64,000 nt of DNA, from the IMG/VR virus record IMGVR_UViG_2811995274_000001, one strand, 5' to 3'. This DNA comes from an uncultured virus (IMG/VR IMGVR_UViG_2811995274_000001) (lineage: Duplodnaviria; Heunggongvirae; Uroviricota; Caudoviricetes). Of this stretch, positions 1 through 64,000 are shown piece by piece (the first letter of the stretch is position 1; every line of letters starts with the position of its first letter). Both the position numbers and the translations under genes were made by a program. The notes under the pieces are model-generated. The model searched no databases. It had not been told where the DNA came from and saw only the letters and a list, made by a program, of their open reading frames with translations.

Positions 1-777
1 ATGTCTATTACATACAAATATAATAATGGTAGTGGAGAGATAGATAATGATACTATAATACAGGTTAATTCAGATGGGTTACTTCAATCTTATGGAGAAA
101 GAGGATTTAAATTTACTCCTCAAGAAAATTTAACTAAAAATGTATTATCTGCTGATGGCTTTTATCAAGATAATGAATTAGAAAAAATACAAAAAAGAAC
201 TATAATAGATTCTTTTAGTGGATATAACGGTATTGATAAAGATAATACAAATATAGTTACAAAAGTAGAGTATTATTTTGGTATAGACAATATTAATCCT
301 AAATATATATTAAACGATAAAACATGTGGTTTTATTTCAAAGAACATAAAAATAGATAGTTGTAGTTATATTAAATTATCAGTCATATCTAATCAAGATA
401 TTTCTAATATTGAATTTTACATAATAGACGGTATTAAAGAATATCCTATTTTACCTATAGAAACAGAACGTGTAAAAGAAAAACTATTTTATAATCTAGA
501 TACTAGATTCACTATTGATAAAACAAAAGAAATTATTATTTATAAAAATAACGAAGCAACATCTTTATCTTTAGATGATATAAATAGCTTAGATTTTAAT
601 TCTAATGTGTACACAATAGAATATACCCCAGCAATTCAACATCAAATTTATAATCCAACTCAAGATAATATTAAAGTAAAACTAATACAAAGAATTTATA
701 ACGATAATGATATTCCTGCTAATATTATAGCAATGACTATTCTTAAATATGGAGGGAGCAAAATTTGGAATATATAG
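1..777 (+). CDS. hypothetical protein, probable virion/structural module
   Basis: 258-aa ORF, overlapping and coupled to the next gene; no catalytic motif recognised. Confidence 0.6.
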   Translation: MSITYKYNNGSGEIDNDTIIQVNSDGLLQSYGERGFKFTPQENLTKNVLSADGFYQDNELEKIQKRTIIDSFSGYNGIDKDNTNIVTKVEYYFGIDNINPKYILNDKTCGFISKNIKIDSCSYIKLSVISNQDISNIEFYIIDGIKEYPILPIETERVKEKLFYNLDTRFTIDKTKEIIIYKNNEATSLSLDDINSLDFNSNVYTIEYTPAIQHQIYNPTQDNIKVKLIQRIYNDNDIPANIIAMTILKYGGSKIWNI

Positions 778-2177
778 GAATAAAAACTATTAAAGATGCT
801 TATATAGATCAATTATTAACAGACAACAGAATAGATAAGGCTAACGAAATTATTTCAAACAATATAGACGTACCTATATTTAAAAATTTAGAAATATATG
901 CTGAATCTGAACCAGATATTTCTTCTATTAATAATTCACTATCTGATATAACTGTAGATTTACTTGCATTAGATAAAGAATTTGTAGCTATAGCCGATAA
1001 ATATGAAACATTAATGGATAATATTAATACTAGATTAGAAGCTGTTCAAGAAGAACTATTAATAGAAGAAAATAGAATAAAAGATTTAAATATAATTTGT
1101 GGAAATTATAATGAATTTGTTTCTGTTAAAACATTGAATTATAAATATTTTTCAGGAAATTTTTCCTACTACGATAACTATACATTTTACGCCTATAATA
1201 ATTCAATTGATACAGTAAACGATGCTATAAAAATAATAGATGTTCAAGGTAATGGATTTGAAGGTAATAAATATGTATATAAAGATAATATTTTCTTACA
1301 AGAATTAATAGATACATCTAATAGAGAATATATGATAGATGAACATATATCTACAGCTTATGAATATTCTAGATTAACTACAGATAATAATAACTTAAAA
1401 GAATATCCTAAAGATGTAAATTTTGATTCTGAAGAGGCTCTATGTACAATAAGTTTATATTCTAATAAAAAGATAGGCTCTATGAAAGTAAAAACAGACA
1501 TAGATTCTATTGCTATAAAAGATATTTTATATTCTAATGACAATGGTAATACTTATATATCGTGTTGGAATGATGAAATTAAAATAAATGATTTAACCGA
1601 AATTTATAATGATAGTAATTATGTTTATGGAACAGGAATAATATGTTTCCCTACGACTCAATATCTAAAAATAACATTTAAATCTAATAACACTAGCGAT
1701 GATAGTATAGCTTTTACTACATTAGATACAACAATTGCTGAAAAACCAATAGATAAAATTATTAGTTTACCAGAAGTAAAAAGACACGTTATAAAAATTA
1801 ATTCATTAAATATTTTATCTGGTAAATATACAACAGCTACTATGCAAACACAAGAGTTGGTTGGTGATCCAGTAGAAAGTATAGCAATATTTGCTTCTGA
1901 ATATATACCATCATTTTTTCCAGATAACGAAGAATACATAAAATATACATTATCTGTTAATGGAATAGATTATAATATTGTTCCTATTAATTCTAATAGA
2001 GAAGGAACAAAGGTTATTAGATTTTCAGATATAACGTCTTCAGATTTATATGTAGAATATATAAAAGAAAGCATAAAAACAGCTAAATTAACAATAACTA
2101 TAAACACTTCAGATGGAACAAGTACACCATATATTTCAAATTTAAAAATTTGTTATGGAAAGGCATATAAAAAATGA
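765..2177 (+). CDS. hypothetical protein, probable virion structural protein (N-terminal coiled coil plus beta-rich domains)
   Basis: 470 aa, TTG start after GGAGGGAG RBS; helical N-terminus followed by a beta-rich region. Confidence 0.65.
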   Translation: MEYIGIKTIKDAYIDQLLTDNRIDKANEIISNNIDVPIFKNLEIYAESEPDISSINNSLSDITVDLLALDKEFVAIADKYETLMDNINTRLEAVQEELLIEENRIKDLNIICGNYNEFVSVKTLNYKYFSGNFSYYDNYTFYAYNNSIDTVNDAIKIIDVQGNGFEGNKYVYKDNIFLQELIDTSNREYMIDEHISTAYEYSRLTTDNNNLKEYPKDVNFDSEEALCTISLYSNKKIGSMKVKTDIDSIAIKDILYSNDNGNTYISCWNDEIKINDLTEIYNDSNYVYGTGIICFPTTQYLKITFKSNNTSDDSIAFTTLDTTIAEKPIDKIISLPEVKRHVIKINSLNILSGKYTTATMQTQELVGDPVESIAIFASEYIPSFFPDNEEYIKYTLSVNGIDYNIVPINSNREGTKVIRFSDITSSDLYVEYIKESIKTAKLTITINTSDGTSTPYISNLKICYGKAYKK

Positions 2178-3358
2178 GTTATTATTTAGATCAAATTAAC
2201 AAAATTAATTATTATAAACAAAAAATAATAGAAGAATTAAGTAGCAGCGGAATATTTCCTAATAATATTCTAATTCAAAATAAAATAGATGATATAGATA
2301 CTAAATTAGCTATTTTTCAATATATTAGTGTCTCTGAAACAGATGTTTTTGATGTAGATAAATTTAATGAAGATTTATTAAGAATATATAATGATTTATT
2401 GATTCTATATTCATTAACATACAAGATGTCTGTTAATGAATATGAAAATATTAAATCATATGCAGAAACTCATTTACTTGAATTGGAAGATTTAGCTAGA
2501 ATGTACGAATATAAAACAAAAGAGGAATTAGATTCTACTAGCTTAGGCAATACAGTATTTTTTCAATCTAATGGTTTCAATATAACTTATAATAACGGAA
2601 TAGCTATTATAGACTTAGGAAAAATAACTTTACATAATGCATCAAAAGTAGCATGTATATTTAAGGCAGAAAATGTATCTAGCAAACAAGTAGTGTTTAA
2701 TTTTGATGATAAATATAATTGTTCGCCATATGATTATAATAAAGACTTTTTTATAGTTCCTGGAGATATTGATAAAAATACATATTCTTATACATTACCA
2801 GAAAATTGTAATAAAGTATCTTTATATGAAATGTCATTAGAAAATTTTGTTCCAGATAAAAATAATAAGTATATAATTTATGGCGGTAAAAATTGTATAT
2901 CTTCTATATTGGGTAATAATAAAACTTTTTATAAAAAAACAATAGATATAGGTCTTACATTAACAGGAGCTGGAAAAATAGTATTTTATGTCTTAAACAG
3001 TTCTTATATAGAATTTGATTTTTCTACTAAACCAATTAGTACTAATTTTAATAATAATTGTATAGATAATCCTGAAAAAGAACAAAAAATAGTAATAGAG
3101 TATTATGACTCTTTCTCTTTTAATTTTTTCACAGATGGAGTTATATACGCAACTAAAGAAAATGGTATTATAACAGATAATAAATTATACTATCCAAATG
3201 CAGATGATATAAATAGTTTTTACATACTAGAATATTTAAATACAAAAACTACAGATTATAATAACGTTAAAGTAATTATTAGCGACTTGTTAGATGATAA
3301 TCTATTAACAATAAACACTATAGCATTAAAAGAATTAAACGTATTAGACGAGGTTTAA
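2174..3358 (+). CDS. hypothetical protein, probable virion structural protein
   Basis: 394 aa; helical motif DKFNEDLLRIYNDLLILY resembles its neighbours. Confidence 0.65.
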   Translation: MSYYLDQINKINYYKQKIIEELSSSGIFPNNILIQNKIDDIDTKLAIFQYISVSETDVFDVDKFNEDLLRIYNDLLILYSLTYKMSVNEYENIKSYAETHLLELEDLARMYEYKTKEELDSTSLGNTVFFQSNGFNITYNNGIAIIDLGKITLHNASKVACIFKAENVSSKQVVFNFDDKYNCSPYDYNKDFFIVPGDIDKNTYSYTLPENCNKVSLYEMSLENFVPDKNNKYIIYGGKNCISSILGNNKTFYKKTIDIGLTLTGAGKIVFYVLNSSYIEFDFSTKPISTNFNNNCIDNPEKEQKIVIEYYDSFSFNFFTDGVIYATKENGIITDNKLYYPNADDINSFYILEYLNTKTTDYNNVKVIISDLLDDNLLTINTIALKELNVLDEV

Positions 3359-3364
3359 AAATAT

Positions 3365-3601
3365 ATGAGTATGATATTATATAATATTCGTTATCGTGGC
3401 CCATATGAATACGATAAGTTTATATTAAATATTTTTCAATTAAATAATGAAATAAAAAGATTACAAAAAGAATTTAACGATACTTCTTTATCTCAATTAT
3501 TATTAAAACAAAAAGAATTAAATGATATTTTTAATGAATTAACAAAAGAAGATAATGAATTAGATAGACTGTTATCCATAAAAGAAAGGTTGTATGATTA
3601 A
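3365..3601 (+). CDS. small coiled-coil hypothetical protein
   Basis: 78 aa, GAGG RBS, RYRGPYEYDKF motif followed by heptads. Confidence 0.65.
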   Translation: MSMILYNIRYRGPYEYDKFILNIFQLNNEIKRLQKEFNDTSLSQLLLKQKELNDIFNELTKEDNELDRLLSIKERLYD

Positions 3602-4656
3602 TGATAAAAAAAGCCACATCTAAAGATTTAATGGATATATTAGAAAATACTCAAAGTAGTGTATCTGAAATTAAAAATAATATAGATACAATACAAAAGG
3701 GAATAGAAAATAGATTAACTGTAATTAAAAATATACAAGAATATAACAATAACGAACTTTATTCTATCGAAGAATCGTTTAATAAAATGTCGAATGACAA
3801 TAATACTATTGTATTAAAGAGAATGGATTTATATGGAACATATGATGTTTATGGAAATGCAATACATCCTTCTTTTTTAAAAACTCCTATAGATATTTTT
3901 AATTTAAATAGTATAACTGGAAAAATTTTTAAAAATAATATGAATGTAACAATAAATAATATTACAAAATTAGAATATACTAATATGTTAAAACATGATT
4001 CTATAGCTGATAAACGTATTGTATTCAATGAATATGAATCTCCAGATATAAGTATAGAAATAGAGATTAATCCTAATGATTTATTAGGTAGTACTAAATT
4101 TAATACAATAGAAATATTGCCATATATTTCTGGCAGTTTTGATATAAACTCTATAGAAATATATACAATACAAGATCATTATACTAATTCTAAATCTCCA
4201 AGTATTGTTATAGCTAATACAATACAATCAGTTGGAAGCAGTAGATTTTTGTTAGAAGATACAATAGATTTATGGAAAATAAAATTTAATATACATATAA
4301 ATTATATAAATGCTTCTAATTTATATCCATTTGGTTTTAAACATATTTATTTTTTTAATGGAAATTATAATCCTAATTCAAATATAATCTTTAAAGTTAC
4401 TAAAGACAAATATATAGACTGGATATCTGAAGATATTATTGTTCATTCACAAAATGGCAGATATGAAAGTACATGTACAGATGAGAATATTAAATTATAT
4501 ATGAATTATACATCAGGAGTATTATCTTATGAAATCAGTACTTCTAAAGGATTAACCCAGAACTTATTAAATAGAAATGTTAAAGAATTTTGGGTATCAC
4601 TTCCTATAGATAAAAGCATATATAGCATTACCTTTAAGGAAATATCTAAAAGATAA
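3601..4656 (+). CDS. hypothetical protein, probable virion structural protein
   Basis: 351 aa, TAATG coupling, GAAAGG RBS. Confidence 0.65.
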   Translation: MIKKATSKDLMDILENTQSSVSEIKNNIDTIQKGIENRLTVIKNIQEYNNNELYSIEESFNKMSNDNNTIVLKRMDLYGTYDVYGNAIHPSFLKTPIDIFNLNSITGKIFKNNMNVTINNITKLEYTNMLKHDSIADKRIVFNEYESPDISIEIEINPNDLLGSTKFNTIEILPYISGSFDINSIEIYTIQDHYTNSKSPSIVIANTIQSVGSSRFLLEDTIDLWKIKFNIHINYINASNLYPFGFKHIYFFNGNYNPNSNIIFKVTKDKYIDWISEDIIVHSQNGRYESTCTDENIKLYMNYTSGVLSYEISTSKGLTQNLLNRNVKEFWVSLPIDKSIYSITFKEISKR

Positions 4657-4670
4657 TTATTATTTGTTAA

Positions 4671-4699
4671 TTGACATTATTTATTTAGAATATTATAAT
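4671..4699 (+). promoter_or_regulatory. consensus sigma70/sigmaA promoter
   Basis: TTGACA-17 nt-TATAAT upstream of the primase/helicase operon. Confidence 0.85.
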
Positions 4700-4734
4700 A
4701 ATTATATTAGGGTGATCTTATATAAGAAGGGGCG

Positions 4735-5382
4735 ATGCATATGATAGATTATTTGAGCTTTTTCTATACTAATGGATTAGGACATCTTCCTGATGATGAA
4801 AAAAAAATAAATATTACACAAGATACTATTAATTATCTATTAGATTGTAATATAACAGAAGAAAAAATTATACTAGCTTTATTAAAAGCAAAAGACAAAG
4901 AATGTTTACGGCCAGATACCTTAATATCAAATCTATGGGATAATTCTTTAATAGAACAAAATAAATTTTATTTTCATAAAGAATTACAAATAATCTCTAA
5001 AGCTCCCGTACTAGATATAAAAACTGGTAAAATACAATCATATCCATTCTACAAAGAAATTAAAATAGTATATAAAATAGAAGATTTATTACAATATTAT
5101 TATAATAAAAATAGCATAAAAGAATTGTTTAATCATAATAAAGATATTAGTATATTAAATTTTCTTATAAACAAATATAAACCTATAAAAGATATACTAG
5201 TATTAGATTTAATTCTTTTAATGATTGATATTAGTTTTAAAAATAGAACTAATATAAGTAATTTAATAAGTATTGATGAGTGTAGTATTGAAGCTATCAA
5301 TCTTCTTAGAAAGTGGAAGAAAGAAGCTAAATTAATCGGTGCAGATAAAATAATCTGGAGGAGTAATAAATGGCTCGAATAG
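4735..5382 (+). CDS. hypothetical protein heading the replication operon
   Basis: 215 aa, AAGAAGGGG RBS (start possibly 4741), overlaps the primase gene. Confidence 0.7.
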   Translation: MHMIDYLSFFYTNGLGHLPDDEKKINITQDTINYLLDCNITEEKIILALLKAKDKECLRPDTLISNLWDNSLIEQNKFYFHKELQIISKAPVLDIKTGKIQSYPFYKEIKIVYKIEDLLQYYYNKNSIKELFNHNKDISILNFLINKYKPIKDILVLDLILLMIDISFKNRTNISNLISIDECSIEAINLLRKWKKEAKLIGADKIIWRSNKWLE

Positions 5383-6383
5383 TTGAATTTGGTGGAGCTA
5401 AAAATGGATTTTTTAGAAGAAATATGTATATATATAATAATGATGTACCATCTATAATTGACCTAATTGATAGATATAATAATACCGATATATATTGCTC
5501 TATATATTCATACGAAAATGATGATATTGAAAATTGTGGTTTATTAGGACCTTTATATTTTGACTTTGATGATGTTAACATAGAAGCAAATTATAAAGAT
5601 GTAAGAAGAGAAGTATATCAATTAATATCTTTATTAAATAGAGAATTTGGCATTCCATTAGATTATATGGAGATATATTTTTCTGGTAATAAAGGTTTTC
5701 ATGTTTTAATTCCACCAGAAGTATTTGGTATAACAAATGATATTGATTTAAATATAAAATATAAAAAGCTTGTTAAGTTGATTGCAAAAGAGTATAATCT
5801 TACCAGATTAGATAATAAGATTTATGATAGAAAAAGATTATTTCGTTTACCTAATTCTATTAATAGTAAAAGTGGATTAAGGAAAATTAAAATAAATCTT
5901 GATTTCTTAATGGATAATGATTTTATTTCTATATTAGAATTAGCAAAAGATCATAACAAAGAAATAATAGTAGAAATTAATAAAGAAATAAAAACAATAC
6001 AAAAAGCTAAAAAAGCATTTGAATATTTATTTTCTCCTATTAAGCATATTAATTATCATGTTAATAAAACAAATAATGTTATACATGATAAAGAACTTTT
6101 ACCATGTATAACTAATATATTAAATACAAGTATTGGAGAAGGCAAAAGAAATAATACGGCTATAGTATTAGCTTCAGGTTTAATACAAACTGGAAGAGAT
6201 GAAAATAGTATTATTGATATGTTAACTAAATGGAATCAAAATAATAATCCTCCTATCCCAGATAGAGAATTATTGAGCACATTTGTTAGTGCAAAACAAA
6301 TGTATCTAAATAATAAGCATTATGGCTGTAGTGCTATAAAAGATTTAGATATGTGTGTAAATACTTGTAAATTTTGTTGTTAA
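5370..6383 (+). CDS. archaeo-eukaryotic primase (AEP) with PriCT-1-like and Cys-rich C-terminus
   Basis: LYFDFD (DxD), FSGNKGFH, RLFRLPNS motifs; GEGKRNN...W...PPIPDREL; terminal Cys cluster. Confidence 0.8.
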   Translation: MARIVEFGGAKNGFFRRNMYIYNNDVPSIIDLIDRYNNTDIYCSIYSYENDDIENCGLLGPLYFDFDDVNIEANYKDVRREVYQLISLLNREFGIPLDYMEIYFSGNKGFHVLIPPEVFGITNDIDLNIKYKKLVKLIAKEYNLTRLDNKIYDRKRLFRLPNSINSKSGLRKIKINLDFLMDNDFISILELAKDHNKEIIVEINKEIKTIQKAKKAFEYLFSPIKHINYHVNKTNNVIHDKELLPCITNILNTSIGEGKRNNTAIVLASGLIQTGRDENSIIDMLTKWNQNNNPPIPDRELLSTFVSAKQMYLNNKHYGCSAIKDLDMCVNTCKFCC

Positions 6384-6394
6384 GGAGATTAAAT

Positions 6395-7450
6395 ATGCTT
6401 AATAATAATTATAAAATAGATGAAATAGAAAAAGAAAATCCTTATATTGTAACTGTAGAAGATTATTACAAATCATCATTAAATGATTATGATAGCTTTG
6501 ATAAATATAGTTGGAATAAAGGAAAAGGTTATAGCTGTCCTAATTTTCCTATTTTTGATGAAAAAATGGAAGGATTAGAAGATGGATTATATCTTTTTGC
6601 AGCAGAATCTAATATGGGAAAAAGTGCTTTTATGAGTAATTTATTATGGGATTATTGTACTAATCCAGATAATAATTTATTTGGAGTATATTTTGCATTA
6701 GATGATACTAAACAAGAAATGATACCTAGATTAATATCTATGTTAGAGTTAATACCTATTTCTATTGCATCTAAGCCTTCTAGATATAAAGAAAAAATTG
6801 ATCTATGCGAAGAAGGAAGTAGTATTTATCAGGAAATGCTTGATAAAAGAGAACATGGATTAAACACCTTAAAAGAGTTAAATACAAGATTTAAATTAGA
6901 AGACTCTGAAAAACTAGATTGTGGAGAAAAAATATTAGATTATTGTAAAAAACTTAAAGAATATTTAAAAGGATATGATCCAAAAACTAATCTAATAATA
7001 GGTATAGATTCTTTATTTGATTTAAATTTTCCTAGTCAAAAATTTAAAACTGATAAAGAAAAGAATGAATATATAGCTCAAGAAATAAAAAGATGGGCTA
7101 AAACTGAAATAAAAGCACCAATATTTGGAACAATCCATTTAAGAAAAATAGATAAAAGAAGAGCTGACATTTCTGATGTAAAAGAATCTGGAAGATATAT
7201 ATATGACGCTTCTGTAGTATTTTTATTGCATAATGATGTTAGTAGGAATGGTCAAAATGCTTCTATATATTATACACAATCAAATTGTGATGAGTTTTTA
7301 CCTATAATAGAATTACAATGGGCTAAGAATAAAAAATCTAGTTTTAAAGGAATAACTTATTATCATCTTATTTCTAATTATTCTAAAGTGATTGAGTGTA
7401 CAGAAGAAGAAATGAAAAGATTTAACAATTTAAGATTTTCTTCTAAATAA
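6395..7450 (+). CDS. DnaB-like (SF4) replicative helicase
   Basis: Walker A AAESNMGKS, IGIDSL, DVKESGRYIYDASVV, WAKNK; start moved to the ATG at 6395 after AAGGAG. Confidence 0.8.
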   Translation: MLNNNYKIDEIEKENPYIVTVEDYYKSSLNDYDSFDKYSWNKGKGYSCPNFPIFDEKMEGLEDGLYLFAAESNMGKSAFMSNLLWDYCTNPDNNLFGVYFALDDTKQEMIPRLISMLELIPISIASKPSRYKEKIDLCEEGSSIYQEMLDKREHGLNTLKELNTRFKLEDSEKLDCGEKILDYCKKLKEYLKGYDPKTNLIIGIDSLFDLNFPSQKFKTDKEKNEYIAQEIKRWAKTEIKAPIFGTIHLRKIDKRRADISDVKESGRYIYDASVVFLLHNDVSRNGQNASIYYTQSNCDEFLPIIELQWAKNKKSSFKGITYYHLISNYSKVIECTEEEMKRFNNLRFSSK

Positions 7451-7477
7451 ATATAATAAGAAAGTTGGTTTTAAGAT

Positions 7478-7903
7478 TTGTTTAATTGTGCAAAGCAAGT
7501 TAATGTTTTAGGAACTGATTATAGTATTATTATTACTAATGAAGAAAAATTACCAAGGCTTAATGATGAAACAGCTGGACTTTGTTATGTAAACACTAAA
7601 CAAATAGCAATAAATAATTATGAAAATGATGCAATAGATAAATCAGAAGAAAAAGATATATGTATTCAAAAACAAAAAGTATTAAGACATGAAATTGTTC
7701 ATGCATACAGTGAAGAAAGTGGTATATCTAATTTTAATGAAATAGATAATGATTTTATTGTGGATTGGATTGCTAAACAAGCTCCTAAAATGTTAATTTC
7801 TTTTTTAGAATGCGGAGCTTTGTCTGAAGATGTAATAGGTAAAATAACAAAAATTATTAATCATCAATATGACGATAATTTTACTTTTATAGAAAATAAT
7901 TAA
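7478..7903 (+). CDS. HExxH zincin-like phage protein
   Basis: LRHEIVHAY...ESG motif. Confidence 0.6.
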   Translation: MFNCAKQVNVLGTDYSIIITNEEKLPRLNDETAGLCYVNTKQIAINNYENDAIDKSEEKDICIQKQKVLRHEIVHAYSEESGISNFNEIDNDFIVDWIAKQAPKMLISFLECGALSEDVIGKITKIINHQYDDNFTFIENN

Positions 7904-7908
7904 TGTTG

Positions 7909-7965
7909 ATACTGTTACAATCATTTTTAGTTTAATTTTATCGATAGAAATGATTGTAACAGTAT
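7909..7965. repeat. 18-bp perfect inverted repeat (hairpin)
   Basis: ATACTGTTACAATCATTT ... AAATGATTGTAACAGTAT with a 21-nt loop. Confidence 0.85.
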
Positions 7966-7980
7966 TATAAAATTGAAAAG

Positions 7981-8232
7981 GTGATTAAAATAAAATCTAA
8001 AAAACCTCAAGATGTAATTGGATATCAAATACAATGTGCTGATTATCACATGTGCCCTATATGTTATGGGTGTAGATCTTATGATCCATCTTATTATAAA
8101 TGTATAAAATTATGTGGTAATAATTTAAAGAACAATGTTTGTAATACAAAAAAACATAAAGATGACTTAATAGCTAAAATGCTTACTAAAACTACAATAA
8201 ATATAGGAGATTTGATAAATGACAACAGATGA
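7981..8232 (+). CDS. Cys-rich hypothetical protein
   Basis: 83 aa, GTG start, C-x5-CPIC-x2-C...C-x3-C. Confidence 0.6.
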   Translation: MIKIKSKKPQDVIGYQIQCADYHMCPICYGCRSYDPSYYKCIKLCGNNLKNNVCNTKKHKDDLIAKMLTKTTINIGDLINDNR

Positions 8233-8710
8233 GTTACAAGCAATACTTAACGGTGATGCAGGTAAACATATAGAAAATATAAAAATTGATAGTTTAAGAG
8301 AATTTGTTAAAGAATCATTATTGAAATTTGGAGATACTAATAAACTTTTACAATCTAATTTAGTAATTGATTTATTAGAAAAAATGTTAATTAAAAAGAA
8401 ACAAATAAATAAAACAGTTGAACAAAGTTTTGTTGAAGTGTTACGAGTAGCAGGATTATTACATAATTTATTTTTTGATGGAACTGTTACAAGTTTATTT
8501 ATGGCCAGAGAAAAATTGGTTCCTATAGCACGTAAATATAATATACCAGATAACTATATAGGATCAATCTTTCAAACTATAGAATGTCAATTGGGCGAAG
8601 ATACACCTGTACCTCAATGCAAACCAGTACCAGGAACTCCTACAGAATTATTTGCTTGGAGTTGTTGGTATATAGAAGAATTACATAACAATAAAAAAAT
8701 ACCAGAATAA
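8219..8710 (+). CDS. HD-domain-like protein (degenerate, HN)
   Basis: VAGLLHNL helix resembling the AxLLHD motif; GGAG RBS. Confidence 0.45.
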   Translation: MTTDELQAILNGDAGKHIENIKIDSLREFVKESLLKFGDTNKLLQSNLVIDLLEKMLIKKKQINKTVEQSFVEVLRVAGLLHNLFFDGTVTSLFMAREKLVPIARKYNIPDNYIGSIFQTIECQLGEDTPVPQCKPVPGTPTELFAWSCWYIEELHNNKKIPE

Positions 8711-8713
8711 AAA

Positions 8714-9430
8714 GTGGATATAATTAATTTAAATGAAGTACAGTTGTTAGATTTTTTAAAATGTCCAATAATTTATGATTCTGTTAACAATAAAAAAATG
8801 TTAATACATAAAAATAATATTGCTTTAAACAACTTATTAAATAGAGTAAGTAATAATTTCTATTTAAACTTAATTAATGGAAAGGTATTATCATTAGATA
8901 CTATTAAAAACAAATGGGATAATTTATGTTTAAACTATAATCTTTCTTCTCAACAATGTTTAGAAGGAGTTAGTCTATTAATTAAATTATTTAGATGGGC
9001 AAGTAATGAAAGATTAATAATAGCAGATATTAATAGTCCATATGAGTATTCTATTAAAGATAATAATTATTTGATTAACTTTAAAGGAGAAATATCTACT
9101 ATAGCAATTAACTCAAATAATGTTCCATATTTATTAGTAACTGATTTTAATAATAAAAACCCTAAACAGACATTGTTGGATATTAAAATTAAGTACACAT
9201 TAGATTGTTTTGCTTATTGGAAAATAACAAATCAAAAATTAAAAATTAGAGTTCATCATATAAAAAGCAATAAAGATTATTTTACTGATAGAAATGATAT
9301 TGATTTTAATAGATTGGAAAAGACAATTAAAAATGTTGTATTTAGTATAAAAAACAATATATATTATCCAAGAGAAAGTGTTTTGTGCCCTAGTTGTGAA
9401 TTTGTTAATTTTTGTCGAGCTTGGTATTAA
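8714..9430 (+). CDS. PD-(D/E)XK Cas4/AddB-like nuclease-fold protein with a 4-Cys cluster, degenerate
   Basis: N-terminal DFLKCP and C-terminal YYPR..CPSCEFVNFC; catalytic region reads GEIS...TDFN. Confidence 0.65.
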   Translation: MDIINLNEVQLLDFLKCPIIYDSVNNKKMLIHKNNIALNNLLNRVSNNFYLNLINGKVLSLDTIKNKWDNLCLNYNLSSQQCLEGVSLLIKLFRWASNERLIIADINSPYEYSIKDNNYLINFKGEISTIAINSNNVPYLLVTDFNNKNPKQTLLDIKIKYTLDCFAYWKITNQKLKIRVHHIKSNKDYFTDRNDIDFNRLEKTIKNVVFSIKNNIYYPRESVLCPSCEFVNFCRAWY

Positions 9431-9466
9431 TGATAATACTAACAAAAAAGAAAGGTAGTATATTAA

Positions 9467-9625
9467 ATGTTAGAAATAAAAGAATATGTTGGTAATAAAC
9501 CAAAAGTATTAAGTAATAATAAAAATGAAAAGGTTAATAACGTTACTCCGAAAGAAGGTGATGTAAAGATGGCTAGATGTGGTGGCGGCAAGAAAAAAGG
9601 CTCCAAAAAAGGAGGAAAAAAATAA
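9467..9625 (+). CDS. small basic protein (52 aa), possible internal 18-aa product MARCGGGKKKGSKKGGKK
   Basis: Not in the ORF track; GAAAGG RBS; TAATG-coupled to groES; second RBS GAAGGTGA before the ATG at 9569. Confidence 0.6.
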   Translation: MLEIKEYVGNKPKVLSNNKNEKVNNVTPKEGDVKMARCGGGKKKGSKKGGKK

Positions 9626-9912
9626 TGATTGAACCTATCGGAAGTAGAGTTTTAATTAAACCAAAAAAAATGGAAACTACTACTAAAGCAGGTATTTATT
9701 TACCTTCTAACAAAGATCAAAATCAGCAAATAGGAAAAGTTATCGCAGTTGGAGAAGGTCATATGCTTGAAAACGGTACTAGAGCTTCTTTAATGGTAAA
9801 AAAAGATGATTTAGTTATATTTTCTAAATTTGCTGGTACAAATATTACTGATAATGATGAATCTTATTTGTTAATAGAAGAAAGAGATATATTAGCAAAA
9901 ATACATAATTGA
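9625..9912 (+). CDS. groES: co-chaperonin GroES
   Basis: IEPIGSRVLIK, TKAGIYLP, GKVIAVGEG, FSKFAGT, ERDILA; true start 9625 after AGGAGG. Confidence 0.93.
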   Translation: MIEPIGSRVLIKPKKMETTTKAGIYLPSNKDQNQQIGKVIAVGEGHMLENGTRASLMVKKDDLVIFSKFAGTNITDNDESYLLIEERDILAKIHN

Positions 9913-9937
9913 TATTAAAAAGAAAGAGGTTTTATTC

Positions 9938-10504
9938 ATGACTAAAAGAACAAAAAAAACATATATTGTAGACAATATAGAATATGGATCAAAAACTCTT
10001 TTAAATTATCACATGATATTTTCTGAAGCTATTAAAAATAATATTATTAGTAATTTTACTTTACCTACAGCTATTACAAGAACTAAATATGGTTCTTGTA
10101 AAGCTATGGTAGATGGAATAGAATTTGACTCTCTTATGGAAGCTAGATATTATATCTATTTACAATATTTATTAAAACAAGGATATATAAAATCATTTCA
10201 ACGACAAGTTAAATATCTATTACAAAAAGGATATGTAAATAACGTTGGTAAAAAAATTCAGGCTATAGAATATATTGCTGATTTTACAGTTACTGATATT
10301 AATGATAACTTAACAGTAGTAGATGTAAAAGGATTAAAAACAGATATTTTTAAAATAAAAGAAAAAATGTTTGGATATGTATATCCTATGTATAATTTTT
10401 TATGCGTACAATGGTCAGATAAGCATAAAAGATGGATAGATTTAGACATAATACAAAAAGAAAAAAGAGACGCCAAAAAGAATTTATTAAGAAGGGCAGG
10501 ATAA
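9938..10504 (+). CDS. DUF1064-family PD-(D/E)XK nuclease-like protein
   Basis: VDGIEFDSLMEARYY, YIADF, VVDVKG..T..FKIKEKMF. Confidence 0.8.
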   Translation: MTKRTKKTYIVDNIEYGSKTLLNYHMIFSEAIKNNIISNFTLPTAITRTKYGSCKAMVDGIEFDSLMEARYYIYLQYLLKQGYIKSFQRQVKYLLQKGYVNNVGKKIQAIEYIADFTVTDINDNLTVVDVKGLKTDIFKIKEKMFGYVYPMYNFLCVQWSDKHKRWIDLDIIQKEKRDAKKNLLRRAG

Positions 10505-10511
10505 ATATTCT

Positions 10512-11402
10512 TTGGCAGTAGAAAAAGAACAAGAAACAGAACAGGGTTTTCCGGAAAAAATACATGAATATATAGAAATAGAAAATCTTGTTCTTACATA
10601 TAAAAAACAGTTTTTTAGTGATGCTACACGAAAAGAAATAGAAGAATCAAAAAGTGCAGCAACATTATTAACAATAAAGTTTAATCCGTTATTTAGAAAA
10701 TATATTAAGCTAATAAAAGATAATCAATTAGATTTTAACGATAAAGATATTAAACGTTTTGCATTAAATTTTATTGGTGATAAAAGTTTAAAAAGAGCAT
10801 TAAAATTAGATCGTCAAAGCTCTAAAACTAGACATGAAATATATAAAAAGATTAACTTTATTACTGAAACATATGGCCAATTATCAACTGAAGAAATATT
10901 GATTGACTTACAAATGTTGTTATTAGTATTAGCAAAAAGATATATGCCAATGGGAAGAAATTTTTGTGCTTACTTATACAATTGTTTCTGTTATGAAGTT
11001 AGTAGACATATAAAAAAATATATTAAAAATCCTGCTAATGTTCAATATAAAAACATTAGATATGAAGATTACATGCAAACAGTAGAAGAGCCAATAGAAG
11101 AATGTTTAGAAGATAAAATGTATGAAAATAGTATGGGAATGCCAGATACGACATGGATTAATGGAATTACCTGTTCATCTCAATTCCAACGTTTATCTCC
11201 TTTAGAAAGAAAAATACTTATAAAATATTACTTAGAAGATTATTCAGATAGACAAATTTCTGAACTATATTGTATACATATTAATACATGTAATCAAAAA
11301 AGAAGACAAGCTACGTATAAATTAGCTAAAGAACTTAATATCAATATAAAAGATATTAAACGTAGCAGAAAAAGTGGCAAAAAAGCACTTTTTTATCATT
11401 AA
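10512..11402 (+). CDS. phage sigma70-like factor
   Basis: Region-2-like LAKRY...NFCAYLY and region-4 HTH LSPLERKILIKYYLEDYSDRQISELYCIHINTC. Confidence 0.7.
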   Translation: MAVEKEQETEQGFPEKIHEYIEIENLVLTYKKQFFSDATRKEIEESKSAATLLTIKFNPLFRKYIKLIKDNQLDFNDKDIKRFALNFIGDKSLKRALKLDRQSSKTRHEIYKKINFITETYGQLSTEEILIDLQMLLLVLAKRYMPMGRNFCAYLYNCFCYEVSRHIKKYIKNPANVQYKNIRYEDYMQTVEEPIEECLEDKMYENSMGMPDTTWINGITCSSQFQRLSPLERKILIKYYLEDYSDRQISELYCIHINTCNQKRRQATYKLAKELNINIKDIKRSRKSGKKALFYH

Positions 11403-11416
11403 TAAAAAATACATAT

Positions 11417-11467
11417 ATACAAAAAAAGAAATGGGAAAAAAAGAAAAACCCATTTCTTTTTTTGTAT
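11417..11467 (+). terminator. intrinsic terminator / 19-bp inverted repeat
   Basis: ATACAAAAAAAGAAATGGG...CCCATTTCTTTTTTTGTAT after the sigma gene. Confidence 0.75.
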
Positions 11468-11511
11468 TAAAAAGAGTATAATAAAAGAAAAAGAAAAAAG
11501 GAGAGAAAAAT

Positions 11512-12363
11512 ATGTCTGATATTAGTGAAGCATATCATGATATTTTTTATGGAGATGGAGATGAATTTATAGATCCTACAAAAGATTGTGGTCATGAAGA
11601 CGCTTATTATGATTGTCCTGAAGACTTTAGTGGAGAAGATTTAACTTCATATGATTGCTATAATCGATATGGAGTATGTATAGGAACACAAATAGGAGAA
11701 GAGTTTGGTCCAGTAGAAGACTGTTTTGTTAGCGCAAGTATTCATAAACTCTTTTTAAAAAAATTAAAAAATGAAATAGATGTAGATGATAATATTTTAT
11801 TAATTTTTAATGAGCTTATAGATGATTATCCATATAGTTGTATTAACTATGTAATGACTTTAGAAGCTTTAGAATCTACAGAAAGAAAAATTGCAGATAA
11901 TATTATTAATATTATTGAAGAAGCTACAAACCTAAGGCCAACCGAATTAATGAATCATTTTTTTGATACCTATGCGGATGCAGAAAAAATAATTGGAAAA
12001 CATCAAACAGATTTTGATGGTAAACTATATAATATTTTTAGTTTTGTTAAAGGTGAAGACGTAAAAATATTACCAGATTATCAACTTTATAAATCTATAT
12101 GTAGATGGTGTATTTTAGCTTCGTTAAGTAAATGCTCTTCTTTCAAACAAGTATTAAGAGAATATAAATATTTTCAATATAGAACATATACAGGGCCATT
12201 TAAAAAAGGTTTAAATAAAAAATTCTGGGATGCATGGCATGATCGTAAAAATAAAGATATAGATGTAGTTAATTTAGTATGTGGATATTGTGAAGACACA
12301 CAAAGTTTAGTAATTGATATTTCTAAAATGGAAACGCCACTAGACGAAGAAATACATTTTTAA
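11512..12363 (+). CDS. hypothetical protein with a very acidic N-terminus
   Basis: 283 aa, AAGGAG RBS, bracketed by terminators. Confidence 0.7.
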   Translation: MSDISEAYHDIFYGDGDEFIDPTKDCGHEDAYYDCPEDFSGEDLTSYDCYNRYGVCIGTQIGEEFGPVEDCFVSASIHKLFLKKLKNEIDVDDNILLIFNELIDDYPYSCINYVMTLEALESTERKIADNIINIIEEATNLRPTELMNHFFDTYADAEKIIGKHQTDFDGKLYNIFSFVKGEDVKILPDYQLYKSICRWCILASLSKCSSFKQVLREYKYFQYRTYTGPFKKGLNKKFWDAWHDRKNKDIDVVNLVCGYCEDTQSLVIDISKMETPLDEEIHF

Positions 12364-12365
12364 TT

Positions 12366-12391
12366 AAAGTTCCTTTTTAGGAACTTTTTTT
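12366..12391 (+). terminator. intrinsic terminator
   Basis: AAAGTTCCT-TTTT-AGGAACTTT followed by a T run. Confidence 0.75.
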
Positions 12392-12393
12392 AT

Positions 12394-12422
12394 TTGACTA
12401 TTTGATTAATAAGTAATATAAT
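12394..12422 (+). promoter_or_regulatory. sigma70-type promoter for recJ-dnaE
   Basis: TTGACT-17 nt-TATAAT. Confidence 0.75.
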
Positions 12423-12463
12423 ATAAGTAATCAGAATATTCAAATAATTAAAAGGAGTTAACT

Positions 12464-14194
12464 ATGAATTGGAATATTTTAAAAACAAATCCTTTATTAG
12501 CTTGTACTTATAGTAAAAAATTAAATGTTGGAACATTATTATCTAAAGTATTAATCAATAGAAATATTAATTTAGAAGATGCTAACGATATTCTTAATTG
12601 TCCAGATAAATTATTTGAAGATCCTAATTTAATATATGGAGCTGATAACGTAGCTCAAGAAATAATAAATAATATCAATTCTAATAATGATATATATATT
12701 TTTGCTGATTATGATGTTGACGGTTTAACTTCTGGATATGTAATGACTGACTTTTTAAGAAGTATATGTAATAATAAAATAGAAATATATTATCCTAATA
12801 GATCAGAAGGATATGGATTATCTATTGATTTTTGTCAAAAGTTAATAGATCATTATAAAAATAAACAAAATAATGTTACTGTTATTACAGTTGATAATGG
12901 GATTACTAAAGTAGAAGAAGTAAAACTATTAAAACAAAATAATATTAATGTAATTATTACAGATCATCATGAACCATCTAATATATTGCCAGAAACTATT
13001 ATTTGTGATGCTTTTATTGATAAAAATAGTAATGGAAAACATTTATGTGGAGCTGCTATTGCTTGGAAAATATGTTATTTAATAGCAGAAAAATTAAATA
13101 AACTTAATTTAATAGAACATTATCTTCCGTATATAGCATTAGCAACAGTAGCTGATGTAATGCCAATTACTAAAGAAAATATGGCAATAATAAATAAAGG
13201 TTTAAGAATACTGAACGATAAAAATTATAGCAGTAATTTAAAATTTTTAGCAAATAAATTAGGTTTAAAAACAATAACTAGTAAAGATTTAGCTTGGAAT
13301 ATTGCACCTAAAATTAATAGCTGTAGTCGTATGGATAGATTAGATATAGCAGAAGCTCTTTTCTTTTTTGATGATATAATAAAAAATAAATATGATGATG
13401 TTACTATTGATGATATTTGTTTATATATTATTGAATTAGATGAACAGAGAAAAAGCTTAGTTAAAAAAGCTATAAAAGAAGCAGATTCTGTTAATTATAA
13501 TAATGATAAAGTATGTATATTTGATTCCTCTAAATATAATTCAGGAATAGCAGGTATTATAGCAGGTAAGTTAACAGAAAAATATAATAAACCTGCAATA
13601 GTAGTAACAAAAGATAAAGATGGTATATATAAAGGATCAGTAAGAAGTGTATCTGGTTTGAATATGTATGAACTATTATTAAAAGAAAAAGAAAGCAACA
13701 ACATTATAGATTGTGGCGGACATGCTGAAGCAGCTGGATTATCTTTTAAAGAAAATCAAATTAATAATTTAAAATCATCTTTAAACTTAACTATTGATGA
13801 TTCTATTGTAGAAATAGAAGATAGTATAGATATAGATTCTTATATAAATTTAATAGATATTAATAATAATAACTTATATGAAATAAATAGTATACCATAT
13901 GATAAAAATAATTTTAAATCTCCTATTTTTTGTTTACGAATGTTATACGTAATAAAAACAAAAACATCATCTAATAATAGTAACAATATTTGTTTTACAT
14001 TTAAGGATAGAAATAATGTAGTTAGAGATTATTGGGGATGGGGCATTGGAGAAATGTATACAAATATTGGTTCTCCTAAACAAGTAGACGTAATAGGTAG
14101 ATTAGATTATGGATTTGGTAATAATGCTAATAAAGCTACTTTTATTATCATAGATATAAAAAAAGGAGAAAATAATGTCAGAATTCGTAACTAA
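12464..14194 (+). CDS. recJ: RecJ single-stranded DNA exonuclease (DHH family)
   Basis: DYDVDG, TVDNG, ITDHH, LATVADV, GSVRS, GGHAEAAG. Confidence 0.92.
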   Translation: MNWNILKTNPLLACTYSKKLNVGTLLSKVLINRNINLEDANDILNCPDKLFEDPNLIYGADNVAQEIINNINSNNDIYIFADYDVDGLTSGYVMTDFLRSICNNKIEIYYPNRSEGYGLSIDFCQKLIDHYKNKQNNVTVITVDNGITKVEEVKLLKQNNINVIITDHHEPSNILPETIICDAFIDKNSNGKHLCGAAIAWKICYLIAEKLNKLNLIEHYLPYIALATVADVMPITKENMAIINKGLRILNDKNYSSNLKFLANKLGLKTITSKDLAWNIAPKINSCSRMDRLDIAEALFFFDDIIKNKYDDVTIDDICLYIIELDEQRKSLVKKAIKEADSVNYNNDKVCIFDSSKYNSGIAGIIAGKLTEKYNKPAIVVTKDKDGIYKGSVRSVSGLNMYELLLKEKESNNIIDCGGHAEAAGLSFKENQINNLKSSLNLTIDDSIVEIEDSIDIDSYINLIDINNNNLYEINSIPYDKNNFKSPIFCLRMLYVIKTKTSSNNSNNICFTFKDRNNVVRDYWGWGIGEMYTNIGSPKQVDVIGRLDYGFGNNANKATFIIIDIKKGENNVRIRN

Positions 14195-14351
14195 TATAAA
14201 AAATGATTATACTAAAAAAAATACTACAAAAGGAACAAGCTTATTTGTTCCTTTATATAAAATAAAAGATTATAAAATTATTATAAGTAATAAAACAAGA
14301 GATCCCAATACTCAACATAAAAGTAGATTAATAAATGAAACAAAGGAGTAA
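14175..14351 (+). CDS. small hypothetical protein (58 aa)
   Basis: Not in the ORF track; AAAGGAG RBS; MSEFVTNIKND...NETKE*. Confidence 0.5.
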   Translation: MSEFVTNIKNDYTKKNTTKGTSLFVPLYKIKDYKIIISNKTRDPNTQHKSRLINETKE

Positions 14352-14355
14352 AAAT

Positions 14356-14583
14356 ATGAATATAGTTAAGTATTATAATGAAAAGCATAAAGATGTATAC
14401 GATAAAGAAGAAGCGAACGAGTATTTGAAAGAAAAATACAATATAAATCTACTTTGTGATATATGTAGCAATAATATGTTAGATTGTACACATTATTGTG
14501 ATGGTTCATTATTTAAAAGAAGTGTCTTTTTAAGTTTAAAATTAAAAATTAAGAATAAAATTTTTGATTGGCTAGATAAATAG
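14356..14583 (+). CDS. small Cys-containing hypothetical protein
   Basis: AAGGAG RBS before the ATG at 14356; CDIC..C..YC. Confidence 0.6.
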   Translation: MNIVKYYNEKHKDVYDKEEANEYLKEKYNINLLCDICSNNMLDCTHYCDGSLFKRSVFLSLKLKIKNKIFDWLDK

Positions 14584-14610
14584 TAAAAACGAAAGAGGTT
14601 AGTAAATTTT

Positions 14611-17600
14611 ATGGATTTTGTTCATTTGCATTTTCATACATCATATAGTTTTTTAGATGGATATAATCCTATTAAAAAAGCTGTATCAAGAATAAAAGAG
14701 CTAGGAATGTCTGCATGCGCTATTACTGATCATAATAGCTTGGCAGGTATACCAGAATTTCAAACAGAATGTATTAATAACAATATAAAACCAATATTAG
14801 GATTAGAAGGTTATTATACATGGGATATAAAAGAATGTTCTAAAACATTAGAAGAAAGACAAGCTGATGCTTTAAATAGAGCTATTGAAGCAGGTGTTTT
14901 ACCAGATAATTATTTAGAAACTAAACACAAGAAAAAAGATTATCTAGAAACTATTAAAGATTATATGTATGATACAAAACAATATCATATTATTTTATTA
15001 GCTATAAATCAAATTGGATGGCATAATTTAGTTAAACTACAGTCTGAAGCATCTAGACTATGTACTTTTAATGGGCGATTTCTATGTGATAATACTTTAT
15101 TAAGAAAATATAGTGAAGGCATTATATGCCAAAGTGCTTGTATTGGCTCTCCAATAGCACAACTATTAATAAACAATAGAATAGAAGAAGCAGAACGACT
15201 GATACTAGAATGGAAAGATATATTTAAAGATAGATTTTATTTAGAAATACAACCTCTTAATATACCAGAACAAAGATTAGTGAATTTAAAATATATGGAA
15301 TTATGTAAAAAACATAATATTAATCCTGTAGCTACTAATGACGTTCACTGGACAAATTATTCAGACTATGAAGATCATGATACTCTGTTATGCATAGGCA
15401 CAAATAAGAAAAAAAATGATACTAATAGAATGAAATATTCTAATGATTTTTGGATAAAATCAAAAGAAGAAATGATATCTAGTTTTAATAATCAATTAAA
15501 AACTATCAATGAAGAATATAATAATCAATATAATAATAGTTATATGGATTTTTATATGGAAGCATTAAATAATACTAATGTAATTGCTAATAGAATAGAT
15601 AATAATATAAAACTAGGTAGTGACAAACCATTATTTTCTGATGTAAAAGTACCTCATAATTTAACTCCTGAACAATATTTAAGATTATTAGCATGGAATG
15701 GATTATATAAATATTTAAGTAATAATAGAGAGCTTGATACCAGAATATATGAAAAAAGATTAGCTTTTGAATTAGATATTATAATTAATAAAGGATTTGC
15801 TCCATATATAATAGCTGTATATGAATATACTAACTGGGCTAAAACACATGATTGTCCAATAGGTCCTGGACGTGGTTCAGCAGCTGGAAGCTTAGTATTG
15901 TTTTCTATAGGGATAACAAATAACATAGATCCTATTAAATATAATTTATTATTTTCTAGATTCTTAACTAAAGACAGAACAGCTCCGCCAGATATAGATA
16001 TAGATTTTGATTATAATAATAGAGATAATGTTATAGTTCATCTTGAAGAATATTATGGAAAAGAAAAAGTTGCTCATATAGGAACATATACTACTATGGG
16101 AGTTAAAAGCGGTTTAAAAGATGTTGGAAGAGTATTAGATATGCCATTTGATTTAGTTAATAATCAAATATGTAAAAAAATTGATGAAATAAATATAGAT
16201 AAAGCTACTCCAACATTTAAAGATTATGATAGCTTAAAAGATGGTAACGATAATGAACAAAAACAATGGGTAGAATTTAATAAATTAGAAAAACAAAATA
16301 AAGAATTGTTTAGACTAGCAAGAGCTTTTGAAGGAATTCCTAGAAATTTTGGAGTTCATGCTTCAGGAATATTAGTAACTCCTTGTGATGTAAATGATTA
16401 TGTCCCTACAAGATTAGACAAAAATACTGGAGTAACTATAACATTATATACAGGACCTCAATTAGAAGAATATAATTTTATAAAATATGATATTCTTGGG
16501 CTTAAAACTATTAGTATTATTCAAGATACATTAAAACTCATTAACGAAGAACTATCTATAGAAAATTTATATGATTGTGTTGATATAACAGATTCACAAC
16601 TATATGAATATATATCTGACAAAAATACAGACGCTATGTTTCAAATAGAGTCTAATCTCATGAAAAAGATTATAGATGAAATAAAGCCTACTGAATTTAA
16701 CGATATTGTAGCTATTAACGCAATAGCAAGACCAGGCCCTATTAGTGTTGGTATGGATAAAGAGTATGCTAATGTAAAAAATGGTATAGAAAATATTAAA
16801 TTTCCGTTAAAAGGGATAGATAATATTTTAAAAGAAACATATGGTACTATCTTATATCAAGAACAATTAATGGCAATATCTAAACAAGTATCTGGCTTTA
16901 ATGATGGACAAGCTGATAGCATTACTAGAAAGATAATAGCAAAGAAAAAAATAAAGCTATTTCCAATGCTTATTAGATGTCATATTTACGGTAAAAAAAA
17001 TTGTGAAGGGCCTGAAGGTTGGGAAAGTAATGATAATGCTCCATGGTATGATCCTAAAGGAACATATGGAGATGAAATAAAAGGCGCTTTAGCTAATGGA
17101 TATTCAGTAGAAGAAATGAAACAATACTTTGATTATATAATGGGTTTTGCTAATTATTGTTTTAATAAATCACATGCAGCAACATATAGTTATATTTCAA
17201 TTATGACTGCATGGTTAAAAAAATATTATCCAGTACAATTTATGTCTGCTGTATTATCTATGTCTAATGAAGATAAAAGGAAAAAATATATGTCTATATG
17301 CGAACAAAGTATGAATATAAAAATTTCTACTCCTGACATAAATTTATCTCAAAAATCTTTTACTCCTAACCAAAATAATATCTTATATGGAATAAGTTCA
17401 GTTAAAGGTGTAGGAGAATCTTCTTTAATTGATATAATACAGAATAGACCTTATAAAAATTTAGAAGATGCTTTAAACAAAATACCAAAAAAATCTTTTA
17501 ATAAAAGAGTAGCTATAAATTTAATAAAATCAGGAGCTTTTGATTTTGAAGATTCTAATAGATATAACTTAATTAATAAGTTTTATGATTTAAGAAAAGA

Positions 17601-17979
17601 AAAAGATGAAAGATATGATCCAAATTCTTATAATGAATTTGTCTGTATGCAATTTGAACATGATACATTAGGATACTCTATAACATATAAATCTTGGTGG
17701 GATAATATTTGTTTAGAAGAAAAAGTAAGTAATGAAGCTACGTTATTAAGTACTAAAGAAATAGTTGATAAAAAAGGTAGACTAATGGCGTTTATTGAAT
17801 TAGAAATTAATAATTGTAAAATAAATGCTACTGTATATTCTAATAAATATAGTAGATATGTTTCTTGTTTTGATACTAATTTAACTAAAAAGATATATGT
17901 AGAAGGACAAAAACAAAATGGTAAAAAAGATGGAGAAACTATCTTAATCATAAATAAAGCTAAAAGAATTGCTGCTTAA
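14611..17979 (+). CDS. dnaE: DNA polymerase III alpha subunit, copy 1
   Basis: PHP motifs HLHFHTSYS/TDH/TNDVH, GPGRGSAAGS, PDIDIDF, KYDILGL, FNKSHA. Confidence 0.96.
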   Translation: MDFVHLHFHTSYSFLDGYNPIKKAVSRIKELGMSACAITDHNSLAGIPEFQTECINNNIKPILGLEGYYTWDIKECSKTLEERQADALNRAIEAGVLPDNYLETKHKKKDYLETIKDYMYDTKQYHIILLAINQIGWHNLVKLQSEASRLCTFNGRFLCDNTLLRKYSEGIICQSACIGSPIAQLLINNRIEEAERLILEWKDIFKDRFYLEIQPLNIPEQRLVNLKYMELCKKHNINPVATNDVHWTNYSDYEDHDTLLCIGTNKKKNDTNRMKYSNDFWIKSKEEMISSFNNQLKTINEEYNNQYNNSYMDFYMEALNNTNVIANRIDNNIKLGSDKPLFSDVKVPHNLTPEQYLRLLAWNGLYKYLSNNRELDTRIYEKRLAFELDIIINKGFAPYIIAVYEYTNWAKTHDCPIGPGRGSAAGSLVLFSIGITNNIDPIKYNLLFSRFLTKDRTAPPDIDIDFDYNNRDNVIVHLEEYYGKEKVAHIGTYTTMGVKSGLKDVGRVLDMPFDLVNNQICKKIDEINIDKATPTFKDYDSLKDGNDNEQKQWVEFNKLEKQNKELFRLARAFEGIPRNFGVHASGILVTPCDVNDYVPTRLDKNTGVTITLYTGPQLEEYNFIKYDILGLKTISIIQDTLKLINEELSIENLYDCVDITDSQLYEYISDKNTDAMFQIESNLMKKIIDEIKPTEFNDIVAINAIARPGPISVGMDKEYANVKNGIENIKFPLKGIDNILKETYGTILYQEQLMAISKQVSGFNDGQADSITRKIIAKKKIKLFPMLIRCHIYGKKNCEGPEGWESNDNAPWYDPKGTYGDEIKGALANGYSVEEMKQYFDYIMGFANYCFNKSHAATYSYISIMTAWLKKYYPVQFMSAVLSMSNEDKRKKYMSICEQSMNIKISTPDINLSQKSFTPNQNNILYGISSVKGVGESSLIDIIQNRPYKNLEDALNKIPKKSFNKRVAINLIKSGAFDFEDSNRYNLINKFYDLRKEKDERYDPNSYNEFVCMQFEHDTLGYSITYKSWWDNICLEEKVSNEATLLSTKEIVDKKGRLMAFIELEINNCKINATVYSNKYSRYVSCFDTNLTKKIYVEGQKQNGKKDGETILIINKAKRIAA

Positions 17980-17986
17980 AATAAAA

Positions 17987-18022
17987 TTGGCACTCCGAAA
18001 AAAAGAAAAAAAGGAGTGCCAA
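17987..18022. terminator. terminator hairpin between convergent genes
   Basis: TTGGCACTCC...GGAGTGCCAA followed by an A run (U-tail on the - strand). Confidence 0.75.
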
Positions 18023-18027
18023 AAAAA

Positions 18028-18651
18028 TTACTCTTTTTTAATATCAATAACATGTATATCATGTTCTTGTATCTCAGAATCAATAATATACCATTTTTGA
18101 TATAATTCTTTATCGTTCCCAGAAGATGGAAAAAACTTATGTCCAATATTGTTAATATTCGTTAATACGTTACAAGATATTTTATGTCCATCAGAGAATT
18201 CAGCTATTGTAATATGGTTATTATTCTTATATTCTAAGTAAGTATTTTCAAACGTTAGTGAATTTTTAATGATTTTATGTTTATTAAAAATTTCTATTTT
18301 ATTTTTAGATAATACTATATTTACTTTATTGATATTAGTTATAGATTTTTCCATGACTTCTATTATATAAGTATTATCATCATCATCTTCCAGATAATAC
18401 TTACCTAAGGGCGAATGATAAATAATATTTCCATCATCAATAAAACAATTAGTTTCATCATAAAGTTTAAAATAAAATTGTATTGTAGATTTCTTATCTA
18501 GTTGAATAAAATCAAAATGCAAATCTGCTTCATAACCATTATCAAATTCTACAGCTTCATATAGAATATCTTCTGATAATGATGAACAAATAGACTCAAT
18601 GTTATTAATAATAAAAGAATTAAGATATATTTTTTTAAAATATTTAGCCAT
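18028..18651 (-). CDS. hypothetical protein
   Basis: 207 aa, GAAAGGG RBS, inverted relative to its neighbours. Confidence 0.65.
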   Translation of the reverse strand: MAKYFKKIYLNSFIINNIESICSSLSEDILYEAVEFDNGYEADLHFDFIQLDKKSTIQFYFKLYDETNCFIDDGNIIYHSPLGKYYLEDDDDNTYIIEVMEKSITNINKVNIVLSKNKIEIFNKHKIIKNSLTFENTYLEYKNNNHITIAEFSDGHKISCNVLTNINNIGHKFFPSSGNDKELYQKWYIIDSEIQEHDIHVIDIKKE

Positions 18652-18740
18652 TTTTTATTTCCCTTTCTTTATAAAAAATAAATAACACTATTTTAACAGT
18701 AATATATATTTGAAAATTATAAAAACGAGGTGTTATTTAT

Positions 18741-19301
18741 ATGAAGGTATATCTAAATCCTGGACACGATTTAGATTACGATCCAGGTGCTGTAAATCCT
18801 ATTAATGGATTAAAAGAAGCAAACATTGCTTCTAAAATAGGTAAGCTAGTTGAAAAATATTTAAATGCTGTTGGCATAGAAACTAAAATGCGTCAATCAG
18901 ATAACTTATATTATGATAGTGGATATGCTGACAGAAAAATTGCTGTAGTTCAAGAAGCGAATGATTGGAACGCAGATATATTTGTTAGCATTCATTGTAA
19001 TGCATCTGGTACAGGACGTGCTAGAGGAACAGAACAAGAAATATATAGTTTTGGCGGAGATTCTGAACTATTAGCTAACTGCATTCAAAGTCAAATAGTT
19101 AGCTCTTTAAATACAATAGATAGAGGAGTTAAAGAATATCCTGGATTAATTGTATTAAAGCATACATCTATGCCAGCTGTATTAATAGAAACAGCTTTTA
19201 TAGATAATAGTGAAGATGCTTATTTATTAGAAAACGCTACAGATGAATTTGCACGAGCTATTGCTAGAGGTATCACAGATTATCAATGTGAAATATTATA
19301 A
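18741..19301 (+). CDS. N-acetylmuramoyl-L-alanine amidase (Amidase_3 endolysin)
   Basis: LNPGH, E, FVSIHCNA, MPAVLIETAFIDN. Confidence 0.92.
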   Translation: MKVYLNPGHDLDYDPGAVNPINGLKEANIASKIGKLVEKYLNAVGIETKMRQSDNLYYDSGYADRKIAVVQEANDWNADIFVSIHCNASGTGRARGTEQEIYSFGGDSELLANCIQSQIVSSLNTIDRGVKEYPGLIVLKHTSMPAVLIETAFIDNSEDAYLLENATDEFARAIARGITDYQCEIL

Positions 19302-19320
19302 TTAAAAGGAGATAATAATA

Positions 19321-19602
19321 ATGAATTTTACAGACATAATGAATGACATGGATATAAAAGAATATGTTACAGAAACAGCTAAAGCAGCTCTTTTAGTTTG
19401 GTTAAAAGATACTATGCTTCCACAAGTAAAAGATTTTGTAGAAAAATATAAAGCAGAATTAAAATCTTCTTCTAAAGAAGAAACTGGTTGGAACAAATTT
19501 AGAGATGCTATTTTTCTACCATTGGTATTTAATGCATGTATATGGTTGTTTGAAACTGCATTAAATAAAATAGTAGAAAAAACAGCTACAGAAAAAGAAT
19601 AA
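19321..19602 (+). CDS. putative holin / lysis-associated membrane protein
   Basis: 93 aa directly after the endolysin; hydrophobic segment AIFLPLVFNACIWLF. Confidence 0.45.
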   Translation: MNFTDIMNDMDIKEYVTETAKAALLVWLKDTMLPQVKDFVEKYKAELKSSSKEETGWNKFRDAIFLPLVFNACIWLFETALNKIVEKTATEKE

Positions 19603-19687
19603 ATACATATAATATAATAAAATAACTACATACATAATATAATCTAATATACTTATCAATAGTGAAAACTGTATTAGATTATCGTTG

Positions 19688-19731
19688 ATAAAAAGAGAAA
19701 ATAGTATAAATTACATATTTTCTCTTTTTAT
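19688..19731. terminator. bidirectional terminator at the main strand-convergence point
   Basis: 16-bp inverted repeat ATAAAAAGAGAAAATA/TATTTTCTCTTTTTAT; a second hairpin at 19639-19682. Confidence 0.7.
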
Positions 19732-19776
19732 TTTTATATAATAAGCATATAAAATTTCACTATTTTACTTTATTAT

Positions 19777-20703
19777 CTACTTATCTCTTGTTAACTCATA
19801 ATTCAATTTATCTAAATAGAATTTTGGTGCAAATAATTGTTTATAAATTTCTTCTGTCTTTTTTGTTACATCTATAAAAGTATTAAAATTATCTTTATTT
19901 TTAGCTAAATAAAATTTACATTTATTAATATTTTTGTATTTCTTAGCATAATATTCAATAGCAGTTAAAAAATCTGCACTATGCGTTGTTATAATAATGT
20001 TTAAATCAAAAATTTTTTGTAACAATATAATAATTTGTGCATACTGTATTTGCCACTTAGGATTAAGATAAGCTTCTGGTTTGTCCAATATAAGTATGTC
20101 TTTCTTCTTTAAGACATATTGTTTTAATAATAATTTTAAAATAATAAACATCTTTAAACTAATAGGTAAGTTATCAATATAAATAGAATTATTATATTTA
20201 TTATTTTGAAGCATAGTATTACTATTGATTATATTGTCTAAAATAGTATATATTTCTTGAGTAAATGAAGAATGTTTTTCATCTGTTAAAATGTTATCTT
20301 TAGCAAGTAAATCTAATAATAAATCTTTAACAGATGAATGATTTATATAAAAAGCATTATGAAAAGTTTCACATGGTATTTTTAATTTTATGCACTTATT
20401 GTTACTAAATTTGATTATTATTTTTTTATTTTTAATAGTTAATATAATATTTGCTATTGAATTTAAATCAGATAAAGAATTTATTTGATTATTAAATACA
20501 TCAGAAAAGTTCTTTTTTAAAATCTTTTTGCAACATAAATTATTTATTTCTTTTTTAGTATCATATAATGTATCAAATATCGTGAATAAAGTTTTACATA
20601 TGGTAGATTTTCCAGTACAATTATCTCCTGTTATAACTGTTATACCATTTATTTTTATGTTAGCTTTATTTATTATTCTTAAATTTTTTATTTTTAATAA
20701 CAT
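19777..20703 (-). CDS. ABC/AAA_15-type ATPase, degenerate
   Basis: Walker A GDNCTGKST, Walker B LILDKPE, H-loop ITTHS. Confidence 0.75.
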   Translation of the reverse strand: MLLKIKNLRIINKANIKINGITVITGDNCTGKSTICKTLFTIFDTLYDTKKEINNLCCKKILKKNFSDVFNNQINSLSDLNSIANIILTIKNKKIIIKFSNNKCIKLKIPCETFHNAFYINHSSVKDLLLDLLAKDNILTDEKHSSFTQEIYTILDNIINSNTMLQNNKYNNSIYIDNLPISLKMFIILKLLLKQYVLKKKDILILDKPEAYLNPKWQIQYAQIIILLQKIFDLNIIITTHSADFLTAIEYYAKKYKNINKCKFYLAKNKDNFNTFIDVTKKTEEIYKQLFAPKFYLDKLNYELTRDK

Positions 20704-20721
20704 ATTATAACCTCACTTATA

Positions 20722-20756
20722 AAAACTGCACCTAAATATTTTTTAGGTGCAGTTTT
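20722..20756. terminator. terminator hairpin after the M23 gene
   Basis: 15-bp inverted repeat AAAACTGCACCTAAA/TTTAGGTGCAGTTTT. Confidence 0.75.
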
Positions 20757-20764
20757 ATTTTTTA

Positions 20765-22978
20765 TTAATACATTTGTTTGTTTTTTAAATCATAATAATG
20801 GTTACCTCTTTCTGGTTCATATCCAGAAAGGAATGGATAATAATCAATTGGATTTTGACTACTTCCCGCTAATGATTCTGGTCCTATTTCTAAATGTAAA
20901 TGTGGAGTATATGTTCCATCATGTCCATTGCCCCATCCGCCAACATAAGCAACAACATCGCCTTTAGCTACAGTAGCTCCTACATTTACAGCGTGTGATG
21001 CACAATGTAAATATTTACTATATATACCATTACCATGATCTATAATAACAGCGTTACAATCTACTGATCCCCAACCACTAGGATCTATGACTATACCATC
21101 TTGAATAGCATGTATAGGAGTTCCATGTGCACATTCTAAATCTATGCCATGATGCATTCCTTCTCCTCGATAACCAAATTTTGAAGTAAAGTATAAACCT
21201 TGAGATATTTCTTCATCTGTAAATGGAAAAGCTGCCCAATCGCCATCATACTCTGACGTTTTACAATAAGGTAATAAAGCACAATATAAATAACAAACTT
21301 GAGGAAAGAACGACATTATTGTATTTATATCTCCATTATTATTTGCTTTTGCATTAATAGATAATGGTTCAGCAAATTCTGTCCAATACCAAGTATCTCT
21401 ATTATCCCAATTTAAATGATATGTCTCTGTTGTTCCAGATGTACTTTTATTTTTATCATCATCATCGCTAGGTTTAACGACTTTATCTATTCTAGGAATA
21501 TCATTATATCCCATTATAGCGTTTATACCAGCCATATAAGCAGATATATTTAATGCTGGATTATCAACTCCAGTAACACCTTTAATATCTACCAACTTAG
21601 ATATTATAGAATTTATATCATCTTTAGAAATAAATGCGCAACAAGCTATTGCTAATGCATCTAATTCCTTTTGACCATTTATAGCAGTTCTTATTTCTTG
21701 TGCCCAACCACCTTTTATTTTATTAATCAGTTCATCATTAATACTTTTACTACTTTTTTGTCCAGTTGAAATCCAATTAGATAATTTAGTATTACAACTT
21801 TTATCCATTTCTTCTTTGTTCTTCTTAAATACATTTTGATATGCACTATTATTCACTATATTTGCCCCCATATTAGATTCATTTTGAGGAAATGAAGCAA
21901 GTCTTTTAAGATGAGAACCATCATCATTGATAGATTGTCTCCAATTTATGTGAGGTTTTTGTTGCTCTTTTGGAACTAAATCCCATTTCATTTGAATGCC
22001 ATTTCCCCATCTTGTTTTAAAATCTTTATCATTATAAGATTTTTCAATCTTAGTTGTAATAGTAGATAAATCTATACTAGCTTTTTCTGTTTCTGTATGA
22101 TAATTTTCTGAACGATTTTGTTCTATATAACTTTCCATATTTGTATAACTCATTTGATTATCGTCTAATATAGAAGCGACATTTGCTCCTAAATCATTTA
22201 ATAATTCATAACATTGCCCAAAAACAGGTTCGTATCTAGTACAATTAAGACATTGGTCAATTTGGACATTTTGTCCATCTTGAATTCTATTATCATTTAA
22301 ACATCTGATACATTTATATTTTTCAAAAGTTGTTTGTCCTCCATAATATACACAGTTTATTTGCATACGAGAACCAAGTCTAAATAAATATCTTGTTAAA
22401 GTAGCCATCATATTTTCTAATTTTATAATTCTTTTTTCTGCCGTATCTGATACTTTCATAGCAGCTTCAGCTGCTACTTGCCCCTCTACAGGAGTATCTA
22501 GTCTATATATTTTTATGTCTGGCTTATGTACTTCTAATTCTTCTATTTTTAAATCTACAGGAAAAGGATCTTCATTATTTGGCGGTTTTCCTGGATTTGG
22601 TGTTTTAATTTCTGTGTAATAGTTCGTAGGATCTAATAAGTGCTGTCTTTTTTTTATTTCTTCTGCATTACCTAACGCAGCATTTAAGTCTATACCGCCA
22701 ACTAATTCTTTTAAATTTTCATTGTTTAACTCAACAGAAGCATCACTACCAATTACTACACCTCTAGTTGTTTCATATCGTAGTAAATCTTCTTTTCTTT
22801 TTTTGTCTTCTTCTTCTTGCTTTTTCTTAGCTTCCTCTGCTAATTTATCGTATTCTGCTTTAGCTTTTGCTCTTTCATCTGGATCTAAATATAATTTTCC
22901 ATTAATTACCCAATCTGGGTGTTCTTTTTTTAATTCTTCTATTTCTTTTTCAGTTAAGTTTGTATTGTCAGTACTCAA
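20765..22978 (-). CDS. M23 peptidase-domain protein, probable virion-associated peptidoglycan hydrolase
   Basis: C-terminal HHGIDL, YLH, PHLHLEI; TTG start after AAGGAGG. Confidence 0.85.
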   Translation of the reverse strand: MSTDNTNLTEKEIEELKKEHPDWVINGKLYLDPDERAKAKAEYDKLAEEAKKKQEEEDKKRKEDLLRYETTRGVVIGSDASVELNNENLKELVGGIDLNAALGNAEEIKKRQHLLDPTNYYTEIKTPNPGKPPNNEDPFPVDLKIEELEVHKPDIKIYRLDTPVEGQVAAEAAMKVSDTAEKRIIKLENMMATLTRYLFRLGSRMQINCVYYGGQTTFEKYKCIRCLNDNRIQDGQNVQIDQCLNCTRYEPVFGQCYELLNDLGANVASILDDNQMSYTNMESYIEQNRSENYHTETEKASIDLSTITTKIEKSYNDKDFKTRWGNGIQMKWDLVPKEQQKPHINWRQSINDDGSHLKRLASFPQNESNMGANIVNNSAYQNVFKKNKEEMDKSCNTKLSNWISTGQKSSKSINDELINKIKGGWAQEIRTAINGQKELDALAIACCAFISKDDINSIISKLVDIKGVTGVDNPALNISAYMAGINAIMGYNDIPRIDKVVKPSDDDDKNKSTSGTTETYHLNWDNRDTWYWTEFAEPLSINAKANNNGDINTIMSFFPQVCYLYCALLPYCKTSEYDGDWAAFPFTDEEISQGLYFTSKFGYRGEGMHHGIDLECAHGTPIHAIQDGIVIDPSGWGSVDCNAVIIDHGNGIYSKYLHCASHAVNVGATVAKGDVVAYVGGWGNGHDGTYTPHLHLEIGPESLAGSSQNPIDYYPFLSGYEPERGNHYYDLKNKQMY

Positions 22979-23171
22979 TATACAACAGTTCCTCCTTGTT
23001 TTTTTATTTCAAAATAGTATACTAATATTGTATTCATATAATGAAAGAAGGTATTAAAATGATCATAATTAACAAAAGAAAAATTAATAAAATAAGTACA
23101 AATAGCTCATAGATGCCATATTGAATCAAAATAAAAAATGATAAAAGTTAAATAAAAAGGTATGGTAAGAT

Positions 23172-23306
23172 ATGGATTTTTTTGTTGGATTAATAATAGT
23201 ATGGTTAGCGTTATCACTTATAAGAGGACTTTTTGAAGCATCTTCTATGGGAGGTTGTGGATGCTTAATAACTTTAATTATTGCACTATTATTATTATTT
23301 GGATAA
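23172..23306 (+). CDS. 44-aa two-helix membrane peptide
   Basis: Not in the ORF track; MDFFVGLIIVWLALSLIRGLFEASSMGGCGCLITLIIALLLLFG; followed by a hairpin at 23315-23343. Confidence 0.6.
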   Translation: MDFFVGLIIVWLALSLIRGLFEASSMGGCGCLITLIIALLLLFG

Positions 23307-23314
23307 ACTTATTT

Positions 23315-23343
23315 CAACAGACACTATTTTTTAGTGTCTGTTG
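23315..23343. terminator. hairpin between convergent genes
   Basis: CAACAGACACTA/TAGTGTCTGTTG. Confidence 0.6.
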
Positions 23344-24136
23344 TTTTATCATTTGATTCATTATTTTTTTCTTGCTTATTATTATCTTCTATTTCTGTAT
23401 TTTGTTTTTGAACGGCAACATCTATAATCCATTGTGGAACCGTATCAGATACTGTTATAAGATCAGGATAAATAGGTTCAGCAAAAGTTTTATTTTCTGG
23501 AAGTTTAATAATTGTTACCATTTTTCCGTGACTAATTCTCTTAAAACCACTATCTGAAGATAATCCTGTTCCACTTAAAGATCCAGATCCAGCCGCAAGA
23601 GCCATTTTACTTATCCATGCTTCATCTATTTTTTGTCCAGCAAGTTCTGGATTATCATACTTAAATAAATCATATGTATTAATATGATTTATAACATCTT
23701 CTATATACTTAGGTACGTTATTTTCGCTAGATGGAGCATAAATAGGAATTAAAGTTTGAAGATAATTCATTTTATCTTCAGTTGTACTATCAGTTATTTT
23801 AGGTTTTAAAAATGATATTGCATTATCATAATACCCACTTTCGTGCATATTTCTATAATATAAATCAACAGCTTCTTCAAAATTTGAACAATATGCAAAT
23901 CTACTTCCACTACTATTTGGACCTACTACATTAAATATATTATAATTAATTTTTCCATCTGATTGTTTAAAGAAAATAGTATTTGGATCAAATCCACACT
24001 CTTTAATAGCTTGTGCCACGCATACTGAAGCTGGTAATTGTGGAGATATGTCATTTTGACATCTAGTAGCCGCTATACTCCCTATGACTTCTATGTATTT
24101 ATCTGGTGAAAAATTATCTGATGAAATATCTGCCAT
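23324..24136 (-). CDS. glucosaminidase/lysozyme-like (GH73-like) protein
   Basis: ASVCVAQAIKECG, YNIFNV, FAYCSNFEEAV, YAP. Confidence 0.65.
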   Translation of the reverse strand: MADISSDNFSPDKYIEVIGSIAATRCQNDISPQLPASVCVAQAIKECGFDPNTIFFKQSDGKINYNIFNVVGPNSSGSRFAYCSNFEEAVDLYYRNMHESGYYDNAISFLKPKITDSTTEDKMNYLQTLIPIYAPSSENNVPKYIEDVINHINTYDLFKYDNPELAGQKIDEAWISKMALAAGSGSLSGTGLSSDSGFKRISHGKMVTIIKLPENKTFAEPIYPDLITVSDTVPQWIIDVAVQKQNTEIEDNNKQEKNNESNDKTTDTKK

Positions 24137-24459
24137 TATTTATTGTCATACTCCTTTTGATAATTTTCTGCTTCTTGTCCTAAGATTGGCATATTTAACA
24201 TAGTAGATTGTAGATATTCTTGTTCTGCTTTTTGTAACTGATCTTGATATTCTTTTTGGCTTTTTGCATTATTTAATATTGTGTAATCAAATTGATTTTC
24301 TTTACGTTGTTTTTTCATATTATTATAATATCTAGCACCTATTATAATAGAAGGATCATCCATATCTTGATAATAAAAATCTCCATACATTAATATTTCT
24401 CCAGAAGCTTTACATTTCATAAAGTCTGTAGGACAAGTTATTCTTTTAAGTTGTAACAT
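24136..24459 (-). CDS. hypothetical protein
   Basis: 107 aa, GAGGTG RBS, coupled to the next gene. Confidence 0.7.
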   Translation of the reverse strand: MLQLKRITCPTDFMKCKASGEILMYGDFYYQDMDDPSIIIGARYYNNMKKQRKENQFDYTILNNAKSQKEYQDQLQKAEQEYLQSTMLNMPILGQEAENYQKEYDNK

Positions 24460-24516
24460 TTTATATTAGCACCTCTATGTATAGCTATTAATATTTGATA
24501 TTAATAGCTTAAAAAA

Positions 24517-24909
24517 TTATATTTTAGTTGGCCAGTATAGCCCATTTTCTGGTATTTCTTGCCAATTATAAGATAAATTATCCTTTCCATAGAATAAATC
24601 ATTAATCATACGATTATACGCTGGATAAGACTTATATTCTAATAAGACAAAATCTTTATTATCTAATAAGGTAATACCATTATTTTTATCGTATTTACAT
24701 TGCATTAATTTTATAGATATATTGTTAAATTTCTTACATTCATCTTTCTTTATATCATCTATCGCTATAGTAACTGAATCGTTAAAGATTTTAAGTGCTT
24801 CATTATAGTTATCACCAATATACATATATTCTTTTTTTAAGTATGGTCTTATTTCATTATATGAATCTAAACTATATGAATCTTTTAATCTCATTACTAC
24901 ATAATTCAT
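24517..24909 (-). CDS. hypothetical protein
   Basis: 130-aa ORF with a GAGG RBS. Confidence 0.65.
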   Translation of the reverse strand: MNYVVMRLKDSYSLDSYNEIRPYLKKEYMYIGDNYNEALKIFNDSVTIAIDDIKKDECKKFNNISIKLMQCKYDKNNGITLLDNKDFVLLEYKSYPAYNRMINDLFYGKDNLSYNWQEIPENGLYWPTKI

Positions 24910-24915
24910 TTTTCA

Positions 24916-25182
24916 TTATCCTCTTAATAAATCTTTTTTATTATATAATATATTAATATTTTGATTTCTATCTGTTTTAAATATTATCTCTAATGAGTTA
25001 ACATCTTTAATTCTAACTCTAACAGATATAATATTTAAATTATTATAATTTGTATGAACAAAAAAGGTTCTCAATTTTTTATTAAGAGAGCTAATAGACG
25101 TTGAACGTTCAAATGTAACTAATGCATTCAAAATTTCTTTTTTTAATAAAACAATTTGTTTATAATAATCTAATACATTCAT
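24916..25182 (-). CDS. hypothetical protein
   Basis: 88 aa, AAGGAG RBS. Confidence 0.6.
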   Translation of the reverse strand: MNVLDYYKQIVLLKKEILNALVTFERSTSISSLNKKLRTFFVHTNYNNLNIISVRVRIKDVNSLEIIFKTDRNQNINILYNKKDLLRG

Positions 25183-25217
25183 ATACTATATATCTCCTTT
25201 ATTTAAAGCAGGACATT

Positions 25218-28200
25218 TTATCCTGCTTTAAATAATAAAATAGGATTATTTAGAATTTTTAATTCTAAACCATCAATCTTACTGATTATTTTCTTTTTAT
25301 TGATTTTCTTAGGATCTATAAAACATGAATAAGATATTTTATTCATATTATTATAACTTGTATTTTTTTGATATTCTTTTTTAGGCTCGATAGTACTATT
25401 TACAGATATCTTTTTGAATACATTTATATCTACAGTATCTTTTATTCCTTCCGCTACACTAGATGCAATTTGACTAAAAATATCTTCATTATTAGACAAA
25501 GCATTTAATCCTTCTTCACTAAATTTTCCTTCTATTGCCATAGAAGCTTGTAGTTTAGTTGCCATTAACGATAATGCTTGTTCTTGTATGGTCTTTTTGT
25601 AATATAAGAAATAAACTTCTACATCTTTAGTTTGAGATAATCTCCAACTTCTTCTAGATGCTTGACGCATAGTATATAAATTATATCCCATTTGATAATA
25701 AATAATAGTAGTAAAATCTAATAAATCTAATCCGGTTTCTATTAGAGTTGGATTACATATTAAAACATCAATGTTTTCATTTAATTGTTTTTTAATCCAT
25801 TCTTCTCTAATTTCTGCTTTTACAGATGATTTTAATACAGCTGTTTTGATACCTTCTGATTCTAGTAAAGCAGGTAATTTTGTATCTAAATCTGTTTTAT
25901 TAGTCCAATGATAATAAACTAATACTTTTTCTCCGGCTTCTTTTTTTCTTTTAACTAGTTCTAACAAACGTGCTTCTTTGTTTCTTAACACCGAACCATC
26001 TAATGAAGGTGGTTCAACGATTACCTCTCCTGTATCTGGATGAATTACATTTGATACATTATAAGGCATATCTGGGTATATAGATAATGTTTGTATTAAC
26101 TGTCCCATTATTTTAAGATTAAAACCGCCTTTTATATTACCTTGAACTTCTGTCTCTAATAAATTATAAGCACTTCTTAAATCGTCATCCATTTCTATAG
26201 GAACAGGAATTTCTGTATAAGCTGGTAATCCACTAGAAATATCTTCTTGACTAATGAATGCAGCATTTTCTAACAAAAATTTAGTAAATACTAATGGAGA
26301 TACTCCTGGTAATGCTTTTACTTTTGTTACTCCAAATTTATCTTTTTGTATACCGTTTTCCCATTTATATTTACTAGTTTTTTTAATAACACCATATTCA
26401 GTAGTAAATTTATCATCATCTGTATATAGAAAATCTTCTTTCTTCATTAATTTTGGAAAAGTTCTATATAAAATATAAAATAAACCAGAAGCATATCCGT
26501 TCAACAATGTTCCTGTTAATCCTATAACTTTATTAGCTGCAAATGCTAAATCACCGAAAGCTTCTCCTTGTGCACTATCAGCTCCCTTTAACTGATGCAT
26601 TTCATCTGCTATAAAATAATCAATATAATTTTTTAAATATTTTCTTATATATTTAGCAATAGGATATTTTTTAGGTGCTTTTTGAATCGGATATTCATTA
26701 TCTAATGTATCATTAATAGCCTTTAACAATTCACGTTCATTTCTACTAAGCATATTTTTATTATCTAATTTATTCTTTAATTGATTAATTAGCTTTTTCT
26801 CTACCCAGCCTTGTTTACCTAATTTAACCCAATCAAACAAAGAATCTTTTATACATGGTTCCCATAATTTAGCATTACATTCAACTTCTTCATAGGCGCC
26901 TTTAATGTTATTAAATTTTTTTATTTTATTCATACAAACATTATTCTCAAATGTATGCTTTAAAAAACTTGATTCGTTAAAGAATTCTATTTTTCTTACA
27001 CGATTTCTGCCTCTTCCTTCATACTTATAATTAAATAATGGTTTGCCACATTCTGGACATATATATCCTTTTTTTGCATAAGACCATATAGCAGAAGGCC
27101 TTTCTTCGTATCCAAATTTAGCAGACTCTTTACTTAATATTAACCATATATTTTTTTTATATTTTTTCTGCTTAATCTTTGGAACAATTGCTAATAGATC
27201 TTTAAGATTAGAAATAATATATGCTTCTGACAATGGAGCAGATAACTCTATTTCTTTTTTCCATTTGTTTACTAAATGAGCTGGACACATTATTATATTT
27301 GTCATTTTCTTTTTATTTTTATTGTTTACCATTACAACTCCTGTGCCCATAACAGTTTTACCAGTTCCACAGCTTCCAATAATAAAAGCAGCATTTTTAT
27401 CGTCCAAACAATTGCTAACAGCTTGAATTACATCTTTTTGTGCAGGATATAATTTTATCTTTCTCTTATAAGAAACATAATCTATAAAGTCTAACAATTC
27501 TTGACTATAATTATTTTGATTTGGTATGAATCTAGGAATAAAACTATTTTGTACTTTTTCTGCTAATACATCAGAGAACGTATTCAAATATCCATCTAAG
27601 CCTTCAATAGCTTTCATTGAATCTGAAGGAGTAAGTGATAAATTTTTATCTATATAAATATCATGATTTTTTAAACCAGAAGATATGATTTCTATTAAAG
27701 ATGGAATAGGCACATTTATTACATATCCGATTAAAGTATAATCATCATTATTTTCTTGTTCCATTTCAAAATTAAGTGTTGAAATATAACGCTTTTTAAA
27801 TAATTGATAAGTAATATATTCTGTCCATTCTTTTAATATAGGTAAAGAAGAGTTGTTATAAATTTTATTAAAAATACTATTCAATAAGTCTTCTGGGAAA
27901 ACAAAACTATCAATATCTCTATAAGCATCATTATCATATCCAGGATATAATGATAAATTCTCTTTACTTATTTCTCTATATATATAACCATTATAGTTTT
28001 CTACACCACTACTATCTACATACACCTTATCTTTTTTAAAAATAATAGTATGATTAAAGTCACTGTCAGGAACTTTAGTAGTATAAATATTATAATCATC
28101 TGGATAACTAGTAAAATATCTACCGTGTACATTAAAAGTACATTTTTTTTTCTTTAATAGTTTCAGCATATTTTTTGTTTGTTGAATATATCCAAAAATA

Positions 28201-28283
28201 GAAGCATAACATACTCCTGAATTATACGAAGCAGAAACTATATTTGCATGCATATCTTTTATATCATCTATTTCAAAATACAA
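25218..28283 (-). CDS. large SF2/SNF2-like helicase
   Basis: GSCGTGKT, ADEMH, LTGT, ETGLDL, RQASRRSWRL; internal CPEC zinc ribbon. Confidence 0.88.
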   Translation of the reverse strand: MYFEIDDIKDMHANIVSASYNSGVCYASIFGYIQQTKNMLKLLKKKKCTFNVHGRYFTSYPDDYNIYTTKVPDSDFNHTIIFKKDKVYVDSSGVENYNGYIYREISKENLSLYPGYDNDAYRDIDSFVFPEDLLNSIFNKIYNNSSLPILKEWTEYITYQLFKKRYISTLNFEMEQENNDDYTLIGYVINVPIPSLIEIISSGLKNHDIYIDKNLSLTPSDSMKAIEGLDGYLNTFSDVLAEKVQNSFIPRFIPNQNNYSQELLDFIDYVSYKRKIKLYPAQKDVIQAVSNCLDDKNAAFIIGSCGTGKTVMGTGVVMVNNKNKKKMTNIIMCPAHLVNKWKKEIELSAPLSEAYIISNLKDLLAIVPKIKQKKYKKNIWLILSKESAKFGYEERPSAIWSYAKKGYICPECGKPLFNYKYEGRGRNRVRKIEFFNESSFLKHTFENNVCMNKIKKFNNIKGAYEEVECNAKLWEPCIKDSLFDWVKLGKQGWVEKKLINQLKNKLDNKNMLSRNERELLKAINDTLDNEYPIQKAPKKYPIAKYIRKYLKNYIDYFIADEMHQLKGADSAQGEAFGDLAFAANKVIGLTGTLLNGYASGLFYILYRTFPKLMKKEDFLYTDDDKFTTEYGVIKKTSKYKWENGIQKDKFGVTKVKALPGVSPLVFTKFLLENAAFISQEDISSGLPAYTEIPVPIEMDDDLRSAYNLLETEVQGNIKGGFNLKIMGQLIQTLSIYPDMPYNVSNVIHPDTGEVIVEPPSLDGSVLRNKEARLLELVKRKKEAGEKVLVYYHWTNKTDLDTKLPALLESEGIKTAVLKSSVKAEIREEWIKKQLNENIDVLICNPTLIETGLDLLDFTTIIYYQMGYNLYTMRQASRRSWRLSQTKDVEVYFLYYKKTIQEQALSLMATKLQASMAIEGKFSEEGLNALSNNEDIFSQIASSVAEGIKDTVDINVFKKISVNSTIEPKKEYQKNTSYNNMNKISYSCFIDPKKINKKKIISKIDGLELKILNNPILLFKAG

Positions 28284-28298
28284 TAAAATACAACTCCT

Positions 28299-29690
28299 TT
28301 ACGCTAATTTTTTAAAAGTTCCATCTGGTAAAAAAGCATTTATTTCTACTCTATTTGATGTAATTTCTGTAACTTCTATTGTTTCATTAATAGCTTCAAT
28401 GTTGTCATTATTCTCGGTTCTTTTAACAGTTCTACCTTTTACTACATGACAATGTTCGTTATCTTCTACTATGACTCCATCTAAAAAACCAGATGTCAAA
28501 ACTAGTCCTAATTGTCCAGCATTAAAAGGTAATAATGGAATTTTATTATTGTTGTTTGACATGTTTTCATTTTGTTGTTCCCAAAACATTTTAGTTGCAG
28601 TTGATTTTTTATACAAAGACATCAATTCAGATTTTCCAATAATACTACCTCTAAACTGTTTTAAATCTATTTCGTTTCTAGGTAATACTATACTTAAGTC
28701 CATTGTAGAAGATAAATTTACTGTAATTGAATCTATATTATATCTAAGATTATTATAAAGTTGTTGATCAATTTCTTCTTCTTTATTAGCTCTCTTTTTA
28801 GCCAATATATAAACATCATATAATCTATTAGTATTATTTGGATTAATAACTTTAATATCATAGAAGTTTTTTACTAATAATAAACATAAATCTTTATACA
28901 ATTTAAATTTAGGAATATTTAACAATAAATATCCATCTTTTCTTAAATATTGAATTGCTCTTGTTAAATACTCTTTTTCTTCTCTTTTTGCATTAAAGTT
29001 ATAATAATCTTTCTTTTCTTTAGAAAAATTAGTAGAATAAAATACAAAATCAAATGTTCCATTACTAATAATTGAACCAGTTAAAGGACCATATATTATT
29101 CTTTTATAATTATATTTATATATTGTATCAATACTTTCTTTGATATCTACACCATAAAGTTCATAACAATCTTCAAAAAAACATTGTTTAAAATTATCAC
29201 TGCTTAATCCAATTTTAGCATTTAAATGTAATACTTTAATACTTCTATTTTGACTACTCATTCCATTACGTATTGATTCAAATATTTCCTTTTTAAAACA
29301 ATCGTATTCTTTTGTTCTACTTTCTGCATAATTTTCGCTATAATCTCCTTCATAAGCGTCTTCAAAATCTTTAAGAATAATGTTTTTAGTAATTTGATTA
29401 CAAGTTTGTACAACATTGTAAAACTCCTTTACATCTTTTGCATTTAATAGTTCCTTTTTTACTATTTCCAATAATGATAAAAAAGGAATTGCTTTATTAT
29501 AATAATAACTATCCATAACGCAATATTCTTGTAAAGCATAACAAATATCGCAATATGTCTCTTTTATATTGGCCGTATGCAATGTAAATTTAAAATCTTT
29601 TTTAGGATTTTCTATTTGTTTTTTAAAAACTTTTTCTAAATATTCTAATCTACTTATACTATCTCTTAAATAATAATAACAATAAAGCAT
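28299..29690 (-). CDS. DUF6094-like class I SAM methyltransferase-fold protein, degenerate
   Basis: Rossmann pattern (ELYGVDI, FDFVF, YLRKDGYLLLNIP) and C-terminal PLLPFNAGQLGLVLTSGFLDG..HVVKG; start at 29690 after AGGAG. Confidence 0.6.
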   Translation of the reverse strand: MLYCYYYLRDSISRLEYLEKVFKKQIENPKKDFKFTLHTANIKETYCDICYALQEYCVMDSYYYNKAIPFLSLLEIVKKELLNAKDVKEFYNVVQTCNQITKNIILKDFEDAYEGDYSENYAESRTKEYDCFKKEIFESIRNGMSSQNRSIKVLHLNAKIGLSSDNFKQCFFEDCYELYGVDIKESIDTIYKYNYKRIIYGPLTGSIISNGTFDFVFYSTNFSKEKKDYYNFNAKREEKEYLTRAIQYLRKDGYLLLNIPKFKLYKDLCLLLVKNFYDIKVINPNNTNRLYDVYILAKKRANKEEEIDQQLYNNLRYNIDSITVNLSSTMDLSIVLPRNEIDLKQFRGSIIGKSELMSLYKKSTATKMFWEQQNENMSNNNNKIPLLPFNAGQLGLVLTSGFLDGVIVEDNEHCHVVKGRTVKRTENNDNIEAINETIEVTEITSNRVEINAFLPDGTFKKLA

Positions 29691-29715
29691 ATTAATTTCT
29701 CCTATTATATTAATA

Positions 29716-32700
29716 TTATGCACATTTTTCTATTTCTTGTAGATAACAATCATTATTATTTTTAATTGCTATTATTTTATACATTTTATTTTTTCTAATA
29801 CCATTAATTATTTTAGAGTTTCTTTTATAAGTATTGTTCATTATTTTACATGAAATGGTTCCATTACCAGTAGTTAATAATAATGTACCATTTTTATCTA
29901 ATTTAGGTTTAGTTACTTTTTGGATAAATACATTATCTATTTTAAATGTTTGTTTTTCTTTCATTGATAACCAATTTATACTTTCTAAATTATTAGATAT
30001 ACTATAAATAAAGTTTTCTCCTAATAAAAGTTTTTCTATAGCTTCATAATTATTTGGATCCATGAGATAATTAATAGATAATTCTTTTCCAGCTATTTTA
30101 GCATAACCTATATCGCTATTCTTTTTATAGAATAAATCTAATCTTGTTTCATCATCTTTTAATAAAGAATCTAATATGCCAGAAAAAATAGATACATTGA
30201 TGCAATTTTTATTAAAAGATTTAGCTTCTGTACGTTCTAATAAATCATCAAAATCCTTAAAAGGTCGTAGTTCTTTTAAATGATTAAAGGCTTTTTCGCC
30301 TAATCCCTTAATAGCACATAATCCTATTCTGATTTTATTATCTTCTACAGAAAACTCCCAATCAGATTTATTAATATCTGGCGGTAAAAATTTAATTCCT
30401 AAAAATCTACATTCTTCTAGTATATCCTTATACAATTCTTTATTTTTATCATTTTTTACTTTAACAAAAGCATTACTTAAGATATTTTTCATGTAATATA
30501 ATGGATAATGGCATTTTAAATAAGCAGAACAATAAGATATAAAAGCATATGATACAGCATGTGCTCTATTAAAACTATATTCTCCACTCTTTTCTAGTAT
30601 GTGAAATATCTTTTCTGCTTTAACAGTACTTATATTTTTTTGTTTAGCTTTTAGTATAAACTCTTCTTTATATTCTTTTAGTTTATCTATTTTTTTCTTA
30701 GCAGCAGCTTTAATAAACTTATAACCTGTACTTAAATCAAAACCAAAATTAACAAAAATATTCATAATTTGTTCTTGAAATACAGGTATTCCTAAAGTAT
30801 CTTCTGTTGGATTATTATATTCATCACAAATATATTCTATTTTATCTTTTCCTTCTAATATACGCATATATTTTTCATCTAGTTTTGTGGATATACAAGG
30901 TCCTCTAATTAATGCTAAACAAGCGGCTAATTCTTGTATTGTTTTTGGTTTTAACCTAAACATTCTGTCCTTATAAACTTTACTAGATATTTGAAATATA
31001 CCTGTTGTATGTTTTGAACTAATCATATTCCATACTTTTTTATCGTTTAATAATTCATCACTTTCAAAATCAAAAAAAGTTCCTATTTCTTTTTCTGTAT
31101 TATGAATTATTTCTATATATGATAATCCTAAAAAATCAAACTTTACAAAGCTTTTTTCTGCTCCATCTAAATTTAATGACGTAGCTAAAATACCTTCTTT
31201 ATTAGGTTTTATTAACGGTATTTTATTTGTTAAAGAAATCGGACTAATAATTGCACCAGCAGCATGAACGCCAACAGAAGAAGGTAAATCTTCTATACTT
31301 ATAGCTAGTTTAAATAAATCTGGATATTGTTTTTCATAATCAGATAAAGTTTTATTAACTCTTAAGCTAGTTTTTATATCTAAATCTATCATTTTTTCGT
31401 CATTATCACCATAGTATACAGTTGGTACGTTTTGAGAAATTTCATTGCATATCTTAGGTTCTATACCTAATAATCTTCCAGCATCTTTAATTGATTTTCT
31501 GGCTTTTCTAATTTGAAATGTACCTACTAAAGCACAATGATCATATCCATATTTATTTACTATATATTTAAACATATTATCTCTTTTAGATGGAGAAAAA
31601 TCTACATCTATGTCAGGAATAGCGGCTCTATTAGCATCTAAAAAACGTTCAAATAATAAATTATATTTTATTGGATCTGGTTTAGATATTCCCAATAAAT
31701 AACTAACTAAACTTCCAGCTGCTGAACCACGTCCAGGGCCTACTGCTATATCATTTTTTTTTGCCCAATTTATATAATCTCTAACTATTAAAAAGTATCC
31801 ACTAAAACCTAAATTGTTAATAACATTTAATTCTTTTTCTAATCTTTTTACATATATAAAAGGATTAGTTTTATTTTGAATAATATTATTTAATCTTTTA
31901 TAACATAGATTATACAACAATTCGTCTTGATTGTCTTCAATATATTTTGGCATATATATATTATTATCTACTTTATATGAACATTTTTTTGATACTTTAA
32001 TAGTATTTTCTATTGCTTCATTTATTATATCGTCAGATACAAACTTTGTTCTTTTAAATGATTCAAATATATTTTTTCTATCCATAAACCAATAACAATC
32101 ATCTGGATATATCATTTTATTTTCTAAAAATAATGTCTCTTGTTTTCTTCCTAGTAACACATGAGCATTGTGAGCTATTGAATCTTCTTTATTTAAATAG
32201 TGAATATCATTAGTTACTATTAATTCAGTATTAGTTAATTTAGATAATTTAACTAATGCATCGTTTACTATAATTTGTTCATCAAATTCTCCCGGTTGTA
32301 TTTCTAAATAAAAATCATCAAAAATTTTTTTATATTGTTGTATCATTTGAATTGCTTTTTTAAAATCATTATGCAAGATCGCATTTGGTATTCTACCTGC
32401 AACACATGCACTTAAAGCAATAATACCTTTACCGTATTTTTTTAAAATATTATAATCTACTCGTGGTTTATAATAAAATCCTTCTGTAGATGCTATGTTA
32501 TGAATCATTAATAAATTAGATATTCCTTCTTCTGTTTTTGCCAACAAAACAAGATGATATCTAGTATTATGCTCTTTATCTTTTATTGAAATATCCTCTG
32601 TCTCGTATACTTCCATGCCTATTATTGGTTTAATATTATTTTGATTACATTCAGAAATAAAGTCAAACATGGCACTTAAGCTTCCATGATCTGTAATTGT

Positions 32701-32817
32701 TAAGGAATCAAGTCCATACTCTTTTCCTTTTTTAACGTAATCTTTTATTCTTAATATAGAATCTCCTACACTTCCATTAGCAACATGAACATGATGTGGA
32801 TAATATAACATTAACAT
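29716..32817 (-). CDS. dnaE: DNA polymerase III alpha subunit, copy 2
   Basis: PHP motifs HVH/TDHG/TNDIHY, GPGRGSAAGS, PDIDVDF, KFDFLGL, FNRAHA. Confidence 0.95.
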   Translation of the reverse strand: MLMLYYPHHVHVANGSVGDSILRIKDYVKKGKEYGLDSLTITDHGSLSAMFDFISECNQNNIKPIIGMEVYETEDISIKDKEHNTRYHLVLLAKTEEGISNLLMIHNIASTEGFYYKPRVDYNILKKYGKGIIALSACVAGRIPNAILHNDFKKAIQMIQQYKKIFDDFYLEIQPGEFDEQIIVNDALVKLSKLTNTELIVTNDIHYLNKEDSIAHNAHVLLGRKQETLFLENKMIYPDDCYWFMDRKNIFESFKRTKFVSDDIINEAIENTIKVSKKCSYKVDNNIYMPKYIEDNQDELLYNLCYKRLNNIIQNKTNPFIYVKRLEKELNVINNLGFSGYFLIVRDYINWAKKNDIAVGPGRGSAAGSLVSYLLGISKPDPIKYNLLFERFLDANRAAIPDIDVDFSPSKRDNMFKYIVNKYGYDHCALVGTFQIRKARKSIKDAGRLLGIEPKICNEISQNVPTVYYGDNDEKMIDLDIKTSLRVNKTLSDYEKQYPDLFKLAISIEDLPSSVGVHAAGAIISPISLTNKIPLIKPNKEGILATSLNLDGAEKSFVKFDFLGLSYIEIIHNTEKEIGTFFDFESDELLNDKKVWNMISSKHTTGIFQISSKVYKDRMFRLKPKTIQELAACLALIRGPCISTKLDEKYMRILEGKDKIEYICDEYNNPTEDTLGIPVFQEQIMNIFVNFGFDLSTGYKFIKAAAKKKIDKLKEYKEEFILKAKQKNISTVKAEKIFHILEKSGEYSFNRAHAVSYAFISYCSAYLKCHYPLYYMKNILSNAFVKVKNDKNKELYKDILEECRFLGIKFLPPDINKSDWEFSVEDNKIRIGLCAIKGLGEKAFNHLKELRPFKDFDDLLERTEAKSFNKNCINVSIFSGILDSLLKDDETRLDLFYKKNSDIGYAKIAGKELSINYLMDPNNYEAIEKLLLGENFIYSISNNLESINWLSMKEKQTFKIDNVFIQKVTKPKLDKNGTLLLTTGNGTISCKIMNNTYKRNSKIINGIRKNKMYKIIAIKNNNDCYLQEIEKCA

Positions 32818-32827
32818 ACACGTCCTT

Positions 32828-32998
32828 TTATTTTAGTTCTAATTCCTGTTCTTTTTTATGATATTCCTTACATAAGTTTAAGATAGTTTCTACTAGTTTA
32901 TTAGGGTTTGCTATTTTAATATTACATTGAAGTACTAAAGCTTCATCAATTTCTTTTTCTACTTTTTTTTTAAATCTTTTTAATTCTATATTTAACAT
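32828..32998 (-). CDS. small hypothetical protein (56 aa)
   Basis: Not in the ORF track; AAGGTG RBS; MLNIELKRFKKK...ELELK*. Confidence 0.5.
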   Translation of the reverse strand: MLNIELKRFKKKVEKEIDEALVLQCNIKIANPNKLVETILNLCKEYHKKEQELELK

Positions 32999-33049
32999 GT
33001 CTTTTATTTCACCTTATATTTATCTATATTTTTTTAGTATAATAAAAAT

Positions 33050-33085
33050 AAAAGAAGAAACTAGTTTTTACTAGTTTCTTCTTTT
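33050..33085. terminator. terminator hairpin
   Basis: 16-bp inverted repeat AAAAGAAGAAACTAGT/ACTAGTTTCTTCTTTT. Confidence 0.75.
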
Positions 33086-33091
33086 TACTAA

Positions 33092-33526
33092 TTAGAATAA
33101 AACATCTAAAGAATAATAAATTGTTACTTCAGGATTTATTTTACTATTTCTATTAATGAAATCCATTATTTTATTATGTGCTTCTTCATCAAAACTGATA
33201 ATTCCATCTTTTCTTAAATACAATAAAGCTGTATCAGAAGTTCGTGTATTAAATAATTGCGAAAAAGTTTTACTAATAATTTCATTTAATTCTTGTTCGT
33301 TTTGGATTAATTTAGGAGTAATAAGAAAGAAATTTAAATCATTTTCTTTCGCATCATATTGTAAATACTCTTCATTAAACCAAGGAAAGTCTTTATCAAT
33401 AATAGGTAATGGACCTAATATTGATAAATCATTTGTATTATGTTCTTTTAAAAAGTCGGTTTTCCATTTTAAATATTTTTTTCTTTGAAATGTGCTTGTC
33501 ATTGTATTTGCAATAAAACTAATCAT
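33092..33526 (-). CDS. hypothetical protein
   Basis: 144 aa, GGGAGG RBS. Confidence 0.65.
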   Translation of the reverse strand: MISFIANTMTSTFQRKKYLKWKTDFLKEHNTNDLSILGPLPIIDKDFPWFNEEYLQYDAKENDLNFFLITPKLIQNEQELNEIISKTFSQLFNTRTSDTALLYLRKDGIISFDEEAHNKIMDFINRNSKINPEVTIYYSLDVLF

Positions 33527-33541
33527 AAATAAACCTCCCTA

Positions 33542-34366
33542 TTAAAGTTTAAACTTTTGCAAACAATTAATATTATCAAAATCATTACTTAATAAACAAT
33601 CAATAAAACCAGAAGCAGATGTTTGAATCAATTTGCTAATAATATTAGTTTTTTGTTTTTCATATTTAATATTAATTTTACTTCTGTCTGTTGATAATTT
33701 TTTACATAATAGCTCAATAGCGTCATCATATGTTCCAATTTTATCAATTAAACCGTATTGTAAAGCTGTTCTGCTAGACAATACTCTACCATCTAATACT
33801 TCATCAATATTATCAGACATCTTATCTTTTCTAGCTTCTTTTACAATATTAATAAAATTTTGATGACATTCAGACACGAGATCTTGAACAAGTTTTCTTT
33901 CTTCTTCATTCATATCTTTAAAAACGTTGCAAATATCTTTCATGTTTCCCGATTTAATAGTTGTTACATCAATACCAATTTTATCTTTTAATTTACTAAC
34001 ATTTGGGATTGTCATTATAGCTCCAATTGATCCAACAATTGACATATTAGATGCTATAATTTCATTAGCACCACAAGCTATTAAATAAGCGCCAGAACAT
34101 CCTGTATTACCAATAGAAGCTATAACTGGTTTTTTAGATGCAATATGCTTAACTGCTTGATAAATCTCTTCAGAGGTTCCAGCAGCGCCTCCAGGACTAT
34201 CTAATCGCAATAAAACACCATCTATCTTTTCATTATTAGCTATATTATTTAATTCATCTAATAATTCAATAGTATTTTTTTTCTTAGAAAATCCATTTTT
34301 TCCATAAGCTTTAATAATTCCCTCAATAGTGATTACTTCAATATTTTTTTGTTTAAAAAATTTCAT
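33542..34366 (-). CDS. sppA: S49 peptidase (SppA-like signal peptide peptidase)
   Basis: LRLDSPGG, CSGAYLIA, VGSIGA, KSGNMKD, GLIDKIG. Confidence 0.88.
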   Translation of the reverse strand: MKFFKQKNIEVITIEGIIKAYGKNGFSKKKNTIELLDELNNIANNEKIDGVLLRLDSPGGAAGTSEEIYQAVKHIASKKPVIASIGNTGCSGAYLIACGANEIIASNMSIVGSIGAIMTIPNVSKLKDKIGIDVTTIKSGNMKDICNVFKDMNEEERKLVQDLVSECHQNFINIVKEARKDKMSDNIDEVLDGRVLSSRTALQYGLIDKIGTYDDAIELLCKKLSTDRSKINIKYEKQKTNIISKLIQTSASGFIDCLLSNDFDNINCLQKFKL

Positions 34367-34399
34367 TAATAATTCTCCTCTTTTGATACAATAAATTAA

Positions 34400-34420
34400 A
34401 AGACACCAATAAGGTGTCTT
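34400..34420 (-). terminator. short hairpin after the small nrdD-related gene
   Basis: AAGACACC-AATAA-GGTGTCTT. Confidence 0.55.
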
Positions 34421-34425
34421 AATTA

Positions 34426-34692
34426 TTAAATATGTTTTATTCTATCATGTTCTTCAGCTTGTTTAGCATTATTCCATCTATTTAAATCACCTGTTAAATA
34501 GCCTGTAATGCGTCTAATACGTTCAAATTTTGGCTCCTTAATAGTATAATCTACATCTACATCATTATTGTTTTTATTTAAAGAAAAGTAAACTTCAGAA
34601 ATGTTATCAAGTGTACCTTCTTTTTCTTTTAAAGCATTTAAATAATACTCTTGTTCTTTAGCAGACATTTTAAAATTTGATTTTATTTGCAT
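34426..34692 (-). CDS. stand-alone glycyl-radical domain protein (NrdD C-terminal module)
   Basis: FERIRRITGYLTGDLNRWNNAKQAEEHDRIKH; has its own GAAAGG RBS. Confidence 0.88.
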   Translation of the reverse strand: MQIKSNFKMSAKEQEYYLNALKEKEGTLDNISEVYFSLNKNNNDVDVDYTIKEPKFERIRRITGYLTGDLNRWNNAKQAEEHDRIKHI

Positions 34693-34783
34693 TTTATTTA
34701 CAACGCCTTTCTATTTATTATATTTATTTAGGATCACTATTTATATTTTATTGTTTTATTTAGATATATTATTATCTAAAATA

Positions 34784-37039
34784 TTAGTTATTACTATATT
34801 TTTTTAAAGCTAAATGTTTATGTTCTTCTTCTTTTCTATGACAATGAGGGCATTCATTTTCTATAATTCCTGTATAACCACAAATAGGATCACGGTCCAC
34901 AGGATGGTTGATAGAAAAATATCCCATATTAGAATCATGCATACATCTAACTATAGATTCAAAAGCTGTTAAATTTTTTGTAGGATCTCCATCCATTTCA
35001 ACATAACTTATATGTCCTGCATTACATAATTCATGATAAGGAGCTTCAAGTTGAATTTTCTGATAAGCATTAATCTTGTAATATACAGGTATGTGAAAAG
35101 AATTAGTCATATAATTTTTATCAGTTACGCCTTTTATTATTCCATATTCTTTTTGATTAGATTTTTGAAATAATCCTGCTGTTGATTCAGCTGGAGTAGA
35201 AAAAGTACTCCAATTTAAATGTTCATCTTTAGTATATTGATCTGTTTTTTTTCTTATATATTTAATAATTTCAATGCCTAAATCTTGAGACTTAATAGAT
35301 TCTCCATGATGTTTGCCAGTAAGAGCAACTAAGCATTCTGCTAAACCACAGAAACCAATTGATAATGAACAATGTTTTAATACTTCTTCTAACGTATCTT
35401 CTTGTTTTAAATTTTCTGATCCTACAGCTATTTTTTGACCTACAGCAAAAGGAAAATTATATACATGCTTTTTAACTATAATGTTATATCTATATAATAA
35501 ATAGTCATGAGATAGTGTAATATATTTATCTAATAACTCCCAAAATTTATCTATATCTTGTTTAGCTTCTAATGCTAATTTAGGCAAATTAATAGTAGTA
35601 AAACTAAAGTTACCTCTGCCACCAGTAATATCATCACCATTTATGTCTGAAATAACTCTTGTTCTACAACCCATTGTAGCTATCTCACTATTATAATTTC
35701 CTTCTTGATAATATTTTAAGTTATAAGAAGCATCTATATTAACAAAATTAGGGAATAATCGTTTAGCAGAAACCTTACATGCTAATTTAAATAAGTCATA
35801 GTTAGGATCTGTAGTATCATAATTTACTCCTCTTTTTAGTTTGAATATAGAAATAGGAAATATAGGAGTTTCTCCATTTCCTAATCCATCATAAGTAGCA
35901 TTTAAAATTTCTTTTGTTACTAGTCTTCCTTCAGGAGAAATATCTGTACCAAAATTAATAGAACTAAACGGAACTTGTCCACCAGCTCTACTATGTAGAG
36001 AGTTAAAATTATGTATTACTGCTTCCATAGCTTGCTTTGTTTCTTCTTCTATTTTTCTACATGCAATATTATATATTCTATCTGGATATGCACAATCAAT
36101 ATCTGTATCTAATATAGAATTTAATACATAATAAATACTATTGATAGAATTAAAATCAAAATAATACTTCTCATTCTTTAACTTTTCTGTATATCTTATA
36201 GTATACTTATTACATTCTTTTTTTATTTTATCTTTAAAAGTAGTAAAATCTATATTTACATTAGGAATATATCCATAACAAAAATCATATATTGTTTCTA
36301 TCACTATTTTTTTAAAAGATTTTCTTACACCTTCAGCCATTGCATAATCAAAAGCATTAATTGCTTGTCCGCCAAACATATCATTTTGATTTGATTGAAT
36401 AGCGATGCAAGCTAAAGCTGCATAAGAACGAATAGATTGTGGCTCTCTAATAAAGCCATGTCCAGTTGAGAAACCGTTATGCAATAACTTTAATAAGTCT
36501 ATATTCATACAATTCCAACAAATATAAGAAAAATCTTTATCATGAATATGAATGTAGTTAAGATTATCTGCTTCAGCAAATTGAGAAGGTAATGCATATT
36601 TATCTGCCCACGTTTTTGCTCCTTCTGTACCAAGTTTAAGCATTATACCCATTGGGGCGTCTCCATTTATGTTTGCATTATCTCTTTTTAAATCCATGTC
36701 TTTTGCATCAGCAAATAATAAATTAGTATATGATTTCATTAATTTTTGAGCAGCCTTTTTTCTTTCTATATGAACTTTTTGATAAGTTATATATGATTTA
36801 GCTACTTCAAAGAAACCTTTTTGTATTAAATTTTCTTCAATAGATTTTTGAACATCTTCTACAGTTAATAAATTATTTTTTTTTATTAATTGTTTAAAGA
36901 TACTATTAGCTAATTCATGTATTTCTTCTTTATTGATTTTACTTTTAACATCTTTATTTGATTTTGTAATAGTATTTATAATTTTATTTATATTAAAGTT
37001 TTCCATTATTCCAGAACGTTTCATAATTTTATAATGCAT
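34784..37039 (-). CDS. nrdD: anaerobic ribonucleoside-triphosphate reductase large subunit lacking the glycyl-radical loop
   Basis: N-terminal ATP cone, IHIHDKD, TMGCRT, TPAEST, YMTNSFH, GHISYVE, DPICG..CPHC, then stop. Confidence 0.93.
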   Translation of the reverse strand: MHYKIMKRSGIMENFNINKIINTITKSNKDVKSKINKEEIHELANSIFKQLIKKNNLLTVEDVQKSIEENLIQKGFFEVAKSYITYQKVHIERKKAAQKLMKSYTNLLFADAKDMDLKRDNANINGDAPMGIMLKLGTEGAKTWADKYALPSQFAEADNLNYIHIHDKDFSYICWNCMNIDLLKLLHNGFSTGHGFIREPQSIRSYAALACIAIQSNQNDMFGGQAINAFDYAMAEGVRKSFKKIVIETIYDFCYGYIPNVNIDFTTFKDKIKKECNKYTIRYTEKLKNEKYYFDFNSINSIYYVLNSILDTDIDCAYPDRIYNIACRKIEEETKQAMEAVIHNFNSLHSRAGGQVPFSSINFGTDISPEGRLVTKEILNATYDGLGNGETPIFPISIFKLKRGVNYDTTDPNYDLFKLACKVSAKRLFPNFVNIDASYNLKYYQEGNYNSEIATMGCRTRVISDINGDDITGGRGNFSFTTINLPKLALEAKQDIDKFWELLDKYITLSHDYLLYRYNIIVKKHVYNFPFAVGQKIAVGSENLKQEDTLEEVLKHCSLSIGFCGLAECLVALTGKHHGESIKSQDLGIEIIKYIRKKTDQYTKDEHLNWSTFSTPAESTAGLFQKSNQKEYGIIKGVTDKNYMTNSFHIPVYYKINAYQKIQLEAPYHELCNAGHISYVEMDGDPTKNLTAFESIVRCMHDSNMGYFSINHPVDRDPICGYTGIIENECPHCHRKEEEHKHLALKKYSNN

Positions 37040-37050
37040 AAAAAGCTCCT

Positions 37051-37731
37051 CTATTCTAATAATTTTTTATTATTTTTATGTAGAACAAAGAGATGATCTA
37101 TTATATAACGAGACCAAGCTTCAAATTGATAATAATTGTCTACAATCTTTGCCATTGACATCCATTTTCCTTTGAGCTTATTCGTCTCTTTTATAGAAAT
37201 TTTATTATTAAATTTTAATGCATATATAATACCAAAATGTTCTTTAGTTTCACTAATTATATCTCTAACAAATCCTATTAAAGTTTTATTAATGGAATTG
37301 TTATGTATATAAATTTCTTCTTGTATTTCTCTATTAGCAGCACTTTCTATTAAAGAATAATAGTTGTCATTATTTAAACTATACATGTCTTCAATATTTA
37401 TATGCCCTCCAAATCCTAAAGAATATACATTATTTAATCTAGGATCTCCATCTATTCTATAAGATACATACATTTTTGACTCATTCTTATTTAAAATAAT
37501 AGTATAAGGTATGATTTGTTGCATAGCATCATTATATTCAGCATCATATCTAGGAATAAAAAAACCTTTATTCTCGAAAATAGACATAAAATTATTTATC
37601 TGTTTTTTATTATATTTAGATATATCTGTAAATCCATTTGGTACTTTAAATAAATATTTATTTGGAATTACATATACTTTTTCATCTTTATATCTTTTTT
37701 TTAACTCTGTTGATCTCATATGTTCTCTCAT
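37051..37731 (-). CDS. NUDIX-family predicted phosphoesterase
   Basis: QQIIPY, SLGFGGHIN, ANREIQEE, HFGII. Confidence 0.8.
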   Translation of the reverse strand: MREHMRSTELKKRYKDEKVYVIPNKYLFKVPNGFTDISKYNKKQINNFMSIFENKGFFIPRYDAEYNDAMQQIIPYTIILNKNESKMYVSYRIDGDPRLNNVYSLGFGGHINIEDMYSLNNDNYYSLIESAANREIQEEIYIHNNSINKTLIGFVRDIISETKEHFGIIYALKFNNKISIKETNKLKGKWMSMAKIVDNYYQFEAWSRYIIDHLFVLHKNNKKLLE

Positions 37732-37738
37732 TTTATTT

Positions 37739-37796
37739 TATATTACTGATGCGTATATGAGATAAAATAAAAATCCATATACGCATCAGTAATATA
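37739..37796. repeat. 21-bp perfect inverted repeat
   Basis: TATATTACTGATGCGTATATG/CATATACGCATCAGTAATATA. Confidence 0.85.
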
Positions 37797-38072
37797 CTAT
37801 TTATTTATTAAATCTTTTAATGTTCTACTTTGTTTAAAAGAAATTGTTTTAAATGCTGGAACAAGCATACTTTCTTTAGTTTTGAAATTATAACAATTTC
37901 TAGCGCTTCTTTCTTTAATAGAAAAAGCACCAAATCCATTAATCTGAATAGTACCATCTTCTAAAAGAACATCTTTGATAACAGAAAAAATTCCATTAAA
38001 ATTCTTTTCTGCTTCCTTTTTTGTTAGTCCTAGTTCATCGGATATTCTAGTAATTAGTTCTGTTTTTGTCAT
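37797..38072 (-). CDS. hup: HU-family DNA-binding protein
   Basis: MTKTELI, GFGAFSIKERSAR, VPAFKTISFK. Confidence 0.92.
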   Translation of the reverse strand: MTKTELITRISDELGLTKKEAEKNFNGIFSVIKDVLLEDGTIQINGFGAFSIKERSARNCYNFKTKESMLVPAFKTISFKQSRTLKDLINK

Positions 38073-38097
38073 TTTTTTGACTCCTTTATTATATATA

Positions 38098-38445
38098 TTA
38101 ATCTAATCTTGTTGGTTCTTCATTATCAAAACATTCTTCACATAAAGTTCTATGATCTATAGTTTCTATGCAATCTTCAAATGATATGTTTTTTTTGCAT
38201 TTATCGCATACAACCGTAACATCATTATTACTTAAATGCTTGCTTACATCTGCTGAATTTAATCTTTTATATTCTGTTTTAGGAGTATAATGTGTTAATT
38301 CTTTTTTGTTTTTATTAGTAGCAAAAACATTAGCTTTATACTCTGAACAATTTTTTACATCTAATTTTATATGTTTTAATTTTGATGAAAAAAAGATATT
38401 AATATAGCAAACTTCTGATTTTAAACAAGATTGACAAATCAACAT
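38098..38445 (-). CDS. Cys-rich (zinc-finger) hypothetical protein
   Basis: CQSC..C, CDKC, CEEC. Confidence 0.6.
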   Translation of the reverse strand: MLICQSCLKSEVCYINIFFSSKLKHIKLDVKNCSEYKANVFATNKNKKELTHYTPKTEYKRLNSADVSKHLSNNDVTVVCDKCKKNISFEDCIETIDHRTLCEECFDNEEPTRLD

Positions 38446-39635
38446 ATTTGTTTTATTCCAAACCTTTCTTGTATAAAATTATTAAAAATTATTTTTTCTT
38501 CTTTAGTGTTAACACTTTTAGCAACATCTAATATCTTAGGAAGAAAATTTAATCTTAATTCATTTAATTTAGAATCAAATAATTTAGAACAATCTTTTAA
38601 TAAAAATTGAAAATATAATAATGAATTATCTTGAATATATTTTTCTAAATCATTCTTTTTTTGATTGGCCAAGTCCGCTAAATCCATATTATTTGGTAAG
38701 ATACATATTTTAGAATATATACCTTCTTCAGCTAATAATTTAACAGCATTATAAGTGGCTCTTTGTCCTGCTTTATCTCCGTCCAAACAAAATACTGGTT
38801 TTTTATTTAAATGTTTGATAATGCTTACATGCTCTTTAGTAAATGCAGTACCTAAAGTAGCAACAACATTCTTTGTATTATATTTATTACTCAAAATAAC
38901 ATCAAATACACCTTCTGTTATTCTTATTTCATCACAAGATTCATCTAATAAATGAATTCCATACAAAAAAGATCTTTTATGAAAGCATTCTGATTCTTTT
39001 GAGTTAATATATTTACTATAATTATTTTGTTTAGATATTAATCTTGAAGAAAAACCTAATACATTTTTTTTAGAATCAAACAAAGGAAAAGTAATTCTAA
39101 AACCACTTTTAAATAGATTAGATCCTATACACCATTTTTGTATATCATAATCATCTAATCCTCTGTTATATAAATATTTTTTAGTTTGATTAGATAAATT
39201 TATATTAAAACATTTTGCTTTAATATAATTTTTTTCTAATAAAGAAGCAATTTTATTATTTTTATCATCAGAACAATATGGAATATTATATTTATCAGCT
39301 AAGATCATAATAGATTCGGTAAAACTATAAATATGTTTACTATTTTTATGATCCGACATCCATTGTACAAAAGCAAAACAATCAGAACCATAATTTCTAT
39401 ATTTATTATCTTTTGTATCCTTTTTTCCAACATGACATCCCATACATGCCCAACTCCATGTATTATCATTATTTTTCCATACACGAAAAGATGGTGTTGT
39501 ATCATCATGATCAGGATGAGGACATCTTCCTTGCCATATATTGTCTCCAGCTGGTTTTAAATCTGTATACTCTTTTATTAGTTCCAACAAATTTATTTTT
39601 TGTTTAATCTTATCTTTAAAATTGCTAGAAAACAT
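38439..39635 (-). CDS. dnaG: DnaG-type DNA primase (CHC2 zinc finger plus TOPRIM)
   Basis: CPHPDH..TPSF..CMGC, RITFP, KYINS, ITEGVFD, LGTA, DGDKAG. Confidence 0.92.
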   Translation of the reverse strand: MFSSNFKDKIKQKINLLELIKEYTDLKPAGDNIWQGRCPHPDHDDTTPSFRVWKNNDNTWSWACMGCHVGKKDTKDNKYRNYGSDCFAFVQWMSDHKNSKHIYSFTESIMILADKYNIPYCSDDKNNKIASLLEKNYIKAKCFNINLSNQTKKYLYNRGLDDYDIQKWCIGSNLFKSGFRITFPLFDSKKNVLGFSSRLISKQNNYSKYINSKESECFHKRSFLYGIHLLDESCDEIRITEGVFDVILSNKYNTKNVVATLGTAFTKEHVSIIKHLNKKPVFCLDGDKAGQRATYNAVKLLAEEGIYSKICILPNNMDLADLANQKKNDLEKYIQDNSLLYFQFLLKDCSKLFDSKLNELRLNFLPKILDVAKSVNTKEEKIIFNNFIQERFGIKQIC

Positions 39636-39656
39636 AATAACTTGACCTTATTTCTT

Positions 39657-39685
39657 ATAATATCATAGCTTATTATTCTTTTCAA
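39657..39685 (-). promoter_or_regulatory. sigma70-type promoter for dnaG
   Basis: Minus strand TTGAAA-17 nt-TATTAT with a TG extension. Confidence 0.5.
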
Positions 39686-39711
39686 TATTAATTTTTAAAT
39701 AATAATTAATA

Positions 39712-40290
39712 TTATTTAATAGAAAAAGTGGGTTCTTTATTTTCTACATTAACAAAGTCTAATAATTGATCATTAAAATAAAAATTATTATCTTTAATTT
39801 GTCCTAGACTTTTTAATTCTTTCTTATCTACTTTAAATGTAGTTCTTAAACAATTGTTATTATGTTCTTTTAAATAATTAATCATAGTTTCTTCATCATA
39901 ATTAATAATAGGTTGCTGTGCTCTAAAAGAAATAATACCTTCTATTAGTTTTAAACTTTTCTTTTTAGAATTGTCTAATTGATTATGAGCATATTCTTCT
40001 AATAAGTTTTTATAATAATCCATTTTATTTTTAATAGGATTAATACTATTTTCTCTCCATGTATCTACTTTGAGAGAATATTCTTCTAAACAATTCTTTG
40101 CACTTTGATTAATATTATTACATTCTTCTTCTAATTCTTTATATTTTTTTACATAATAATTAGCTTGATCAATACTAGATATTTTAAAATGATCTGTATT
40201 TTTATCGTTAGCATACTCTAATTCATCAATACTATCTATATAATCCAATAAATCTTTTGTTGTTTCAAACTGACTCATATAATATATCAA
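39712..40290 (-). CDS. Mu Gam-like host-nuclease inhibitor
   Basis: FKI..IDQANY, coiled coil, KSLKLIEGIISFRAQQP, VDKKELK. Confidence 0.78.
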   Translation of the reverse strand: MIYYMSQFETTKDLLDYIDSIDELEYANDKNTDHFKISSIDQANYYVKKYKELEEECNNINQSAKNCLEEYSLKVDTWRENSINPIKNKMDYYKNLLEEYAHNQLDNSKKKSLKLIEGIISFRAQQPIINYDEETMINYLKEHNNNCLRTTFKVDKKELKSLGQIKDNNFYFNDQLLDFVNVENKEPTFSIK

Positions 40291-42176
40291 CCTTTCTTTA
40301 AAATACTAAATAATGTATCTTCATTTATTATTTTTATATTATTTTTTATAGCTTTATCTAATTTACTTCCAGCATTTTCACCAACTAACAAATAGTTTAC
40401 TTTTTTAGATATACTATCTGTTACTTTATGATCATGCTTTTCTATCAATTGTTTATAATAATTTCTAGGTTTAGTCAATGTTCCAGTAATAACAAACAAT
40501 TTACTATTAGTATTAATTTGTTTGTTACATTCTTTAGGAGTTAACCATTTTAATAAATATACTAGTTTGTCAATAAAATCTTGTGAATGTAATATAATAT
40601 TTGTTTCTGAACCAATACCATATAATGTAGTAAAATCTTCTTTAGTTTTACAAGCATTTATAATTTTATCTATAGTCCTATATTTTGTGGCTAATATTTT
40701 ACCAACATCTTTTCCTATTCCATTAATACATGTTGCAGCTATAAAAGTAGATAAAGGAATATTTACAGATAAAACATTATTTATTTCTTGAATTAATTTA
40801 GTAGCAGATTTAGGGCCTAATCCCTCTAAAGAAATAAGGTCTGATACTTTTAAATTAAAAATAGACATAGGACCATCTTTTATAAGATTAGCTTGTATAA
40901 TCTTTTTTATTGTTTTATTAGAAAGTCCTTTTATGTCAAACATTTCTTTTGAAGATAAATATTCTATTTCTCTAATCAATCTATCATCACAATTCTTATT
41001 TGTACAATATAATTGACCATTTTGTTCTTCTAAGATACTATTACAGCATGGACAATAAAGTATTTTATTAATAGGAGTAGAATTTTCTTCACGATTGATT
41101 ACTCTAGTAATTTGAGGAATAACTTCATTTACTTTTTCTATCTCTACAGTATCGTTATAATGTAAATTTAATTTTTTTATTATATTTAAATTATGAATAG
41201 ATACTTTAGAAATAGTAGAACCATTTAACTCTACAGGCTCTAGAATAGCAACTGGAGTTATCTTAGAACGACCTACGTTCCATTTAACGTCTAAAATTTT
41301 AGTTATAGATTTTTCGCCTATATCTTTCCATGCAAAAGCATTATTTGGATGATGATTCGTAAAACCAAATTTTTCTAAACTTTTATTTAGATTAGATTTT
41401 ATTACTACTCCATCAATAGGAATGTTACCATCTACATAATTAACATAAAAATCTTCAACCATATCATTTATATCATTTGGATTATCTCCTTCAAAATATG
41501 GTACAGTTGTAAATTTTGATTTAGATTCTATTAAATCTAATTTATCTTTTTCAGAAATATCTTGACCTAAAATATCATAACATAAATAATTTAATTTATT
41601 TATATAAGGACTACACTCTTTATTTCTTAAAATTCCAGCTGCTGCATTTCTAGGATTTTTAAACAAAGTTTCTCCTTTTATTTTTCTATCATAATTTATT
41701 TCTTTAAATTCATTATATCCTAGATATACTTCTCCTCTAATAGGATAACCAGTATTATTAACATTTGTTCCCATATATTTTGATATAAAATTAGGTAAAA
41801 TTTCTCCAATTTTACCATTACCTCTTGTTACAAACTTACAAGATCCATCTTTATTAGGATAAGCAACGACTGTTAACCCATCAATCTTAGGTTCGTATAC
41901 TACTGGCCATAATTTTTTAATTTCTTTTAAAAATTTATCCGTATCAGTTCTTTTTATTTTGCTTAAACTTATTACTGGAACTTGATGTTTAAAAGGGATA
42001 AAATCATTAGACACTTCTCCTGGAACATAATTTAAATCTCTAATACCATATGCTTTAATAAATTTTGCCCTAAGACTATCATATTCTGCATCTGTCATTA
42101 TAGGATTATCTAAAGCATAATATGCATGATCAGCAGTTTTTATTTTGTCTAACATTTGTTCTTTTAAGGTATTCAT
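40287..42176 (-). CDS. ligA: NAD-dependent DNA ligase
   Basis: YYALDNP..DAEYD, EPKIDG, TRGNG, NPRNAAAG, DGVVIK, zinc finger, BRCT. Confidence 0.95.
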   Translation of the reverse strand: MNTLKEQMLDKIKTADHAYYALDNPIMTDAEYDSLRAKFIKAYGIRDLNYVPGEVSNDFIPFKHQVPVISLSKIKRTDTDKFLKEIKKLWPVVYEPKIDGLTVVAYPNKDGSCKFVTRGNGKIGEILPNFISKYMGTNVNNTGYPIRGEVYLGYNEFKEINYDRKIKGETLFKNPRNAAAGILRNKECSPYINKLNYLCYDILGQDISEKDKLDLIESKSKFTTVPYFEGDNPNDINDMVEDFYVNYVDGNIPIDGVVIKSNLNKSLEKFGFTNHHPNNAFAWKDIGEKSITKILDVKWNVGRSKITPVAILEPVELNGSTISKVSIHNLNIIKKLNLHYNDTVEIEKVNEVIPQITRVINREENSTPINKILYCPCCNSILEEQNGQLYCTNKNCDDRLIREIEYLSSKEMFDIKGLSNKTIKKIIQANLIKDGPMSIFNLKVSDLISLEGLGPKSATKLIQEINNVLSVNIPLSTFIAATCINGIGKDVGKILATKYRTIDKIINACKTKEDFTTLYGIGSETNIILHSQDFIDKLVYLLKWLTPKECNKQINTNSKLFVITGTLTKPRNYYKQLIEKHDHKVTDSISKKVNYLLVGENAGSKLDKAIKNNIKIINEDTLFSILKKG

Positions 42177-42188
42177 ATTTTTACTCCT

Positions 42189-42392
42189 TTAGAACTCAAA
42201 CCAATCAGTACATTCTTCTTCGTTAGAATCGTTTCTAACAGACATTAATTTTTCAGTAACACATGGATCATCTAAAATAAAATCTCCTAGATCATATCTT
42301 TCAATTGCAATATCTTTAGCTTCATCTATATTGTCTGCTTCTACTACAAAATCCTGAGAACATGTTTCTTCAATTGTTACAATATATTTCAT
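42189..42392 (-). CDS. DpnD/PcfM-like small protein
   Basis: MKYIVTIEETCSQDFVVEA...EA...Y...FIL; start at 42392. Confidence 0.55.
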   Translation of the reverse strand: MKYIVTIEETCSQDFVVEADNIDEAKDIAIERYDLGDFILDDPCVTEKLMSVRNDSNEEECTDWFEF

Positions 42393-42396
42393 CTTC

Positions 42397-42741
42397 TTAC
42401 TCCAATCTTGATCCTTTAATAGATTCACCACAATTAGGACAAATATAGTATTCATTTTCTAATCCTGGCATAAGATCACCATTTTCATCTAATGCTAAAG
42501 CATTATAATTTTCATCATAGTTATTATTGAATGTTGATAGATTCCATTCTTCAACATCAAACATTTCTTGACATTCTGGACAAATTACTAAAAAATCTTT
42601 TTTTTCTTCTTTATCATAACTTAATAAAACTTCATTGCAATCTTCACATTCAAGCGACACGTTTCTATCTTTACCATAAGATACACATACAATATTATGT
42701 CCAATATGTTGTTTTAAACTATTGTAATCACACACACTCAT
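42397..42741 (-). CDS. zinc-ribbon hypothetical protein
   Basis: HIGH..CEDC, CPEC, CPNC; AAGGAG RBS. Confidence 0.7.
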   Translation of the reverse strand: MSVCDYNSLKQHIGHNIVCVSYGKDRNVSLECEDCNEVLLSYDKEEKKDFLVICPECQEMFDVEEWNLSTFNNNYDENYNALALDENGDLMPGLENEYYICPNCGESIKGSRLE

Positions 42742-42758
42742 AATTATTTTCTCCTTTA

Positions 42759-42802
42759 ATATTAAATGTGCCTATATACAGATATATAAGCACATTTAAT
42801 AT
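42759..42802. repeat. inverted repeat hairpin
   Basis: ATATTAAATGTGC/GCACATTTAATAT plus an imperfect inner stem. Confidence 0.75.
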
Positions 42803-42806
42803 ATTT

Positions 42807-44654
42807 CTATTCAATTTTTATTCCATTAATAATAGTTTTATCATAGTACTCTTTCTTATTCACTATTTTTTGAGCTATTTCATCATAACTGTTTTCACAT
42901 ATTAATTGATATACAAACACAGTTTTATGAGTTGAATCTGCTCTTTTAACTCTACCATGACGTTGTTGTTGTATAGCATAGCTATTAGCTAAATCTACTT
43001 CTATTACATACCTACACCAACTTAAATTTATACCCTCAGCTCCAGCATCTGAACAACATAATATTTTACAATTTTCATTATCTCTAAATTTATTATAAAC
43101 TTCATCGTATCTTGCATTCGTATTTAAAGAGCCATTAATATATGCTATTTCAATATCCTTAAAGATATTAGATTTTTCTTTTGATATACGATTAGTAATA
43201 ATATCCTGCATTTTAGTAAATCTACTAAAAATGCACACTTTTTCTCCAGAATTTAAAATCTCTTCTAATAGATCTATTAAAAGATTCATCTTATTACTTT
43301 CTGTATTACTAATATAATTTTTAGCAGATAAAGAATCACTTAAAGATAGTAATTCTTCTGAATCAGCTAATTCCTGTGCAAATGTTTGACGCATCATTAT
43401 ATTAGCTTCTATTTTAGCTAATTCTTCTTTATTTTCTTCTGGATTTTGTTGTAATATCTTTTCTTTCTCATGAAGTTCTTCTAATTCAGATAACAATTTA
43501 TTATTTATCTCTTGTTGTTCAGGTGTTAATTCACAATATTTTTGCAATACAACTACTTCTGGTAACTGAGCTCCAATCTCTTCCTGAGGAATGATTATCA
43601 TATATGGACTAATTTTTTGATTTAAATTTTCTTCATTAATTGCGCCAATAGGTCTACCGTATCCTCCCCATTTAATATAAAATCTATTAAATTGAGATTT
43701 ACTAGGAAATACGTTCGGATTTATGAACTTAAATAAACTATATATATCTCTAGGATCTCTTTGGATCGGAGTTGCTGTAGCACCATATTTTAATTTAACA
43801 TTGTTAAATCTACATAAAGCTTCTGCTCGTTTTGAAGTATCATTTTTAATATAATGAATTTCATCTGCATATACAAAATCTAATTTTATAGATTCTAATT
43901 TTGTTACTATTTCATTATTTAATAATGTTTCATAATTCAAGATAAATAAATCTATATCATTTTCAAACTGATGTTCAAAAAAATCTGTATTATTAAGAAC
44001 ATCTAGTTCATTTTTTATGATATTTTGTTTTTCAATATCTAATTCTTTTTTCAATAGTTTATTTTTGTTACGAATTATGCTCTTTTTGATACTAATAGAT
44101 TCTGCTCTAGTATAAACAATTTGTGCTTTTAAGTTAGAAAATTTTTTAATTTCCATTAGCCATTGTTTTTTTAATGAAGCTTTAGCTACTATCATTCCTT
44201 GATTAGAAACTATATTTTGTAATCTAGCTTCTAAATAAATACCTATCCCTATAGGAGTTTTACCGCAACCACAACCTCCTATAATAATAGCATTTTGTTT
44301 ATCAAGTGCTAACTTAATAGCTTTTTTTTGATAATCAAAAGGCTGTAGTTTCATCATATGTCCAATATTAGTAAAATCTTGAACTACATTAAAATCTTCT
44401 GAAGATATTTTTATTATATTTTTTAATTTATTATTTTTATTAGGAAAAATTTTTTTATCTAAGGCTTCAAATTCCTCAAAACAAGTACTAGTTACTAGCC
44501 AGCACTTGTTTTGAGCATCATATGTTTTTTTACTAGGATGAGCGAGAATTTGTGCAAATTCATTAAAAAATTTAATAGTACGTCTAGTTCTATTAAATTT
44601 TATAGCATAATCGTATTCATTATTTTCTATCTTTTTATACGTTATTATTTGCAT
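42807..44654 (-). CDS. SNF2-family helicase
   Basis: GCGKT, ILNYE, ADEIH, TATP, AGAEGINL, QRHGRVKR. Confidence 0.9.
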   Translation of the reverse strand: MQIITYKKIENNEYDYAIKFNRTRRTIKFFNEFAQILAHPSKKTYDAQNKCWLVTSTCFEEFEALDKKIFPNKNNKLKNIIKISSEDFNVVQDFTNIGHMMKLQPFDYQKKAIKLALDKQNAIIIGGCGCGKTPIGIGIYLEARLQNIVSNQGMIVAKASLKKQWLMEIKKFSNLKAQIVYTRAESISIKKSIIRNKNKLLKKELDIEKQNIIKNELDVLNNTDFFEHQFENDIDLFILNYETLLNNEIVTKLESIKLDFVYADEIHYIKNDTSKRAEALCRFNNVKLKYGATATPIQRDPRDIYSLFKFINPNVFPSKSQFNRFYIKWGGYGRPIGAINEENLNQKISPYMIIIPQEEIGAQLPEVVVLQKYCELTPEQQEINNKLLSELEELHEKEKILQQNPEENKEELAKIEANIMMRQTFAQELADSEELLSLSDSLSAKNYISNTESNKMNLLIDLLEEILNSGEKVCIFSRFTKMQDIITNRISKEKSNIFKDIEIAYINGSLNTNARYDEVYNKFRDNENCKILCCSDAGAEGINLSWCRYVIEVDLANSYAIQQQRHGRVKRADSTHKTVFVYQLICENSYDEIAQKIVNKKEYYDKTIINGIKIE

Positions 44655-44665
44655 AAAACTCTTCC

Positions 44666-45946
44666 TTATTTTATTTCATTTGGGATATCTTTTTTTTCTT
44701 CAATAAAATTAGTTATTTCATTTACACTTTGACCAATTGTATTAAGCATTTTCCCTTTTATTCTAGTAACTGAATATTCTTGATTAATTTTATGTCTAGG
44801 TAGCATGCTAAACTGGTCTAATATGTTGCTTAATTGTCCCATTAAAATTTCTAAAACTTCAGCTGCATGATTAGACAACTCATAATAATAATCATCTAGT
44901 TTTTTATTTTGAGCCTGAAGTTCTATAATAATTTGTTGTTGCTTCTTTAACTCATCATTAATTCTGTTATTTTCTTCAATTAGTTTATCTACAACAGTAA
45001 AACCTTGATTTAATTCTTGGCGTTGTTGTTGTAGACAAGAATTAACTTGATTATGCAACATATTAAAATAATTGTTTATATTACTTTTTAAAATATTAAA
45101 TTCATGATTGGGATCATTATCAATGTTGTTGCTTACTTTATCATTAGCAATAACTTTGTCATTATCGATAGTAGGTATGCTTAGATTACTAACAGTGCTA
45201 TCTATTTTATTTTTATCATTTAGATCATCATTCGATTTATTTTCTGTTGTAATCATCTTCTTTTCATTATCTTCATTATTATTAGCATAGAATTCATCTA
45301 TAAATTTTTGTATATCTTTATCATTATTTGTTAATCTGAAATAAGTTGTATTGGTTTGTAATACTATCAATAATTTTTTATCCATTAATAATTGTAGTAT
45401 ATCTAAAGCTTTATTTGTATCAACAAAAGATCTAATAATTATATTTGCTGTTAAAAATAAATTAACCCATTTTTCTCCACATTTAGATTTTAATAAATAA
45501 CGATAAATACTTAAAAAATCATCTACATTTATGCTAGTATTTTCCATTAAAATTTCCTTTATGAAATTATTATCTGGTGAAGAATCAAATTTATATATTG
45601 GAAGTCTATTATCTATAATTTCTTCTCTAGAAATATTTTCTACAAATTTAATATCAATGTATGTTTTTGATGCGCTATATTCAGCTCTTTGATGTAAAAT
45701 AAAATTTGTATTTCTTTTTATAATATGAGCAAATTTATATGAATCTAAAATTTTCAAATTATATTTTTTAGCTAATTGTTTTACTCTTAACGATATTCCT
45801 TCTTTATTGTTTTTTATGTTAGAAATTATTGTCTGTATATACTCCTTGTTTTCACTCAAAAACTCTTTTTCTTTTAAAATTCTTTTTTCTATTACCGAAT
45901 CAGAATGTATATAATCCTTTATTTGATTAGATGGTAATTCGTGCAT
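44666..45946 (-). CDS. hypothetical protein with a C-terminal coiled coil
   Basis: 426 aa, AAGGAG RBS. Confidence 0.7.
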   Translation of the reverse strand: MHELPSNQIKDYIHSDSVIEKRILKEKEFLSENKEYIQTIISNIKNNKEGISLRVKQLAKKYNLKILDSYKFAHIIKRNTNFILHQRAEYSASKTYIDIKFVENISREEIIDNRLPIYKFDSSPDNNFIKEILMENTSINVDDFLSIYRYLLKSKCGEKWVNLFLTANIIIRSFVDTNKALDILQLLMDKKLLIVLQTNTTYFRLTNNDKDIQKFIDEFYANNNEDNEKKMITTENKSNDDLNDKNKIDSTVSNLSIPTIDNDKVIANDKVSNNIDNDPNHEFNILKSNINNYFNMLHNQVNSCLQQQRQELNQGFTVVDKLIEENNRINDELKKQQQIIIELQAQNKKLDDYYYELSNHAAEVLEILMGQLSNILDQFSMLPRHKINQEYSVTRIKGKMLNTIGQSVNEITNFIEEKKDIPNEIK

Positions 45947-45973
45947 AAAAATAACTCCTTTCCATGCACTTAA

Positions 45974-47884
45974 TTATCTTCTTTCTATAAAGGACGGATT
46001 AATTTCATTTACAAATTGAGACTGTAAAAAGCTTACTTGTTGATAACCAGTTATTATTTTTTTTGGTCTAGTAATAAATAGCTCTTCTTTTGCTCTAGTC
46101 ATAGCTACATAGAACAATCTGCGTTCTTCAGCTACGTTATTTTCTTTAAGAGATTTTTGATATGGAATTATGTTTTGATTTGCTCCAACAATTATAACAA
46201 TAGGAAACTCTAAACCTTTAGAAGCATGCATAGTCATTAAAGAAACCTTATCGGGCGTATCGTTTTCTTCATTTGTTCTAGTATCTTCTTCATATAAGGC
46301 AATAGCTTCCAAGAATTCGTCTAACGTTTGATATTTGAGTGATAATTTTTTTAATTCTTCTAAATTATTAATTCTATCATCTAGCTCTTCTTCGCTTAAA
46401 TCAAGTAAATATTCTTCATATTTAGTTAATTTTATGATTTTATTTATAATTTTATCTAAAGAAATGCCATTGCTTAAATCACATCTTATTTGCTCAATGA
46501 TTGATATAAAATTGTTTAATCCCTTCTGAGCCTTCCCTTTTAGCTTAATATTCTTAAGTGCATCTAGCCCCATTTTATCACACATAATATAATCTTGACA
46601 AGATTGCATAATTTTATCTAAGCTAACATCGCCAATACCACGTTTTGGGACATTAATAATTCTTTCTAATGCAACTAAATCTTGAGGATTCGCTACGTAT
46701 TTTAAATAGCCAATAATATCTTTAATTTCTATACGATTATAAAAAGCACAGCCATTTGAAATAGTATATGGTATTCCGTTTTTAAATAAAGTTTTTTCAA
46801 TTATTCTAGATAAAAAAGATACTCTATATAAAATCGCAATATCTTTATATGAATGGTTAGTATTATTTATAAGTGCTTTAATTGTTCTACTTACATATTC
46901 CGCTTCAGATTCATTATCTTGAAGTGAAATATAAGCAATTTTATTGCCATTATTATTTTCTGTATAAAGATATTTTTCTAATCTATTGTTGTTTTTAGCT
47001 ATTACAGACTGAGCTGCATCCACTATTGTTTTTGTAGAACGATAATTTCTTCCTAAAATATATTTTTTTAAATTATAGTTATCAATAAATTTATAATAAG
47101 AATCAATATTTACTCCTCTAAAAGAATAAATACTTTGATCATCATCGCCTACTAAACAAATATTCATATTAATTCCACCTAGAAATAAGATTAATTTTAA
47201 ATCTCTAGGAGAACTATCTTGACTTTCGTCAGCTATAATATATTCAAATCTTCTATTAATACTATTTAAAACATCTTCATATTGCTCACATAATCTAATA
47301 ACAAAGTAGATTAAATCATCGAAGTCAAAAGCATTATTATTTTTTAATTCTTTGGCATATTCTTCATAGTATTCCGCAACCATTTGTTCATATTTATTAG
47401 TAGCATTATCTTTTGCTAAAGAAGGTGAAATCATTTTTTCTTTAAATCTAGAAAAACTACTATTAAGTTGTCTGGCTTTAATTCGATCATTGTTATTACG
47501 TTTTAATATAAGCTCAATAATTCTATTTTTATCATTATCATCATAAATAGAAAAATTCTTTTTCCATCCTAATCTATCAGCATATTTTCTTAATATTTTA
47601 CCACAAAAACTATGATACGTACTTACAGTAACCATATTAGAAATATCGCCAATTTTATTATATAATCTTTCTTTAATTTCATTTGCTGCTTTTTTAGTAA
47701 AAGTAAATAATACAATTTTATTTGGATCAATGCCATCTTCTATCATATATGCACAACGACTAATTACTGTTTTAGTTTTTCCACTTCCTGGACCTGCAAT
47801 AATAGCCATTGCTCCATTGTAATCAACTACTGGACCAATTTGTTGTTCATTTAATTCACTTAATATTAATTGTTTATTTGTCAT
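45974..47884 (-). CDS. pcrA: UvrD/PcrA SF1 helicase
   Basis: AGPGSGKT, TFTKKAA, DESQD, VGDDDQSIYSFRG, NYRS, HASKGLEF, YVAMTRA. Confidence 0.95.
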   Translation of the reverse strand: MTNKQLILSELNEQQIGPVVDYNGAMAIIAGPGSGKTKTVISRCAYMIEDGIDPNKIVLFTFTKKAANEIKERLYNKIGDISNMVTVSTYHSFCGKILRKYADRLGWKKNFSIYDDNDKNRIIELILKRNNNDRIKARQLNSSFSRFKEKMISPSLAKDNATNKYEQMVAEYYEEYAKELKNNNAFDFDDLIYFVIRLCEQYEDVLNSINRRFEYIIADESQDSSPRDLKLILFLGGINMNICLVGDDDQSIYSFRGVNIDSYYKFIDNYNLKKYILGRNYRSTKTIVDAAQSVIAKNNNRLEKYLYTENNNGNKIAYISLQDNESEAEYVSRTIKALINNTNHSYKDIAILYRVSFLSRIIEKTLFKNGIPYTISNGCAFYNRIEIKDIIGYLKYVANPQDLVALERIINVPKRGIGDVSLDKIMQSCQDYIMCDKMGLDALKNIKLKGKAQKGLNNFISIIEQIRCDLSNGISLDKIINKIIKLTKYEEYLLDLSEEELDDRINNLEELKKLSLKYQTLDEFLEAIALYEEDTRTNEENDTPDKVSLMTMHASKGLEFPIVIIVGANQNIIPYQKSLKENNVAEERRLFYVAMTRAKEELFITRPKKIITGYQQVSFLQSQFVNEINPSFIERR

Positions 47885-47949
47885 AGCATATTGCCTCTTT
47901 TCTATATAAATACAAAAGGGGCAATATGCCCCATAAATTTTATTAAAAT

Positions 47950-48147
47950 TTATAAAGATGAAATAAATTGTTCAATATCATCATTTTTATATTTATCATC
48001 TTTATCGTGTTCATCTATTAATTTTGCTCCGTCAATAGATGCAACAATTTCATCTAAAGTATTTTCACAACTAGTACCAGAGAAACCTTCTAATGTTTCA
48101 GCTGTAAAATTTCCTTCGTTGTCAATAATAAATTTTACTTTTTTCAT
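47950..48147 (-). CDS. DUF2997-family small protein
   Basis: VKFIIDNEGNFTAE..GFSGTSC...L. Confidence 0.7.
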   Translation of the reverse strand: MKKVKFIIDNEGNFTAETLEGFSGTSCENTLDEIVASIDGAKLIDEHDKDDKYKNDDIEQFISSL

Positions 48148-48250
48148 TTATAATCTTTCCTTTCACTATTTATTTTTATAAAACATACTAGAAAAATATA
48201 TATCAATATAAGTAATATCTACTTGATATTTATGACATTTCAAATAGTTA

Positions 48251-48907
48251 TTACTCATCATAATTTACTCTTTCTAACTTAACTACTTTAGTAGGACTTT
48301 CTTTTTTATCAAAACAAGGAATACAATAAGTACCGCATGATCTGCAATAACAATTCGAATCAGAATCTACATTTAATCTAGCATTTTCAGCTGTAACATA
48401 TCCTGTACTAAAATCATCGTATAAAATTTCTCCATTTAACTTCATTTTAAATTGTAATGGAGAAGATAATACTATTTCTAAGTTATCATAACTAGCTCCA
48501 CAGTTAGGACATCTAATAATTTTATTATTAATTTTCTCTTTATCAATAATTTCACAAATAATATTGTTCTTAACTGTTTTAAATGATTCAGTATAATCAT
48601 CTGTATTTATATTTAATACTGTTAAAATACTGTTTTTAAAATCTACACATTCAATTGGTATATTTGCATCAGATAAAAAAGATCTTATAGTACTTCTTAA
48701 ATCTAATGTATAAACATCAGATGGTGTTTTTCTTTCTTCCCATGCAGTCAAAATTAACATTTCATTTGCATTTTTAAATGCTTCTTCTAAAGTAGAAGCA
48801 GAAGAAAAACATTCTTTGTAATCTATTAAAGAAACAATATATCTTCCATATTGTCCTTTAAATATATCTTTTATTTTTATGATTAATGCAGGATATTTTA
48901 AATACAT
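48251..48907 (-). CDS. HicB-like antitoxin domain fused to a zinc-ribbon region
   Basis: YPALI..YIVSLID..CFS.ASTLEEAFKNANEML; CPNC, CRSC; start at 48907 after AAGGAG. Confidence 0.6.
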   Translation of the reverse strand: MYLKYPALIIKIKDIFKGQYGRYIVSLIDYKECFSSASTLEEAFKNANEMLILTAWEERKTPSDVYTLDLRSTIRSFLSDANIPIECVDFKNSILTVLNINTDDYTESFKTVKNNIICEIIDKEKINNKIIRCPNCGASYDNLEIVLSSPLQFKMKLNGEILYDDFSTGYVTAENARLNVDSDSNCYCRSCGTYCIPCFDKKESPTKVVKLERVNYDE

Positions 48908-48922
48908 ATTTTTATTCTCCTT

Positions 48923-48968
48923 TATATATAGATAGAGCAAGTAAAAATTCTTGCTCTATCTATATATA
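48923..48968. repeat. 19-bp perfect inverted repeat
   Basis: TATATATAGATAGAGCAAG/CTTGCTCTATCTATATATA. Confidence 0.85.
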
Positions 48969-48971
48969 TAA

Positions 48972-49367
48972 CTAACAACAAGCTACCAGTTCAATTTCTT
49001 CTTTTTCATTAGTTGAAATAGATTCAATAGAGAATCCTTTTTCTTCTAATTCTGTCTGAATTCTAATTTTTTGATAAGTTTGAGCTAACTTATTTAAAAA
49101 GCTAGATTCATTTAATCCAGTTCCCCAGAAATCTCCCTCCAATGTTAATTCTGTATCACCATTTTCATTTTCTTTTAATATAAATCCTAACGGAAGAATA
49201 TTTGAATTTTGCTTTAATGCACATGTAACATTTGCAGAATTACCATACGCAGCAATTTCATTAACGTTAAAATCTAATGAAAAACCTAATTCTTCACATG
49301 CTTCTTTTAAAAATCTTCTTTCCACATTTTTTAAAGCCTTTGATTGATATTTTCTCCAACAACTCAT
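48972..49367 (-). CDS. DUF1257 (Ycf35-like) protein
   Basis: MS...L..ACEELGF, LGF, L.GDFWG, LAQTY..I..ELEEKGF, EIELV. Confidence 0.7.
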   Translation of the reverse strand: MSCWRKYQSKALKNVERRFLKEACEELGFSLDFNVNEIAAYGNSANVTCALKQNSNILPLGFILKENENGDTELTLEGDFWGTGLNESSFLNKLAQTYQKIRIQTELEEKGFSIESISTNEKEEIELVACC

Positions 49368-49391
49368 ATTAAGTTGCCTCCTTTAAATTAT

Positions 49392-49739
49392 TTATATTAT
49401 TTTCCAAACTCCATCTTGTCCTAATAAGGCAATTTGATAAAGTTTGAGTAAAGCGAATTTAACATTTCCTTCAGATACATCCCAATAATCTTTATTCATT
49501 TGATTATTTAGTTTATTAATAGCATTTTGTATCTTATCAATTGTTCGAGATACTTTTTTATTATTTAAAATATATATTCCATCTTTATTATCAAATATTT
49601 TTTGAAGAATGCTGCTATAGTTATAAGTTAAATTTAAATATAGTAATTTATCATAATCGTTACTATCTATATATCCAGCATAATTTGAACTTATAATTTT
49701 TTTAGTTTTTGGATTATATATATAAATATCATAACTCAT
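49392..49739 (-). CDS. hypothetical phage protein
   Basis: MSYDI..NLTYNYS..GI..L..YW..DGVW pattern, common in phages. Confidence 0.65.
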   Translation of the reverse strand: MSYDIYIYNPKTKKIISSNYAGYIDSNDYDKLLYLNLTYNYSSILQKIFDNKDGIYILNNKKVSRTIDKIQNAINKLNNQMNKDYWDVSEGNVKFALLKLYQIALLGQDGVWKII

Positions 49740-49745
49740 TAATCA

Positions 49746-50438
49746 TTAATCCTTTTTTATTAAAGATTGTAATGTCGGAGCTAATCCACAAGACATTTTA
49801 CCTTCTAAGCAATATCCTTTTTTACATGTAGCTCCTGCATCGTCAAATATGTTTGGAGCTACTTTGCTTACTTCTTTTAACATTAAATTAGCTAATTTAC
49901 GAATTTCCCATTGTGCTCTTGTACAACATCGTAATTTAAAAAAGTTCATTAAAGAACGAGCATTAAATGTTGCTATAATTTTTGTTTCTGTAGCATTAGC
50001 TAAAACATAACGAGCATCTTCTTTAGGAACATTCATAGCTACTAATTCATCATAAGTTTGGCGAATTGTATGCATTAGATTTTCAAATTTTACCTTAGCT
50101 TCATCATTTTTAGCGATTGATGGCGGTAAAATATATTCAAAATCATGTTCACTTACATAACGCTGAGATTGTTGAGAATAAGAAGCAATACGATGACGTA
50201 CCAATTGATGAGATAATGTTCTTGAAATACCTTCAATAGCAAATGTAAAAGTAATATGTTCAAATGGAGATAAATGCCCCATTTCTTTTAATTTTTTAAT
50301 AAAATTTTTTGTACTATTAACTTCTGGCATTTCGTTTAATAATTGATTAATAGTTTTATCGCTATAGCATAACTTAGCTGACATAGCGACGATATTTTCT
50401 GGATTAAAACTATGATTAATTAATTTACAGTCTAACAA
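49746..50438 (-). CDS. thyX: FAD-dependent thymidylate synthase
   Basis: GHLSPFEH, SRTLSHQLVRHRIASYSQQSQRY, EDARY, AQWEIR. Confidence 0.96.
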   Translation of the reverse strand: MLDCKLINHSFNPENIVAMSAKLCYSDKTINQLLNEMPEVNSTKNFIKKLKEMGHLSPFEHITFTFAIEGISRTLSHQLVRHRIASYSQQSQRYVSEHDFEYILPPSIAKNDEAKVKFENLMHTIRQTYDELVAMNVPKEDARYVLANATETKIIATFNARSLMNFFKLRCCTRAQWEIRKLANLMLKEVSKVAPNIFDDAGATCKKGYCLEGKMSCGLAPTLQSLIKKD

Positions 50439-50441
50439 TTT

Positions 50442-50759
50442 TTATTTCTCCTCTATACCATATTTATTCATTATTTTTCTTAGAAGATTACGTCTATAAT
50501 TTTTTTCTTCTAGACTTAAACTATTAACATTATTATCCTCTAAAAAATTTTTTTTAGTTTTTATAATTGGAATTAGTACATCTTTTATAATATATTCAGC
50601 TTCATCAGAGTATATTATTGTATTTTGTAATGCAGCATACAAATTTTCAATTTGTAATTCTACGCTATCTGTTTCATTTTGTATTTGTTCTTTTATTTTT
50701 TTATAAGTAGACCTATTTATCGTTATAGGTTTATTTGTTGGTTTATATTTAATTATCAT
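50442..50759 (-). CDS. hypothetical protein
   Basis: 105-aa ORF within the operon. Confidence 0.6.
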   Translation of the reverse strand: MIIKYKPTNKPITINRSTYKKIKEQIQNETDSVELQIENLYAALQNTIIYSDEAEYIIKDVLIPIIKTKKNFLEDNNVNSLSLEEKNYRRNLLRKIMNKYGIEEK

Positions 50760-50786
50760 ATATGTGTTTCCTATAACTTTTATTTT

Positions 50787-52415
50787 TTATAATTGATATT
50801 GTGCAGATAAACATTCATCGTCATCATCATAATCATTTTCTTCATTAACTGATCTAAATCTATTAGAACAATATGATTTTAATGCTAAAATACTTTCTTT
50901 AGATGTTTTAGAAATAGGTATAATTTCATTAATAGCTGAAGTTATATCTTCTTCTTTTAATTCATTATTATTATCTTTTTTAAAACGAATAAAAGATTTT
51001 CGTATAGTATTTTTTACGATTTCTTGGATCTCTGCACCAGTAAAATTATTAGTTTTAGATACGGCTAAATCTAGTAAATCAGAATTAATTTCTTTATTAT
51101 ATTTAGAAAAATGGATTTTAAATATTTCTTTTCTTTCGTTTTCTTTTGGAAAATCAAAGAACCATTTAGCATCTAAACGTCCTTGTCTTGTTAATTCTGG
51201 AGGCAATTGACTAACATCATTACTAGTCATGATGATGTATACACCATAGTCGTTATCATTTAAAAATTTTAATATCTCCATAAATACTCTGGCAGTTACA
51301 CCACCATCTGTATTATTAGAAGAATTAATACCGCCTAATGCTTTTTCTACTTCATCAATCAATAAGACACAAGGAGCAGACGCTTTAGCTACATCTAAGG
51401 CTTGCATAATTTTTCGTTCTGATTCTCCAACAAACCTAGACATAATTCTTCCCATACTTAAACTTAACAATGGCATATGCATTGTACCTGCAAAAGCTTC
51501 AGCTAAACACGTTTTACCTGCACCTGGAACACCTACGCTTAAATATCCTTTAGGTTTTTTTAATCCAAATTCTTTAGCTTCATCAGAAAACAATTCTTTC
51601 ATTTCTAAAAGCCATTGTTTAATTACTTCATTACCGCCAATATCTTCTAATGTAGTATTAGGTATTTTATAATCTAATACACCAGATTTTTGTATAGATT
51701 CAATTTTCTTCTGAGTTATAAAATCTAAATTAGCTTCTTTAAACTTTATAAAACTTTCTATTACAGTCTCTTGAATTTCTTGCATTGTTAATCCTAAACA
51801 ACTATTAACTAAATTATTTAACTCTTCTTGTGTTGGAATTTTACATTGTTTATTTTGTTTTAAAGAAACAGCTTTTATATTGTTAATAGTTTCATTCATA
51901 CAAGATAATATTTCATTTCTATTAGGAAGTCCGTAATCAATTAGTTTAAATAATCTAGTTAATTGAGTAGGTATATTGTCTATTTGAGATAATATAATAA
52001 TTGGATTGTATGCTTCTTTTTGTTTATGATATTCTTTTAAATCTCTAATAAATCTAATAGATTTAGGATCATTAAAAAGATTATTATAATCTCTTAAAAT
52101 AAAAATGTTAGGTTCTGGTTTAACTACTTTATCATTATTATCTGTTCCTCCATAAGTATTTAACTTTATAAAGGAAAATAAGTTGTCTATATTAGCTAAT
52201 TTTTTTATACTCTTACCAGAAGACGAATTGTCTACACTATTATAAATAGTTGCACCTTCTGTTTGGGACCAAATTACTATGTTTGCTTTAGGAAGATTAA
52301 TCATTGATATTTGTCTTATATCTTTTATTGTTAAACTTTCTTCTTGTGTTTTTATCCAGATACATGATTTTCTTGATTTAATAGAATTTATCAAATCAGT
52401 CATACATTCTCTCAT
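50787..52415 (-). CDS. Ycf46-like AAA+ ATPase
   Basis: N-terminal IWIKTQEE..W..G, degenerate first AAA (FILRD), GVPGAGKT, VGESE, IDEVEKAL, LPPELTRQGRLD. Confidence 0.85.
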   Translation of the reverse strand: MRECMTDLINSIKSRKSCIWIKTQEESLTIKDIRQISMINLPKANIVIWSQTEGATIYNSVDNSSSGKSIKKLANIDNLFSFIKLNTYGGTDNNDKVVKPEPNIFILRDYNNLFNDPKSIRFIRDLKEYHKQKEAYNPIIILSQIDNIPTQLTRLFKLIDYGLPNRNEILSCMNETINNIKAVSLKQNKQCKIPTQEELNNLVNSCLGLTMQEIQETVIESFIKFKEANLDFITQKKIESIQKSGVLDYKIPNTTLEDIGGNEVIKQWLLEMKELFSDEAKEFGLKKPKGYLSVGVPGAGKTCLAEAFAGTMHMPLLSLSMGRIMSRFVGESERKIMQALDVAKASAPCVLLIDEVEKALGGINSSNNTDGGVTARVFMEILKFLNDNDYGVYIIMTSNDVSQLPPELTRQGRLDAKWFFDFPKENERKEIFKIHFSKYNKEINSDLLDLAVSKTNNFTGAEIQEIVKNTIRKSFIRFKKDNNNELKEEDITSAINEIIPISKTSKESILALKSYCSNRFRSVNEENDYDDDDECLSAQYQL

Positions 52416-52433
52416 TTATTGTCCTGCACCTCT

Positions 52434-53261
52434 TTATAAAATTAAATCATCAAAATCTATACTTGAAAAAGTATCATTTACAGTAAAGAACTTTGTTCTT
52501 TCTTCTATAAAAATATCATCATTACAACAATCTTGTTTTGAGACATATGATATATTATCATTATCATCTTCCATACTGCATGTTTGATATTGAATAATCA
52601 TAAAATTATCGTTTTCTTCATCTTTTATAACTCTAATATTATTAAAAAGAATTTTCTTTTTATCTTTTTTTTGATGAAATTCTAATAGTATATTATCTTC
52701 TGATTCTAAATTATTTAAATTGCCTACTATATCTTTCATATCAATACAATAGTTCTTTTCTTCTTTATTAATATAAATAGAATCAACAGTAGCAATAATA
52801 TTATTATTCTTTTTTATGAATCCAATTCCATTTAATAATGTGTCATCAGAAATATAATTTGATTTAAACAATTTTTCTTTTAAGTCATAATATGCTTCTT
52901 TAAAAGAATTTATTTTATTATCATAATTAAAAACTTGATCTTCTATCAACAAATAATCTATTATTTTTTTATAGAATTTTGTTGAATCCATTGTACTATA
53001 TCCAGTATGTTCAAAAAGATTAGTACATACATATATACAATTTTCATCTTTATCTCTTATAAATTTATAGTTTAAATCAAAACTCTTTTTATTATTTAAA
53101 ATATGAATAACATTGTAATAGCTTGTACTATATAGTAAATCATTTAAAGTATAATTATCTACTATAGCAACTCCATCATTCATTTTTGAAGATTCAACAC
53201 TATATAATATATCTTTAGAATCATCATTTGTTAAACTATTAAAATCATTTAAATTAATCAT
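52434..53261 (-). CDS. acidic hypothetical protein
   Basis: 275 aa, GAGG RBS. Confidence 0.65.
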   Translation of the reverse strand: MINLNDFNSLTNDDSKDILYSVESSKMNDGVAIVDNYTLNDLLYSTSYYNVIHILNNKKSFDLNYKFIRDKDENCIYVCTNLFEHTGYSTMDSTKFYKKIIDYLLIEDQVFNYDNKINSFKEAYYDLKEKLFKSNYISDDTLLNGIGFIKKNNNIIATVDSIYINKEEKNYCIDMKDIVGNLNNLESEDNILLEFHQKKDKKKILFNNIRVIKDEENDNFMIIQYQTCSMEDDNDNISYVSKQDCCNDDIFIEERTKFFTVNDTFSSIDFDDLIL

Positions 53262-53276
53262 ATAATATTCCTCTCA

Positions 53277-53915
53277 TTAACAAGCTATTTTTTTATTATA
53301 TTGATACGTCTGTTCTACAACTTGATTGTTTTTAGTAATAAATTTTAAACTATTATTTTTTGATACATAAATTCCACTTAAATCTCGTGCATAAAAACCT
53401 TTAATTTCTTTAGATTGTTGATTAATATCCCAAACAATTTGATTTCCAGATCCTATTGCATCTGTAAAACCATCTCCAAAATCTTCTCTATAAATTCGTT
53501 CATTTTCATCGTATTTACCATCGATTATAATATCAACATAAGGTAAAATATGATTAAATTTATAAAAATTACTTTGGTCATTTAGTGCATAACTACTAAA
53601 AACAATTATATGATAATTAAATTTCTTTAAAATTGAACATACTTCTCCTAATTCTTCTGCTTGATCTAATGGTTCTCCACCGACAAATGTTACGTATTTA
53701 TTAGGAGAATATTTAATAATTTGAGTAGCAACTTCTAATGGTGAATATTCTTTCATACATTTACTAGAATCCCATAAAGAAGGATTAAAGCAGTTTTTAC
53801 ATGGTTCTCCCATAATTGCTCTATTACAACCATATAAAAAAATTTCTGTACGATAATTATTGTAAGGAGATGGACCAGCGGAAGTGCTAGTCCATTTTGC
53901 ATTGTAAATTTTCAT
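53277..53915 (-). CDS. radical SAM protein, NrdG/activase-like
   Basis: GP..RTEIFLYGC..CKNCFNP, TFVGGEPLDQ, DIIIDGKY, GSGNQ. Confidence 0.85.
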   Translation of the reverse strand: MKIYNAKWTSTSAGPSPYNNYRTEIFLYGCNRAIMGEPCKNCFNPSLWDSSKCMKEYSPLEVATQIIKYSPNKYVTFVGGEPLDQAEELGEVCSILKKFNYHIIVFSSYALNDQSNFYKFNHILPYVDIIIDGKYDENERIYREDFGDGFTDAIGSGNQIVWDINQQSKEIKGFYARDLSGIYVSKNNSLKFITKNNQVVEQTYQYNKKIAC

Positions 53916-53928
53916 ATATAACCTCTTT

Positions 53929-54144
53929 TTATAATTCTATAATTGTTGGTGCATGAGTTTCATGCATAATATGCTCTTTAACTAATGTATTACATTTAGA
54001 ACAATATAATGCGTATCCATAAGGTTCTTCTAAGAGTTTATTCTTTTCTTTTGTATAAGAATATCTATATTGTTCTATTTTCTGTAAAACAGTATTATTG
54101 CATTTAGGACAAGATAAATGTTTATCTTTAAAAAAGATTGCCAC
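53929..54144 (-). CDS. zinc-ribbon protein
   Basis: CPKC...CSKC, GTG start. Confidence 0.6.
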   Translation of the reverse strand: MAIFFKDKHLSCPKCNNTVLQKIEQYRYSYTKEKNKLLEEPYGYALYCSKCNTLVKEHIMHETHAPTIIEL

Positions 54145-54896
54145 TATTTATCATCTCCTATACCTTGTTTTATATAAGTTACAAAATTGTTAAGTTCTTT
54201 TGGCGGAATCGTATTGAAATCATTATATTTATTATTAGACCAAGTCATCAATAAAGATAACATACTGTCTCCATCAATATCATTATTTGATTCTGTTAGT
54301 TCCTGAAGATAATTAACAGAATCAAAATAAAGTTTTTTTTCTTCATCAGAATAGTTTCTTAAAAAATTATTTTGTTTATCTCTACTTAAAAGAAGTTCAA
54401 AATAATATTGTTCATTTGCATCTCTATATAGATCTAAACCTACTCCTATTAATGAAGCAGCTTTTTTCAAAGCGTCTGTACTAGCTGCTTTAAAAATATC
54501 TTTTTGATCATTTGCTTTACCAATTATAACTTTAGAACCACAGCCTGTTTTTTTTATGTCATAAAATTGACCAGTTTTATCATCTCTAAGATGAACTGTT
54601 AAAATTCCAAATACATGAGCAACAGGTGGCTGTGGTTCAGGACTCATTTCTCTTTCTTTCATATATTTGTTTTGATAATCAACAGATTTTTGAATAAAAT
54701 GTTCGGTTACTTCCCAATCCCATCCATATTCAAAAATACTATTTAATTTATCTATACAAGTTGAACCACTAATATAATCTAACATAATTTTTTTGCCATT
54801 AGATATACCGCCATCTCTTTGTTTGATTATATCGTTAGGTATTTGTTCTCCTATGAAATCTTTAATTTTGTCTTCAATTCCTAAATTAGTTAGCAA
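54144..54896 (-). CDS. Rad52/Rad22-family (Sak-like) single-strand annealing protein
   Basis: LDYISG..I..LNSIF..GWDW, KAASTDALKKAASLIGVGLDLY. Confidence 0.85.
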   Translation of the reverse strand: MLTNLGIEDKIKDFIGEQIPNDIIKQRDGGISNGKKIMLDYISGSTCIDKLNSIFEYGWDWEVTEHFIQKSVDYQNKYMKEREMSPEPQPPVAHVFGILTVHLRDDKTGQFYDIKKTGCGSKVIIGKANDQKDIFKAASTDALKKAASLIGVGLDLYRDANEQYYFELLLSRDKQNNFLRNYSDEEKKLYFDSVNYLQELTESNNDIDGDSMLSLLMTWSNNKYNDFNTIPPKELNNFVTYIKQGIGDDK

Positions 54897-55476
54897 TTTT
54901 ATTATTCCCTTCTGAAATATACTTTATATATTGGATATCTACTTTGTACATTTTTTTTAAAATATCTAAAGAATCATTGAATATTTCAGATGTTATATTA
55001 TCTTTAAATAATAAATCTTCTAATTCATTTCTAGTATAATATCCACAAATATTTTCATTTAAATAATTATATTCATCATTAATTGATGAAATTAAATATT
55101 CTACATCATAAAAGTCTTGATTAATATCATTACTTTCAAAAATTTTATTGTATGGTTCTTCTGACAAATAACGATATTCTAAATCTGGGAAATATTTATT
55201 TAAAATTAATTTAATAATATCATGTCTTGGAATCCATGCGGTTTGCAATTCTATCATGAAATTACTATATTCATCATTTTCTTCTACATCTTTAGAAATA
55301 TAATCTATTTCTCCTTTGTAGTTATCAAGTTTAATATTGGCTTTTTTTGAAATACCATATAAACTCCAATCATTTTGAGAATCATCTAGTATCCATGATT
55401 GTATTTTATTTAGACATTTTTTACATATATCATACGGACCAAATATAGTATATTGAGTATAACAATAGTTAGCCAT
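54886..55476 (-). CDS. hypothetical protein (YubB/DUF1281 ferredoxin-like fold possible)
   Basis: MANYC...G, TAW.P, YPDL-like, Y..EEP pattern. Confidence 0.5.
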   Translation of the reverse strand: MANYCYTQYTIFGPYDICKKCLNKIQSWILDDSQNDWSLYGISKKANIKLDNYKGEIDYISKDVEENDEYSNFMIELQTAWIPRHDIIKLILNKYFPDLEYRYLSEEPYNKIFESNDINQDFYDVEYLISSINDEYNYLNENICGYYTRNELEDLLFKDNITSEIFNDSLDILKKMYKVDIQYIKYISEGNNKIAN

Positions 55477-55488
55477 AATATTACTTCC

Positions 55489-56472
55489 TTAAATTAAACT
55501 AGCTTCTATTTTGTTTGAACTACTAATAGTAATTAATAAATTTCTTTTAAAATCAATAATGTTTTTAACACTGTTTAAGAAATTATATCTTAATTTAGCA
55601 GCCATTAAAACTACTAAAAGATTAACTTCATTACCATTATAATTAACTTTTTCTAAAACCTTATATCCTGCTGCACTTCTAATATCTGCATTAGATTTTT
55701 CAATAGTTGAAGCTGCATATGCTTTATAAATTGTTCCAATACCAACATCTTTATCAGAAATACATGTAATCACATCATTTGCTTCTTGTAACGGAATAGC
55801 AATTTTGTCATATAAAATTGCTAATTGTTCTATTACTACTTTAATAGCTCCAGGATTTAAATCGCTGTCTATTTTAATTTCTTCTAAATCTTTTAATACC
55901 TCTTTTCTGAAATCAAGCCATTCATCATTTACAAATTTAGATTGAATAATAGTAGCCGCTTCTTCAAATGAATATTTAGTATCAAATACGTCAATATTAA
56001 CATCTTCAAATTTACATTTAGTAATTGAATTAGATTCTTGATCTGATAATGTAGAACTTTTTCTTTTTCTTCTTTTTTTAGGCTTTTCTTCTACTTCTGT
56101 TTCTTCTTCTGTTGTTACTACTTCTTCTGTTGTTACTACTTCTTCTGTTGTTACTACTTCTTCATTTTTATTTGTAACATCTTCTGTATTTGTATTTTCT
56201 TTATTTAATACTTCTTCTACTTTGTTTAAATCTTTTTCATTTGTATATACTTGTTTATTGTTTTCATCATCTTCTTTATTTTTGTTTAATACTTCTTTTG
56301 TATCAGAATTTAATTTTAATGGAGAGTTTGTTTTATTTTTTTCGTCCAAATTTAATGTTGTTTTATCTAAAATAAACGGATTTTTTGTATTTAATTTCAA
56401 TGAACTTTTTGCATTTAATTTTAATGTTGGCGCTGCTGTTTGCATTTTAATTTTATCTAATAAACTACTCAT
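55489..56472 (-). CDS. hypothetical protein with a disordered N-terminal half
   Basis: 327 aa; acidic repeats and KPKKRRKRK, helical C-terminus. Confidence 0.7.
   Translation of the reverse strand: MSSLLDKIKMQTAAPTLKLNAKSSLKLNTKNPFILDKTTLNLDEKNKTNSPLKLNSDTKEVLNKNKEDDENNKQVYTNEKDLNKVEEVLNKENTNTEDVTNKNEEVVTTEEVVTTEEVVTTEEETEVEEKPKKRRKRKSSTLSDQESNSITKCKFEDVNIDVFDTKYSFEEAATIIQSKFVNDEWLDFRKEVLKDLEEIKIDSDLNPGAIKVVIEQLAILYDKIAIPLQEANDVITCISDKDVGIGTIYKAYAASTIEKSNADIRSAAGYKVLEKVNYNGNEVNLLVVLMAAKLRYNFLNSVKNIIDFKRNLLITISSSNKIEASLI
56103..56163. repeat. 18-bp coding tandem repeat x3.4 (EEVVTT)
   Basis: CTTCTTCTGTTGTTACTA repeated three times plus a partial copy. Confidence 0.9.
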
Positions 56473-56487
56473 TTATATAATTCCTTT

Positions 56488-57198
56488 CTAGTTATTAAAA
56501 ATATTATCATCTGGATATTTTAAATTAAACCATGTAAAAGCTTTTTTTAAATCATCTATAAAAGTATTTTTTAAGTCATCTATAAAATCCAATGACTCTA
56601 TATCTATTAAATAAGATGGACTATAGGTAGCAAAAGCAGGAATACCTTTAATTTCTATTTTTTGACCTCTTACATTCAATATAGTGTCTTTCATAAAAGT
56701 ATTTAGTGCTATATTTCCTAAAATAATTATCATTTTAGGTTGAAAAGATCTAATTATATAATCTAAAAATACAGAGCATTCTTCTACTTCTTTTAACATA
56801 GGAGGTCTTTTTATCTTGGTTCCAGATATATTTTTATGATAAGGAAAACAATTAACGGTATTAGTCCACATTATTTTACTAGTATCAACTTTTAATTGTT
56901 CTAATGCGTATATAAGTAAATTACCTTCTTTAGATGAATCAAATGGAGCTGATAAAAAAGGTTGTGTACTTAATGCTGTTTCTCCAATAATCAATATAGG
57001 TTCTGTACCATTACCATTAAAAACTGTTTTAGTTTTATTATCACAAATAGCACAAGTGTTACAATCTTTTATACAATTGTTAATCTTTTTTACAGCTAAT
57101 GGTTTAATTATATCTAATACATAATCTATAGGATTATAATCATCAGGACAATTATCTTTTACTAAATTATATATTTTTTTCTTAACTTCTTCCGACAC
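56488..57198 (-). CDS. family-4-like uracil-DNA glycosylase fold with Fe-S cysteines, degenerate
   Basis: CNTCAIC, ILIIGET, TNTVNC.P, RPP..EVEEC, IILGNIA, TYSPSYL. Confidence 0.8.
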   Translation of the reverse strand: MSEEVKKKIYNLVKDNCPDDYNPIDYVLDIIKPLAVKKINNCIKDCNTCAICDNKTKTVFNGNGTEPILIIGETALSTQPFLSAPFDSSKEGNLLIYALEQLKVDTSKIMWTNTVNCFPYHKNISGTKIKRPPMLKEVEECSVFLDYIIRSFQPKMIIILGNIALNTFMKDTILNVRGQKIEIKGIPAFATYSPSYLIDIESLDFIDDLKNTFIDDLKKAFTWFNLKYPDDNIFNN

Positions 57199-57248
57199 AA
57201 TGTATATCTTAACCTCCTTATTATTTTACTATTATTATTTTTAGAAGT

Positions 57249-57950
57249 CTAGACAAAATTATTTTCTTTGTTATATTTTATTTGTGCTTTTAGTAGATTT
57301 ATTTCTGCTTTTAATTTTATATTTTCTGCTTCTATAAAAGCAGCTCTTTTATTTGCTAATTCAATTTTGGCATTTGCGTTTTTGGCTACTTTTCTATCTT
57401 CTACCATAGTTTTAATCATACTCATAATAATATCTTGTTCTGTTATTACAAAAATATTACTACTAGAATGATTAGCTTCATCTTCATTAAAACTAAATTT
57501 TAAATACCAAAATTCTTTATTTTCCATTTTGGCTTCCTTATTCAATTTATCTAGCCATTGTCTTTTTATAGTAAAAGTTTTAGTTCCTTTTGCTCTATCC
57601 GGCATTTGTGTTTTTAATTCTTCCATTACGTTTATAATGCCAGATATTTGTTCATCACCTTTTTCAAGAACTGTAGCTCCACTATTTAATGTCATAGATG
57701 AAACAATATCGTTCTTTAAAATATTAACATTATTTTTATGATTTTTATATTCAAATTCACTCCCCATTCTTTTATCTTGTTTAGATCTTTTTTTATTTAA
57801 TTTATATACCTTAACTTTAATTGCTTTATAGTTTTGGCCATTAACAAAACAAGTAGAACATTTTATATTTTGATTAGCACAATCTATATATCCATATTCA
57901 CATTCATTAATAATATCACAACCTTTTATAAATAATAAGCAGTATAACAT
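57249..57950 (-). CDS. PD-(D/E)XK Holliday-junction-resolvase-like protein
   Basis: G.EFE, T.NSGA...KGD, EELKT, FTIKRQWLDKL; the true start is probably near 57914. Confidence 0.6.
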   Translation of the reverse strand: MLYCLLFIKGCDIINECEYGYIDCANQNIKCSTCFVNGQNYKAIKVKVYKLNKKRSKQDKRMGSEFEYKNHKNNVNILKNDIVSSMTLNSGATVLEKGDEQISGIINVMEELKTQMPDRAKGTKTFTIKRQWLDKLNKEAKMENKEFWYLKFSFNEDEANHSSSNIFVITEQDIIMSMIKTMVEDRKVAKNANAKIELANKRAAFIEAENIKLKAEINLLKAQIKYNKENNFV

Positions 57951-57975
57951 TGTTTATTATACTGCTTATTATTTA
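57929..57975. repeat. 19-bp perfect inverted repeat
   Basis: TAAATAATAAGCAGTATAA/TTATACTGCTTATTATTTA. Confidence 0.85.
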
Positions 57976-57981
57976 ATTTAA

Positions 57982-59178
57982 TTATGCAACCGTATTTTCT
58001 TTTGATTCTTTTTTCTTATTTTTTAAAGGCATACTGTCATCATATAACATTTTATCTTCTACTGTCTTCTCTAGTTGCTTAATGTCTTCAATTTCTTCAC
58101 CAGACATAGCTTTAATTTCTGGAGAGACAGCTTCTGTAAAAGACTTAAATATTTCTGGATTTTCTATCATATAATTTCTATATGACATTTTCCCATTCCA
58201 TTTTTCTTTTACATTTCCATCATTATCATACCAATATATCCATGCTCCCTTACATTCAGCAATTCCTTGTCTGCATGCCTTATCTAAAGTAGATAGATAT
58301 TGTTCAATACCTTCTCCGAACATAGCATAATATACAAATTTAACATAGGCAAATTTATCTGGTGTACAATGATTTTTTAATATTTTTACTCCAATCTTAA
58401 CACCATCTTCTTTTCCAATAGGATCACTATCAGAAATAGAACGTTTTCTTAAATCCAATGTTAAAGACGACCAATATTTTATAGCGTGTCCTCCTGCTAC
58501 AACCATTGGATCTCTACTCATACTTCCAATATCTGTTGCCAGATGCTGAATAATTACAAAAGCTATTTCATATTCTGCTATTAATGTTAAAAATTTTCTA
58601 GTCATTCTAGCATTCATACGTGCTTGAAGAGCTATAGTAACGTCTTTTAGTGATGATTCTTGTTCTTTTTCTGGAACTAAGCATCTTAAACTATTTATTA
58701 CACATATGTCAGCAGTTCCTGTTCTTAGAATATCATGTAAAATATCTAATGTTCCTTCTGCTCCTAAATCATTATCTACATCCATATAAAAGAATCGATT
58801 TGGATCTATTCCAAATGTATTAACAATATATTTTTTTTCTAATGAAGCTTCTGATTCTAACCAAACAGCAATAAAATTAGGATCTTTTTTCATATTAAGT
58901 GCTATAGTTTCTAATGCTAAAGAAGTTTTACCACTATCTTCAGCTCCAGCAATAATAGTACATCTTCTACGAGGAAAGCCACCACCTGTAGCTTCATTTA
59001 ATTCTAAAGAAGGAGTAGGAATATACTTTATGGTTAATCTATCCATTATTTCTGGTACGTCACCAATACGTCCCATAATAACTTTACCATATTTTTTATT
59101 CATTTTTGCAGATATCTTATCTAAGATATCTATTTTTTTAGTAATAGGTATTTGCTCTCTAAGAAGTAAACTAGCCAT
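57982..59178 (-). CDS. recA: RecA-family recombinase
   Basis: IPTPSLELNEATGGGFPR, GAEDSGKT, LQARM, GGHAIKYWSS. Confidence 0.88.
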   Translation of the reverse strand: MASLLLREQIPITKKIDILDKISAKMNKKYGKVIMGRIGDVPEIMDRLTIKYIPTPSLELNEATGGGFPRRRCTIIAGAEDSGKTSLALETIALNMKKDPNFIAVWLESEASLEKKYIVNTFGIDPNRFFYMDVDNDLGAEGTLDILHDILRTGTADICVINSLRCLVPEKEQESSLKDVTIALQARMNARMTRKFLTLIAEYEIAFVIIQHLATDIGSMSRDPMVVAGGHAIKYWSSLTLDLRKRSISDSDPIGKEDGVKIGVKILKNHCTPDKFAYVKFVYYAMFGEGIEQYLSTLDKACRQGIAECKGAWIYWYDNDGNVKEKWNGKMSYRNYMIENPEIFKSFTEAVSPEIKAMSGEEIEDIKQLEKTVEDKMLYDDSMPLKNKKKESKENTVA

Positions 59179-59189
59179 ATTATCTCCTT

Positions 59190-59360
59190 CTATTCTTTAT
59201 TGCTATATACTAATGAATCTTTTAAAGCAAGAATTGTAGGAATTTGATCGGGCGGAACTTTAGTATAAATTTTATTAATTTCATCAATTAAACTATTAAA
59301 TTCATCATTTTTAAAATTAATATTAAAAACTCTTGTTGTCTCTACTTTGTTTACTATCAT
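59190..59360 (-). CDS. small hypothetical protein (56 aa)
   Basis: Not in the ORF track; MIVNKVETTRVFNINF...YSNKE*; AAGGAG upstream; fills the gap before recA. Confidence 0.55.
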   Translation of the reverse strand: MIVNKVETTRVFNINFKNDEFNSLIDEINKIYTKVPPDQIPTILALKDSLVYSNKE

Positions 59361-59375
59361 ATTGCATTATTCTCC

Positions 59376-59735
59376 TTAGTGTTTTTGTATAGTATTAATT
59401 AAATTAGTTAGTGATTTTTTTGCTATATTATAGTTAATAAGTTCTTTTTCCATTTCTTCTTTTAAGGATTCATTACTTGTTACCTTCATAAAGTTTTTAA
59501 AAGATTCTATTCTTTTATCTATTAAATAAAGAGCACATTTAAATATAGGCTTAGCAATAAACCAATCATTATTAGATATTTTAACAAGTTCTTCTAATGT
59601 AGCAGCAACTAATTTTTGTTTAAAAACTTTCATTTCTTTTATTGCATTAGAAGAACTTGCTTTATCTATATATCCAGCTAAAAATTGAATAAAACCTTGT
59701 CTAAATGCATTTTCTAAATTATTATTCATATACAT
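59376..59735 (-). CDS. hypothetical protein
   Basis: 119 aa, AGGAG RBS, overlaps the gyrA end. Confidence 0.65.
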   Translation of the reverse strand: MYMNNNLENAFRQGFIQFLAGYIDKASSSNAIKEMKVFKQKLVAATLEELVKISNNDWFIAKPIFKCALYLIDKRIESFKNFMKVTSNESLKEEMEKELINYNIAKKSLTNLINTIQKH

Positions 59736-61932
59736 TTTCTCCTATATCTTTTTCAAGTAAATTGATGCTTATTACAGAATCTGTACTTGATAATTTAATT
59801 CCTTTTACACCTTTTGCTTGTTTGCCAAAGATTGGAACAGAATCAGATTTTATTCTAATAGTTTTACCTTCTTGAGTGGTCAATAAAATATCATTATTAT
59901 CCAATAATGATACAACACTAGCTACATTATCGTTAGTATTTAATTTACAAACTGATACACCAGATCCACCTCTATTTTGCGCTCTTAGCTCATGAAAATA
60001 ACATCTTTTTATCATTCCATTTTTAGAAGATATTAAAAAAGTTTTATCTTTATCATAGATAGCAGCACTAACCACATAATCATCTTCTTTTAATCTAATA
60101 CCTTTTACACCCATACCAGTTCTACCAATAGGCCTAATATCATTAATATTAATCGTTATAGAATAACCTTTTGATGTAAATAATGATATTTGATTTGTTT
60201 TATCTATAAATAAAACAGAAGCAATTTCATCATCATCATTTAACGTAATAACTTTTAATCTATCACGTTTTGTTTTGATAGTATCAGCTGTCATAAGTTT
60301 TAACAACCCTTTTTTAGTTACTAATATAATATGTTTATTTCTATCATTTTTAGTTGATGCTATAACATTTAATATTTTAGTTTTTTCTTCTAAATCGATA
60401 TAATTGTTTAAATATTTACCTTGTAAATTTTTCTTACTAATAGGTATAGAATATGCTGGTAAAATATAACAATATCCTGTATTTGTAAATAATAAAATAT
60501 CATCTTTAGTAGAAAGATTCATTACATATTGTATTTTATCTTCTACTTTTGTTAATGTGTTAGTTCCTGTGCCATTACGTTTTTGAACATTATAATCTGT
60601 TTCTTTTACAGATTTAATTATTCCATTATTAGTTAAAGTTATAACTACATTTTCATCTTTAACAAGTTCTCTTTCAGTAACAGTATTATTAGTATCTACT
60701 TTTTGAATAGTAGTTTTTCTTTCATCTTTATCAAATATAGATGATATTTCCTTAAGAGATTTTTGAGTTTCTATTAAAAGAAGAATTTTATTATTTAATA
60801 TATCATTTAATTTGTTCATAGTATTATTTAATTCTTCTTGTTCTATTTCTAACTTTTCAATAGATGCCTTTTTTAATACTCCTAACTTAGTATTAATAAT
60901 ATTTTTAGTTTGAATTTCATTTAATCCAAATTCTTCATTAAAAATGTTAATAATATTTTTATCATCATCTTCTGTTCTAATTATATCTATAATTCTATCA
61001 ATATTAGATAATGCAATTAATATTCCATCTACTATATTTTTTCTATTAGTAGATTTAATTAAATCATAGTTACATTTACGTTCAATAATATTAATAGAAT
61101 GTAGTACAAAAGATTCTATTAAAGTTTTTAAATCAATATTTTCGTGAGGTTTTCCGTCAATTATTGCTGTATGATTAATAGAAAAAGAAGATTCTGCCAT
61201 AGTATCTTTAAACAAATTTTGAAGTATCCATTCTACATTTGTTCCTTTTTTTAATTCAACAACAATTCTAATACCATCTTTATCAGATTCATCTCTAACC
61301 TCTTTAATAGATGGTAGTTTAGTTTTTCTTAAATTATCAATTTGAATAACTAAATTACTTTTATTTACTTTATAAGGTATTTCAGTAAAAACAATATTAT
61401 TTTTATCTTTATTAGTTTCAATAATATATTTACTTCTAATAACTACTTTACCTTTACCTGTTTTATAAGCTTTTCTTACTTCTGTAGGATTTACTATAAT
61501 TCCGCCAGTAGGAAAATCTGGTGCTTTAATGATATCTATTAAACTATCTATATCAGTTTCTTTGTTATTAATACAGTCCTCAATAATTTTATCACAAGCT
61601 TTATATACATCACTTGCAAAATGAGGAGCAAAACTACATGCCATTCCTACAGCTATACCAGTAGATCCATTACATAATAATTGTGGAAATAATCCAGGTA
61701 ACACAGACGGCTCTTCTTCTGATTCATCATAGTTTGAAATATAGTCTACAGTATCTTTATTTATATCCTTAAGCAATAATTCTCCTATTGAAGATAGCTT
61801 AGCTTCCGTATATCTCATTGCCGCTGCGCCATCTCCATCAATAGAGCCCATATTACCATGTCCATTTACTAATGGATATCTTTTAGTAAAAAATTGAGCC
61901 ATATTAACTAAAGCATCATAAACACTTTGATC
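59722..61932 (-). CDS. gyrA: DNA gyrase subunit A, exon 2
   Basis: Starts DQSVYDALV; GNMGSIDGD.AAAMRYTEA (catalytic Tyr), APDFPTGG, C-terminal pinwheel repeats, QKRNGTG GyrA-box-like. Confidence 0.93.
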   Translation of the reverse strand, partial: DQSVYDALVNMAQFFTKRYPLVNGHGNMGSIDGDGAAAMRYTEAKLSSIGELLLKDINKDTVDYISNYDESEEEPSVLPGLFPQLLCNGSTGIAVGMACSFAPHFASDVYKACDKIIEDCINNKETDIDSLIDIIKAPDFPTGGIIVNPTEVRKAYKTGKGKVVIRSKYIIETNKDKNNIVFTEIPYKVNKSNLVIQIDNLRKTKLPSIKEVRDESDKDGIRIVVELKKGTNVEWILQNLFKDTMAESSFSINHTAIIDGKPHENIDLKTLIESFVLHSINIIERKCNYDLIKSTNRKNIVDGILIALSNIDRIIDIIRTEDDDKNIINIFNEEFGLNEIQTKNIINTKLGVLKKASIEKLEIEQEELNNTMNKLNDILNNKILLLIETQKSLKEISSIFDKDERKTTIQKVDTNNTVTERELVKDENVVITLTNNGIIKSVKETDYNVQKRNGTGTNTLTKVEDKIQYVMNLSTKDDILLFTNTGYCYILPAYSIPISKKNLQGKYLNNYIDLEEKTKILNVIASTKNDRNKHIILVTKKGLLKLMTADTIKTKRDRLKVITLNDDDEIASVLFIDKTNQISLFTSKGYSITININDIRPIGRTGMGVKGIRLKEDDYVVSAAIYDKDKTFLISSKNGMIKRCYFHELRAQNRGGSGVSVCKLNTNDNVASVVSLLDNNDILLTTQEGKTIRIKSDSVPIFGKQAKGVKGIKLSSTDSVISINLLEKDIGENVYE

Positions 61933-64000
<2,068 letters not shown>

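Follow-up and report, generated by a model that had tools for sequence, protein, structure and literature searches.

A predicted two-chain class III ribonucleotide reductase with its glycyl-radical tip on a separate small protein in a phage and in Selenomonadaceae

The nrdD region of the phage genome

The window analyzed here, i.e. the whole 64,000-nucleotide stretch of the uncultured virus record IMGVR_UViG_2811995274_000001 (Caudoviricetes), carries on its minus strand an nrdD gene followed by a small gene encoding an NrdD-type glycyl-radical tip and, at a distance, an nrdG-like gene (Table 1). The source is a large gut phage.

Table 1. Positions of the predicted class III ribonucleotide reductase (RNR) genes and associated features in the window
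Feature	Position	Strand	Remarks
nrdD, predicted large (catalytic) chain of split class III RNR	34784..37039	minus	751 aa; ATP-cone, barrel, Cys site
Spacer between nrdD and small gene	34693..34783	minus	91 nt, AT-rich
Gene of the 88-aa, predicted radical-carrying small chain	34426..34692	minus	stop codon included
Small chain N-domain, residues 1-52	34537..34692	minus	predicted fold; unrelated to NrdD
Small chain NrdD-type glycyl-radical tip, residues 53-88	34429..34536	minus	KFERIRRITGYL...HDRIKHI
Gly64 codon, predicted radical glycine	34501..34503	minus	G64 invariant in 34 sequences
Terminator-like hairpin with T-run	34400..34420	minus	5 nt past the small gene's stop codon
nrdG-like radical-SAM activase	53277..53915	minus	212 aa; Fer4_12 2.3e-16; phrog_626 2e-21

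The large chain matches NRDD (PF13597, 1.6e-172) and the ATP-cone (1.7e-15) in Pfam as well as the NCBIfam model PRK07111 (2.4e-279; 928.8 bits against a cut-off of 764). It contains the finger-loop ATMGCRT with Cys458, the position of the cysteine that is turned into the thiyl radical in NrdD, and the C-terminal DPICG..CPHC. Across 33 truncated NrdDs, M456-R461 including C458 are invariant, as are C720, C730 and C733, which form the predicted metal site. Whereas barrel, finger-loop Cys and C-terminal Cys site are thus all found on the large chain, the same-chain radical glycine expected of an NrdD is not: RxxGY is absent and the chain ends 18 residues past CPHC, in line with the earlier note, which had described the same motifs and put the end at about 17 residues.

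On the PRK07111 model, the two chains meet cleanly, the large one covering positions 2-711 and residues 53-87 of the small one positions 709-743 (2.2e-11) of 746 (NCBIfam). In Pfam, the small chain matches the NrdD C-terminus only (PF13597, 9.6e-08), with no match to Gly_radical (PF01228) at E ≤ 0.1, and its tip can be aligned with 8p23_A, the solved NrdD chain of P. copri, over residues 698-738 (E 2.7e-11). The tip carries FERIRRITGYL with G64, invariant across 34 homologues, and shows strong sequence conservation between the phage and the bacterial copies. The preceding 52 residues, estimated earlier at about 55, are indeed unrelated to NrdD (hhalign probability 0.2), and a strand-helix-strand-strand fold is predicted for them (pLDDT 81-86); when the small chain is modelled alone, the pLDDT of the tip is low (51-56). 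Comparison of this N-domain with known folds gave nothing significant, either with Foldseek against the PDB (E ≤ 1e-3) or in a wide VIA-align search, in which the top Z of 4.4, to HPF-like proteins, lies in the chance range.

The small gene had been proposed to stand alone behind a spacer with an RBS of its own. Both reading frames and the spacer were recovered, the latter with 3-7 stops in each of the three frames; the RBS is less convincing, the purine-rich AAAGG lying 13 nt ahead of the ATG, which is rather far. No terminator-like hairpin was found between nrdD and the small gene; the one present is located after the latter. The activase proposed from the same reading is likewise present. 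This dedicated radical-SAM partner of class III RNRs is encoded 16 kb from the nrdD/small gene pair in the same replication module, and in relatives the small gene adjoins nrdG.

The small-protein family in bacteria and phages

Using an E-value threshold of 1e-3, 1412 of 1425 candidates (clusters of 48-154 aa) match the small-protein family; all 1412 clusters are unnamed, and those copies that bear a label are called 'hypothetical protein'. Most of a profile combining N-domain and tip is matched by all of the best 150 of 2626 representatives. Among these 150, 15 proteins are 184-742 aa long and carry the module at or near their C-terminal end; they contain no other Pfam domain and no NrdD body, and may be over-long gene calls. 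A word-based search, which is a weak method, found residues 1-52 of the N-domain in no protein of 155-2000 aa.

The tip lies on a small frame in 140 of 163 loci. Among these 140, the small gene comes after a truncated NrdD in 28, before one in 4 and after a full-length NrdD in 1; the counts reflect a choice of loci by likeness to the small protein and not frequencies among all NrdDs. The order nrdD(truncated)-small-nrdG recurs: of the 29 loci in which the small gene comes after NrdD, 23 have NrdG in the flanking sequence. In seven loci of the Selenomonas type, the small gene is followed by nrdG, and nrdD lies elsewhere. Near-identical phages keep the two-gene layout of the window, and in one 99%-identical phage an unrelated 267-aa ORF is inserted between nrdD and the small gene.

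To the question of whether the split is conserved or host-derived, the answer is both, as far as can be judged by comparing genomes: it is widespread and not peculiar to this phage. The small gene is present in 143 of 151 Selenomonadaceae genomes, and the 30 NrdD loci read in this family comprise 28 truncated and one fused NrdD, together with one cut by the contig end. The phage NrdD itself belongs, with strong support, to a clade that comprises 23 NrdDs, chromosomal genes among them, and in which every member is truncated. In Selenomonas noxia (genome G002), the one NrdD is truncated and the one NrdD-type glycine motif found sits on the small protein. Furthermore, a search for class I and class II RNRs, whose control was positive in 12 of 14 cases, found neither in four of five Selenomonadaceae genomes tested; many of the genomes are incomplete MAGs, such that 'only truncated NrdD' or 'no other RNR' may fail for some of them. 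Our best reading is that the small protein would be the only radical carrier in Selenomonadaceae and their phages, although deoxynucleoside salvage may also contribute.

Truncated NrdDs end at a characteristic position. The chain stops 16-21 residues past the CxxC in 43 of 60 cases, and in 38 fused NrdDs the distance from CxxC to the glycine is 16-19 residues; most truncated NrdDs therefore end close to the expected place of the radical glycine. This glycine is the known O2-cleavage site of glycyl-radical enzymes, and the coincidence is the one indirect hint that the small protein could restore activity to an oxygen-cleaved NrdD. Some fused NrdDs are nested among truncated ones; they were considered as re-fusions, an idea that was dropped because they have normal linkers of 16-17 residues and no N-domain insert.

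Outside the Selenomonadaceae, the family occurs in two further settings. A full-length NrdD with its own glycine motif is accompanied by an unlinked small gene in 15 of 17 genomes of other Bacillota, and the small gene occurs without an NrdD body in four of five other phage records (three estimated to be 100% and one 97% complete). The first setting, with the small gene placed behind operators of NrdR, the RNR-specific repressor, agrees with the comparison to GrcA as a spare part that the earlier note had drawn; the second renders its suggestion that the small protein could also serve the host NrdD plausible. Operators were called according to PMC13584703 as two upstream 16-bp boxes (C4, A6, A8, T9, T11, G13) spaced 15-16 bp apart. 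Such pairs were detected ahead of unlinked bacterial small genes at 24 of 55 loci, compared to one of 3257 control windows, at one of 50 viral small-gene loci, and near neither nrdD nor the small gene in the window. Judged by these upstream boxes, the small-gene family falls in the NrdR regulon in relatives, even where NrdD is complete.

A two-chain reductase and its alternatives

Taken together, the near-identical phages, the prevalence of the split in most Selenomonadaceae and its place as the sole RNR found in four of five of their genomes support the proposal that the phage pair is a class III RNR with two obligate chains, the radical being carried on a chain of its own. We consider this reading very probable, with a radical subunit that would have descended from a spare part. 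The 751-aa chain would contribute the Cys/metal site as well as the ATP-cone and the barrel in which the thiyl-radical cysteine lies, and the 88-aa chain would supply the missing glycyl-radical tip. For activation, the phage NrdG would place the radical on Gly64; the tip could then enter the barrel beside Cys458 and allow catalysis there, while the folded N-domain may add a binding surface toward NrdD or the activase in docking, and the small chain would be replaced after oxygen damage. On a broader scale, a family of autonomous NrdD-type radical proteins would act as spare part beside a complete NrdD in many Bacillota, and in Selenomonadaceae and their phages this spare part would have turned into the sole radical carrier.

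As a rival explanation, the two reading frames could be joined into one chain by splicing (intron or intein), frameshifting or read-through, or their separation could be an assembly error. Phage nrd genes can hold introns and inteins, T4 nrdD being one example, and about 290 nt of extra sequence separate the homologous parts. However, an Rfam scan of 34200-35200 at E ≤ 10 returned no intron (only four chance-level matches, one of them the terminator hairpin), the spacer has stop codons in all frames, and the additional coding sequence begins with a start codon and encodes a conserved N-domain that is predicted to fold. Moreover, in relatives nrdD and the small gene are split by other genes, unlinked or in reverse order. 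With respect to assembly, which had been named as a possible source of the split, one independent wastewater contig (X9) covers 34600-34986 without an indel and thereby bridges the junction, and the layout is repeated in more than 100 independent assemblies; from read runs X1 and X2 only fragments of about 20 nt were obtained and from X15 none, coverage that bears on the assembly and not on expression. We hold this explanation to be extremely improbable.

It also seems very unlikely to us that the small protein serves chiefly to supply the host NrdD with a spare tip, the truncated phage NrdD being inactive or decaying. The phage records that carry the small gene alone and the strong conservation of the tip between phage and bacterial copies would fit such a role, but the phage NrdD is an intact frame retaining all invariant catalytic residues, is 97-99% conserved among related phage contigs and belongs to the all-truncated clade described above, and the phage retains its own activase. 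A regulator or decoy, tuning the RNR by competition for its activase or for the pocket of NrdD without being a catalytic radical carrier, could account for NrdR control of the small gene even where NrdD is complete and for an N-domain to which no role is assigned. Such a function is nevertheless hard to reconcile with S. noxia, whose single NrdD lacks the glycine motif found on its small protein, and with the invariance of the radical glycine and its flanks, as expected for a working activase substrate; we regard it as very improbable.

Returning to the two-chain reductase, we further propose, with about even confidence, an evolutionary route. The small protein would be the first autonomous glycyl-radical cofactor outside pyruvate formate-lyase, having begun as an NrdR-controlled spare tip that re-arms O2-cleaved NrdD, as it still would in many Clostridia. 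The tip of NrdD would then have been lost on at least eight occasions, giving rise to obligate two-chain reductases in which the large chain mimics the cleavage product, and phages would carry either all three genes, as in the window, or only the tip, with which the host enzyme could be re-armed during infection.

Comparison with known systems and implications

One-chain class III RNRs consisting of NrdD with NrdG are also known from phage T4 and E. coli. The P. copri enzyme (8p23) resembles the split pair in body, ATP-cone, finger-loop Cys, Cys site, tip sequence and activase, but here the tip resides on a second polypeptide with an additional N-domain, and the large chain stops about at the glycine. 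A phage RNR in pieces is known from Aeromonas phage Aeh1, where the class I nrdA is split by a homing endonuclease and two genes yield a large subunit whose parts still work together. There, a mobile endonuclease gene cuts the catalytic body, whereas the present split recurs, stems from the host and sets free only the radical tip, and the window contains no endonuclease.

A further parallel is offered by the autonomous glycyl-radical cofactors that serve pyruvate formate-lyase, GrcA/YfiD in E. coli and Y06I in phage T4 (PMC13450708). They are, like the small chain, stand-alone small proteins carrying the radical tip of their parent enzyme; both kinds occur in phages, and in both the strand retained by the parent overlaps the spare part's own copy. 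Encoding apart from a complete parent, as seen for GrcA, applies to the small-chain relatives in other Bacillota and not to the window, in which NrdD is truncated. In contrast to the PFL-type tip of GrcA, the tip described here is NrdD-type and without PF01228; the GrcA N-terminus is described as disordered, as opposed to the predicted folded N-domain, and in the phage and the Selenomonadaceae the parent has no tip of its own, such that the small protein would not be optional. The split class II RNR NrdJa/NrdJb of Pseudomonas aeruginosa (Crona et al. 2015, as cited in PMC9669993) likewise has a C-terminal functional module as a separate gene product, but it belongs to another class with a B12 cofactor, and its separate part is a Zn-finger/IscU-like reduction module and not a radical carrier.

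No published description of a split class III RNR was found, subscription journals and supplements lying outside the search, and none appears in the excerpted texts of PMC4390871, PMC9669993, PMC12288474 and PMC11528403. A review of glycyl-radical enzymes from June 2026 (PMC13450708) reports spare parts for formate-lyases alone and calls their existence in other family members undetermined.

For annotation, a truncated nrdD without the glycine motif could pass for a broken gene, and a radical carrier located off the enzyme would suit studies of NrdG activation. The small-protein family represents a concrete and widespread spare-part candidate in an essential enzyme, whose obligate, optional and phage-only versions can be compared, and it may help to explain how DNA-precursor synthesis proceeds in strict gut anaerobes after brief oxygen exposure.

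Probable two-chain class III reductase in the phage module

The phage is large and AT-rich (24.8% GC), and the window covers its module for replication and nucleotide metabolism, which codes for DNA polymerase, helicases, primase, NAD-dependent ligase, thymidylate synthase, a UvsX-like recombinase and topoisomerase II. The nearest virus record, a 221,928-bp contig estimated to be 94% complete, also has both genes, separated by about 1 kb, and a Megamonas rupellensis assembly is the recorded source of a small protein 99% identical to that of the window.

Features of the window considered here
Feature	Position	Strand	Basis or setting
nrdD, large chain, 751 aa	34784-37039	minus	ORF; PF13597, ATP-cone and PRK07111 matches
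Small gene, 88 aa	34426-34692	minus	ORF; tip matches PRK07111
NrdG-like activase	53277-53915		same module as nrdD and small gene
226-aa protein	37051-37731	minus	directly upstream of nrdD
S49-family peptidase	33542-34366	minus	directly downstream of small gene

The large chain matched the class III ribonucleotide reductase (RNR) body PF13597 (1.6e-172), the ATP cone (1.7e-15) and the NCBIfam equivalog PRK07111 (928.8 bits, model positions 2-711 of 746). Both the finger-loop ATMGCRT and the DPICG...CPHC site are retained, with residues that do not vary across 33 truncated homologues (NrdDs without their own glycine motif); the chain ends 18 residues past CPHC with no glycine motif. The small protein, which follows the large chain after a gap of 91 nt, matched PRK07111 only with residues 53-87 (model positions 709-743), and the two proteins therefore meet at a clean junction on the NrdD model. 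This C-terminal tip carries KFERIRRITGYL with Gly64, invariant in 34 homologues, and its counterpart in the solved P. copri NrdD chain 8p23_A is residues 698-738 (alignment E 2.7e-11). By comparison with NrdD (hhalign probability 0.2), the 52 N-terminal residues, here called the N-domain, are unrelated to it; their predicted fold is strand-helix-strand-strand (pLDDT 81-86), and the tip by itself is floppy in prediction (pLDDT 51-56). The larger protein is by sequence a genuine NrdD, though one that has no radical glycine of its own. These results confirm the earlier note, which had described an NrdD that keeps the ATP cone, TMGCRT and DPICG..CPHC but ends without RxxGY, and a separate gene 91 nt on that joins an unrelated N-terminal part to the radical motif.

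A single chain formed by joining both ORFs was rejected, as the spacer holds stops in all three frames, and no intron-like RNA family matched at the split, even at E=10. A terminator-like hairpin lies 3' of the small gene and none between the two genes. The assembly error that the earlier note had considered was not borne out: an independent wastewater contig (n=1) covers 34600-34986 with five substitutions and no indel, and the layout is kept in relatives. Phage contig L084 encodes an NrdD 99% identical to that of the window, and there a 267-aa ORF (5112-5915) separates nrdD from the small gene, the frame of which extends to 119 aa, and an endolysin-like gene lies between the two genes in a second phage.

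The 226-aa protein showed a weak NUDIX match (E 0.013, below cut-off) and matched the family phrog_8902, which has no assigned function; an enzyme acting on nucleotide pools is one possibility. The peptidase (1.7e-43; PHROG 'head maturation protease') stands inside a module otherwise devoted to replication and nucleotide metabolism.

Genomic arrangements of the small gene

Because the 163 loci analyzed (the best 80 from bacterial or archaeal genomes, the best 80 from viral contigs and three phage-collection scaffolds) were picked by likeness to the small protein, counts among them are not frequencies: the tip was found on a small frame in 140 and in an ordinary fused NrdD in 23. Among the 140, the small frame lay directly downstream of an NrdD without glycine motif in 28 and upstream of a truncated NrdD in four; 107 had no NrdD in their flanks (76 with at least 3 kb on both sides), and one lay downstream of a full-length NrdD. 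This last locus (L028, 2342-5496) comprises a full-length NrdD with glycine motif, 29 nt, a 94-aa small gene and then nrdG, so that one operon holds two tips, nearly identical over 34 residues. In a phage locus (L140, 5968-9985; also L134), a 49-aa tip-only gene without N-domain precedes an nrdD that contains extra sequence and occupies two overlapping ORFs (6127-8163 and 8153-9985). The region had no Rfam match; the NrdD may be in three pieces or may carry inserts.

As to whether the split is conserved or host-derived, a check named in the earlier note, the N-domain + tip profile matched 143 of 151 genomes of the Selenomonadaceae, the family of Selenomonas noxia, and among the matches listed all but one (tip only) span most of the profile on a small frame. 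Thirty NrdD loci from 41 of these genomes gave 28 truncated, one fused and one cut by a contig end. The gene order is either nrdD(truncated)-small-nrdG or, in a second subtype, nrdD standing alone and the small gene elsewhere, directly upstream of nrdG (14-301 bp, 7 loci). Both NrdD subtypes occur on one contig of genome G033 (C3, 112716-114932 and 165089-167320), where the ~60%-identity copy (L181) is truncated and the ~50%-identity copy adjoins a small gene. The S. noxia genome holds one NrdD, truncated, and one tip. A search for the class I/II barrel family PF02867 was negative in four of five genomes tested (control positive in 12 of 14 reference genomes), which leaves the split enzyme as the sole RNR found in those four. 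These patterns suggest an obligate mode in Selenomonadaceae, in which the small protein would work with truncated NrdD.

Outside that family, the analysis covered 17 Bacillota genomes in which the small gene is unlinked and has ordinary chromosomal genes as neighbours. Of these, 15 also encode a full-length NrdD complete with glycine motif; the remaining two hold only a truncated NrdD, one ending ...FERIPRL, just short of the glycine. Four of five phage records carry the tip gene only (three estimated 100% complete, one 97%). Where full-length NrdD is present, the small protein would be a spare part. The small protein may act as GrcA/YfiD does, a parallel drawn in the earlier note and favoured by the 15 of 17 Bacillota genomes, but it does not belong to that family: it has no PF01228 match in Pfam, and a folded N-domain is predicted for it. 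Among class II RNRs a split enzyme, NrdJa/b, has been described (cited in PMC9669993), but the piece set apart there is not the radical carrier. A literature search covering openly accessible articles turned up neither a split class III RNR nor a spare part for NrdD, and spare parts for other glycyl-radical enzymes are called an open question in a 2026 review (PMC13450708).

Family of the small protein and history of the truncation

In a search restricted to 48-154 aa, 1412 of 1425 candidates matched the small protein at E<=1e-3; the few named copies bear the label 'hypothetical protein', and ESM Atlas clusters of the same size were likewise unnamed. Run against 1.84 billion cluster representatives, the profile had 2626 matches at E<=1e-3, a count that takes in the tips of ordinary NrdDs. 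The best 150 of these all cover most of the profile; 135 are 85-151 aa long and the other 15 are longer, with the module at or near the C-terminal end and neither an NrdD body nor another Pfam domain. These 15 (among them P0251, 742 aa; P0141, 562 aa; and P0151, 455 aa) could be fusions of an unknown kind or genes called too long. By these matches, the family is large and unnamed.

The radical glycine follows CxxC by 16-19 residues in 38 fused NrdDs, and 43 of 60 truncated NrdDs end 16-21 residues after CxxC, many tails holding a degenerate FERIRRI strand (e.g. GRFTVKRMK). As O2 cleaves glycyl-radical enzymes at the radical glycine (PMC13450708), truncated chains resemble the oxygen-cleavage product, which a spare part would have evolved to bind. 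An Anaerovoracaceae NrdD (L198, genome G159) that looks recently truncated ends ...EQFERIPRL, a FERIRRI-like strand stopping a little before the glycine, and the NrdD closest to it in the tree (L199) is fused.

On a FastTree phylogeny of 98 NrdD cores, cut at CxxC and thereby excluding the columns of the trait, nine fused/truncated changes were needed, at least eight being forced by strongly supported branches (shuffled labels, mean 30.5), a number of events that is rough because it comes from one quick tree and a biased sample. The window NrdD falls in a clade of 23 (100% local support) of Selenomonas-type chromosomal genes and phage genes, all 23 truncated.

Regulation and proposed action of the small protein

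We scanned 300 nt upstream of the small gene for paired NrdR operators by the criteria published in PMC13584703 (two 16-bp boxes with C4, A6, A8, T9, T11 and G13, 15-16 bp apart). Paired sites were present in 24 of 55 bacterial unlinked loci; among control windows taken from these loci and among viral loci, the figures were 1 of 3257 and 1 of 50, respectively. When single boxes were scanned for with a consensus, 23 of 55 had one (mean 0.5 for shuffled sequences; 10 of 687 for AT-matched windows). Such sites would link the small gene to ribonucleotide reduction where NrdD is complete.

Some unlinked small genes adjoin oxygen-stress or other notable genes: rubrerythrin twice, a Crp-like regulator with a flavodiiron-like protein once and the SAM synthetase gene metK in two cases (L012, 3622-4158; L016, 5427-5963; L042, 5205-7796; L001; L063). 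These neighbours are anecdotal but fit an oxygen-response role.

We propose that NrdG would take hydrogen from Gly64 on the free small protein, and that the tip would then enter beside Cys458 of the large chain, the N-domain possibly stabilising docking or activase recognition. After oxygen damage, replacement would be needed for the 88-aa chain only.
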